Source: a virus (Duplodnaviria > Heunggongvirae > Uroviricota > Caudoviricetes). From it: a stretch of 24,666 bases of DNA. The stretch is taken from the IMG/VR virus record IMGVR_UViG_2687453297_000002, positions 1 through 24,666 of that record; one strand, given 5' to 3'. The notes under the pieces are model-generated. The model ran no database searches and had not been told where the DNA came from. It saw nothing but the letters and a program-made list of their open reading frames with translations. A program made the position numbers and the translations under genes. This document shows, in pieces, positions 1 through 24,666 of the stretch. The first letter of the stretch is position 1, and each line of letters opens with the position of its first letter.

Positions 1-854
1 TGGCATTATTACTGGAGCCACTGCAGTTCACCTTTATGAGTCACGCACTGCTGATTTCACTGGTAGTTTCCATACCCTGTGCGCTGCTGTCGGTCTTTCT
101 GGTCCTGAAAGGTTGGGCACTGATGGGTGACGCGATGAGTCATGCGGTTTTTCCTGGCATCGTGCTTGCCTGGATTCTGGGGTTACCTTTGGCTACAGGG
201 GCATTCGTCGCCGGAGTATTCTGCGCGGTGGCGACGGGATACCTGAAAGACAACAGCCGAATCAAGCAAGATACAGTGATGGGGATTGTTTTTTCTGGCA
301 TGTTTGCCGCAGGTCTGATCTTGTATATTGCAGTCAAACCAGACGTACATCTTGACCATATTCTTTTCGGCGACATGCTCGGGATAACCATCGGCGATAT
401 AATCCAGACGATGATTATTGCCGGGCTGGTTACACTTGTTATTAGCGTAAAATGGCGGGATTTTTTGCTGTTCAGCTTTGATTATCAACAGGCGCAGGTA
501 AGCGGTTTGCATACGAGATGGCTGCATTATGGGCTGCTGTGCATGGTCTCTCTGACCATTGTGGCGACGCTGAAAGCGGTAGGTATCATTCTCTCCATTT
601 CTCTGCTCATTGCGCCTGGCGCCATTGCGGTACTCCTGACACAACGCTTTCATATTGCGCTCCTACTGGCGACTGGCATATCGGTAATAGTGTCAATGAC
701 TGGTGTCTGGTTGTCCTTTTTTATCGACAGCGCACCAGCTCCGACGATTGTCGTCTTATTCGCGGTTTTGTTCATCATGACGTTTGCCGTTACCAGCATC
801 AACGCACGCAAAAAGGGAAACTCCCATACACAGGATCTGTTATCACCCAATTAG
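1..854 (+). CDS. sitD: Divalent-metal (Mn/Fe) ABC transporter permease, SitD-like; 5' end lies upstream of the window
   Basis: ORF 36..854 is a polytopic hydrophobic protein typical of the ZnuB/MntB/SitD permease family. The frame stays open back to position 3, and the upstream residues (LLEPLQFTF) look like the conserved N-terminus of this family, so the true start is probably outside the window. Symbol assigned from memory, not a search. Confidence 0.65.
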   Translation, partial: ALLLEPLQFTFMSHALLISLVVSIPCALLSVFLVLKGWALMGDAMSHAVFPGIVLAWILGLPLATGAFVAGVFCAVATGYLKDNSRIKQDTVMGIVFSGMFAAGLILYIAVKPDVHLDHILFGDMLGITIGDIIQTMIIAGLVTLVISVKWRDFLLFSFDYQQAQVSGLHTRWLHYGLLCMVSLTIVATLKAVGIILSISLLIAPGAIAVLLTQRFHIALLLATGISVIVSMTGVWLSFFIDSAPAPTIVVLFAVLFIMTFAVTSINARKKGNSHTQDLLSPN

Positions 855-945
855 CACAACATCCGAGGACAGCAACACCCGATACTTTTTCCTGGCTTCC
901 AGCAACGGGGTTTCTTCCTCCGTTGCATATACAGCTCACCTTTTT

Positions 946-1239
946 TCACCCACGATTAACCAACAGCCAGACCAGCAGACACGCCACCACCGGCACAGCA
1001 AAATCCATCAGGCTTGCCACATCCCAAGCACGCGGATCAAAACCGCCCCACCACGGCATATTCATTCGCTTGCCATGCCCGAACATTTCAATCCAGCGAT
1101 ATTCTGCCTGGGTATGTTCACGCGCAATGAAGAACGTACAACCGGCTATCGCTCCGTAAGCCCAGTTTCCGGTAAAAAGACCAACCAGTATCTGCGCAGC
1201 CACAGCACAAAGTGCATGAAGTAAGGGGCTTATATCCAT
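946..1239 (-). CDS. Hypothetical small membrane protein (two predicted TM segments, Trp/Gly-rich loop)
   Basis: 97-aa ORF with hydrophobic N- and C-terminal segments; lies 12 nt downstream of the 92-aa ORF on the same strand. No family recognised. Confidence 0.45.
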   Translation of the reverse strand: MDISPLLHALCAVAAQILVGLFTGNWAYGAIAGCTFFIAREHTQAEYRWIEMFGHGKRMNMPWWGGFDPRAWDVASLMDFAVPVVACLLVWLLVNRG

Positions 1240-1251
1240 TATTTCCTCCTT

Positions 1252-1530
1252 TCAGCTCCATTCCCGAAGCGGTGTTTCCAGCTCCACGACATAATCAGAG
1301 AATACAGAAACATCAAACAAGTCATCAAGAATGCGAATGTTGACAAAATAACCATCATTCCGGATACAGACAGGTTCTCCCTCTTCTGTTACCCCTGTTT
1401 CTGTGTAGGTGAAACCAATTTCATCAACTAACAGTTTATTCTGGAGGTCTTCATCTTCCGCCCAGCCAAGAGATGACAGGAAGGCCTTAAACTGCAGTTT
1501 GTCATGAAACTTCAAAGTTAAATCTTTCAT
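1252..1530 (-). CDS. Hypothetical small acidic protein, translationally coupled to the original tail-fibre 3' end
   Basis: 92-aa ORF. Its ATG (1530..1528) overlaps the TGA (1529..1527) that ends the reconstructed tail-fibre reading frame, giving an ATGA junction. Acidic composition; product unknown (possible fibre chaperone or accessory protein). Confidence 0.5.
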   Translation of the reverse strand: MKDLTLKFHDKLQFKAFLSSLGWAEDEDLQNKLLVDEIGFTYTETGVTEEGEPVCIRNDGYFVNIRILDDLFDVSVFSDYVVELETPLREWS

Positions 1531-1667
1531 ACGACCTCTTTTAATTGCCTGTCATTTAATTCTTTATGCCATATGCGGAAATTGCGAATATGGCCAAACA
1601 GATGTCGTTCTCCAGTATTCGTCTGCCCTCCAAATCGGATATTTTTATCAGCGGTCACGCCATTATA
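1527..1667 (-). pseudogene. stf: Displaced 3' end of the side-tail-fibre gene (last 43 codons plus stop), separated from the gene body by the IS66 insertion
   Basis: After conceptually removing 1668..4207, the 4196..6130 frame continues through 1659..1530 and stops at 1529..1527. The encoded tail (…GERHLFGHIRNFRIWHKELNDRQLKEVV) resembles the C-terminal strand of LamG/concanavalin-like lectin domains. Confidence 0.7.
1660..1667. repeat. Target-site duplication CCATTATA (left copy) of the IS66-family insertion
   Basis: Identical 8-mer at 1660..1667 and 4200..4207, immediately flanking the element termini. IS66-family elements make 8-bp duplications. Confidence 0.85.
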
Positions 1668-1697
1668 GTAAGCGTCAACGGAGCACCGTATTGACGC

Positions 1698-3311
1698 TTA
1701 TTTATTGGTGAGTACTACGTTCCATGGCAGGAGTTCGTCAACTCGGTTGGAAGGCCATTCCGGCAGTACGCTCAGGATATGGCGCAGATACGCTTCCGGA
1801 TCGATACCGTTCAGACGGCAGGTGCCGATCAGCCCGTACAACAGTGCTCCACGCTCGCCGCCGTGATCGCTGCCAAAGAACATAAAGTTTTTCTTTCCGA
1901 GACAGACTGCACGAAGCGCTCTTTCCGCAGCATTATTATCCGCCTCCGCCAGACCGTCATCACTGTAATAACAGAGGGCATCCCACTGATTCAGTACATA
2001 GCTGAACGCTTCGCCCAGTCTGGATTTTTTCGACAGCGTACCATTCTTCTCCACCATCCATTCATGCAGCGACGTCAGTAACACTTTGCTTCGCTGCTGC
2101 CTGACGGCAAGACGCTCTGACTCCGGTAATCCCCGTATTTCATCCTCGATGGCGTACAGTTCACTGATTCGCTTCAGGGCTTCTTCTGCCGTCGCACTTT
2201 TGCTGCTGATGTATACATCGTGGATTTTTCGCCGGGCATGGGCCCAGCACGCAACTTCTGTCAGTGCACCACCTTCACGTTCTGCACTGAACAACCTGTC
2301 GTAACCTGTGAACGCATCCGCCTGCAGGATACCCCGGAAGGGGCGGAGGTGTTGCTCCGGGTGTTTCCCCTGCCGGTTCGGCGAGTACGCGAACCAGACC
2401 GCTGGAGGAGATGACGAACCCACATTGCGATCATCCCGGACATACGTCCAGATACGCCCTGTTTTCGCCTTTTTCTGACCCGGTGCCAGTACCTTTACCG
2501 GTGTGTCATCAGTGTGAACCTTGCGGGTATTCATTACATAACGGTACAGGGCATCATTCACCGGTGTCATTAACTGGCAGCACGCGTCAACCCAGTTGGA
2601 GAGTAAGGCCCGGCTCAGTTCGACACCCTGGCGGGCAAAGATTTCACTCTGACGATACAGTGGCAGATGTTCGCAGTATTTTCCCGTTAACACGCGGGCA
2701 AGTAATCCGGGGCCCGCGATACCACGCTCTATCGGGCGGGACGGCGCCGGTGCTTCAACAATACAGTCACATTTTGTACAGGCTTTTTTTACCCGTTCTG
2801 TGCGGATCACTTTCAGGGCACTGCTCACCAGTTCCAGCTGTTCAGCGCTGACTTCCCCCAGATAATCCAGCTCACCGCCACACTCCGGGCAACAGCTTTC
2901 TTCTGGCTCCAGGCGGTGTATTTCACGGGGAAGGTGTGCCGGTAACGGACGACGATGGCGCGACTGTCGCAACTGGCGGGGAACCTGAGGATCGTCTTCC
3001 CGCCCACTGTAACGATCGCTGTCCTGTTCACGTTGTTTCAGCAGAGCCTCAGCCAGTTCAACTTCACGACGCAGTTTTTCAGAACGGGTACCGAACAGCA
3101 TCCGGCGCAGTTTTTCTATCTGAGCCCGCAGATGTTCTATTTCCCGTTCATCTTCTTCGATCTTTTCTTCGGCACGTGTCAGTGCAGAGCGCAGGAAGGC
3201 TTCCGTCTCTTCAACCAGACTCAGTTGCTGGTCTTTCTGACGGAGGGCTTCAGCCTGCTCAGAGAGCAACCTTTCCAGCTCTGCGATGCGAATGAGGTAT
3301 TTCTGACTCAT
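1698..3311 (-). CDS. IS66-family transposase (TnpC/Orf3)
   Basis: 537 aa with an N-terminal coiled-coil/leucine-zipper region, Cys cluster and DDE region characteristic of IS66 TnpC. Confidence 0.9.
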   Translation of the reverse strand: MSQKYLIRIAELERLLSEQAEALRQKDQQLSLVEETEAFLRSALTRAEEKIEEDEREIEHLRAQIEKLRRMLFGTRSEKLRREVELAEALLKQREQDSDRYSGREDDPQVPRQLRQSRHRRPLPAHLPREIHRLEPEESCCPECGGELDYLGEVSAEQLELVSSALKVIRTERVKKACTKCDCIVEAPAPSRPIERGIAGPGLLARVLTGKYCEHLPLYRQSEIFARQGVELSRALLSNWVDACCQLMTPVNDALYRYVMNTRKVHTDDTPVKVLAPGQKKAKTGRIWTYVRDDRNVGSSSPPAVWFAYSPNRQGKHPEQHLRPFRGILQADAFTGYDRLFSAEREGGALTEVACWAHARRKIHDVYISSKSATAEEALKRISELYAIEDEIRGLPESERLAVRQQRSKVLLTSLHEWMVEKNGTLSKKSRLGEAFSYVLNQWDALCYYSDDGLAEADNNAAERALRAVCLGKKNFMFFGSDHGGERGALLYGLIGTCRLNGIDPEAYLRHILSVLPEWPSNRVDELLPWNVVLTNK

Positions 3312-3341
3312 GACCGTTTTTATAATGCGGTCAGGAGTTTT

Positions 3342-3692
3342 TTACAACATTGTCAGTGAGTTACGGCTGGATGTTTTTGGCTGACGCCAGTCCAGCTTAT
3401 CGAGGAGCATTGCCAGTTGCGAGCGGGTAATGGATACCTTGCCGTCACGTACCGCAGGCCAGATAAACTGGCCTTCCTCCAGGCGTTTGGTGAACAGGCA
3501 CAGACCATCAGCATCAGCCCAAAGAATTTTGACGGTGTCACCCCGTCGGCCACGGAAGATAAACAGGTGACCGGAGAAGGGATTATCATTCAGCACATGT
3601 TGTACCTGTTCTCCCAGTCCGTTGAAGGATTTACGCATATCGGTAACGCCGGCAACGAGCCAGATACGGGTACCTGATGGGAGTGAGATCAT
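3342..3692 (-). CDS. IS66-family accessory protein TnpB (Orf2)
   Basis: 116 aa starting MISLPSGTRIWLVAGVTDMRKSFNGL…, recognised as the conserved IS66 Orf2. Overlaps tnpA by 4 nt. Confidence 0.9.
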   Translation of the reverse strand: MISLPSGTRIWLVAGVTDMRKSFNGLGEQVQHVLNDNPFSGHLFIFRGRRGDTVKILWADADGLCLFTKRLEEGQFIWPAVRDGKVSITRSQLAMLLDKLDWRQPKTSSRNSLTML

Positions 3693-4114
3693 CTTCCCCT
3701 CCCGGTCAGTTCACGGATCAACACTGTGAGCAGCTCTGGCGATGGATTTTCCAGCGTCATGTTACCGTGACGGAATTCCACCTTGCAGGAACTGGCACTG
3801 ACTCTGGTCTGAGTGGAAGTGGATAAAGACGGCGCAATGGCCGCCACAGGTTCTTTCTGCTCATCCGGCGTTATTTCTACAGGTAATAATTCAACGCCAG
3901 TGTCAGAAGAGGTCGTTACCGGAAGACGCCGCGAAACACGCCCTTCGTTCTGCCAGAGCCTGAGCCATTTGAAAATAACATTATCATTGACGCCATTTTC
4001 ACGTGCAATCTGTGCAACACAAGCTCCAGGTTGTGATGCCAGTTCCACCATACGAAGTTTGAATTCATTCGAATAGTTTTTACGAGGTTCTTTTCGCCAG
4101 TCCTGTAATTCCAT
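3689..4114 (-). CDS. IS66-family accessory protein TnpA (Orf1)
   Basis: 141 aa with a helix-turn-helix-like N-terminus (…NYSNEFKLRMVELASQPGACVAQIARENGVNDN…), typical of IS66 Orf1. Confidence 0.85.
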   Translation of the reverse strand: MELQDWRKEPRKNYSNEFKLRMVELASQPGACVAQIARENGVNDNVIFKWLRLWQNEGRVSRRLPVTTSSDTGVELLPVEITPDEQKEPVAAIAPSLSTSTQTRVSASSCKVEFRHGNMTLENPSPELLTVLIRELTGRGR

Positions 4115-4195
4115 ACTTAGATGTCCGTCTATATCAGATGGGCGTCTAAGTTACCAATTCTCGTCTGATGGCTACATACGGCGGTCAGTTTACGC

Positions 4196-6130
4196 TTACC
4201 CATTATATTCACAATAAACTTCATTAACCGCTTTACCATTTGTCACCACATGAAAGTGACCATCAGCTTTTGCAATACATCCAAATGTGGTTTTCTCTGC
4301 AAATACATCTGTCGCTGCGCTATTAACATACGAGCCTGAAGGGTTTGACAGACTCATATATAACTTACCACTACCTCTGTTGATTGCTGCAATTGCTGAT
4401 TGCCCGGTATTGGCTGCTATATCCCACACGCGGGGTGCGGCGTTTGGTGCAATATCCCAGTTTTTATGAATCTCAAGTAAAAAAGTAAATGGTAACTTAT
4501 AAAGATTATTTCTGGTGGGGATACTAACCAAATCACTGGCTCTTGTCGTTGCGCTGCCTCCTGAAATAATAAATGATGATACACACGGCCCATTCTCTAC
4601 TTGTGGGGTGGCAAGATAAATATAGTCACCAGATACTGTTGCCCCACCCTGCTCAGGAGAATACTGTATCTGAGAGCCTATTTTTAACTCACCATCAATT
4701 GCCTGAATCGTTGCCTCTGCAAAAATCCAGCCCGTGGTCTTATCCTTCCTGACTCGTGCCGTAATTCTGCCGGCAGCACCACCTGTCATATTAATTTCAA
4801 GCGTTTGCGTATCAATGTACGCATCGCCAAGAAAAGTTGTTGCACTACCATCATACTTATCAAACCGTATACGTAACCTTACCTGTCGTTCTGTTTTAAA
4901 ACGGCATGAGGTTGTCACGTACTTGTTATCGCCTGAGACATCAACTGACTTTGTTGCAGCAATTGATGCCATATTAATAGCCGAAGTTTGCCCAACCAGA
5001 GAATCGTTGCAGACAAACTTTCCATAAGTAAAACCAAAACTATCCGTCCCAGTTTCGGGCACATCCATGTTTGATGACTTCCCCCAGCTGGCTGGACTTT
5101 CCGAATTGAGCATGTAGTTCGTTCTTTGTCCCTCAATAAGCAGGCCATCACACTCAAATCGCGGCTCATTAATTTCCGCCGTTTTCAGTTCGCCAGATTT
5201 GTTGATATATGTTGCCGTTGATGCGCGACTGAAATTAACCTGTTTATCACTGGCGACCTGAACCACATCGTCACCAATAGCTATTTTTTTATAGCCCGGA
5301 GAAAAACCCGCAATCATATCCAGTGAATCGTTAAACGGTATCCACACATCAGGCAGCGGCGGCACTATATTCGCATAGGGCTCTGCAGTCACTTCCGCTG
5401 CGGCTTCTGCGCGGTCTGCCGCCTTTTCAGCTCGTGTCGCTGCCGACAGAGCCTCATCCTTTTTCTGCCCGGCCTTTGTTGCGTCTGCTGCAGCCTCCCG
5501 CGCTTTTGTGGTGGCGACTCCGGCATTTTCAGCGGCTGACTCTGCATTACGGCGGGAAGCCTCTTCACTGTCTGCGGAGGCTTCTTCTGACGCACGGGCA
5601 TTTGTCTCTGAACGTTCTGCCGCTGTTGCTGCGTTTTGTGCGGCTGTTTTTGAAGAAGCTGCCGCTTTCGCGCTGTTACCTGCATTCGTCTCTGATGTTT
5701 TCGCCGCGTTCCTGGACGATGCCGCTGCTGTTTCTGATTTCTTTGCTGCCGCTGCGCTCTGAGAGGCGGCTTCAGCGTTGCGTGCCACATCCTCCACCAT
5801 TACCTCAAAACGACGCAATGCCTCCGGCATGACATCCTCTTCCGTCATGGCCCCCAGAAAATCATTCAGCGTCCCCGGCTTAGAATCCTCATACACGGTG
5901 ATGGTCCCGGCATGTGAAGGCGGAAAACCTTCAACCAGCAGGATAACGCTGTACTGGCCATACTCGACATCCATGCTGTAACGTCCGGCTTCATCCGGAT
6001 TTTCTGAGGCCACCGTGTTCACCACAACCGTGGTGCTGTTACGTTTTGCTTTGAGCTGAATGGTGCAGTTCTGTATCGGTTTTCCTGCACCGTCTTTCAG
6101 CACGCCTGAAATCTGTACTGCCATATTCAC
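4196..6130 (-). pseudogene. stf: Lambda Stf-like side tail fibre, 3'-truncated by IS66 insertion (reads into the IS inverted repeat and stops after one IS-derived codon)
   Basis: N-terminus MAVQISGVLKDGAGKPIQNCTIQLKAKRNSTTVVVNTVASENPDEAGRYSMDVEYGQYSV… closely resembles lambda Stf (from memory), followed by an Ala/Ser-rich repetitive shaft. The stop codon at 4198..4196 lies inside the IS66 terminus. Confidence 0.8.
4200..4207. repeat. Target-site duplication CCATTATA (right copy) of the IS66-family insertion
   Basis: Exact copy of 1660..1667. Confidence 0.85.
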
Positions 6131-6185
6131 TCCACAAATAAAAAAGGCGCCATTTCTGGCACCCGTATCTGGGTTATAAAATTCA

Positions 6186-6308
<123 letters not shown>

Positions 6309-6340
6309 TTAGTGTATGATGGTGTTTTTGAGGTGCTCCA

Positions 6341-6616
6341 GTGGCTTCTGTTTCTATCAGCTGTCCCTCCTGTTCAGCTACTGACGGGGTGGTGCGTAAC
6401 GGCAAAAGCACCGCCGGACATCAGCGCTATCTCTGCTCTCACTGCCGTAAAACATGGCAACTGCAGTTCACTTACACCGCTTCTCAACCCGGTACGCACC
6501 AGAAAATCATTGATATGGCCATGAATGGCGTTGGATGCCGGGCAACCGCCCGCATTATGGGCGTTGGCCTCAACACGATTTTCCGCCATTTAAAAAACTC
6601 AGGCCGCAGTCGGTAA
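6341..6616 (+). CDS. insA: IS1 InsA (transposition repressor)
   Basis: 91 aa [43 protein letters not shown]…, the canonical InsA zinc-finger protein. Confidence 0.95.
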
Positions 6617-7038
6617 CCTCGCGCATACAGCCGGGCAGTGACGTCATCGTCTGCGCGGAAATGGACGAACAGTGGGGATACGTCGGGGCTAAATCGCGCC
6701 AGCGCTGGCTGTTTTACGCGTATGACAGGCTCCGGAAGACGGTTGTTGCGCACGTATTCGGTGAACGCACTATGGCGACGCTGGGGCGTCTTATGAGCCT
6801 GCTGTCACCCTTTGACGTGGTGATATGGATGACGGATGGCTGGCCGCTGTATGAATCCCGCCTGAAGGGAAAGCTGCACGTAATCAGCAAGCGATATACG
6901 CAGCGAATTGAGCGGCATAACCTGAATCTGAGGCAGCACCTGGCACGGCTGGGACGGAAGTCGCTGTCGTTCTCAAAATCGGTGGAGCTGCATGACAAAG
7001 TCATCGGGCATTATCTGAACATAAAACACTATCAATAA
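6535..7038 (+). CDS. insB: IS1 InsB reading frame (expressed as InsAB' transposase by -1 frameshift)
   Basis: 167-codon open frame overlapping the insA 3' end; carries the canonical IS1 InsB sequence. Confidence 0.9.
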
Positions 7039-7120
7039 GTTGGAGTCATTACCGATTAGATGAATATTTATCGCGCAGTGACATCATTTTTTAATAATAG
7101 TTCAAAAAAAAGGGCGTACA

Positions 7121-8203
7121 ATGAAAAAATTAACAGTGGCAATTTCTGCTGTAGCTGCATCAGTACTGATGGCGATGTCTGCTCAGGCAGCTGAAATTTA
7201 TAATAAAGACAGTAACAAGCTGGATCTATACGGGAAAGTTAATGCCAAGCACTACTTCTCCTCTAATGATGCAGATGATGGTGATACTACTTATGCCCGT
7301 CTTGGCTTCAAAGGTGAAACCCAAATCAACGATCAACTGACTGGTTTCGGTCAGTGGGAATATGAATTCAAAGGCAACCGTGCTGAATCTCAAGGTTCTT
7401 CCAAAGACAAAACCCGTCTTGCATTTGCAGGCCTGAAATTTGGTGATTACGGCTCAATCGATTACGGCCGTAACTACGGTGTAGCATACGACATCGGTGC
7501 GTGGACTGACGTCCTGCCAGAATTCGGTGGTGATACCTGGACCCAAACAGATGTGTTCATGACTGGTCGCACTACTGGTGTTGCAACTTATCGTAACAAC
7601 GACTTCTTTGGTCTGGTCGATGGCCTGAACTTTGCTGCTCAGTATCAGGGTAAAAATGACCGCACTGACGTAACTGAAGTCAATGGTGATGGTTTCGGTT
7701 TCTCCACTACTTATGAGTATGAAGGATTCGGCGTGGGTGCAACCTATGCTAAATCAGATCGCACTGACGGTCAGGTCGCCTATGGTAAGAGCAAATTCAA
7801 TGCCTCCGGCAAAAATGCGGAAGTATGGGCTGCAGGCCTGAAATATGATGCGAACAATATCTATCTGGCTACCACATATTCTGAAACTCAGAATATGACC
7901 GTTTTTGGTAATAACCATATTGCAAACAAAGCACAAAACTTTGAAGCAGTAGCACAATATCAGTTTGACTTCGGTCTGCGACCATCTGTTGCTTACCTTC
8001 AGTCAAAAGGTAAAGACCTTGGTGTTCATGGTGACCGAGACTTAGTCAAGTATGTCGATGTCGGTGCTACTTACTACTTTAATAAAAACATGTCCACTTT
8101 TGTTGATTACAAAATCAACTTAATTGACGATAGTAAGTTTACCAAAACAGCTGGTATTGATACCGACGACATCGTCGCTGTAGGTCTGGTTTATCAGTTC
8201 TAA
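7121..8203 (+). CDS. nmpC: Phage-encoded OmpC/OmpF-family general porin (NmpC/Lc-like), apparently intact
   Basis: 360 aa with signal peptide [23 protein letters not shown], beta-barrel porin motifs and the C-terminal …VGLVYQF. Near-identical to NmpC/Lc as I recall it. Antisense to the Q/late transcription direction, as nmpC is in DLP12. Confidence 0.85.
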
Positions 8204-8220
8204 TCTGACTTACGAAAAAG

Positions 8221-8254
8221 ATATGTTGCGGGAGGCTTTGCCTCCGCAACATAT
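8221..8254. terminator. Strong hairpin 18 nt downstream of nmpC; minus-strand intrinsic terminator candidate, possibly bidirectional
   Basis: Stem ATATGTTGCGGGAGG / CCTCCGCAACATAT with loop CTTTG. Preceded on the plus strand by AAAAAG, so on the minus strand it is followed by CTTTTT. Confidence 0.55.
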
Positions 8255-8341
8255 AAGTGGAGCCCTCAAGCCACTTCCTTTAGAAGCACTACCTTGCTTC
8301 TTACTATATAAACCTTCTGTTATATATTACCCTTTATTTTG

Positions 8342-8366
8342 GGGGCGTTTCCACGCCCCATTTTTA
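8342..8366 (+). terminator. Intrinsic terminator candidate on the plus strand
   Basis: Stem GGGGCGT / ACGCCCC with loop TTCC, followed by ATTTTT. Confidence 0.55.
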
Positions 8367-8391
8367 ATAACTTTTAGTAAACAATTGCATA

Positions 8392-8775
8392 TCAATTAGA
8401 ATTATTAGCAACGATATCCATATCTAACCGGATATCTAATGCCATTAACATCCCTTCAATTATGCCCTCAGCCTTCTGTAACCTTTTCCCGATATAACCA
8501 TCCGAGCAGCAATGCTTACTTGCCAGTGACATGAATGTCATACCACATACATAATAATCTACTAATAAATCGTGTAAATCGCTGTTGTTCTTTTTCAGAC
8601 GGGCCATGCACCCGCAAATGATCATCGCGTCATCGTCACAACATTGCGGGCGAGATTTTACTTTTGAAGGAATTAATCCCTTAAAACCGGCGGCAACGGA
8701 CGACCAGGTCACATCTTCATGATTATTAGCCGCCCACGCTCCCCAACGCTCAAGAACCATCTGAATATCACGCAT
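8392..8775 (-). CDS. quuD: Late-gene antiterminator Q (DLP12 QuuD-like)
   Basis: 127 aa from the ATG at 8775 ([21 protein letters not shown]…), with GGAG 8 nt upstream; the listed ORF starts at an upstream TTG. Contains a Cys cluster. Sits upstream of the expected late-promoter region. Confidence 0.7.
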
Positions 8776-8997
8776 CAACTTACTCCACAAAAATCAGACC
8801 AGAACGCCAATTACAAGCAAAAATCAACAAAACAGTATTAGTTGATTGTTATCTCTGACTTCATACTCCTGCTCCTGTCAGGGTTTTGGCGTAATTCTTC
8901 AGTATTCGGTAATCGGTCAAAACAGAACCAGGAAAACGATATAAGCGCAGGCGCACCCAGCGGCGGCGAAGACGCTCTGCCATATAAGACTCAAACA

Positions 8998-9360
8998 TCA
9001 TTCATCTCCCAGTTCAGTGATAGTCAGCTCCAGCTTCCCACCTTTGGTAACGGGCATCTTCACAACGCGGTAATCAACGACCTGAGCATCATCCAGCCAG
9101 AAACCTGCTTTGGTGAGTGCGTCAAAAGCGGCCTTTTGCAGATTATCAAGGTCACGGCGACGGCGATCCGGCATGTGGCACTCAATGCTGATTTTCACAG
9201 GAATAGCCAGGCCGATATCCAGCATTGCGTTTTTAATGATTCGGGCGACATTATCGCGGTATGCCTGCCCCTCTGCGCTGATATGCGTGCGTCCGCGATT
9301 ATGGCGGTAATAGCGATTATTGCTCGGCGGCCAGGGTAATGTGATGCTGTAGGTATTCAC
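8998..9360 (-). CDS. rusA: Holliday-junction resolvase RusA
   Basis: 120 aa [26 protein letters not shown]…, near-identical to E. coli RusA as recalled. Confidence 0.9.
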
Positions 9361-9647
9361 GCCTCAATAACCCCCTCTTTCAACCAGATAACCTGTGTTC
9401 TCGCCATACCTTCCAGCGCGCATTCTTTTGCATATCCAGCGTCAACAAAATGCGTGCGACGGTCGATTTCGTCGTGGCAGGCAGAACATGCAATGGTGGC
9501 AATCAGGTCTGGCGGTTTGATACCGGTACAGCACAATCCAGCCAGCCGGATATGTGCCAGTACTGACGTTTCAGGATTGCCATTACATACGCCAGGGATT
9601 CTTACCTGGCATTCCCGACCACGCGCTGCTTTTCTCAAATCAGCCAT
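9357..9647 (-). CDS. ybcO: YbcO (DUF1364) prophage protein, Cys-rich
   Basis: 96 aa from the ATG at 9647 ([32 protein letters not shown]…), with AGGAGG 5 nt upstream. The listed ORF 9357..9686 has an N-terminal extension with no ribosome-binding site. Confidence 0.8.
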
Positions 9648-9810
9648 GATTCCTCCTTGCTGCCAGTCGCAACCATTTTTTATCAACCAGGCTGGCGGTA
9701 TACCCGAGCAGTGTTGGTATTTCGGATGGCTTCAGCTCAGGTTTACGCTTACGACGATTTGGTACTTTGTAGATGTGTCCGTTCATGACACGAATAAGCG
9801 GTGTAGCCAT
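9640..9810 (-). CDS. ninE: NinE-like small protein (not in the supplied ORF track; under 60 aa)
   Basis: Manual translation of the minus strand gives [56 protein letters not shown] (56 aa). AGGAGG upstream; the start overlaps the ybcN stop (TAATG) and the stop overlaps the ybcO start. Confidence 0.75.
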   Translation of the reverse strand: MATPLIRVMNGHIYKVPNRRKRKPELKPSEIPTLLGYTASLVDKKWLRLAARRNHG

Positions 9811-10265
9811 TACGCCTCCTGCTTGTCGCGCAGCAGCTGGAACTCGCAGCTCTGCGGAATAGTCAGGTGGCAGCCAATATTCATCGCCCAGGCTTCAACC
9901 TTACACAGGAAGACATACATCTCTCCGGTATCAAGATCGGAGGTATGGCGTAACGACTGGATAGTAGTGATTTCGCCGGTTACGACATCAACCAGGTCCT
10001 TGGTTTCATAACCGAGGTATGTGTGTTTGAGAGCATCTTTTACCCATGCTGCGGTAGCGAACGATTTCCCCCTGCTGATGAGGTATTCACTGATTTCGCT
10101 GTACCACATATGGCTGAGTGCATTCTGGGAAAGACTGCGTTTCTCACGCCACGGTTTAAGCACCATGCGAAAGCATTTTCCGTCCTCCAGATAAGGCTGG
10201 ATCTGCTGGCCGATAGCGATGAAGTTACCGCGATGCAGTTTGATGCCATCTTGTGGTAGGTTCAC
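9810..10265 (-). CDS. ybcN: NinB/YbcN-family DNA-binding recombination-associated protein
   Basis: 151 aa [15 protein letters not shown]…, matches DLP12 YbcN as recalled. Confidence 0.8.
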
Positions 10266-10712
10266 GCTTCACCTCCACAGAGGTCAGACGCTGGATGCAA
10301 AAAAACGCAGGTGCATTTCTGCATCTGTGAAGGGAGAAGAGAGTTTGGATTGTGTGTGCGCATAAACGTCCCCGTTTAGCGCAGAAGTCACCGGAGTTGT
10401 TCAGGCTCCGGTGATACAATTATGGCGAATTGATTATTCATAATCAAACAAGATAAGGTCTCAAACTTCATGCAAGCCAAGATTTATTTCTGACAGAATT
10501 ATACAAAGAAGCTATTGGTCAGAATCTACTCGGACTGTAAAACATACGCATAACCTTAAGCTCTCACTTTAAGCATTGTTGAAATAATAGCCGTCAAGTA
10601 CAACCTTAACCACGACTGGGATATTTCCCTGGCTACCACGAGTTGTACGGCTATTAAACTGCCGTTAAATTCAGTAAGAGAATTTCATCCGATAAGTCAA
10701 GGCATGTAAAAC

Positions 10713-11756
10713 ATGAAAATTAACAAGATATTATCATCTGCAACACTATTGTATGGTATGTCAATGGCCATGTCGGTCGGGAGTTGTGCAACACCTGTCC
10801 AGACTAATCTTCCTGGTTACACCCCGGGTGCAGATATCATTAGTGTTTCACCGACCAGAAACCAGGTCGATCTCATTGGTGATGTTGTTTATTCCCAGAT
10901 AAAAGGAACTCGTTCTGTCAGACAGCTTCACATGTCAGTTCTTGTCCCGCGAACAAATGATTTAAAACCAGCCATTATTTATTATCCCGGCGGCGGATTC
11001 ATGTCTTCTGAACATGACAAATTTATTGAAATGAGAATGGCTCTGGCAGAAGCTGGTTTTGTTGTGGCCGCTGTAGAATACAGAACAATTCCTGATACAT
11101 TTCCAGCACCAGTTGAGGATGGAAAAGCTGCAATACGTTACCTGAGAGAGCATGCCAGCAATTATGGGATTGATCCTCAAAGAATCGGAGTTCTGGGTGA
11201 CTCTGCCGGTGGATGGCTTGCCCAGATGATGGGAACTACAAATGGTGACAAAACCTTTGATAAAGGTGACTTTCTTCAGCAATCCTCAGATGTTCAGGCA
11301 GTTGCCACACTTTATGGGATTTCTGACTTGTTGAATATTGGCGAGGGGTTCCCTGAATCAGTGCAGGAGGTTCATCGCTCTCCTGCCGTAACCGAAGCCT
11401 TAATGATCAATGGCCCTGCATTCAGAAATTTTGCGGGAGCCCCCATCACAGCGTCAAAAGAAAAAGCGCTAAACGCCAGTCCAATCGGACATATGAAAGG
11501 AGTAAAACCCCCATTTCTTATTATGCATGGTAGCAAAGACACTCTGGTTTCACCTGAGCAAAGCGCCAAACTATTCAGGATGTTGAAGAAGAACGGTGAT
11601 AACGCTGAGTACGTGCTGGTAGAAGGGGCCGAGCATGGCGATAATACATGGTATCAGCCAATTATTATAAACAGAGTTGTTGAGTGGTTTACTAAAAACC
11701 TGGGAACCCCCATAAAAACCGCTACCCAACAACAAAAAACAAACGCTGACCTGTAA
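10713..11756 (+). CDS. Secreted or lipoprotein alpha/beta-hydrolase (esterase/lipase, GDSAGG nucleophile motif); cargo gene
   Basis: 347 aa with an N-terminal signal peptide and possible lipobox (…MAMSVGSCATP), GDSAGG serine motif, and downstream Asp and His (…HGSKD…, …AEHGD…). Opposite strand to the flanking phage genes; AT-rich upstream region. Confidence 0.7.
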   Translation: MKINKILSSATLLYGMSMAMSVGSCATPVQTNLPGYTPGADIISVSPTRNQVDLIGDVVYSQIKGTRSVRQLHMSVLVPRTNDLKPAIIYYPGGGFMSSEHDKFIEMRMALAEAGFVVAAVEYRTIPDTFPAPVEDGKAAIRYLREHASNYGIDPQRIGVLGDSAGGWLAQMMGTTNGDKTFDKGDFLQQSSDVQAVATLYGISDLLNIGEGFPESVQEVHRSPAVTEALMINGPAFRNFAGAPITASKEKALNASPIGHMKGVKPPFLIMHGSKDTLVSPEQSAKLFRMLKKNGDNAEYVLVEGAEHGDNTWYQPIIINRVVEWFTKNLGTPIKTATQQQKTNADL

Positions 11757-11761
11757 AAAGC

Positions 11762-11781
11762 AGCCCGCACTTATGCGGGCT
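11762..11781. terminator. Hairpin after the esterase gene; terminator candidate, possibly bidirectional
   Basis: Stem AGCCCGCA / TGCGGGCT with loop CTTA. Preceded by AAAAAG (T-run on the minus strand) and followed by AACCTATTT. Confidence 0.45.
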
Positions 11782-12105
11782 AACCTATTTCACTCGATTC
11801 AAAAGAAATTATTTTTAATGGGGGCGTGACCAGCCTCTCGGTGCTCAGATACTTAATGAAGTGGAGTGGCATTCTGGCAAGAGGTTAACATCACCTGTTC
11901 GCCATAACCAAGCACGTGCACAAAGTTTGTTATCAGTGAATTGTTTTGTGATTGGGTATTGTTGAGCTACTAGAGCAAGAATGCCAACATCCAGTGACAG
12001 TGCCTATAGTAAAACTATAGCTCAGGGCGCTTCGTTCAAGATAGTTAATATCATATTAGTTACTTTACTTTCATACCATAGCACGGTTGAAAAAGTGATT
12101 ATTAC

Positions 12106-13632
12106 TCAAAAATAAACCTCACCATCAACCATATATTTAAGAGTACTTATCGCCTGCTGGGCGGATATTACTTTCATTAAAGGATAGTGTTTAAAAACAA
12201 TGCCATTCATAAAATAGATATCACAGGTTTTATTATCTGTATTAATTATAATTTTTTCGAATATTTTATAGGCAAGTGTACGACATAGCTCTCGCCCATT
12301 TTTACTGGTTAAATCAATAGCATGAAAATCACCAAGTGAACTCACCCCTTTACTCTTCAAAGTTTTTAATGATACCGAAGCCCTTCGTAATTCCTTATCT
12401 AATAGTCTTATTTTCTCTGCTATAGCGGTAACTTCAGGCGCGACAGACAATGCAACGATTAAATTATTAATTTTCATCTGAAGCTCAATAATTTTTAACT
12501 CTAAAGTTTCATTAGCATCTTTCTTGTTTTCAACTGGTTGAATTTTGCTACAATTAAAAAGCAATTCATTAATGATATTATAATCAACCAAATCTCTTTT
12601 TATTGATGGCCTGTCACATCGATGTAATCTTCTCATCGGACAAACATAATAGCCATGCAAACGTCCAGATACCGCATGAACAATCATGGTATTACCACAA
12701 GCCTCACACTTCATAACTGTTCGAAGTAGATTTATTAGCATAGGATTCTTGCTACTATTGCTAATACCAAAAGGTGCCAACCGAATTTCCTGTACAGCGT
12801 AAAACAAATCATCTGATATGACTCTGGGATAATAGCCAGCGATTTCACTTATCCCTTTCCCTCTTGCACGATATGAAGGTACGCATATACCTATCAGAGC
12901 TTTATTCGCTAATAATTTTTCAATTACAGAAGGCCCCCATGCACTTTCTTTTCCTGAAAAATTTTTTACAGCATGATCATTTAAATACTTAGCTATTGCA
13001 TTCAATGATCGCCTTTCCATCCTGAGTTTAAAAATTAGCTCAATCGTTTTCACCCTGTCGGGGTCTGGAATAAAAGCTGTTCTTTTGTCATCCAATGAGA
13101 GCCATCTCGGACAAGACGCCGTCATAATCGTGCCTGATTCCAGTGCATCCTGCCGTTTTTTCTTCCATGATAATTTAACCCGACTTGACTTTATCTCGCT
13201 TTCTTCATTTGCCCTTTGTGCTATAAGTATGGCTTTTATTAATGAATATGGCTCATTCAATGAGTCTATATTATAGACTGTATTATCGCAAAGAGTTATA
13301 ACATCAATACCGTGATTCAAAATCAATTTCAGACGCTCAATCGCTTCACCGACTTTTTCTCTTGAAAGTCTGTCCAGACTTTCAACTAACAATGTAGTCC
13401 CTGGCAATATGTAACCATGTTCTATAGCATCTAAAAATTCCGAAAAAGCTCCTGATTGTGCATGCTTTCCATTGAATGCGCTTAACCCCAAATCTTCATA
13501 CGTTACGGTATCAAGGTAATAATCACTATTTACCTTTAGCCATTCAGTAATAAGCCTTCTCTGGCGGTTTAATGAATCACCAGACATCTGACCTGGTGAT
13601 GAAAATCGCATATATGCTATGGCTTTTTTCAT
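12106..13632 (-). CDS. ybcK: Large serine recombinase (resolvase/invertase catalytic domain plus recombinase and zinc-ribbon domains), YbcK-like
   Basis: 508 aa. N-terminus AIAYMRFSSPGQ… with …LDRLSR… motifs of the serine-recombinase catalytic domain, and a C-terminal Cys cluster (CEACGNTM…YYVCPMRRLHRCD). Same length and position as DLP12 YbcK as recalled. Confidence 0.8.
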   Translation of the reverse strand: MKKAIAYMRFSSPGQMSGDSLNRQRRLITEWLKVNSDYYLDTVTYEDLGLSAFNGKHAQSGAFSEFLDAIEHGYILPGTTLLVESLDRLSREKVGEAIERLKLILNHGIDVITLCDNTVYNIDSLNEPYSLIKAILIAQRANEESEIKSSRVKLSWKKKRQDALESGTIMTASCPRWLSLDDKRTAFIPDPDRVKTIELIFKLRMERRSLNAIAKYLNDHAVKNFSGKESAWGPSVIEKLLANKALIGICVPSYRARGKGISEIAGYYPRVISDDLFYAVQEIRLAPFGISNSSKNPMLINLLRTVMKCEACGNTMIVHAVSGRLHGYYVCPMRRLHRCDRPSIKRDLVDYNIINELLFNCSKIQPVENKKDANETLELKIIELQMKINNLIVALSVAPEVTAIAEKIRLLDKELRRASVSLKTLKSKGVSSLGDFHAIDLTSKNGRELCRTLAYKIFEKIIINTDNKTCDIYFMNGIVFKHYPLMKVISAQQAISTLKYMVDGEVYF

Positions 13633-13887
13633 GGTGACACCTGCTAAAGTATGCTTTTATAAACCTTAGTGGTGAGATATGATTTTTGTTTAATTTTTAT
13701 TTAAAAAGACAATTAAGGTCACATTATCTTGAATATACAACAATAATCGTATTGCAATTTTCTTACACCATGGTCTTGAAAGATCAAAAGAATGAATAAA
13801 AACTAAAGACATTAACAAAAAGCATAAAACGAGGCCCATACAAATATACGAACCTCCATATTTTAGTCGTTTAAAAATAAATTATTT

Positions 13888-14220
13888 TTAATGTGGTGTG
13901 CTTCGTGACAATAAATTAATAACCAACACACCGGCACAAATCAACATCATGCCTATAATGGCTGGCAGGTCCAACCGTTGGCCGAAAAATCCCCATGATA
14001 GTAAGCTAATCAGGACAATACCGACTCCTGACCAGATAGCATAAGCAATCCCTGTAGGTATATAAGCCAGCGTCTGAGCTAATAACCAGAATGATGCACA
14101 ATAACAAATAATTGTACCAACAGATGGCCATAACCGTGTAAAACCTTCTGAAAACTTCATTAAGGTTGTACCAATGACCTCTGCAAGTATTGCACCACCA
14201 AGATAAATATAAGGGTTCAT
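13888..14220 (-). CDS. emrE: Small multidrug resistance (SMR) efflux transporter EmrE
   Basis: 110 aa from the ATG at 14220 (MNPYIYLGGAILAEVIGTTLMKFSEGF…), matching EmrE; the listed ORF has an 18-codon upstream extension. Confidence 0.9.
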   Translation of the reverse strand: MNPYIYLGGAILAEVIGTTLMKFSEGFTRLWPSVGTIICYCASFWLLAQTLAYIPTGIAYAIWSGVGIVLISLLSWGFFGQRLDLPAIIGMMLICAGVLVINLLSRSTPH

Positions 14221-14287
14221 AGCATATTCTTTCCTGTTCAAACTGGAGAGAATTGTACTACAGTTTGAACTCAACTCACCTGTTTCA

Positions 14288-14590
14288 TCATTGTGTACCC
14301 ATTGATGTTCTTTTATATACCCTCAATACCCGTTTCATCGCGGCACTCTGGCGACACTCCTTAAAAATCAAATTCGCGCTCACCTTTCCTTCCCGTTCTT
14401 CTCTGGTAGCGAACCGATAATACACCGTTCGCCAGACCTTACCATCAACGACCAGGATTCCTGCCCGCGCCATTTTAGCCACAGCCTGATTTATGCTGGT
14501 TACGGTTGCGCCTGTTACCGCGGCAACGTCCTGTGCACAGAAGCTCTTATGCGTCCCCAGGTAATGAATAATTGCCTCTTTGCCCGTCAT
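14288..14590 (-). CDS. ren: Ren-like protein (lambda Ren homologue)
   Basis: 100 aa MTGKEAIIHYLGTHKSFCAQDVAAVTGATVTSINQAVAKMARAGILV…, near-identical to lambda Ren as recalled. ATGA overlap with the P stop. Confidence 0.85.
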   Translation of the reverse strand: MTGKEAIIHYLGTHKSFCAQDVAAVTGATVTSINQAVAKMARAGILVVDGKVWRTVYYRFATREEREGKVSANLIFKECRQSAAMKRVLRVYKRTSMGTQ

Positions 14591-15288
14591 ACACTTGCTC
14601 CTTTCAGTCCGAACTTAGCTTTGATTTCTGCGATCTTCGCCAGAGCCTGTGCACGATTTAGAGGTCTACCGCCCATGACAGGAAGTTGTTTTACTGGTTC
14701 AGGGATCGCCTCACCACGGTTAATTCTCGCAGTCATATGGACAAGCTCATCTGCGGCCTTACGGCGTAATTCCGCATCAGTAAGCGCATTGGCCCGCATG
14801 TTCTGATACAGGTTGGTAACCAGCCAGTAGTGCGCGTTTGATTTCCACGGATAAGACTCCGCATCCGGATACAGGCCTCGCTTCCGGCAATACTCGTAAA
14901 CCATATCAACCAGCTCGCTGACGTTTGGCAGTCCGGCGATAACGGATGCTTCTTCCCGGCACCATGCAACAAACTGCCCGGGTGATGGCAGAAATGGTCG
15001 ATTCTGCCGACGGGCTACGCGCATTCCTGCGTTAACCTGTTCCATTGTGGTGATCCCGTTTTCCCGGAAAGCCAGAACCCACTGGCGGCGGATTTCGTTC
15101 AGTTCGTTCTGGTCACGGTTAGCCAGACTCGCCGGGAAAGTTGCCAGTAACTGGCTGAACACACCGTTGATGATCTGCGCTACCTGCTGTACCTGCGGCT
15201 TTTCGTCGTACTGTTCCGGCATGTTGTTGGCGATCCGGCGCATCTGCTCACGGTCAAAGTTAACCATCTGTGCGGCGATGTTTTTCAT
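14587..15288 (-). CDS. P: Replication protein P (DnaB helicase loader), lambda P-like
   Basis: 233 aa MKNIAAQMVNFDREQMRRIANNMPEQYDEKPQVQQ…, essentially lambda P as recalled. ATGA overlap with the O stop. Confidence 0.9.
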   Translation of the reverse strand: MKNIAAQMVNFDREQMRRIANNMPEQYDEKPQVQQVAQIINGVFSQLLATFPASLANRDQNELNEIRRQWVLAFRENGITTMEQVNAGMRVARRQNRPFLPSPGQFVAWCREEASVIAGLPNVSELVDMVYEYCRKRGLYPDAESYPWKSNAHYWLVTNLYQNMRANALTDAELRRKAADELVHMTARINRGEAIPEPVKQLPVMGGRPLNRAQALAKIAEIKAKFGLKGASV

Positions 15289-16214
15289 AAATCCACCCCG
15301 TAAATCCAGTCAGTGTTTGTCAGGTCGAGTTTTGATTTTCCGGCTGTCACGCCAGCCTGTTGCTTGTTACGGTTGATTTCGAGTTGAGTCCACTTGTCGC
15401 GGAGTTTGGCCGGACTCAGCACGTTACCGGACCAGAAGTTGTCCTGGCATGCCCAGCGGAACAGCACGCACATGTCGCGGTGGTTACGTCCGTCACGTTC
15501 ACGCATCAGGCGGATATCGTTAGCCCACCCTGCAAAATTTGGTTTTCTGGCTGATGGCGCGATGGTCTTCACCATGTCAAACATCCACTCTGCGGCGGTC
15601 AGGTCTTCTGCTGTCCCCCACTTGCTGCCGCTCTGAATTGCAGCATCCGGTTTCACCACAGGAAGATCGTTTTCTGGCTGGTCAGAGGATTCGTCAGAAT
15701 TCTCGGACGAAAAAGGTTTTATATTGTCTTTTGTTAGTTTGTCTTTTGTGTTTACCTGATTCGGGTAAACGCCTTTACCTGATTTGGGTAAACTTTTCTT
15801 ACCTGATTCAGGTAAATTTACCTCTTTCAGGTAAACTTTATTTTTCTTACCTGATTCGGGTAATGTTGACCATTCACTGACCACATTATTAATGCCGATA
15901 TTCCGCCCGCTCTGAATAAAAATCCCACGCTTTACCAGAACACTTTTTGCAGCAGAACACTTGTGCGGCAATATCCCGGTCAACTCGGAAAGTTGCTCGT
16001 TGCTCACCCAATCCAGTTTTTTATTAAAGCCATATGTTTTGCGCATGACAGCCAGGAAGACCAGAAGCTGGTGCTGTGTTAATCCGGCCAGCATCACAGC
16101 TTCCAGCAACTCATTTGCAATGCGCGTATAACCATCATCGAGATCTGCCACGCGCGGCTCCTTTTGTGCCACATCCGGCACTGGAAAATTGAATATCTCA
16201 GCAGTGTTTGCCAT
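15285..16214 (-). CDS. O: Replication initiator O-like protein; gene contains the origin iterons
   Basis: From the ATG at 16214 (GGGAGG upstream): MANTAEIFNFPVPDVAQKEPRVADLDDGYTRIANELLEA…, resembling the lambda O N-terminus. The listed ORF extends to an alternative ATG at 16304 that overlaps the upstream gene stop; the true start is uncertain. Confidence 0.8.
   Translation of the reverse strand: MANTAEIFNFPVPDVAQKEPRVADLDDGYTRIANELLEAVMLAGLTQHQLLVFLAVMRKTYGFNKKLDWVSNEQLSELTGILPHKCSAAKSVLVKRGIFIQSGRNIGINNVVSEWSTLPESGKKNKVYLKEVNLPESGKKSLPKSGKGVYPNQVNTKDKLTKDNIKPFSSENSDESSDQPENDLPVVKPDAAIQSGSKWGTAEDLTAAEWMFDMVKTIAPSARKPNFAGWANDIRLMRERDGRNHRDMCVLFRWACQDNFWSGNVLSPAKLRDKWTQLEINRNKQQAGVTAGKSKLDLTNTDWIYGVDL
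15752..15863. repeat. Five iterons (TTACCTGATTCGGGTAA-like, each an internal inverted repeat) inside the O gene, with an adjacent AT-rich tract: candidate replication origin
   Basis: Copies at 15752, 15775, 15799, 15818 and 15847 (17 bp each, 0-3 mismatches), spaced 19-29 bp. AT-rich region at about 15711..15750 on the downstream side relative to O transcription, mirroring lambda ori organisation. Confidence 0.75.
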
Positions 16215-16300
16215 AATTCCTCCCGCAATGAGTGTGTTACGATTTGCACCTGAAAGTCGGTTCTGTTCGCGCAGACCGGCTTTCGCCATTTCCGAACCTG

Positions 16301-16846
16301 TCATATTGCCCCCAGCATGGTGGTGACCATCGCCATCAGTGGACCAGCCAGATCCGGGTCCACACGAAACATCGACACAATGCCTTCACTCATCTCCTTC
16401 AGTTTCTGGTGGCGTGGTGCGTTGAGAATGACAGCCTGTTTTGCCTCACTGAGTTCCTTTTCCATTTCAGCCAGCCGAGCCATGAAGCTATCCTGCTCAA
16501 CCAGGTGGCCGCGATATTCCAGCGGTAGTACCGCCAGAATTGCCGGGGTCAGTTCACGCACGTTATTTCGGTATTTTTCAGAATCGAATTTGTTATCGAG
16601 GAAGCGGAACAGCTTCTGGCGTGCACGGCTGACATCATCAGGAAAATCGATGGTGCCGCCGCCCTGCTCCCGATACTCATTCACAATGAGTGCGGCAACA
16701 ACATCCTGATTATCTGCAGCCGACCAGGCGCGAACGGCATCACGGATTTTTTCGTGGCCTGGCGCCTGTTTTGTTTGAGAACGATTTATCACCGCAGTCG
16801 GGCTAAATCCGCTAGTCTGTTGGTATGTAAGTGGTTGCATAGTCAT
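16301..16846 (-). CDS. Hypothetical early-operon protein in the cII position (possibly YdaT-family regulator)
   Basis: 181-aa ORF directly downstream of the Cro-like gene and upstream of O. Not lambda CII by sequence; the family guess comes from position and vague resemblance only. Confidence 0.4.
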   Translation of the reverse strand: MTMQPLTYQQTSGFSPTAVINRSQTKQAPGHEKIRDAVRAWSAADNQDVVAALIVNEYREQGGGTIDFPDDVSRARQKLFRFLDNKFDSEKYRNNVRELTPAILAVLPLEYRGHLVEQDSFMARLAEMEKELSEAKQAVILNAPRHQKLKEMSEGIVSMFRVDPDLAGPLMAMVTTMLGAI

Positions 16847-16870
16847 TGCCTTATCAGTTAACGCCGCAGA

Positions 16871-17098
16871 TTAGGCGGCAGAATTACTCGCGTTAAACAA
16901 TGGTGCGAGGTCGGGACGAATATCTGCTGGTTTAATCTTTCCACCAGTGGCTGAGACAATTTTCATTACATAGCGGGCATCAATTCCGCCACCGTGTAGC
17001 CAACGCCAAACAGTGGGCTGGGCTACACCGCATAGATCTGCCAGTCGTTTTTGACTACCTGTAATACTGATTGCGAGTTGAATGGTTTGATTTGTCAT
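16871..17098 (-). CDS. Cro-like small HTH regulator (YdaS/Cro type)
   Basis: 75 aa, divergent from the repressor gene. Its HTH (…LADLCGVAQPTVWRWL…) shares the motif GVAQPT-x-WR with the repressor HTH (…LAKASGVAQPTIWRLT…). Confidence 0.65.
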   Translation of the reverse strand: MTNQTIQLAISITGSQKRLADLCGVAQPTVWRWLHGGGIDARYVMKIVSATGGKIKPADIRPDLAPLFNASNSAA

Positions 17099-17208
17099 TA
17101 TTAATTCCTATTGGTATTACAATGAATAAATAATAGCAATGCGTATTAATCATAACAATAGCAAAACGTGTTTTGACCATCAATACGCAAGCGTATAAAT
17201 TAAAACTT
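17099..17208. promoter_or_regulatory. Divergent promoter/operator region between the Cro-like and CI-like genes (OR analogue)
   Basis: AT-rich 110-bp intergenic region containing AATAGCAATGCGTATTA (17132..17148), AACAATAGCAA (17154..17164) and the inverted repeat ATACGC-AA-GCGTAT (17183..17196). The first two motifs recur in the OL-like region. Confidence 0.6.
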
Positions 17209-17901
17209 ATGAAAAAAGAAACTCTTGCTGATCGCTTAAACCTAGCGATGGAACAATCTGGAATGTCTCAAGGCGCTCTTGCAAAGGCGTCTGGCGTAGC
17301 TCAACCCACAATCTGGAGACTGACAAGCGGCAACGCGCGCGGCTCAACAAAAATTGTTGAAATAGCTAATGCATTGGGTGTTCGAACAGAGTGGCTCTCA
17401 TCAGGCATAGGCCCGATGAGAAATGACGGTCAACAATTAGGGAAGCCTACTGCCAACCATCCCAAATACTTCAAGATTGACGTTCTTGATATAGAAGTGA
17501 GTGCCGGGCCGGGAGTCATCAACCGTGAGTTTGTAGAAGTTCTACGCTCGGTTGAGTACTCGTTTGACGATGCTCGTCACATGTTCGATGGTAGGAAGGC
17601 AGAAAATATCCGCATCATTAACGTACGCGGTGACAGCATGTCAGGAACGATTGAACCTGGTGATCTTCTATTCGTTGATATCACGGTTAAATCTTTCGAC
17701 GGTGATGGTATCTATGCGTTTCTGTACGACGACACAGCCCATGTAAAGCGCCTGCAAATGATGAAGGATAAGCTGCTGGTTATCTCTGATAACAAAAGCT
17801 ACTCACCGTGGGACCCGATCGAGAAAGATGAGATGAACCGGGTATTTATCTTCGGGAAAGTTATTGGGAGCATGCCGCAGACGTATAGGAAGCATGGATA
17901 G
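17209..17901 (+). CDS. CI-like prophage repressor (HTH_XRE N-domain plus LexA-like S24 autopeptidase C-domain)
   Basis: 230 aa from the ATG at 17209 (MKKETLADRLNLAMEQSGMSQGALAKASGVAQPTIWRL…). The C-terminal domain carries a Ser (…RGDSMSGTI…) and Lys (…VKRL…) arrangement typical of S24 self-cleaving repressors. The listed ORF begins at an upstream TTG. Confidence 0.85.
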   Translation: MKKETLADRLNLAMEQSGMSQGALAKASGVAQPTIWRLTSGNARGSTKIVEIANALGVRTEWLSSGIGPMRNDGQQLGKPTANHPKYFKIDVLDIEVSAGPGVINREFVEVLRSVEYSFDDARHMFDGRKAENIRIINVRGDSMSGTIEPGDLLFVDITVKSFDGDGIYAFLYDDTAHVKRLQMMKDKLLVISDNKSYSPWDPIEKDEMNRVFIFGKVIGSMPQTYRKHG

Positions 17902-17981
17902 TACCAATTAAAAATTATCAACCGGGCATTGTGCTCATTCAGTAAAACAACTTAATTATTCATTTTAGAATGGAGAACTTA

Positions 17982-19043
17982 ATGGATACTTTAAAATATG
18001 AGAAATTCTCTGATTTTGATCACAATGACCCATTTTTTGACTCTTTAAAAAAAGATTATAAAGAGTTTCCTCTTTGGTTAGAAAAAAAAGCCAGAGAAGG
18101 AGAATCAGCTTATGTGCTCTATGATGACAAGCATAAAATCGAAGGTTTTATGTATCTAAAAGAAAATGATGATGCAAATGACATTAATCCAGCGCTCCCA
18201 CCAGGACGTCATCTAAAGATAGGAACATTCAAATTTGAATCTAAAGGCACCCTTCGCGGACAACGATTTCTAAAAAAAGCGTTTGACCATGCATTTTCAT
18301 CAAAATCTGATGATATTTATGTTACTGTTTTCGACAAACACGTCCATCTAATAAAACTTTTCCAAACGTACGGATTTTACATTCATGGTGAAAAAGAAAC
18401 ACATAACGGGAAAGAGTTTGTATATGCGAGGTCTTTGCATGAGCCTTATGGTGATATTTTATTAGATTACCCTCGAATAATGACATCAAGGGCCAACAAA
18501 TATTTACTGGCGATTTATCCCGAATATCACACTAGACTATTCCCTGATTCAAAACTTGTAAATGAATCACCAGATATTGTCAAAGATATATCCCATGCTA
18601 ACAGCATTCATAAAATTTACATATGTGGAATGCGTTCTGTGATGGGAATGAAAAGAGGAGATATCATTGTCATCTATAGAACCGGAGACAAAAAAGGGCC
18701 AGCTCGCTATCGTTCTGTAGCCAGTACATTATGTGTAGTTGAGAGCGTAAAAAATATTTCTGAATTTTTAAGCGAAGATAGTTTTGTAGACTATTGTATT
18801 CGTTTTAGCGTATTTTCTGAAGATGAACTCAGAAAAATCTATAAAGAACGTCGATACCCTTTCATTATAAGATTCACATACAATCTGTCTTTGCCAAAGA
18901 GACCCAATCGTGCTATTTTAATAGATCATGTGGGGCTAAATGGTTCGCGTGCATTCCGATGGAGTCACTTTAAACTCACAAATGAGCAGTTCTTAAAGAT
19001 CATCGAGTTAGGCAAGATAAATGAAAGTTTTATTATCCATTAA
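17982..19043 (+). CDS. Hypothetical two-domain protein in the rexA position: N-terminal GNAT-like fold, C-terminal PUA-like (ASCH/EVE-like) region
   Basis: 353 aa from the ATG at 17982 (GGAG 8 nt upstream; the listed ORF starts 4 codons earlier). N-terminal region shows a GNAT-like pattern (…LKIGTFKFESKGTLRGQRFLKKAFDHAF…IYVTVFDKHVHLIKLFQTYGFYIHGEK). C-terminal region (…KYLLAIYPEYHTRLF…MKRGDIIVIYRTGD…RSVASTLCVVESV…) resembles PUA-like domains. Domain calls are by eye and need HHpred or structure prediction. Confidence 0.5.
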   Translation: MDTLKYEKFSDFDHNDPFFDSLKKDYKEFPLWLEKKAREGESAYVLYDDKHKIEGFMYLKENDDANDINPALPPGRHLKIGTFKFESKGTLRGQRFLKKAFDHAFSSKSDDIYVTVFDKHVHLIKLFQTYGFYIHGEKETHNGKEFVYARSLHEPYGDILLDYPRIMTSRANKYLLAIYPEYHTRLFPDSKLVNESPDIVKDISHANSIHKIYICGMRSVMGMKRGDIIVIYRTGDKKGPARYRSVASTLCVVESVKNISEFLSEDSFVDYCIRFSVFSEDELRKIYKERRYPFIIRFTYNLSLPKRPNRAILIDHVGLNGSRAFRWSHFKLTNEQFLKIIELGKINESFIIH

Positions 19044-19398
19044 GCCTGAGTTTGCAGAAAAAATATTGAACGGAACAAAGCGGTTCGAGTTTCGTAAAGG
19101 TATATTCAAAAATCCGCAAATTAGCACCGTTGTTATTTATGCCACGATGCCATTAGGTAAAGTTGTTGGTCAATTCCGTATTGAATCAATACTAAGTGAC
19201 GAACCGGAATCTCTTTGGAAAAAGACGGAAAAACACGCAGGTATTTCTAAGCAATTTTATGACTCATATTATTCAGGTAGAGAAAAGGCCTACGCAATAA
19301 AAATTGGTGAAGTGGAAAGATATAAAGAACCAATTCCTATCTCTGCTCTAGGTAGTAATATTAAGCCACCACAATCATATCTTTACCTACCTGCGTAA
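19021..19398 (+). CDS. Small ASCH-domain-like (PUA-like fold) protein in the rexB position
   Basis: 125 aa MKVLLSIKPEFAEKILNGTKRFEFRKG…VVIYATMPLGKVVGQFRIESI…AYAIKIGEVERYKEPIP, matching the characteristic ASCH pattern. Overlaps the upstream gene by 23 nt and is followed immediately by a strong terminator. Confidence 0.55.
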   Translation: MKVLLSIKPEFAEKILNGTKRFEFRKGIFKNPQISTVVIYATMPLGKVVGQFRIESILSDEPESLWKKTEKHAGISKQFYDSYYSGREKAYAIKIGEVERYKEPIPISALGSNIKPPQSYLYLPA

Positions 19399-19402
19399 GA
19401 AT

Positions 19403-19429
19403 CCCGGCCACCGTGCCGGGTTTTCTTTT
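19403..19429 (+). terminator. Rho-independent terminator closing the repressor/cargo operon
   Basis: Stem CCCGGC / GCCGGG with loop CACCGT, followed by TTTTCTTTT. Confidence 0.8.
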
Positions 19430-19553
19430 GTCCCCTCATCACACAAACCGTTCGAAAAACCACCACATCCTCCCTTCAGTTATCGCTATGCGATACAAGT
19501 CACAAAATTAATTCTTTTTGCTATCAAACAGTTAATATCAAAACACATCAATC

Positions 19554-19594
19554 AATAGCAATAAGTATTGATACAGCCAATAACAATAGCTATT
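19554..19594. promoter_or_regulatory. OL-like operator region: two motifs shared with the OR-like region, including the 10-bp palindrome AATAGCTATT
   Basis: AATAGCAATAAGTATTG (19554..19570) matches the OR-region motif at 14 of 17 positions. AACAATAGC-TATT (19582..19594) parallels AACAATAGCAA in the OR-like region. Confidence 0.55.
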
Positions 19595-19873
19595 ATCACC
19601 ATGTCGCAACAACACAACGATACGGCAATCACCTGATTCACCGTTGCGATGACCGCTTAGATCCGCAGCTTGAATTTCAGCAGGCTCCGGGGAGTGCGAG
19701 GGGTGAAGCGGACGCGTGAACGTCGGTGTGACCAGCTGAAATCAACTCAACACCTCATACCTCAGTCGCTTCAACGAGGCGGCTTAGTTATGACAACCGG
19801 CGGCCATCCACCGCCTGAATACGCGCAGAAGTCTCTATATGTTCAGCAGCCCAGCTTACGGGCAGGAGTTTTT

Positions 19874-20080
19874 ATGGTTCATCAACATTACGGAACGCAG
19901 ACCGTTAATCGCGGTGCGGTCATGCCAGGAATGCTGGTCAAACACAAAGATGGTACCTGGACTGCATCAGCTAATTTACGCGGACGGCTTTATCTGCATC
20001 GCGGCATCGAGCGCACTTATACCCGTGATTTGCTCGTGGAAGTTTTTCTCGACGGACGCGGCAACGGCCTGAATCACTAA
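19874..20080 (+). CDS. Kil-like small protein (position-based; host cell-division inhibitor candidate)
   Basis: 68 aa from the ATG at 19874 with AGGAG 5 nt upstream ([30 protein letters not shown]…). Ends just upstream of gam, where lambdoid phages carry kil. The listed longer ORF begins at a TTG. Identity uncertain. Confidence 0.4.
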
Positions 20081-20155
20081 TCCCCTTTCCTGTTTACCTA
20101 ATCAGCCCGGCATTTCGCAGGCGATATTTTCACAGCCATTTTCAGGAGTTCAGCC

Positions 20156-20452
20156 ATGAACGCTTATTACATTCAGGATCGTCTTGAGGCTCAAAGCTGG
20201 GCGCGTCACTACCAGCAGATCGCCCGTGAAGAGAAAGAGGCAGAACTGGCAGACGACATGGAAAAAGGTCTTCCACAGCACCTGTTTGAATCACTCTGCA
20301 TCGATCATTTGCAACGCTGCGGGGCCAACAAAAAAGCCATTACCCGTGCGTTTGATGACGATGTTGAGTTTCAGGAGCGCATGGCAGAACACATCCGGTA
20401 CATGGTTGAAACCATTGCTCACCACCATGTTGATATTGATTCAGAGGTATAA
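20156..20452 (+). CDS. gam: Gam, RecBCD inhibitor (short GamS-length form)
   Basis: 98 aa [56 protein letters not shown]…, matching lambda Gam as recalled. Confidence 0.9.
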
Positions 20453-20457
20453 AACGG

Positions 20458-21243
20458 ATGAGTACAGCACTCGCAACGCTAGCCGGGAAGCTGGCTGAAC
20501 GTGTCGGCATGGATTCTGTCGACCCACAGGAACTGATCACCACTCTTCGTCAGACGGCATTTAAAGGTGATGCCAGCGATGCGCAGTTCATCGCATTGCT
20601 GATCGTCGCCAACCAGTACGGCCTTAATCCGTGGACGAAAGAAATTTACGCCTTCCCTGATAAGCAGAACGGCATCGTTCCGGTGGTGGGCGTTGATGGC
20701 TGGTCCCGCATCATCAATGAAAACCAGCAGTTTGATGGCATGGACTTTGAGCAGGACAATGAATCATGTACGTGCCGGATTTACCGCAAAGACCGCAATC
20801 ATCCGATCTGCGTTACCGAATGGATGGATGAATGCCGCCGCGAACCATTCAAAACTCGCGAAGGCAGAGAAATCACGGGGCCGTGGCAGTCGCATCCCAA
20901 ACGGATGTTACGGCATAAAGCCATGATTCAGTGTGCCCGTCTGGCCTTCGGATTTGCTGGTATCTATGACAAGGATGAAGCCGAGCGCATTGTCGAAAAT
21001 ACTGCATACACTGCGGAACGTCAGCCGGAACGCGACATCACTCCGGTTAACGATGAAACCATGCAGGAGATTAACACTCTGCTGATCGCCCTGGATAAAA
21101 CATGGGATGACGACTTATTGCCGCTCTGTTCCCAGATATTTCGCCGCGACATTCGCGCATCGTCAGAACTGACACAAGCCGAAGCAGTGAAAGCTCTTGG
21201 ATTCCTGAAACAGAAAGCCACTGAGCAGAAGGTGGCAGCATGA
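20458..21243 (+). CDS. bet: Bet (Red-beta) single-strand annealing protein
   Basis: 261 aa [66 protein letters not shown]…, matching lambda Bet as recalled. Confidence 0.95.
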
Positions 21244-21920
21244 CACCGGACATTATCCTGCAGCGTACCGGGATCGACGTGAGAGCTGTCGAACAGGGGG
21301 ATGATGCATGGCACAAATTACGGCTCGGCGTCATCACCGCTTCAGAAGTTCACAACGTGATAGCAAAGCCCCGCTCAGGAAAGAAGTGGCCTGACATGAA
21401 AATGTCCTACTTCCACACCTTGCTGGCTGAGGTTTGCACCGGTGTGGCTCCGGAAGTTAATGCTAAGGCGCTGGCCTGGGGAAAACAGTACGAGAACGAC
21501 GCCAGAACCCTGTTTAAATTCACTTCCGGCGTGAATGTTACTGAATCCCCGATCATCTATCGCGACGAAAGTATGCGCACCGCCTGCTCTCCCGATGGTT
21601 TATGCAGTGACGGCAATGGCCTTGAGCTGAAATGCCCGTTTACCTCCCGGGATTTCATGAAGTTCCGGCTCGGTGGTTTCGAGGCCATAAAGTCGGCTTA
21701 CATGGCCCAGGTGCAGTACAGCATGTGGGTGACGCGAAAAGATGCCTGGTACTTTGCCAACTATGACCCGCGTATGAAGCGTGAAGGACTGCATTATGTC
21801 GTGGTTGAGCGGGATGAAAAGTACATGGCGAGTTTTGACGAGATGGTGCCGGAGTTCATCGAAAAAATGGACGAGGCACTGGCTGAAATTGGTTTTGTAT
21901 TTGGGGAGCAATGGCGATGA
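21240..21920 (+). CDS. exo: Exo (Red-alpha) 5'-3' exonuclease
   Basis: 226 aa [50 protein letters not shown]…, matching lambda Exo as recalled. ATGA overlap with bet. Confidence 0.95.
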
Positions 21921-22093
21921 CGCATCCTCACGATAATATCCGGGTAGGCGCGATCACTTTCGTCTACTCCGTTACAAAGCGAGGCTGGGTATTTCCCGGC
22001 CTTTCTGTTATCCAAAATCCACTGAAAGCCCAGCGGCTGGCTGAGGAGATAAATAATAAACGGGGGCTGTATGCACAAAGCATCTCCCGTTGA
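21911..22093 (+). CDS. Small hypothetical protein (lambda orf60a-like)
   Basis: 60-aa ORF directly after exo, overlapping it by 10 nt; resembles lambda orf60a as recalled. Confidence 0.55.
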
Positions 22094-22262
22094 GTTAAGA
22101 ACGAGTATCGAGATGGCACATAGCCTCGCTCAAATTGGAGTCAGGTTTGTGCCAATACCAGTAGAAACAGACGAAGAATTTCATACGTTAGCCACATCCC
22201 TTTCACAAAAGCTGGAAATGATGGTGGCGAAAGCAGAAGCAGATGAGAGAGACCAGGTATGA
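22071..22262 (+). CDS. Small hypothetical protein (lambda orf63-like)
   Basis: 63-aa ORF overlapping the previous ORF by 23 nt. Confidence 0.55.
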   Translation: MHKASPVELRTSIEMAHSLAQIGVRFVPIPVETDEEFHTLATSLSQKLEMMVAKAEADERDQV

Positions 22263-22342
22263 CAACCACTGAATGCATTTTTCTGGCAGCGGGCTTCATA
22301 TTCTGTGTGCTTATGCTTGCCGACATGGGACTTGTTCAATGA
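22259..22342 (+). CDS. Candidate 27-aa hydrophobic micro-protein (MTTTECIFLAAGFIFCVLMLADMGLVQ), translationally coupled on both sides
   Basis: Not in the ORF track (too short). Its ATG overlaps the orf63 stop (ATGA at 22259..22262) and its TGA overlaps the ATG of the next ORF (ATGA at 22339..22342). GAGAGAG lies upstream. Encodes a single predicted transmembrane helix. Confidence 0.35.
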   Translation: MTTTECIFLAAGFIFCVLMLADMGLVQ

Positions 22343-22554
22343 CACCTCAGCAAGAAAACGCCCTTCGCAGTATTGCCCGTCAGGCTAATTATGAAATCAA
22401 AAAAGCCAGACAGCAGTTTCCGGATAAAAACGTCGATGACATTTGCCGTAGCGTACTGAAGAAGCACCGCGAAACGGTAACGCTGATGGGATTCACACCG
22501 ACTCATTTAAGCCTGGCGATCGGCATGTTAAACGGCGTCTTTAAGGAACGGTGA
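22339..22554 (+). CDS. Small hypothetical protein (lambda orf61-like)
   Basis: 71 aa from the ATG at 22339 (MTPQQENALRSIARQANYEIKKARQQ…). The listed ORF 22273..22554 has a 22-codon upstream extension in the same frame. Confidence 0.5.
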   Translation: MTPQQENALRSIARQANYEIKKARQQFPDKNVDDICRSVLKKHRETVTLMGFTPTHLSLAIGMLNGVFKER

Positions 22555-22652
22555 ACATGAAAAATAAAATCATCATGGAGCTACAGGCTCCTTTTTTATT
22601 ATTCGCATTCACCCTCAAGCGTATTAACCAACAATTCAGGGATTAATGAAAG

Positions 22653-22871
22653 ATGGCAGACATCATTGATTCAGCATCAGAAATTGAAGAATTACAGCGC
22701 AACACAGCAATAAAAATGCGCCGCCTGAACCACCAGGCTATATCTGCCACTCATTGTTGTGAGTGTGGCGATCCGATAGATGAACGAAGACGCCTGGCCG
22801 TTCAGGGTTGTCGGACTTGTGCAAGTTGCCAGGAGGAGATCGAACTTAAGAACAAACAATGGGGACTGTGA
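22653..22871 (+). CDS. TraR/DksA-family C4 zinc-finger protein (lambda Orf73-like, RNA polymerase-binding regulator)
   Basis: 72 aa with CxxC…CxxC (…THCCECGDPIDERRRLAVQGCRTCASCQEE…), typical of the TraR family. Confidence 0.75.
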   Translation: MADIIDSASEIEELQRNTAIKMRRLNHQAISATHCCECGDPIDERRRLAVQGCRTCASCQEEIELKNKQWGL

Positions 22872-22918
22872 TGGCCTCAAAGCAGCAAATTTCAACATCG
22901 TCCAACTGAGGTGTAAAA

Positions 22919-23158
22919 ATGTTCAGAATCATTTTTCCTAACACCTGGTACGTCGACCACCACGGCACTCCCTGCAAAATCCTGCGTTCTACCCACAACA
23001 AAGTTCACTACATCCGAAAAGGCAGAACATGTATCGCCAGCATGTTCCGCTTTAATCATGACTTTGAACCTGTGAATAAAGCTGATGCAGATCGGATAGC
23101 AGAAGAGATCGAAACGGCAGAACACATTAAGAAGTTACGTGCCATACGCAGGAAATAG
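22919..23158 (+). CDS. Hypothetical protein
   Basis: 79-aa ORF between the TraR-like gene and xis; no family recognised. Confidence 0.45.
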   Translation: MFRIIFPNTWYVDHHGTPCKILRSTHNKVHYIRKGRTCIASMFRFNHDFEPVNKADADRIAEEIETAEHIKKLRAIRRK

Positions 23159-23297
23159 AAAATTTGATAAATTCAATACTGCATTTCTCAGCATTAAATT
23201 TATCTCTATGACCAGTCAAGAGATGTACCTGCCATGAGCTTAATATCATGTCAGATATATCGGTCACAAACTCCCTCAGCAGCTAAGAGGAGGACAA

Positions 23298-23534
23298 ATG
23301 TCTCGACTAATCACTTTACAGGACTGGGCTAAAGAAGAATTTGGGGACTTAGCACCAAGTGAGCGAGTTCTGAAAAAATACGCGCAAGGGAAAATGATGG
23401 CCCCACCCGCTATAAAAGTTGGTCGCTACTGGATGATTGACCGAAATTCCCGTTTTGTAGGAACGCTTGCAGAACCGCAACTCCCAATAAACGCAAACCC
23501 AAAACTCCAACGGATAATCGCTGATGGCTGCTAG
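23298..23534 (+). CDS. xis: Excisionase (Xis-like)
   Basis: 78 aa directly upstream of and overlapping int, with strong RBS AAGAGGAGG. Motifs …LITLQDWAKEE… and …PPAIKVGRYWM… resemble the lambda Xis winged-helix. Confidence 0.65.
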   Translation: MSRLITLQDWAKEEFGDLAPSERVLKKYAQGKMMAPPAIKVGRYWMIDRNSRFVGTLAEPQLPINANPKLQRIIADGC

Positions 23535-24666
23535 ACCCCGATCTCACAAAATCTCTATACCCAATTTATATTGCAAATTAGATAAGCGAACCGGAAAGGT
23601 ATATTGGCAATACAAACATCCACTATCCGGTCGTTTTCATAGCTTAGGAACTGATGAGAATGAAGCAAAACAAGTTGCTACTGAAGCAAATACCATTATT
23701 GCTGAACAACGTACCCGACAAATATTAAGCGTCAATGAGCGTCTGGAAAGAATGAAAGGCAGGCGCTCAGACATTACGGTGACAGAATGGCTTGATAAAT
23801 ATATTTCTATCCAGGAGGACAGGCTGCAACATAATGAACTAAGACCCAACTCCTATCGGCAAAAAGGCAAACCCATTCGTCTTTTCCGTGAGCATTGTGG
23901 AATGCAACACCTCAAGGATATTACCGCACTTGATATTGCCGAAATAATTGATGCTGTAAAGGCTGAAGGTCATAACAGGATGGCGCAAGTCGTGAGAATG
24001 GTGTTAATCGACGTCTTCAAAGAAGCACAACACGCAGGACATGTTCCGCCAGGATTTAACCCAGCGCAGGCAACAAAACAACCGCGAAATCGAGTAAACC
24101 GCCAAAGATTATCACTGCCCGAATGGCAGGCAATATTTGACAGCGTAAGCAGACGGCAGCCCTATTTAAAATGCGGGATGCTACTTGCTCTTGTCACTGG
24201 ACAACGTTTAGGCGATATCTGCAATTTGAAATTCTCTGATATCTGGGACGACATGTTGCACATTACTCAGGAAAAAACCGGTTCAAAACTTGCTATTCCG
24301 CTTAACCTGAAATGCGATGCTCTGAATATTACCCTTCGTGAAGTTATATCTCAGTGCAGGGATGCTGTTGTTAGTAAATATCTGGTCCATTACCGTCACA
24401 CAACCTCTCAAGCAAACAGAGGAGACCAGGTTTCTGCGAATACTCTGACAACGGCTTTTAAAAAGGCCAGGGAAAAATGTGGCATAAAATGGGAGCAAGG
24501 AACTGCGCCCACATTTCATGAGCAGCGATCTCTGTCAGAACGGTTATATCGGGAACAGGGTCTGGATACGCAAAAGTTGTTAGGCCATAAATCCAGAAAA
24601 ATGACCGACCGATACAATGATGATCGTGGTAAAGACTGGATTATCGTAGATATCAAAACAGCATAG
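23524..24666 (+). CDS. int: Tyrosine site-specific integrase (lambda Int family, DLP12 IntD-like)
   Basis: 380 aa ending …HEQRSLSERLYREQGLDTQKLLGHKSRKMTDRYNDDRGKDWIIVDIKTA, with catalytic H-x-x-R and Tyr region. The stop codon is the last codon of the window, so the attachment site lies beyond the right edge. Confidence 0.9.
   Translation: MAARPRSHKISIPNLYCKLDKRTGKVYWQYKHPLSGRFHSLGTDENEAKQVATEANTIIAEQRTRQILSVNERLERMKGRRSDITVTEWLDKYISIQEDRLQHNELRPNSYRQKGKPIRLFREHCGMQHLKDITALDIAEIIDAVKAEGHNRMAQVVRMVLIDVFKEAQHAGHVPPGFNPAQATKQPRNRVNRQRLSLPEWQAIFDSVSRRQPYLKCGMLLALVTGQRLGDICNLKFSDIWDDMLHITQEKTGSKLAIPLNLKCDALNITLREVISQCRDAVVSKYLVHYRHTTSQANRGDQVSANTLTTAFKKAREKCGIKWEQGTAPTFHEQRSLSERLYREQGLDTQKLLGHKSRKMTDRYNDDRGKDWIIVDIKTA

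Follow-up and report, generated by a model that had tools for sequence, protein, structure and literature searches.

A close known counterpart of the locus examined here is found in phage 21 (OL657228), in which J, the tail-tip gene, is followed by the side-tail-fibre gene stf (CPT_21_22), a gene coding for a 92-amino acid (aa) protein, a 97-aa gene and sitDCBA, in the same order as in the present locus. Phages ev017, mEp460_4F5, PhiR63_2 and Perceval are relatives of phage 21 with the same side-tail-fibre gene, and stf is likewise located directly downstream of J in the late operon of 4A7, A13, L008 and L009. While stf is uninterrupted in phage 21, ev017, mEp460_4F5, PhiR63_2 and Perceval, in the window (the whole 24,666-nt stretch of DNA that was analysed) it is split by an insertion sequence and J is lost. 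Hendrix and Duda are said to have reported in 1992 that stf of lambda PaPa is frameshifted and that laboratory lambda is without the side fibres found in Ur-lambda. The likeness to lambda PaPa lies in a lambdoid phage that forms plaques despite a broken stf and in the homologous N-terminal domain of Stf (PF08400). The lambda PaPa lesion is, however, a frameshift rather than an insertion near the 3' end of stf, and lambda Stf-C and Tfa show no relationship to the distal GTA-spike-fibre-like and LamG-like domains of the window fibre or to the 92-aa partner. The head spike fibre Rcc01080 of the Rhodobacter capsulatus GTA (PDB 6tb9) resembles the middle domain of the fibre only, lacks a LamG-like tip and is carried on the capsid rather than the tail.

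The inserted element (1668..4199, minus strand) is a complete 2532-bp copy of ISEc23 of the IS66 family. From end to end it shows 100% identity to numerous E. coli chromosomal and plasmid copies labelled 'IS66-like element ISEc23' in RefSeq, its identity being judged against these annotated copies. Three genes are encoded in the order tnpA-tnpB-tnpC, as expected for the IS66 family, and are co-oriented with the fibre gene. These are tnpA (3689..4114, minus strand), coding for a 141-aa accessory protein (PF01527 HTH_Tnp_1, E 5e-12) whose SE15 counterpart is annotated tnpA, tnpB (3342..3692, minus strand), coding for a 116-aa IS66 Orf2-like protein (PF05717, E 1e-36) and overlapping tnpA as ATGA, and tnpC (1698..3311, minus strand), coding for a 537-aa DDE transposase (PF03050, E 9e-98) with Pfam domains zf-IS66 (PF13005), LZ_Tnp_IS66 (PF13007) and DDE_Tnp_IS66_C (PF13817). 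The ends of the element are imperfect inverted repeats that open with GTAAGCG and agree at 20 of their first 24 bases. The element is bordered by two copies of CCATTATA (1660..1667 and 4200..4207). A match of 8-mers at two fixed positions would occur by chance with a probability of 1.5e-5, but this is irrelevant because the empty site is present in other genomes; E. coli A13 carries it at 100% identity with one CCATTATA. The initial annotation had described an IS66-family element flanked by exact 8-bp repeats; its coordinates are exact, Pfam and the RefSeq identity agree on the family, and the single copy at the A13 site marks the repeats as a true duplication. Compared with the reference copies the element itself is no different, and its location inside a phage side-tail-fibre gene alone is particular.

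The truncated gene, stf' (4196..6124, minus strand), is identified by PF08400, NF048003 and its junction codons and runs for 642 codons from an ATG at 6124 to a TAA at 4198-4196. This stop is made up of IS bases (…AAT GGG TAA GCG…), as had been claimed, and because the IS terminus supplies an in-frame TAA at once, the 642-aa product ends in …CEYNG without a foreign tail. The detached 3' end of stf (1527..1659, minus strand) consists of the last base of a split Gly codon, 43 codons and a TGA. When the IS is removed in silico together with one copy of the repeat, the frame continues into 1659-1527 and gains VTADKNIRFGGQTNTGERHLFGHIRNFRIWHKELNDRQLKEVV, and the TGA then overlaps the ATG of the 92-aa gene as ATGA, reproducing the reconstruction in the initial annotation. 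Its sequence was correct, but the 687 aa given as its length are obtained only from an upstream GTG at 6130; from the ATG used in annotated homologues the restored fibre is 685 aa long. The ends of uninterrupted homologues coincide exactly with the reconstructed end. Of 120 homologues, 88 have exactly the detached C-terminal peptide, as does phage 21, whose fibre matches the reconstruction at 675 of 686 aligned positions and shares its ATGA overlap. The window stf' is 100% identical to the gene of phages 4A7, 4C10, 1W and 3W. The truncation is an ordinary gene disruption by a known IS.

Residues 1-131 of the fibre match phage_tail_N (PF08400, E 5e-69), residues 329-529 match GTA_spike_fiber (NF048003, E 9e-15) and residues ~300-548 align with PDB 6tb9 (E 7e-10). 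Folding or binding by the GTA-spike-fibre-like domain may persist, as the insertion leaves it whole, a point against loss of function. The fibre also gives a threshold-level match to PF13385 (Laminin_G_3), scoring 24.4 bits as a whole protein and 27.6 bits as an isolated domain at a cut-off of 27.6, and this family is present among the precomputed Pfam hits for P0057 and P0088. A full-length AlphaFold model (P0002, 35-row alignment) was set aside as too poor, with a mean pLDDT of 51.8 and values of 40-64 over the tip, while the 182-aa tip modelled alone had a usable though modest mean pLDDT of 59.8. In the latter, low-confidence model the C-terminal domain is a two-sheet jelly-roll superposable on solved Concanavalin-A-like/LamG members, in agreement with the LamG-like C-terminus initially proposed; the CBM40 of NanA, botulinum toxin Hcn, pentraxins and laminin G share 9-18% sequence identity with the tip so modelled. 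Sequence and profile searches of the PDB found no LamG relative of the tip; their sole match was the RcGTA fibre, which aligns at the domain boundary. The insertion was said to remove the terminal beta-strand, but the lost segment is larger than this: the low-confidence model places two strands, a short one and one with the sequence HIRNFRIW, and a terminal helix, ~29% of the domain, in the deleted part (strand 163-169 and helix 175-181 by DSSP). In the best explanation the 43 lost residues would be the conserved end of the scaffold in a distal jelly-roll domain of concanavalin-A/LamG type. The receptor-binding tip would then be unable to fold and the side fibre would be non-functional.

The 92-aa gene (1252..1530, minus strand) belongs to phrog_1361 (unknown function, E 3e-42) and codes for a probable fibre-tip partner; its protein identity tracks that of the fibre tip. 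The 97-aa gene (946..1239, minus strand; phrog_1443, E 2e-58) is the third member of the conserved module and codes for a putative membrane protein, annotated in phage 21 as 'putative membrane protein, 2 TMDs'. Neither protein has a significant match in Pfam, NCBIfam or the PDB. The Caudo_TAP domain of a Tfa-type assembly chaperone is absent from the 92-aa protein encoded downstream of the fibre, which may be an unrelated analogue of such chaperones. The 4-nt ATGA overlap is kept not only in phage 21 but also in a P2-like prophage and in two lambdoid variants that have diverged, which bears out the coupled arrangement of the two genes. The proposed uncoupling by the insertion holds for the stop/start overlap, which is lost, but translation of the 92-aa gene need not cease, since its own Shine-Dalgarno sequence, AAGAGG, is retained downstream of the IS. 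Promoter and terminator signals in a scan of positions 850-6300 were not above shuffled expectation, the scan being silent on read-through from the IS.

Upstream of stf' only the last 103 nt of J remain (6183..6285, minus strand), window position 6285 corresponding to position 18704 of 4A7, in which J occupies 15408-18806. Next to this remnant is a 768-bp IS1 (6286..7053, plus strand) without a target duplication, marking a 21.5-kb deletion that took the lysis, cos, head and tail genes, including the remainder of J. The resulting fibre–IS1–porin junction is absent from complete RefSeq E. coli genomes. The window prophage is already dead, and the fibre truncation has no virion consequence in the window because the virion module, J included, has been deleted.

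The insertion itself is not private to the genome of the window. An identical fibre/IS junction is found in 124 of 5426 complete E. coli genomes, among them SE15, and in phages 4A7, 4C10, 1W, 3W and D2 (five named isolates, six database records), whose deposited genomes contain the intact IS. The suggestion that the insertion is recent stands in that nothing has decayed, but this distribution makes the allele older than the genome of the window. In SE15 and four of the phages 5.4 kb including the flanks is 100% identical, while in phage D2 the allele has been recombined onto a different stf N-terminus. Empty sites occur in 452 genomes and are more than three times commoner than occupied ones. 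Phages 4A7 and 4C10, the deposited genomes of which both carry the allele, have been shown to form plaques. Literature searches on ISEc23 with tail fiber, or on sitABCD, phage 21 and side tail fiber, found no paper. Judged by the titles and abstracts listed, no paper mentioning ISEc23 appears relevant to the stf insertion, and the IS is not mentioned in the main text of the COPSAC phage paper.

A history that is very probable as a whole begins with the transposition of ISEc23 into the 3' end of stf in a phage-21-like lambdoid prophage with sitABCD (Bievrevirus, 4A7 type), duplicating the 8-bp target CCATTATA. The GTAAGCG terminus introduced an immediate in-frame TAA, with the gene now encoding residues 1-642 of 685, and loss of the 43 C-terminal residues would cause the jelly-roll tip to misfold and the function of the side fibre to be lost. 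The fibre stop no longer overlaps the start of the 92-aa gene, now 2.5 kb away and keeping its own ribosome-binding site. A single insertion in an ancestral prophage or phage would subsequently have spread by descent, infection and recombination, and the allele was probably tolerated owing to the accessory nature of side fibres, with 4A7 and 4C10 still being plaque-forming. A later IS1-associated deletion in the window lineage, which starts upstream of the porin gene and reaches the end of J, reduced the prophage to a dead remnant consisting of stf::ISEc23, the 92-aa and 97-aa genes and sitABCD. The insertion, its duplication, the empty site, the conserved restored C-terminus, the distribution of the allele and the deletion are established directly, while loss of fibre function, a single origin and neutrality are inferred.

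That the 8-mers match by chance, the fibre naturally ending near residue 642 and the downstream 133 nt being unrelated, has practically no probability left and was rejected in view of an empty site matching at 100% identity and a restored C-terminus conserved among homologues. ISEc23 seems to be active in these strains, with identical copies and 5-10 matching places in each chromosome record listed, and the allele could thus reflect repeated independent insertions at a hotspot. This is very unlikely, however, given that position, orientation and duplication are all the same and that the 5.4 kb with flanks shared by SE15 and four phages is 100% identical; strict site specificity is also not known for IS66-family elements. 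The single ancestral event favoured here rests on identity of site, orientation and sequence rather than on a tree of the 124 genomes.

The consequences of the truncation could also be read differently. Residues 1-642 are native and end cleanly, the N-terminal anchor and coiled coil remain, the domain at 329-529 shares homology with the head spike fibre of RcGTA (NF048003, PDB 6tb9) and the phages bearing the allele are viable, such that the fibre might still function via its middle domain with the LamG tip as an optional extra. This is unlikely, since ~70% of the jelly roll would be left without its conserved closing strands and misfolding is likelier than inertness, while viability is equally well accounted for if side fibres are not needed on the rough strain C. 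That the allele persists in 124 complete genomes and has turned up in several phages of independent isolation, together with the recombination seen in D2, might indicate that it is selected rather than just tolerated, either through altered host range or by keeping virions from being trapped on the lysogen surface, or through an effect of the IS on expression of the 92-aa and 97-aa genes or sit. Selection of this kind appears improbable: the counts fit hitch-hiking in a successful clone with 6-10 places matching the IS/fibre junction probe per listed chromosome record, empty sites prevail by more than threefold (452 genomes), and the promoter and terminator signals do not exceed shuffled expectation. 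A neutral allele with a non-functional fibre is the preferred reading.

The mechanistic importance of the finding is low, as it represents a known kind of event, a catalogued IS in a catalogued phage gene, in a prophage that is dead in the window. The junction nevertheless marks cleanly the lineage of a single family of prophages and phages that carry sit. It is not considered likely that the plaque-forming Bievrevirus isolates 4A7, 4C10, 1W, 3W and D2 stably package an active ISEc23 and that loss of the LamG tip is kept by selection for host range or escape from self-adsorption. If this were true, such phages would act as a vehicle carrying ISEc23 from one E. coli strain to another and would form a natural parallel to the stf lesion of laboratory lambda PaPa. 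IS elements are considered rare among the genomes of infectious phages, and ISEc23 in these phages would therefore constitute a documented inter-strain route. These phages are natural mutants in which the tip of this fibre type is missing, and their comparison with phage 21 or a repaired derivative could reveal the role of the LamG-tipped fibre and its 92-aa partner.

The side-tail-fibre gene (stf), which starts at an ATG at 6124 on the minus strand, is interrupted 43 codons before its end by an insertion sequence at 1668-4199. The flanking 8-mers reported in the initial annotation are exact, with CCATTATA at 1660-1667 and again at 4200-4207, and the termini of the 2532 bp separating the two copies are imperfect inverted repeats, starting GTAAGCG and agreeing at 20 of their first 24 bases. 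The assignment to the IS66 family was likewise correct, as the three minus-strand ORFs, tnpA (141 aa; PF01527), tnpB (116 aa; PF05717) and tnpC (537 aa; PF03050 with the IS66 zinc-finger, leucine-zipper and C-terminal modules), all carry domains of this family. The element is ISEc23, showing full-length 100% identity to many chromosomal and plasmid copies so annotated in RefSeq, and it is near certain that IS66-type transposition placed it here, duplicating 8 bp of target. The last native fibre codon, Gly, takes its third base from the first G of the element, and the stop placed within the IS terminus is provided by the next bases, TAA (…AAT GGG TAA GCG…). The product therefore comprises residues 1-642 without a foreign tail, and clean truncation of the fibre by this stop codon is near certain.

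An empty site with two copies of the 8-mer, differently ending intact fibres or a non-conserved reconstructed C-terminus had been named as evidence against the insertion; these were checked against other genomes and none contradicted it. Escherichia coli A13 is 100% identical to the window at 1-1667 and 4200-6285, the two matches overlapping by exactly eight bases, and reads …GGTCACG CCATTATA TTCACAA… with CCATTATA present once. As one uninterrupted match, the 801-bp reconstruction of the empty site occurs in 452 of the 5426 complete E. coli genomes. Deletion of the element and one repeat copy makes the frame continuous again, with its TGA overlapping the ATG of a 92-aa ORF as ATGA, as proposed initially; a single long ORF is restored, but its length is 685 aa rather than the 687 aa first given, which included two extra codons from an upstream GTG. 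RefSeq (PGAP) splits this ORF into two overlapping features (L001 4268-6325, L002 6529-8457 in two comparison loci), a 'phage head spike fiber domain-containing protein' and a 'prophage tail fiber N-terminal domain' pseudogene; since the window and A13 show one continuous frame, the split is an artefact of annotation rather than the sign of a frameshift.

Alignment to intact homologous fibres shows the restored C-terminus to be conserved. The classical lambdoid phage 21 (OL657228) encodes an intact 686-aa 'side tail fiber' which agrees with the reconstructed protein at 675 of the 686 aligned positions and shares its last 60 residues and the overlapping 92-aa gene. Among the 120 best protein homologues, 88 end in …KELNDRQLKEVV, while the alignment to the PHROG family profile phrog_1419 reaches its very last position. 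In relatives only 47-54% identical over the 182-aa tip, the pattern IR.GGQ..G.RHLFGH.RN.R.WHK.L.D is invariant and the centre of the tip domain is hypervariable. It is near certain that precise removal of the element restores a conserved fibre end.

The fibre comprises a lambdoid Stf N-terminal domain (residues 1-131; PF08400, E 5e-69), a predicted helical stretch of about 130 residues rich in Ala, Ser and Glu, and a distal part of two domains. The first of the two is a GTA_spike_fiber domain (residues about 329-529; NCBIfam, E 9e-15) which also matches the RcGTA head spike fibre of known structure (PDB 6tb9, E 7e-10). The LamG-like C-terminus proposed initially has a strong fold match, though on a low-confidence model, and is borderline in sequence, with the Pfam Laminin_G_3 domain (residues 561-680; profile positions 28-149 of 151) only at threshold (cut-off 27.6 bits; the whole protein scores 24.4 and the isolated domain 27.6). 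In this low-confidence model the 43 missing residues contain more than the single terminal beta-strand first proposed, comprising a short strand, the HIRNFRIW strand and the terminal helix, about 29% of the domain. Absence of the 43 residues would be expected to prevent folding of the tip domain.

The 4-nt overlap between the fibre and 92-aa genes was observed in all four other contexts examined: phage 21, a P2-like myovirus prophage where the same distal cassette follows an N-terminus of P2 gpH type, with a Caudo_TAP remnant of 74 aa downstream, and two lambdoid variants with diverged tips (L008 and L009). Uncoupling of this gene by the insertion was correctly noted insofar as the overlap exists only once the IS is removed, but it need not silence the gene, since an AAGAGG Shine-Dalgarno sequence, 5 nt ahead of its ATG, remains on the gene's side of the element. 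Identity of the 92-aa protein to the window copy in loci L006, L008 and L009 (90%, 62% and 54%) declines in step with that of the last 182 aa of the fibre (87%, 48% and 49%), and that of the 97-aa protein does not (79%, 90% and 94%). These three comparisons are suggestive of the 92-aa protein being a tip-specific partner, possibly an assembly chaperone; domain and profile searches found no recognisable family for it.

The distal fibre domains and the 92-aa and 97-aa genes move as a single cassette (window 946-1530 and 4196-5360; L006 3001-5369; L008 2501-5142; L009 2501-6246), which begins at the invariant motif PLPDVWIPFNDSLDM. In siphovirus prophages the N-terminus to which it is joined is of lambda-Stf type, in the myovirus prophage of P2 gpH type. 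In L009 a 346-aa Peptidase_S74 protein (4870-5910), the intramolecular-chaperone type of endosialidase-like fibres, lies between the 93-aa and 97-aa genes. The sitABCD genes (sitD, window 1-854; sitABCD region, L003 5506-8955) are cargo of the phage itself, and in phages 21 and 4A7 they have the fibre module on one side and the attachment site on the other. Among the lambda-like isolates of Mathieu et al. 2020, 70% were reported to carry them. In L008 cytolethal distending toxin genes (CDtoxinA and a cdtB-like Exo_endo_phos; 5641-7067) follow the fibre/92-aa/96-aa module at the place taken by sitABCD in the window; a slot for cargo in general seems to lie downstream of the fibre module. Accessory genes also occur between the replication and Q regions (10713-14274), where the 4A7 annotation names an esterase (10713-11756) and, both on the minus strand, a recombinase-family protein of 508 aa (12106-13632) and a small multidrug-resistance protein resembling QacE (about 13888-14220).

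The window matches 4A7, a phage with the same insertion allele, at 4A7 coordinates 24988-18704 (100%) and 46391-28778 (99.994% identity). Between the two matches lies a 768-bp IS1 (6286-7053; flanks 6183-6285 and 7054-8203), which lacks a target duplication. On one side it abuts the final 103 nt of the tail-tip gene J, and on the other the sequence resumes 67 bp upstream of the porin gene of the prophage. Relative to a 4A7-type phage about 21.5 kb is absent, comprising the holin, endolysin, spanin, cos, terminase, head and tail genes and J minus 103 nt; with the virion module deleted, the consequence of the fibre truncation is moot in the window. The fibre-IS1-porin junction is absent from all complete RefSeq E. 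coli genomes. It follows that ISEc23 entered stf while the phage was viable and that the IS1-associated deletion came afterwards in the window's lineage.

The insertion was initially considered recent, with which the exact duplication agrees, but it is not private to the window's genome, the same IS/fibre junction being present in 124 of the 5426 complete E. coli genomes, SE15 among them. Window 900-6285, with the IS, recurs at 100% identity in the genomes deposited for phages Lambda_4C10, 4A7, 1W and 3W. In phage D2 the fibre is likewise cut off at …CEYNG and its stf N-terminus is a different one, which implies recombination after insertion. Repeated, independent hits at a hotspot are very improbable as the source of this distribution. 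Selection for the allele is unlikely. Phages 4C10 and 4A7 derive from the COPSAC collection, where the sequenced phages are temperate and come from strain supernatants or viromes (PMC6969025); once induced, both form plaques on E. coli C (bioRxiv 10.64898/2026.05.26.727859). As these allele-bearing phages form plaques, a phage can be infectious with the fibre broken. In laboratory lambda, too, side fibres are missing owing to an stf frameshift. A truncated fibre that still works is doubtful, if slightly less so than selection; inactivation of the distal domain, tolerated because side fibres are accessory, is the probable outcome.

The element, gene family and phenomenon are already known and the event is ordinary. 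The allele is present in public annotated records, among them one RefSeq phage genome, and no published discussion of stf::ISEc23 was found in the literature. That an intact ISEc23 is carried in the genomes of plaque-forming phages is of mild interest.

Follow-up and report, generated by a model that had tools for sequence, protein, structure and literature searches.

The block between ylcH-ybcN and ren in this lambda-like prophage raises the question of how a hydrolase gene, a large serine recombinase gene and emrE came to lie side by side, and whether the recombinase had a part in it. The answer preferred here, with a probability of about 0.75, is that the block is a moron slot of three independently assorting modules, built by ordinary lambdoid mosaic recombination that included the capture of an esterase gene and a join that left scars.

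Gene content and the carrier phage

The window (the whole analyzed stretch of 24,666 nt) contains the hydrolase gene, ybcK and emrE between ybcN and ren, as the initial annotation had stated; the small genes ylcH and ylcJ, which it missed, also lie inside the block. RefSeq annotates the same genes on the identical DNA of E. coli SE15. The features are listed below.

10262..10363, minus strand: ylcH (33 aa; orf33 of phage 82), from the RefSeq annotation of identical DNA
10449..10712, plus strand: AT-rich region upstream of the hydrolase gene, 38% GC; its left edge coincides with the recurrent slot breakpoint, 10448/10449
10713..11756, plus strand: predicted exported alpha/beta-hydrolase of the BD-FAE esterase family, probable lipoprotein, 347 aa
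11761..11782, minus strand: GC-rich hairpin after the hydrolase gene, with a T-run on the minus strand
11786..11823, minus strand: copy A of a 38-nt direct repeat, a duplicated 3' tail of emrE
11828..12105, minus strand: remnant of a gene with a P22AR C-terminal domain (antirepressor-like), plus a tail of about 75 nt, downstream of ybcK
12106..13632, minus strand: ybcK, large serine recombinase, 508 aa (Resolvase, Recombinase and Zn_ribbon_recom domains)
13690..13839, minus strand: ylcJ, annotated small ORF of 49 aa upstream of ybcK, in a leader of 27% GC
13831..13856, minus strand: intrinsic-terminator-like hairpin downstream of emrE (hairpin scan)
13859..13896, minus strand: copy B of the 38-nt repeat, which spans the true stop codon of emrE and the DNA flanking it on the 3' side
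13888..14220, minus strand: emrE, SMR multidrug efflux pump, 110 aa (NCBIfam, Pfam)

The emrE product (MNPYIYLGGAILAE) scored 240.6 bits with the EmrE model NCBIfam NF042984 (cut-off 226), matched Pfam Multi_Drug_Res (2.1e-35) and has E14. A 128-aa ORF with a TTG start reaching 14274 was rejected as emrE, the true start being at 14220. The ylcH gene is the first of the conserved ylcH-ybcN-ninE-ybcO-rusA block and is matched by the phage 82 record X92588, where orf33 is annotated with -35 and -10 signals.

A 6.5-kb region was 100% identical in SE15 and many B2 strains. The 4,022-bp block was 100% identical, with none of it differing, in the phages Perceval (prophage 2 of AIEC strain LF82, OV696612), 4A7 (NC_049946), Lambda_4C10, 1W, 3W and PhiR47_2, beside which D2 is listed among the closest known phages. 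Public phage records already annotate all three genes as EmrE, large serine recombinase, and alpha/beta hydrolase or esterase; the paper on LF82 (PMC9928086) discusses neither the hydrolase nor the recombinase. The Perceval map includes a tyrosine integrase and places the three genes between renD and Orf/NinB, and Perceval agrees with the window in gene order as well as in its tyrosine integrase, porin and lysis genes. The window is the integrated form of a Perceval-type phage, whose own tyrosine integrase gene adjoins icd. This lambda-like E. coli phage is known and inducible, and the interval between ren and ninB is its slot for accessory genes (morons).

The exported hydrolase and its likely substrate

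By its sequence, the hydrolase belongs to the BD-FAE esterase family (PF20434; 153.9 bits, 5.5e-45, cut-off 26.8), with an additional Pfam match to Abhydrolase_3. Its GDSAGG motif occupies residues 162-167, and the triad S164, D276 and H308 together with the oxyanion motif PGGG (92-95) was invariant in 44 homologues. The closest PDB relatives, both by sequence and by fold, were goat-rumen Lip_vut4 (6nkf) and carbohydrate esterases of the BD-FAE type, with a fold-match probability of 1.00 for 6tkx and 6xyc. The Pfam family, alpha/beta fold, Ser-Asp-His triad and GxSxG elbow are common to the hydrolase and these enzymes; the identity is only 27-33%. Unlike BD-FAE from gut Bacteroidetes (6tkx, 6xyc), the hydrolase lies outside a polysaccharide-utilization locus and bears a proteobacterial lipoprotein-type signal. 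This signal includes a relaxed lipobox, VGS|C25, that fits the PROSITE-like pattern; its n-region contains Lys2 and Lys5, and the +2 residue is Ala. The tetrad V-G-S-C is not of the strict L-[AS]-[GA]-C form and has G at position -2; the protein is probably lipid-anchored, with cleavage by signal peptidase I as a possible alternative. Among the homologues compared, the lipobox cysteine was present only in the E. coli hydrolase and its two closest relatives. The Dickeya homologues (63-70% identity) have signal peptides and lack this cysteine.

These two closest relatives (80% and 74% identity) are encoded directly downstream of a PF05870 phenolic acid decarboxylase gene. Nucleotide similarity to the two closest non-phage relatives begins at 10703, i.e., 10 nt before the hydrolase ATG. 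The more distant homologues examined did not adjoin the decarboxylase. The hydrolase is probably a feruloyl (hydroxycinnamoyl) or acetyl esterase, an assignment built on family membership, the gene context of relatives and a database name. The founder of the family was characterized as a bifunctional feruloyl/acetyl xylan esterase (PMC8165983), and the wider clade comes mostly from plant-associated Enterobacterales and Rhizobium. One member, from Dickeya, is named "Ferulate esterase" by UniRef and is at most a candidate for FaeD, the Dickeya feruloyl esterase secreted by the Out type 2 system (PMC9007343). These same points, with the decarboxylase pairing of the two closest relatives, weigh against activity on another ester, such as short- or medium-acyl lipids, O-acetylated glycans of the host or of bacteria, or a xenobiotic. 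Such a substrate is nevertheless a tentative second reading that keeps appreciable weight: the best PDB relative, Lip_vut4 (33% identity), was deposited as a lipase, the family has broad specificity (PMC8165983), and the NCBIfam matches, spread over many kinds of esterase (LipQ, acetyl esterase, PaeX and tannase among them), were all sub-threshold. Moreover, the decarboxylase partner was lost from the phage copy, and the hydrolase gene is up-regulated in macrophages and in cell culture, neither of which offers plant esters.

Breakpoints, scars and the serine recombinase

Homology to DLP12 of E. coli K-12 breaks at 10448/10449 and 12096/12097, and homology between strain 19KM1831 and the window likewise stops at 10448. 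DLP12 has the order renD-emrE-ylcJ-ybcK-ybcL-ybcM-ylcH-ybcN, in which emrE-ybcK is followed by ybcL-ybcM, as the initial annotation had stated, and the module exchange that it proposed was confirmed by these breaks: ybcL-ybcM is replaced by the hydrolase module. The common backbone is 96.5% identical over ren-emrE-ylcJ-ybcK and 95.3% from ylcH onwards. Between these parts, DLP12 carries 309 unrelated nt and ybcL-ybcM, whereas the window carries the P22AR remnant, the copy of the emrE tail and the hydrolase gene. DLP12 is defective and located at argU, whereas the phage of the window is inducible and located at icd.

The frequencies of the modules were counted in 5,426 complete E. coli genomes. 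The hydrolase gene was found in 668 of them; the hydrolase state is a minority one, not the common state of the locus. The inverse-autotransporter|hydrolase junction was detected in 439 genomes, the hydrolase/P22AR remnant/ybcK junction in 171 and the emrE|hydrolase junction in two. The ybcK gene was present in 1,423 genomes (with ybcL next to it in 674) and emrE in 3,693 (with ybcK adjoining in 1,399). Hydrolase and ybcK are independent modules.

The interval 11757-12105 is more than an intergenic spacer: both the 38-nt duplicate of the emrE tail and the truncated antirepressor gene that lie in it are recombination scars. Copy A comprises the last two emrE codons, the stop codon and the 3' flank, with a 15-nt core, CATTAAAAATAATTT, at 11806-11820; in copy B the core lies at 13879-13893. 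The P22AR remnant (about 280 nt) is 79-91% identical to annotated P22AR genes of other genomes, and 81.6% identical over 283 nt to the 19KM1831 locus (tblastn 4.7e-19).

YbcK has Resolvase (8.2e-19), Recombinase (PF07508, 2.3e-14) and zinc-ribbon (PF13408, 4.6e-08) domains and falls in PHROG 95 "integrase". R9, S11, D87, R88 and R91 were invariant in 18 homologues, so the catalytic serine is conserved on alignment; the zinc-ribbon residues C309, C312, C331 and C339 were kept in at least 90% of the 18. A profile of YbcK homologues matched the SPbeta integrase (1.5e-20, positions 142-470) and the A118 integrase (1.1e-13); the YbcK sequence alone had no PDB match at E ≤ 0.001. SPbeta SprA/YokA and Listeria A118 Int share with YbcK the three-domain architecture and the catalytic Ser and Arg. 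Unlike them, YbcK comes from a phage with a tyrosine integrase of its own, and its gene lies in the nin region. The protein is predicted to be catalytically intact, and ybcK is under purifying selection (dN/dS 0.05-0.09), strong enough to indicate that YbcK does something. In K-12, the ylcJ-ybcK leader contains a Rho/NusG-dependent terminator (PMC4150792).

The initial annotation had suggested that YbcK may serve a nested element as integrase or invertase, or may mediate cargo exchange. The counts do not bear this out: the ybcK junction is missing from 497 of the 668 hydrolase genomes, and the hydrolase gene from 1,252 of the 1,423 ybcK genomes. The far end of the ybcK segment varies among the variants, and the phage encodes its own tyrosine integrase, adjoining icd. 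Comparison of the ybcK loci revealed neither conserved recombinase sites nor constant element ends; a role of YbcK in the exchange is thus not supported.

Of the two specific forms of this idea, the better-surviving one is that ylcJ-ybcK and the tail behind it form a cassette of about 2.07 kb that YbcK inserts at a site overlapping the emrE stop codon, with the 38-nt repeats as attL and attR, and strain Rb-50 as the empty site. Within the 24.7-kb window, the 15-mer occurs perfectly just twice, exactly on either side of the ybcK segment, and the Rb-50 junction consists of the left arm of copy A and the right arm of copy B joined across the shared core, as expected from a crossover within it. 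The emrE-side boundary of the segment is constant, and Rb-50 and IHE3034 offer candidate empty sites: a ybcK segment of 2,083 bp is independently present in K-12 and absent from the emrE-ybcL island of IHE3034 at the same point, 7 nt past the emrE stop codon, with AATAAT at both K-12 junctions. An intact YbcK under selection, with relatives at prophage-host junctions, where integrases are expected, also fits. The constant ends of a nested element are not seen, however, since the distal boundary differs between K-12, with its 309 unrelated nt, 19KM1831, which has a full P22AR gene and another ORF and no second core, and the window, where the putative distal arm falls within the truncated pseudogene. 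Copies A and B are only 84% identical, against >96% for their flanks, and therefore look like diverged emrE flanks of two lineages rather than a fresh duplication. The empty-site junction occurs in only two genomes, on a backbone about 4% diverged, whereas the full junction is intact in 171 genomes and in the phage isolates carrying it. Large serine recombinase attachment sites, moreover, normally have only a short core in common. Taken together, a cassette is improbable.

Less credible still is that YbcK, as an invertase or cargo-swapping recombinase with a site just downstream of ybcK, brought the hydrolase gene into the slot and, elsewhere, ybcL-ybcM: variable DNA does begin near the ybcK 3' end (BLAST homology to K-12 stops 9 nt past the stop codon, with weaker similarity for about 75 nt) and ybcK has at least four different right-hand neighbors, but the 497 hydrolase genes lacking the ybcK junction always lie beside ylcH-ybcN in the loci examined, the common yedK-fliE island has ybcL-ybcM directly adjoining emrE without ybcK, the hydrolase gene has one orientation across all three architectures examined, and convincing inverted repeats around its module were not found.

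Assembly of the slot and transcription in the lysogen

According to the mosaic reading, the carrier is an active lambdoid phage of the Perceval/4A7 type that inserted at icd in E. coli of phylogroup B2, using the tyrosine integrase it encodes. The three modules are emrE with its own terminator, the AT-rich ylcJ-ybcK unit with a large serine recombinase gene kept by purifying selection, and, in the opposite orientation, the gene for a Ser-Asp-His carboxylesterase that is exported and probably lipid-anchored. This last gene was probably acquired as a bare ORF from a "phenolic acid decarboxylase - esterase" pair of another enterobacterium. Toward ylcH-ybcN, the recurrent breakpoint 10448/10449 would stem from homologous recombination within the conserved flank. 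On the other side, an illegitimate join would have fused the truncated antirepressor gene downstream of ybcK to the final codons of a second emrE copy that had preceded the hydrolase gene, and the scars it left would be the pseudogene and the 38-nt direct repeat; YbcK presumably took no part. The extant sequences do not fix the order of these events, and the Rb-50 arrangement might be either the parent of the window type or its deletion derivative.

The initial annotation was right about the AT-rich region upstream of the hydrolase gene. Of its claim that the gene has its own terminator hairpin, the hairpin stands and the ownership is doubtful: the T-run lies on the phage (minus) strand, so transcription in the emrE/ybcK direction is better served. 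The hairpin is primarily a terminator for that direction and at best bidirectional; in Rb-50, it forms the shared terminator between the convergent emrE and hydrolase genes. A simple scan of the plus strand upstream of the hydrolase gene found no sigma-70 consensus (≥9/12 matches). RNA-seq of LF82 in condition B1 gave 1650 and 1665 reads for the hydrolase gene, 10 and 17 for ninB, and 54 and 61 for ybcK (PMC9928086, S4 Table). Its transcript per kb in the lysogen is about 40-50 times that of the flanking ninB and ybcK, and in stationary-phase LB its signal is about fourfold a zero-read background. The gene is absent from the moron table of the LF82 paper, which used a criterion of 5-fold above the regional median (PMC9928086). 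It is nevertheless transcribed in the lysogen independently of the phage lytic genes, as a moron is expected to be, and this transcription would be autonomous.

The locus resembles the lambdoid morons bor, lom and nmpC in foreign base composition and in transcription in the lysogen amid silent neighbors, and differs from them in that no consensus promoter was found and the T-run of the adjoining terminator is on the phage (minus) strand. Like the mosaic nin regions of lambdoid phages, it has a module boundary and breakpoints at gene edges. The earlier proposal of the hydrolase as a lysogenic-conversion factor holds up: with an intact triad, a lipobox export signal, BD-FAE family membership, decarboxylase-linked relatives and transcription in the LF82 lysogen, it is a credible candidate, and its most likely targets would be acetyl or hydroxycinnamoyl (feruloyl) esters, met in the periplasm or on the cell surface. 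As a whole, the slot represents ordinary lambdoid mosaicism, and its importance is modest.

Prophage setting and gene content of the block

The window belongs to a lambdoid prophage; the strand given here runs opposite to the rightward transcription of the phage. When 6.5 kb around the block served as query, 100% identical DNA was found in many strains, E. coli SE15 among them, and 171 of 5,426 complete genomes contained 80% or more of the query. According to the RefSeq annotation, the SE15 prophage is complete, including head, terminase, and lysis genes, Q, rusA, ybcO, ninE, ybcN, the block, and, beyond it, ren, P, O, the repressor, Gam-Bet-Exo, xis, and a tyrosine integrase gene that borders icd. 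The block itself (10266-14287; 4,022 bp) was 100% identical to regions of phages Perceval, 4A7, Lambda_4C10, 1W, 3W, and PhiR47_2. Perceval, which undergoes spontaneous induction, corresponds to prophage 2 of LF82, an adherent-invasive strain (PMC9928086). From RenD to Orf/NinB, its record lists a 'Multidrug transporter EmrE', a 'Large serine recombinase (DLP12 YbcK homolog)', and an 'alpha/beta hydrolase'. The three genes are real and had been publicly annotated before, and the locus is a sequenced and annotated case of lambdoid nin-region mosaicism; as textbook-type mosaicism in a phage already sequenced, named, and annotated, it holds little surprise for a specialist. ORF calls and domain matches agreed with the initial annotation for the following genes:

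10713-11756, + strand: hydrolase; Pfam BD-FAE (5.5e-45) and Abhydrolase_3, GDSAGG motif
12106-13632, - strand: YbcK; Resolvase, Recombinase, and zinc-ribbon domains
13888-14220, - strand: emrE; 110-aa ORF with a score exceeding the NCBIfam EmrE cut-off

The longer TTG ORF implied by the emrE end first proposed is not the gene, which is the 110-aa ORF. The block further contains the small annotated genes ylcH and ylcJ. Base composition sets the block apart as foreign: the phage genes ybcN, ren, and P have 50-53% G+C, and the values were 45% for the hydrolase, 38% for its upstream region, 36% for ybcK, 27% for the ylcJ leader, and 41% for emrE. The hairpin proposed as the hydrolase terminator is real (11761-11782, four bases 3' of the stop codon); its T-run lies on the phage strand. 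No sigma-70 consensus promoter was found on the + strand 5' of the hydrolase, none of the hydrolase, YbcK, emrE, and ylcJ matched a defence system in PADLOC, and at its gathering threshold Rfam yielded no RNA family for the window. A perfect palindrome, TTAAAAATAA-T-TTATTTTTAA (13869-13889), encloses the emrE stop codon; it is imperfect in K-12 and strain 19KM1831 and is therefore probably without function.

Several other genes of the prophage were recorded. Two overlapping genes directly 3' of the cI-like repressor (17970-19398, + strand), at the position of lambda rexAB, encode a 357-aa product without a Pfam match and a 125-aa ASCH-domain protein, and were matched by PADLOC to the candidate defence system PDC-M11 (subunit A, 2e-133; subunit B, 7e-52). 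The top-expressed Perceval moron, 81-fold above background, is LF82_152, a 'transmembrane protein' whose locus tag precedes that of the cI gene, LF82_154, by two (PMC9928086). Between Q and the lysis genes, a porin gene of nmpC/ompC type encoding 360 aa (7121-8203, + strand; Porin_1, 3e-151) is present on the opposite strand and is intact; in K-12 this gene is interrupted by IS5, and in LF82 the porin is listed as a moron at 10 times background (PMC9928086). The gene at the cII position (16301-16846, - strand), annotated as CII in Perceval, encodes a YdaT_toxin-domain protein (7.6e-30).

Slot variants and the junction between the hydrolase and ybcK

In DLP12, the cryptic prophage of E. coli K-12, the gene order is renD-emrE-ylcJ-ybcK-ybcL-ybcM-ylcH-ybcN. 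In a BLAST comparison, window positions 8168-10448 were 95.3% identical and positions 12097-14501 were 96.5% identical to DLP12, and the DNA separating these two segments was unrelated. The slot of strain 19KM1831 contains ybcK, a P22AR C-terminal-domain gene, a hypothetical gene, and ylcH, with breakpoints relative to the window at 10448 and 11888. In strain ZH193 (ST131-type), P is followed by a 4.3-kb inverse autotransporter and then by the hydrolase, without ren, emrE, and ybcK; homology to the window stops at 11760, four bases past the hydrolase stop. The autotransporter gene (4,266 bp, intimin/invasin-like; 7364-11629 of the ZH193 locus, L003) is placed tail-to-tail with the hydrolase and replaces ren-emrE-ybcK. 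In strain Rb-50, ren-emrE is followed directly by the convergent hydrolase.

Frequencies were calculated for the 5,426 complete E. coli genomes. The hydrolase was present in 668/5,426, the window-type hydrolase/ybcK junction in 171/5,426, the autotransporter|hydrolase junction in 439/5,426, which is the commonest hydrolase context, and the emrE|hydrolase junction in 2/5,426. The ybcK gene was found in 1,423/5,426 genomes, followed by ybcL in 674, and emrE in any context in 3,693/5,426, adjoined by ylcJ-ybcK in 1,399 of the 3,693. Most other emrE copies are part of a chromosomal island located between yedK and fliE, with the order porin-ybcM-ybcL-emrE and no ybcK; in strain IHE3034 (L020, 3899-7342), this island is a stripped DLP12-like remnant lacking ybcK. 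Most of the ~2,290 emrE-positive genomes without an adjacent ybcK gave the shorter, 92.5%-identical emrE match typical of the island, and strains such as SE15 and LF82 therefore have two emrE copies. The variants define the slot, and the hydrolase state is a minority (668/5,426); therefore, the module exchange relative to DLP12 that had been proposed is real. The hydrolase moves together with the ylcH-ybcN side and not with ybcK.

The interval between the hydrolase and ybcK retains scars. The segment 11828-12105 showed 79-91% identity to annotated P22AR C-terminal-domain genes and 81.6% to the 19KM1831 locus, and spans only about the first half of the P22AR ORF. Adjacent to this segment, 11786-11823 (copy A) repeats 13859-13896 (copy B) in direct orientation with 84% identity. 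Copy B comprises the stop codon of emrE with the 3' flank; the 15-mer CATTAAAAATAATTT common to both 38-nt repeats occurs exactly twice in the window. In Rb-50, emrE is intact and is linked to the hairpin and hydrolase through the copy A version of the flank. The simplest reading of these scars is a recombination of two parents, one a 19KM1831-type phage (emrE-ylcJ-ybcK-P22AR...) and the other of the Rb-50 type (emrE-hairpin-hydrolase-ylcH). One crossover would have been homologous, in the ylcH-ybcN flank, and the other an illegitimate join from the middle of the P22AR gene to the final two codons of the second emrE. The same repeats may be read in the reverse order, with Rb-50 derived from the window type by a deletion between them. 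The 309 nt 3' of ybcK in K-12 were searched as a possible diverged copy of the P22AR remnant, and no similarity was found.

The initial annotation had suggested that the recombinase may have mediated the exchange; this was unsupported, as the hydrolase and ybcK modules assort independently and the window-type junction is intact in the 171 genomes and phage isolates carrying it. A related proposal is that ylcJ-ybcK is a minimal self-mobilising cassette, a recombinase-only 'phage-hopping' element, in which YbcK would insert the segment into phage genomes, and could excise it, at a 15-bp site overlapping the emrE stop, the repeats 11786-11823 and 13859-13896 being attL and attR. It is kept at a low probability because two cargo backgrounds show the gain or loss of a ~2.07-2.08-kb ybcK segment at one and the same position 3' of emrE (K-12 vs. 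IHE3034 and the window vs. Rb-50). However, the distal end of the segment differs among K-12 (309 unrelated nt), 19KM1831, and the window, and neither 19KM1831 nor K-12 has a second 15-mer core, which argues against this cassette and fails to tie YbcK to the exchange. An inversion switch was rejected; only short, imperfect inverted-repeat pairs were found, none bracketing a module.

Conservation and relatives of YbcK

The residues R9, S11, D87, R88, and R91 of YbcK were invariant in homologues with identities as low as 28%, and at least 90% of these homologues kept the four cysteines of the zinc ribbon. The family profile matched the SPbeta and A118 integrases, the profile being needed for remote matches, as the single sequence gave no PDB match with phmmer at E <=0.001; the PHROGs class is 'integrase'. 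The ORF was full-length in 1,397/1,423 genomes, and pairwise dN/dS among the window, K-12, and 19KM1831 alleles was 0.05-0.09. Judged from sequence, YbcK bears every hallmark of an active large serine recombinase. The ybcK leader contains a Rho/NusG-dependent terminator (PMC4150792), and the literature gives the function of the gene as unknown; its overexpression led to higher sabinene tolerance (PMC7181518). A role as the integrase of the present phage was rejected, the icd junction being occupied by the tyrosine integrase and excisionase.

Homologues with 42-60% identity were found in several settings. In Atlantibacter, Yersinia, and Erwinia, they lie at the tail-fibre end of prophages, at the host junction, which is the position expected of a serine integrase with attP 3' of its gene; in a Pantoea prophage, the homologue is located in the nin region followed by a KilA-N gene, and in Citrobacter beside a shufflon-N protein on a plasmid-like contig. 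From these settings, the YbcK family probably includes true integrases. Three homologues with 51-59% identity follow the tail-fibre assembly gene at the prophage end (L011, 8001-10432; L016, 8001-10954; L013, 8001-10017). The Atlantibacter gene is 540 nt from the ssrA 3' end, the Erwinia gene precedes lepA, and the Yersinia gene precedes a tRNA 3' fragment and a P2-like prophage, to which this tRNA-like fragment probably belongs. By eye, no shared att-like motif was seen 3' of the Atlantibacter, Yersinia, Pantoea, Erwinia, and Citrobacter homologues. In Citrobacter koseri (L018, 6145-9530), the 49%-identical homologue divergently adjoins a 555-aa protein with a faint Shufflon_N match, and the region also has TraD and MobA genes; this hints at a serine-recombinase-driven shufflon.

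Even the copy in K-12, where DLP12 is defective, is catalytically intact and subject to strong purifying selection. Finding the sites of YbcK would close a long-standing K-12 annotation gap and could add a new proteobacterial serine integrase for genome engineering.

The exported hydrolase and its expression in lysogens

By sequence, the closest solved structures were goat-rumen Lip_vut4 (1e-37), on which a literature search found nothing, and BD-FAE-type carbohydrate esterases; the AlphaFold model (pLDDT 79, pTM 0.81) had the same neighbours by fold. BD-FAE has been characterised as a bifunctional enzyme, a feruloyl/acetyl xylan esterase that has a Ser-Asp-His triad and whose active site is shallow and open (PMC8165983). 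S164, D276, H308, and the PGGG oxyanion motif of the phage protein were invariant when 12 and when 44 homologues were aligned. Homologues with 62-80% identity belong mainly to plant-associated Enterobacterales (Dickeya, Pectobacterium, Pantoea, Kluyvera, Klebsiella, and Kosakonia) and Rhizobium, and one from Dickeya carries the name 'Ferulate esterase'. Dickeya FaeD is a feruloyl esterase secreted via Out (PMC9007343); the Dickeya homologue so named is a candidate orthologue.

The two closest relatives (80% and 74% identity) have a phenolic acid decarboxylase gene directly upstream, in one case with a LysR regulator, a pairing which would make sense if the esterase frees ferulate or p-coumarate; the more distant homologues examined lack it. 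Nucleotide similarity of the phage copy to these two relatives begins 10 nt 5' of the ATG, and no decarboxylase remnant was detected 5' of the hydrolase by tblastn or blastn. Signal peptides were predicted in all homologues. A lipobox cysteine is present in the E. coli protein and, among the homologues, in the two closest relatives only, which suggests a switch from soluble to membrane-anchored export. Under the Lol sorting rules, Ala at +2 directs a lipoprotein to the outer membrane, and this would be the destination of the putative hydrolase lipoprotein, which has Ala at +2. Pairwise dN/dS among three hydrolase alleles was 0.09-0.45.

In strand-specific RNA-seq of LF82 under condition B1, probably 1 h in cell-culture medium, the hydrolase had 1650 and 1665 reads, the adjacent ninB 10 and 17, and ybcK 54 and 61 (PMC9928086). 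Expression was 4.8-fold up in macrophages at 6 h vs. stationary LB (q = 2.7e-13), and for stationary LB the hydrolase is absent from the LF82 moron table, which has a criterion of 5-fold above the regional median (PMC9928086). Lysogen expression, the signal peptide, and the invariant triad support the view that the hydrolase is a candidate lysogenic-conversion factor.

In a further reading, independent of the self-mobilising ylcJ-ybcK cassette and covered by the same low estimate, the hydrolase could be the strain-variable cinnamoyl esterase behind chlorogenic-acid hydrolysis in some human colonic E. coli. Such hydrolysis by some human colonic E. coli isolates was reportedly described by Couteau et al. 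in 2001. Six chlorogenic-acid-hydrolysing gut isolates have been described, the source confirming the number and not the identity as E. coli.

A prophage-borne exported esterase is carried by ~12% of complete E. coli genomes, including 439 with the ST131-type prophage. Were this enzyme to free hydroxycinnamates or acetate from esters of the diet or the host, B2 ExPEC and AIEC lineages would have in it a metabolic or colonisation trait that varies among strains. The remaining value of the locus lies in a widespread, lysogen-expressed, predicted surface esterase and in an orphan serine recombinase under selection.

Follow-up and report, generated by a model that had tools for sequence, protein, structure and literature searches.

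The two overlapping genes that follow the repressor in the window (the whole stretch of DNA that was analysed, 24,666 nt) are best explained as a member of the GNAT-EVE + ASCH family, carried as low-GC cargo in the slot that rexAB occupies in lambda and serving as a toxin-antitoxin-like exclusion module expressed in the lysogen, a reading to which we assign a probability of roughly 0.6. The cassette is a typical PDC-M11/GevTA member whose exact sequence is widespread and already annotated, and novelty is rejected.

The local region is that of a lambdoid E. coli phage in which the plus strand corresponds to lambda's leftward direction, and positions 17100-19600 are 100% identical to phages Lambda_4C10, 4A7, D2, 1W and 3W. 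The features of this region are as follows.

15285-16304, minus strand: O.
16301-16846, minus strand: cII-like gene with a YdaT domain.
16871-17098, minus strand: YdaS/Cro-like gene.
17105-17164: OR-like operator cluster, with CAATAGCAA-type motifs at 17105 (minus strand), 17131 and 17156.
17158-17130, minus strand: PR-like promoter facing the cro-like gene (TTGTTA-17-TATTAT, extended TG).
17173-17201, plus strand: PRM-like promoter facing cI (TTGACC-17-TAAATT).
17209-17901, plus strand: cI-like repressor (Pfam Peptidase_S24 1.3e-18, HTH_3 1.8e-6; labelled cI in the identical phage records).
17982-19043, plus strand: gene A, 353 aa, with an N-terminal GNAT domain (~1-155) and a C-terminal EVE/ASCH-type PUA-like domain (~165-353); equivalent to PDC-M11A and to GenBank 'GevT'.
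19021-19043, plus strand: 23-nt dual-coding overlap of A and B (A C-terminus ...NESFIIH*, B N-terminus MKVLLSIK...).
19021-19398, plus strand: gene B, 125 aa, a stand-alone ASCH protein of the ZmASCH subfamily; equivalent to PDC-M11B and to GenBank 'GevA'.
19403-19429, plus strand: intrinsic terminator at the end of the cI-A-B unit, with a 6-bp stem of GC pairs only, a loop of 6 nt and a TTTTCTTTT tail.
19553-19596, plus strand: OL-like operators, with motifs at 19553, 19578 and 19584.
19568-19596, plus strand: PL-like promoter facing kil/gam/bet/exo (TTGATA-17-TATTAT), overlapped by the OL-like operators.

This arrangement agrees with the initial annotation, which had described two genes overlapping by 23 nt (the ORFs at 17982-19043 and 19021-19398) directly downstream of a CI-like repressor on the same strand (the HTH_3 + Peptidase_S24 gene at 17209-17901). 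Beyond the terminator, OL/PL is followed by a kil-annotated ORF, gam, bet and exo. Gene A could start at 17970 or at 17982, with its stop at 19043; the ATG at 17982 is the likely start because a GGAG lies 6 nt upstream and homologues of 350-357 aa begin MD(N/S/T)L. Best homologue E-values of 1.7e-237 for A and 2.5e-74 for B indicate that both ORFs are real genes. The GC content of the cassette is 0.33-0.37, as against ~0.5 in most of the flanking DNA, and an Rfam scan of the whole window returned no RNA families.

The control regions would fit a single lysogenic unit consisting of cI, A and B. Across the 24.7-kb window the 9-mer CAATAGCAA has just two exact copies, at 17156 and 19553. Each has a one-mismatch copy beside it at a start-to-start step of 25 nt (17131/17156 and 19553/19578), and further one-mismatch copies lie at 17105 on the minus strand and at 19584. 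The two clusters overlap with promoter-like pairs of hexamers facing cro, cI and the recombination genes, and the proposed bracketing of the unit by OR-like and OL-like motifs is confirmed at 17105-17164 and 19553-19596. The -10 element of the PRM-like promoter ends 7 nt before the cI ATG (17209), which suggests that the cI mRNA is leaderless, as in lambda. A terminator had been reported directly after the second gene and none between repressor and cassette, and both statements stand. The hairpin at 19403-19420 with its T-run (-15.2 kcal/mol, z -3.8; 0 of 200 shuffles fold equally well) is the sole terminator-like site within 16800-19800 and the positional analogue of lambda t-imm; in the 80-nt gap between cI and A there is neither a terminator-like site nor any significant structure (z +0.81).

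Assignment of the cassette to a family is the firmest part of our reading. The PADLOC-DB v2 model PDC-M11A matches A at 2.1e-133 (residues 6-356 on model positions 10-356 of 357) and PDC-M11B matches B at 6.8e-52 (residues 1-123 on model positions 1-122 of 132), while a copy in phage PhiR47_2 (GenBank PV340567.1), 98.7% identical in DNA sequence, is labelled GevT toxin and GevA antitoxin, 'Gev' presumably being short for GNAT-EVE. Bell, Wolf and Koonin (2020) described an operon encoding a fusion of GNAT and EVE, in some cases with a PIN domain at the N-terminus, in which the fusion gene almost always adjoins an ASCH gene and often one for an AAA_17 ATPase; they predicted this operon to be a prophage toxin-antitoxin system, stated that none of the modules had been characterised as of 2020 and, as relayed in that paper, credited the first description to Iyer et al. 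2013 (PMC7641849). Here we find the N-terminal GNAT domain, the fused C-terminal EVE (PUA-like) domain, the ASCH gene in the same operon and a full-length HMM match, and membership of the GNAT-EVE + ASCH (PDC-M11/GevTA) family is almost certain. The initial annotation had called the cassette uncharacterised and had recognised no named defence system with this architecture; this claim is incorrect in view of the PDC-M11A/B matches, the operon of Bell et al. (PMC7641849) and the GevT/GevA annotation of PV340567.1. The toxin and antitoxin labels rest on GenBank annotation and prediction. The searchable literature yielded PMC7641849 and an incidental mention of PDC-M11, but no publication behind the GevT/GevA annotation and no experiments on the family.

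Profile searches of the PDB and structure prediction both gave protein A an N-terminal GNAT acetyltransferase fold and a C-terminal PUA-like (EVE/ASCH) domain, as had been proposed from its sequence, while searches of the full-length protein against Pfam matched no family. Among homologues from 80 species (45-74% identity), residues T90, G93, R95 and K98 of the acetyl-CoA loop are at least 97% conserved, as are Y113/T115/F117, Y130-G131-F132 and G143/E145 and, in the PUA-like domain, the motifs D202-x-S204-x-x-N207-S208-I209-x-K211-x-Y213, Y232-R233-T234 and Y300-N301. Judged from sequence, conservation of the acetyl-CoA loop and PUA-like motifs points to an enzyme under selection. On our reading of an alignment with PaiA, A has Phe127 where GNAT proteins canonically carry a tyrosine, four positions ahead of the GF motif, with the invariant Tyr130 sitting one turn later; catalysis by A is therefore an assumption. 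Profile searches detected no specific sequence link between A and TacT, AtaT or KacT. Comparison of the C-terminal domain of A with the B family by hhalign gave a weak match (36% probability) in which only the first strand and helix were aligned (K-x-LL-x-I-x-PE), and on this result we make no claim of close paralogy between the PUA-like modules of A and B.

The name given by NCBI to the large protein is plain 'N-acetyltransferase', and A has weak NCBIfam matches to PaiA and PseH, as might be expected of an ordinary housekeeping or metabolic acetyltransferase carried by chance beside an unrelated small gene. These matches are, however, far below the cut-offs (15 vs 250 bits), the pairing of A with B is obligate and its overlap conserved across phyla, and the genes are mobile, patchily distributed and low in GC, all of which make this explanation barely credible.

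The small protein had been said to fit the ASCH pattern, and the Pfam ASCH match (2.5e-8) and homology to ZmASCH bear this out; its predicted model is a soluble globular beta-barrel (pLDDT 95.9). The closest characterised homologue of B is this Zymomonas mobilis protein (PDB 5GUQ), an Mg-dependent ssRNA-binding ribonuclease that binds both ssDNA and ssRNA, cleaves ssRNA in an Mg-dependent manner and has a basic cleft holding Tyr47, Lys53 and Ser128 (PMC5615036). Across 79 species, the functionally tested Tyr47 and Ser128 are kept in B as Y40 and S119, the latter within an invariant PQS motif, and R25, T42 and Y83, which would line the modelled RNA cleft, are likewise invariant. The equivalent of Lys53 is offset by one position and varies among the homologues, and the base-pocket residue Trp15 of ZmASCH corresponds to an invariant Lys8 (K8) in B. 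Identity between B and the E. coli N4-acetylcytidine amidohydrolase YqfB is 13%; B appears to belong to a different ASCH subfamily, and at what we take to be the position of the catalytic Thr24 of YqfB there is an invariant Glu23. B-like ASCH domains also occur fused to ribosomal protein L22 (NCBIfam PRK12279, 2.8e-15). RNA is favoured over DNA as the target because B is related to an ssRNA-cleaving ASCH protein and because of these L22 fusions and the PIN fusions found in the family.

These observations bear on the possibility that A acetylates a (modified) DNA base and that B reads the modified DNA, the pair acting as a self/non-self or epigenetic system that depends on modification. We know of no GNAT that acetylates DNA, and both the RNA substrate of ZmASCH and the fusion to L22 count against such a role. 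The proposal of DNA-base acetylation has a published origin, being attributed to Iyer et al. 2013 in the account given by Bell et al. (PMC7641849), but the same paper places the prophage GNAT-EVE clade outside any association with type I R-M, and we consider this reading quite improbable.

Surveys of related loci show that the pair is both common and closely knit. Of 5426 complete E. coli genomes, 275 carry the cassette at 99% identity or more as a single chromosomal copy; O157:H7 EC4115 is among them, and two or more distinct cI alleles precede these copies. In one E. coli genome an IS1 element interrupts A while B is intact. A 'frameshifted' A in E. coli SCU-485 was considered as a case of toxin decay and rejected, since the adjoining Gam and Bet are also frameshifted, which suggests assembly errors. 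Clustered at 50% identity, the homologues of A fall into 1421 groups; their hosts belong to Proteobacteria, Bacteroidota, Firmicutes, Acidobacteriota, Verrucomicrobiota and Campylobacterota. Within a genome-locus sample of 80 species across many phyla, B accompanies A in 79 of the 80 loci, the sole exception being truncated where its contig ends; in 76 loci B comes immediately after A on the same strand, and in three Vibrio/Photobacterium loci it is inverted. An ATG or GTG is positioned exactly at A_end-22 in the frame of B in 72 of the 76 same-strand loci, which, given the many phyla represented, indicates that the dual-coding overlap is ancient. Viral contigs gave the same picture, with A immediately upstream of B in 80/80 loci, although this set comprises the 80 closest relatives (found with B) and is biased to enterobacterial prophages. 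The two proteins are also joined in single polypeptides, with ASCH fused to GNAT-EVE in P0186 and P0204, and the domain variants encountered include TIR-GNAT-EVE (P0124), PIN-GNAT-EVE-ASCH and ASCH-...-GNAT-EVE fusions.

The position of the cassette within prophages is equally informative. As the initial annotation had stated, the pair lies where lambda carries rexA-rexB, that is, between cI and the terminator preceding OL/PL and co-directional with cI, and we regard the rexAB-slot analogy as sound by position, not by homology. In sister lambdoid phages whose flanks are the same, this slot is filled by different cargo, namely genes annotated as HipA toxin/HipD antitoxin in PhiR5_1 and three hypothetical genes in PhiR70_1. 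Among the 80 closest viral relatives, and on the basis of crude ORF calling that considered the nearest gene only in all of our neighbour surveys, the gene upstream of A encodes an S24-type cI in 25 loci and a 186-type CI in a further 25, the latter with an integrase downstream, while the remaining 30 loci have 19 distinct upstream proteins, of which 16 are short repressors of the HTH_3/Phage_CI_repr type. These three upstream groups indicate that temperate phages of differing types have repeatedly taken up the pair in the transcript on the repressor (lysogenic) side, and its position behind several kinds of prophage repressor favours expression in the lysogen. In Klebsiella prophages a 355-aa gene lies between the 186-type CI and A; it is not a paralogue of A and has no Pfam matches.

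Such a location has consequences for the suggestion, made by Bell et al. (PMC7641849) for prophage forms without PIN, that GNAT-EVE is a counter-defence factor by which the phage opposes restriction or other immunity of the host. The cassette is indeed phage-borne and present in complete phage genomes, but it is found in the lysogenic (repressor) transcript before the terminator rather than in an early lytic operon, and the pair is also met in defence islands outside phages and in forms fused to TIR or PIN. We view this suggestion as very doubtful.

Outside phages, the immediate neighbours are heterogeneous and, across phyla, mostly not defence genes. An AAA_17/18 gene is the neighbour in 11 of these loci; immediate downstream neighbours in other species include SIR2/ThsA, GajB, a UG29 reverse transcriptase (RT_UG29) and several PDC candidates, and a V. 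cholerae copy sits among type I-F CRISPR-Cas, a SNIPE nuclease and a SIR2 protein. An association with defence is indicated by the TIR-GNAT-EVE fusion, the V. cholerae neighbours and the ThsA/GajB/RT_UG29/PDC neighbours. We put a toxin-antitoxin-like role in exclusion or defence at slightly better than even odds.

Alternatively, the pair may be a pure addiction module that stabilises the prophage through post-segregational killing or a loss penalty and has no anti-phage role. This would accommodate a compact, translationally coupled two-gene module in varied mobile contexts, its toxin/antitoxin annotation in GenBank and the HipA/HipD-annotated toxin-antitoxin pair in the identical slot of sister phages. 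Integrated lambdoid prophages nevertheless escape segregational loss, the ASCH partner looks to be a stable globular protein (pLDDT 95.9) rather than a labile antitoxin, and immunity is suggested by the TIR fusions, by the neighbours in defence islands and by the listing as a PADLOC candidate, making addiction alone unlikely.

Under the favoured exclusion reading, A and B would be transcribed with cI from the PRM-like promoter of the lysogen up to the terminator at 19403-19429, with B probably translated by coupling through the 23-nt overlap. A would be the effector ('toxin'): its PUA-like domain would dock on a nucleic acid, most likely an RNA, for instance an (aminoacyl-)tRNA or some other species that may be modified, and its GNAT domain may then acetylate the docked target or an attached moiety and so block translation. 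The (aminoacyl-)tRNA target is suggested by analogy with the PUA domains of tRNA enzymes and with GNAT toxins, and acetylation of RNA or aminoacyl-tRNA as the toxic act is a tentative proposal. B is envisaged to bind single-stranded nucleic acid through its Tyr/PQS cleft, as ZmASCH does, and may keep A harmless by competing for substrate, by binding A or by removing or destroying the product. A superinfecting phage that upset the balance of A and B could thereby trigger exclusion or abortive infection, to the benefit of both lysogen and prophage.

A more specific possibility is a writer-eraser switch, in which A acetylates a specific RNA or RNA-linked amino acid and B is an enzyme constantly removing or cleaving the acetylated product. 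B would then be no binding antitoxin and would instead be analogous to DarG acting on the products of DarT or YqfB acting on ac4C, with phage infection tipping the balance towards the acetylated state. We rate this variant as improbable; if true, it would constitute the first acetylation-based enzymatic toxin/antidote pair in prophage-encoded exclusion.

Here we have placed in the classic lysogen-expressed exclusion slot a cassette that is common, being found in 5% of complete E. coli genomes, O157:H7 among them, and whose family is spread over many phyla. To the existing description of this family our survey adds recruitment of the pair 3' of at least three repressor types, retention of the 23-nt dual-coding overlap across phyla, placement of B in the only ASCH subfamily shown to bind and cleave ssRNA, and TIR-fused and ASCH-fused variants. 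These additions provide testable hypotheses on an acetyltransferase-based immune or toxin module rather than a new kind of system, and the family is a good target for experiment because we found no published mechanism.

Comparison with known systems delimits what the cassette may share with each. Similarity to lambda RexA/RexB encompasses the slot, the strand of cI, the presence of a terminator after the second gene only and the two-gene nature of the cargo, with expression in the lysogen and a role in exclusion both presumed for the cassette by analogy. The proteins themselves are different, as had been anticipated: there is no relationship in sequence or fold, A being an acetyltransferase fusion and not RexA-like, Pfam matches are limited to ASCH in B, and both predicted models are soluble and globular. 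RexB is a multi-pass membrane protein, in contrast to the soluble beta-barrel ASCH protein B.

With TacAT, AtaRT, KacAT and ItaRT the cassette shares a GNAT-fold effector, and it is from these systems that the model of aminoacyl-tRNA acetylation is borrowed, as an analogy, for A. Type II GNAT toxins are single-domain proteins of ~160-175 aa that are neutralised by an upstream, labile RHH antitoxin, whereas A is a fusion of GNAT and PUA-like domains whose partner is a downstream, folded and well-conserved ASCH protein. The order of effector first and neutraliser second is thus the reverse of that in the type II GNAT systems, and no solved GNAT toxin was present among the PDB profile matches of A. 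The closest correspondence is with the GNAT-EVE + ASCH family, with which the cassette shares the same two proteins, their order and domains and a gamma-proteobacterial prophage habitat; it represents the minimal form of this family, without PIN and AAA_17, and its particular feature is residence in the cI-to-terminator (rexAB) slot.

The conserved junction between the two cassette genes is arranged as follows.

17982-19043, + strand: gene A, a putative toxin of 353 aa with a GNAT domain and a C-terminal EVE/ASCH-type PUA-like domain
19021-19398, + strand: gene B, a stand-alone ASCH domain of 125 aa
19021-19043: 23-nt out-of-frame overlap coding for the C-terminus of A (..ESFIIN/H, then stop) and the N-terminus of B (MKVLLSIK), both conserved

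Among the 76 loci of an 80-species sample (L014-L093) in which B lies downstream of A on the same strand, 72 carry this 23-nt overlap, across many phyla; the depth of conservation of this dual-coding junction is unusual. Homologues of A also occur as fusions, namely TIR-GNAT-EVE, PIN-GNAT-EVE-ASCH and ASCH-...-GNAT-EVE (P0124, P0186 and P0204). The joining of ASCH to GNAT-EVE in the latter two architectures argues that A and B act on one substrate or complex. The TIR fusion points to a role in immunity. In E. coli E138 (L095, NZ_AP022351.1, 1501-3692), an IS1 element splits gene A and leaves gene B undamaged, one example of the putative toxin knocked out in nature.

Other arrangements were detected in other bacteria. 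Three marine gamma-proteobacterial loci (Vibrio/Photobacterium; L025, L029 and L034) have the ASCH gene and A on opposite strands, and an Acidovorax locus (L091, 6001-9892) has a tandem pair of GNAT-EVE and ASCH systems, the second with a longer effector (481 aa) and its own 155-aa ASCH protein. The V. cholerae copies (L004-L006) include an extra AAA_17/18 gene and adjoin type I-F CRISPR-Cas, a SNIPE nuclease and a SIR2 protein.

Differing contents in sister phages illustrate that the cI-to-kil slot is a cargo hotspot: PhiR5_1 (L176) has genes annotated as HipA toxin and HipD antitoxin, and PhiR70_1 (L177) three hypothetical genes. In Klebsiella P2/186-like prophages (L007-L009, 4909-5976), a 355-aa protein with neither a Pfam match nor similarity to A is encoded between a 186-type CI and the GNAT-EVE gene, and may be additional lysogen-expressed cargo.

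No N antiterminator was recognizable from the PL-like promoter to gam (19430-20080). The ORF at 19670-20080 (136 aa) has no Pfam match and is annotated as Kil in a sister phage; despite this annotation, its first residues include many arginines (RGVKRTRERR). In a Pantoea relative (L014), an N-peptide gene occupies the corresponding position.

The cI mRNA is probably leaderless, as in lambda, because the end of the PRM-like -10 element (region 17173-17209) lies 7 nt upstream of the cI start codon (ATG at 17209). The positions of cro and cII (16301-17098) encode a YdaS-type protein (PF15943, 9.6e-15) and a YdaT-domain protein, where lambda has cro and cII themselves; by its predicted proteins, therefore, the immunity region is of the Rac/YdaS-YdaT type and not of the lambda cro/cII type.
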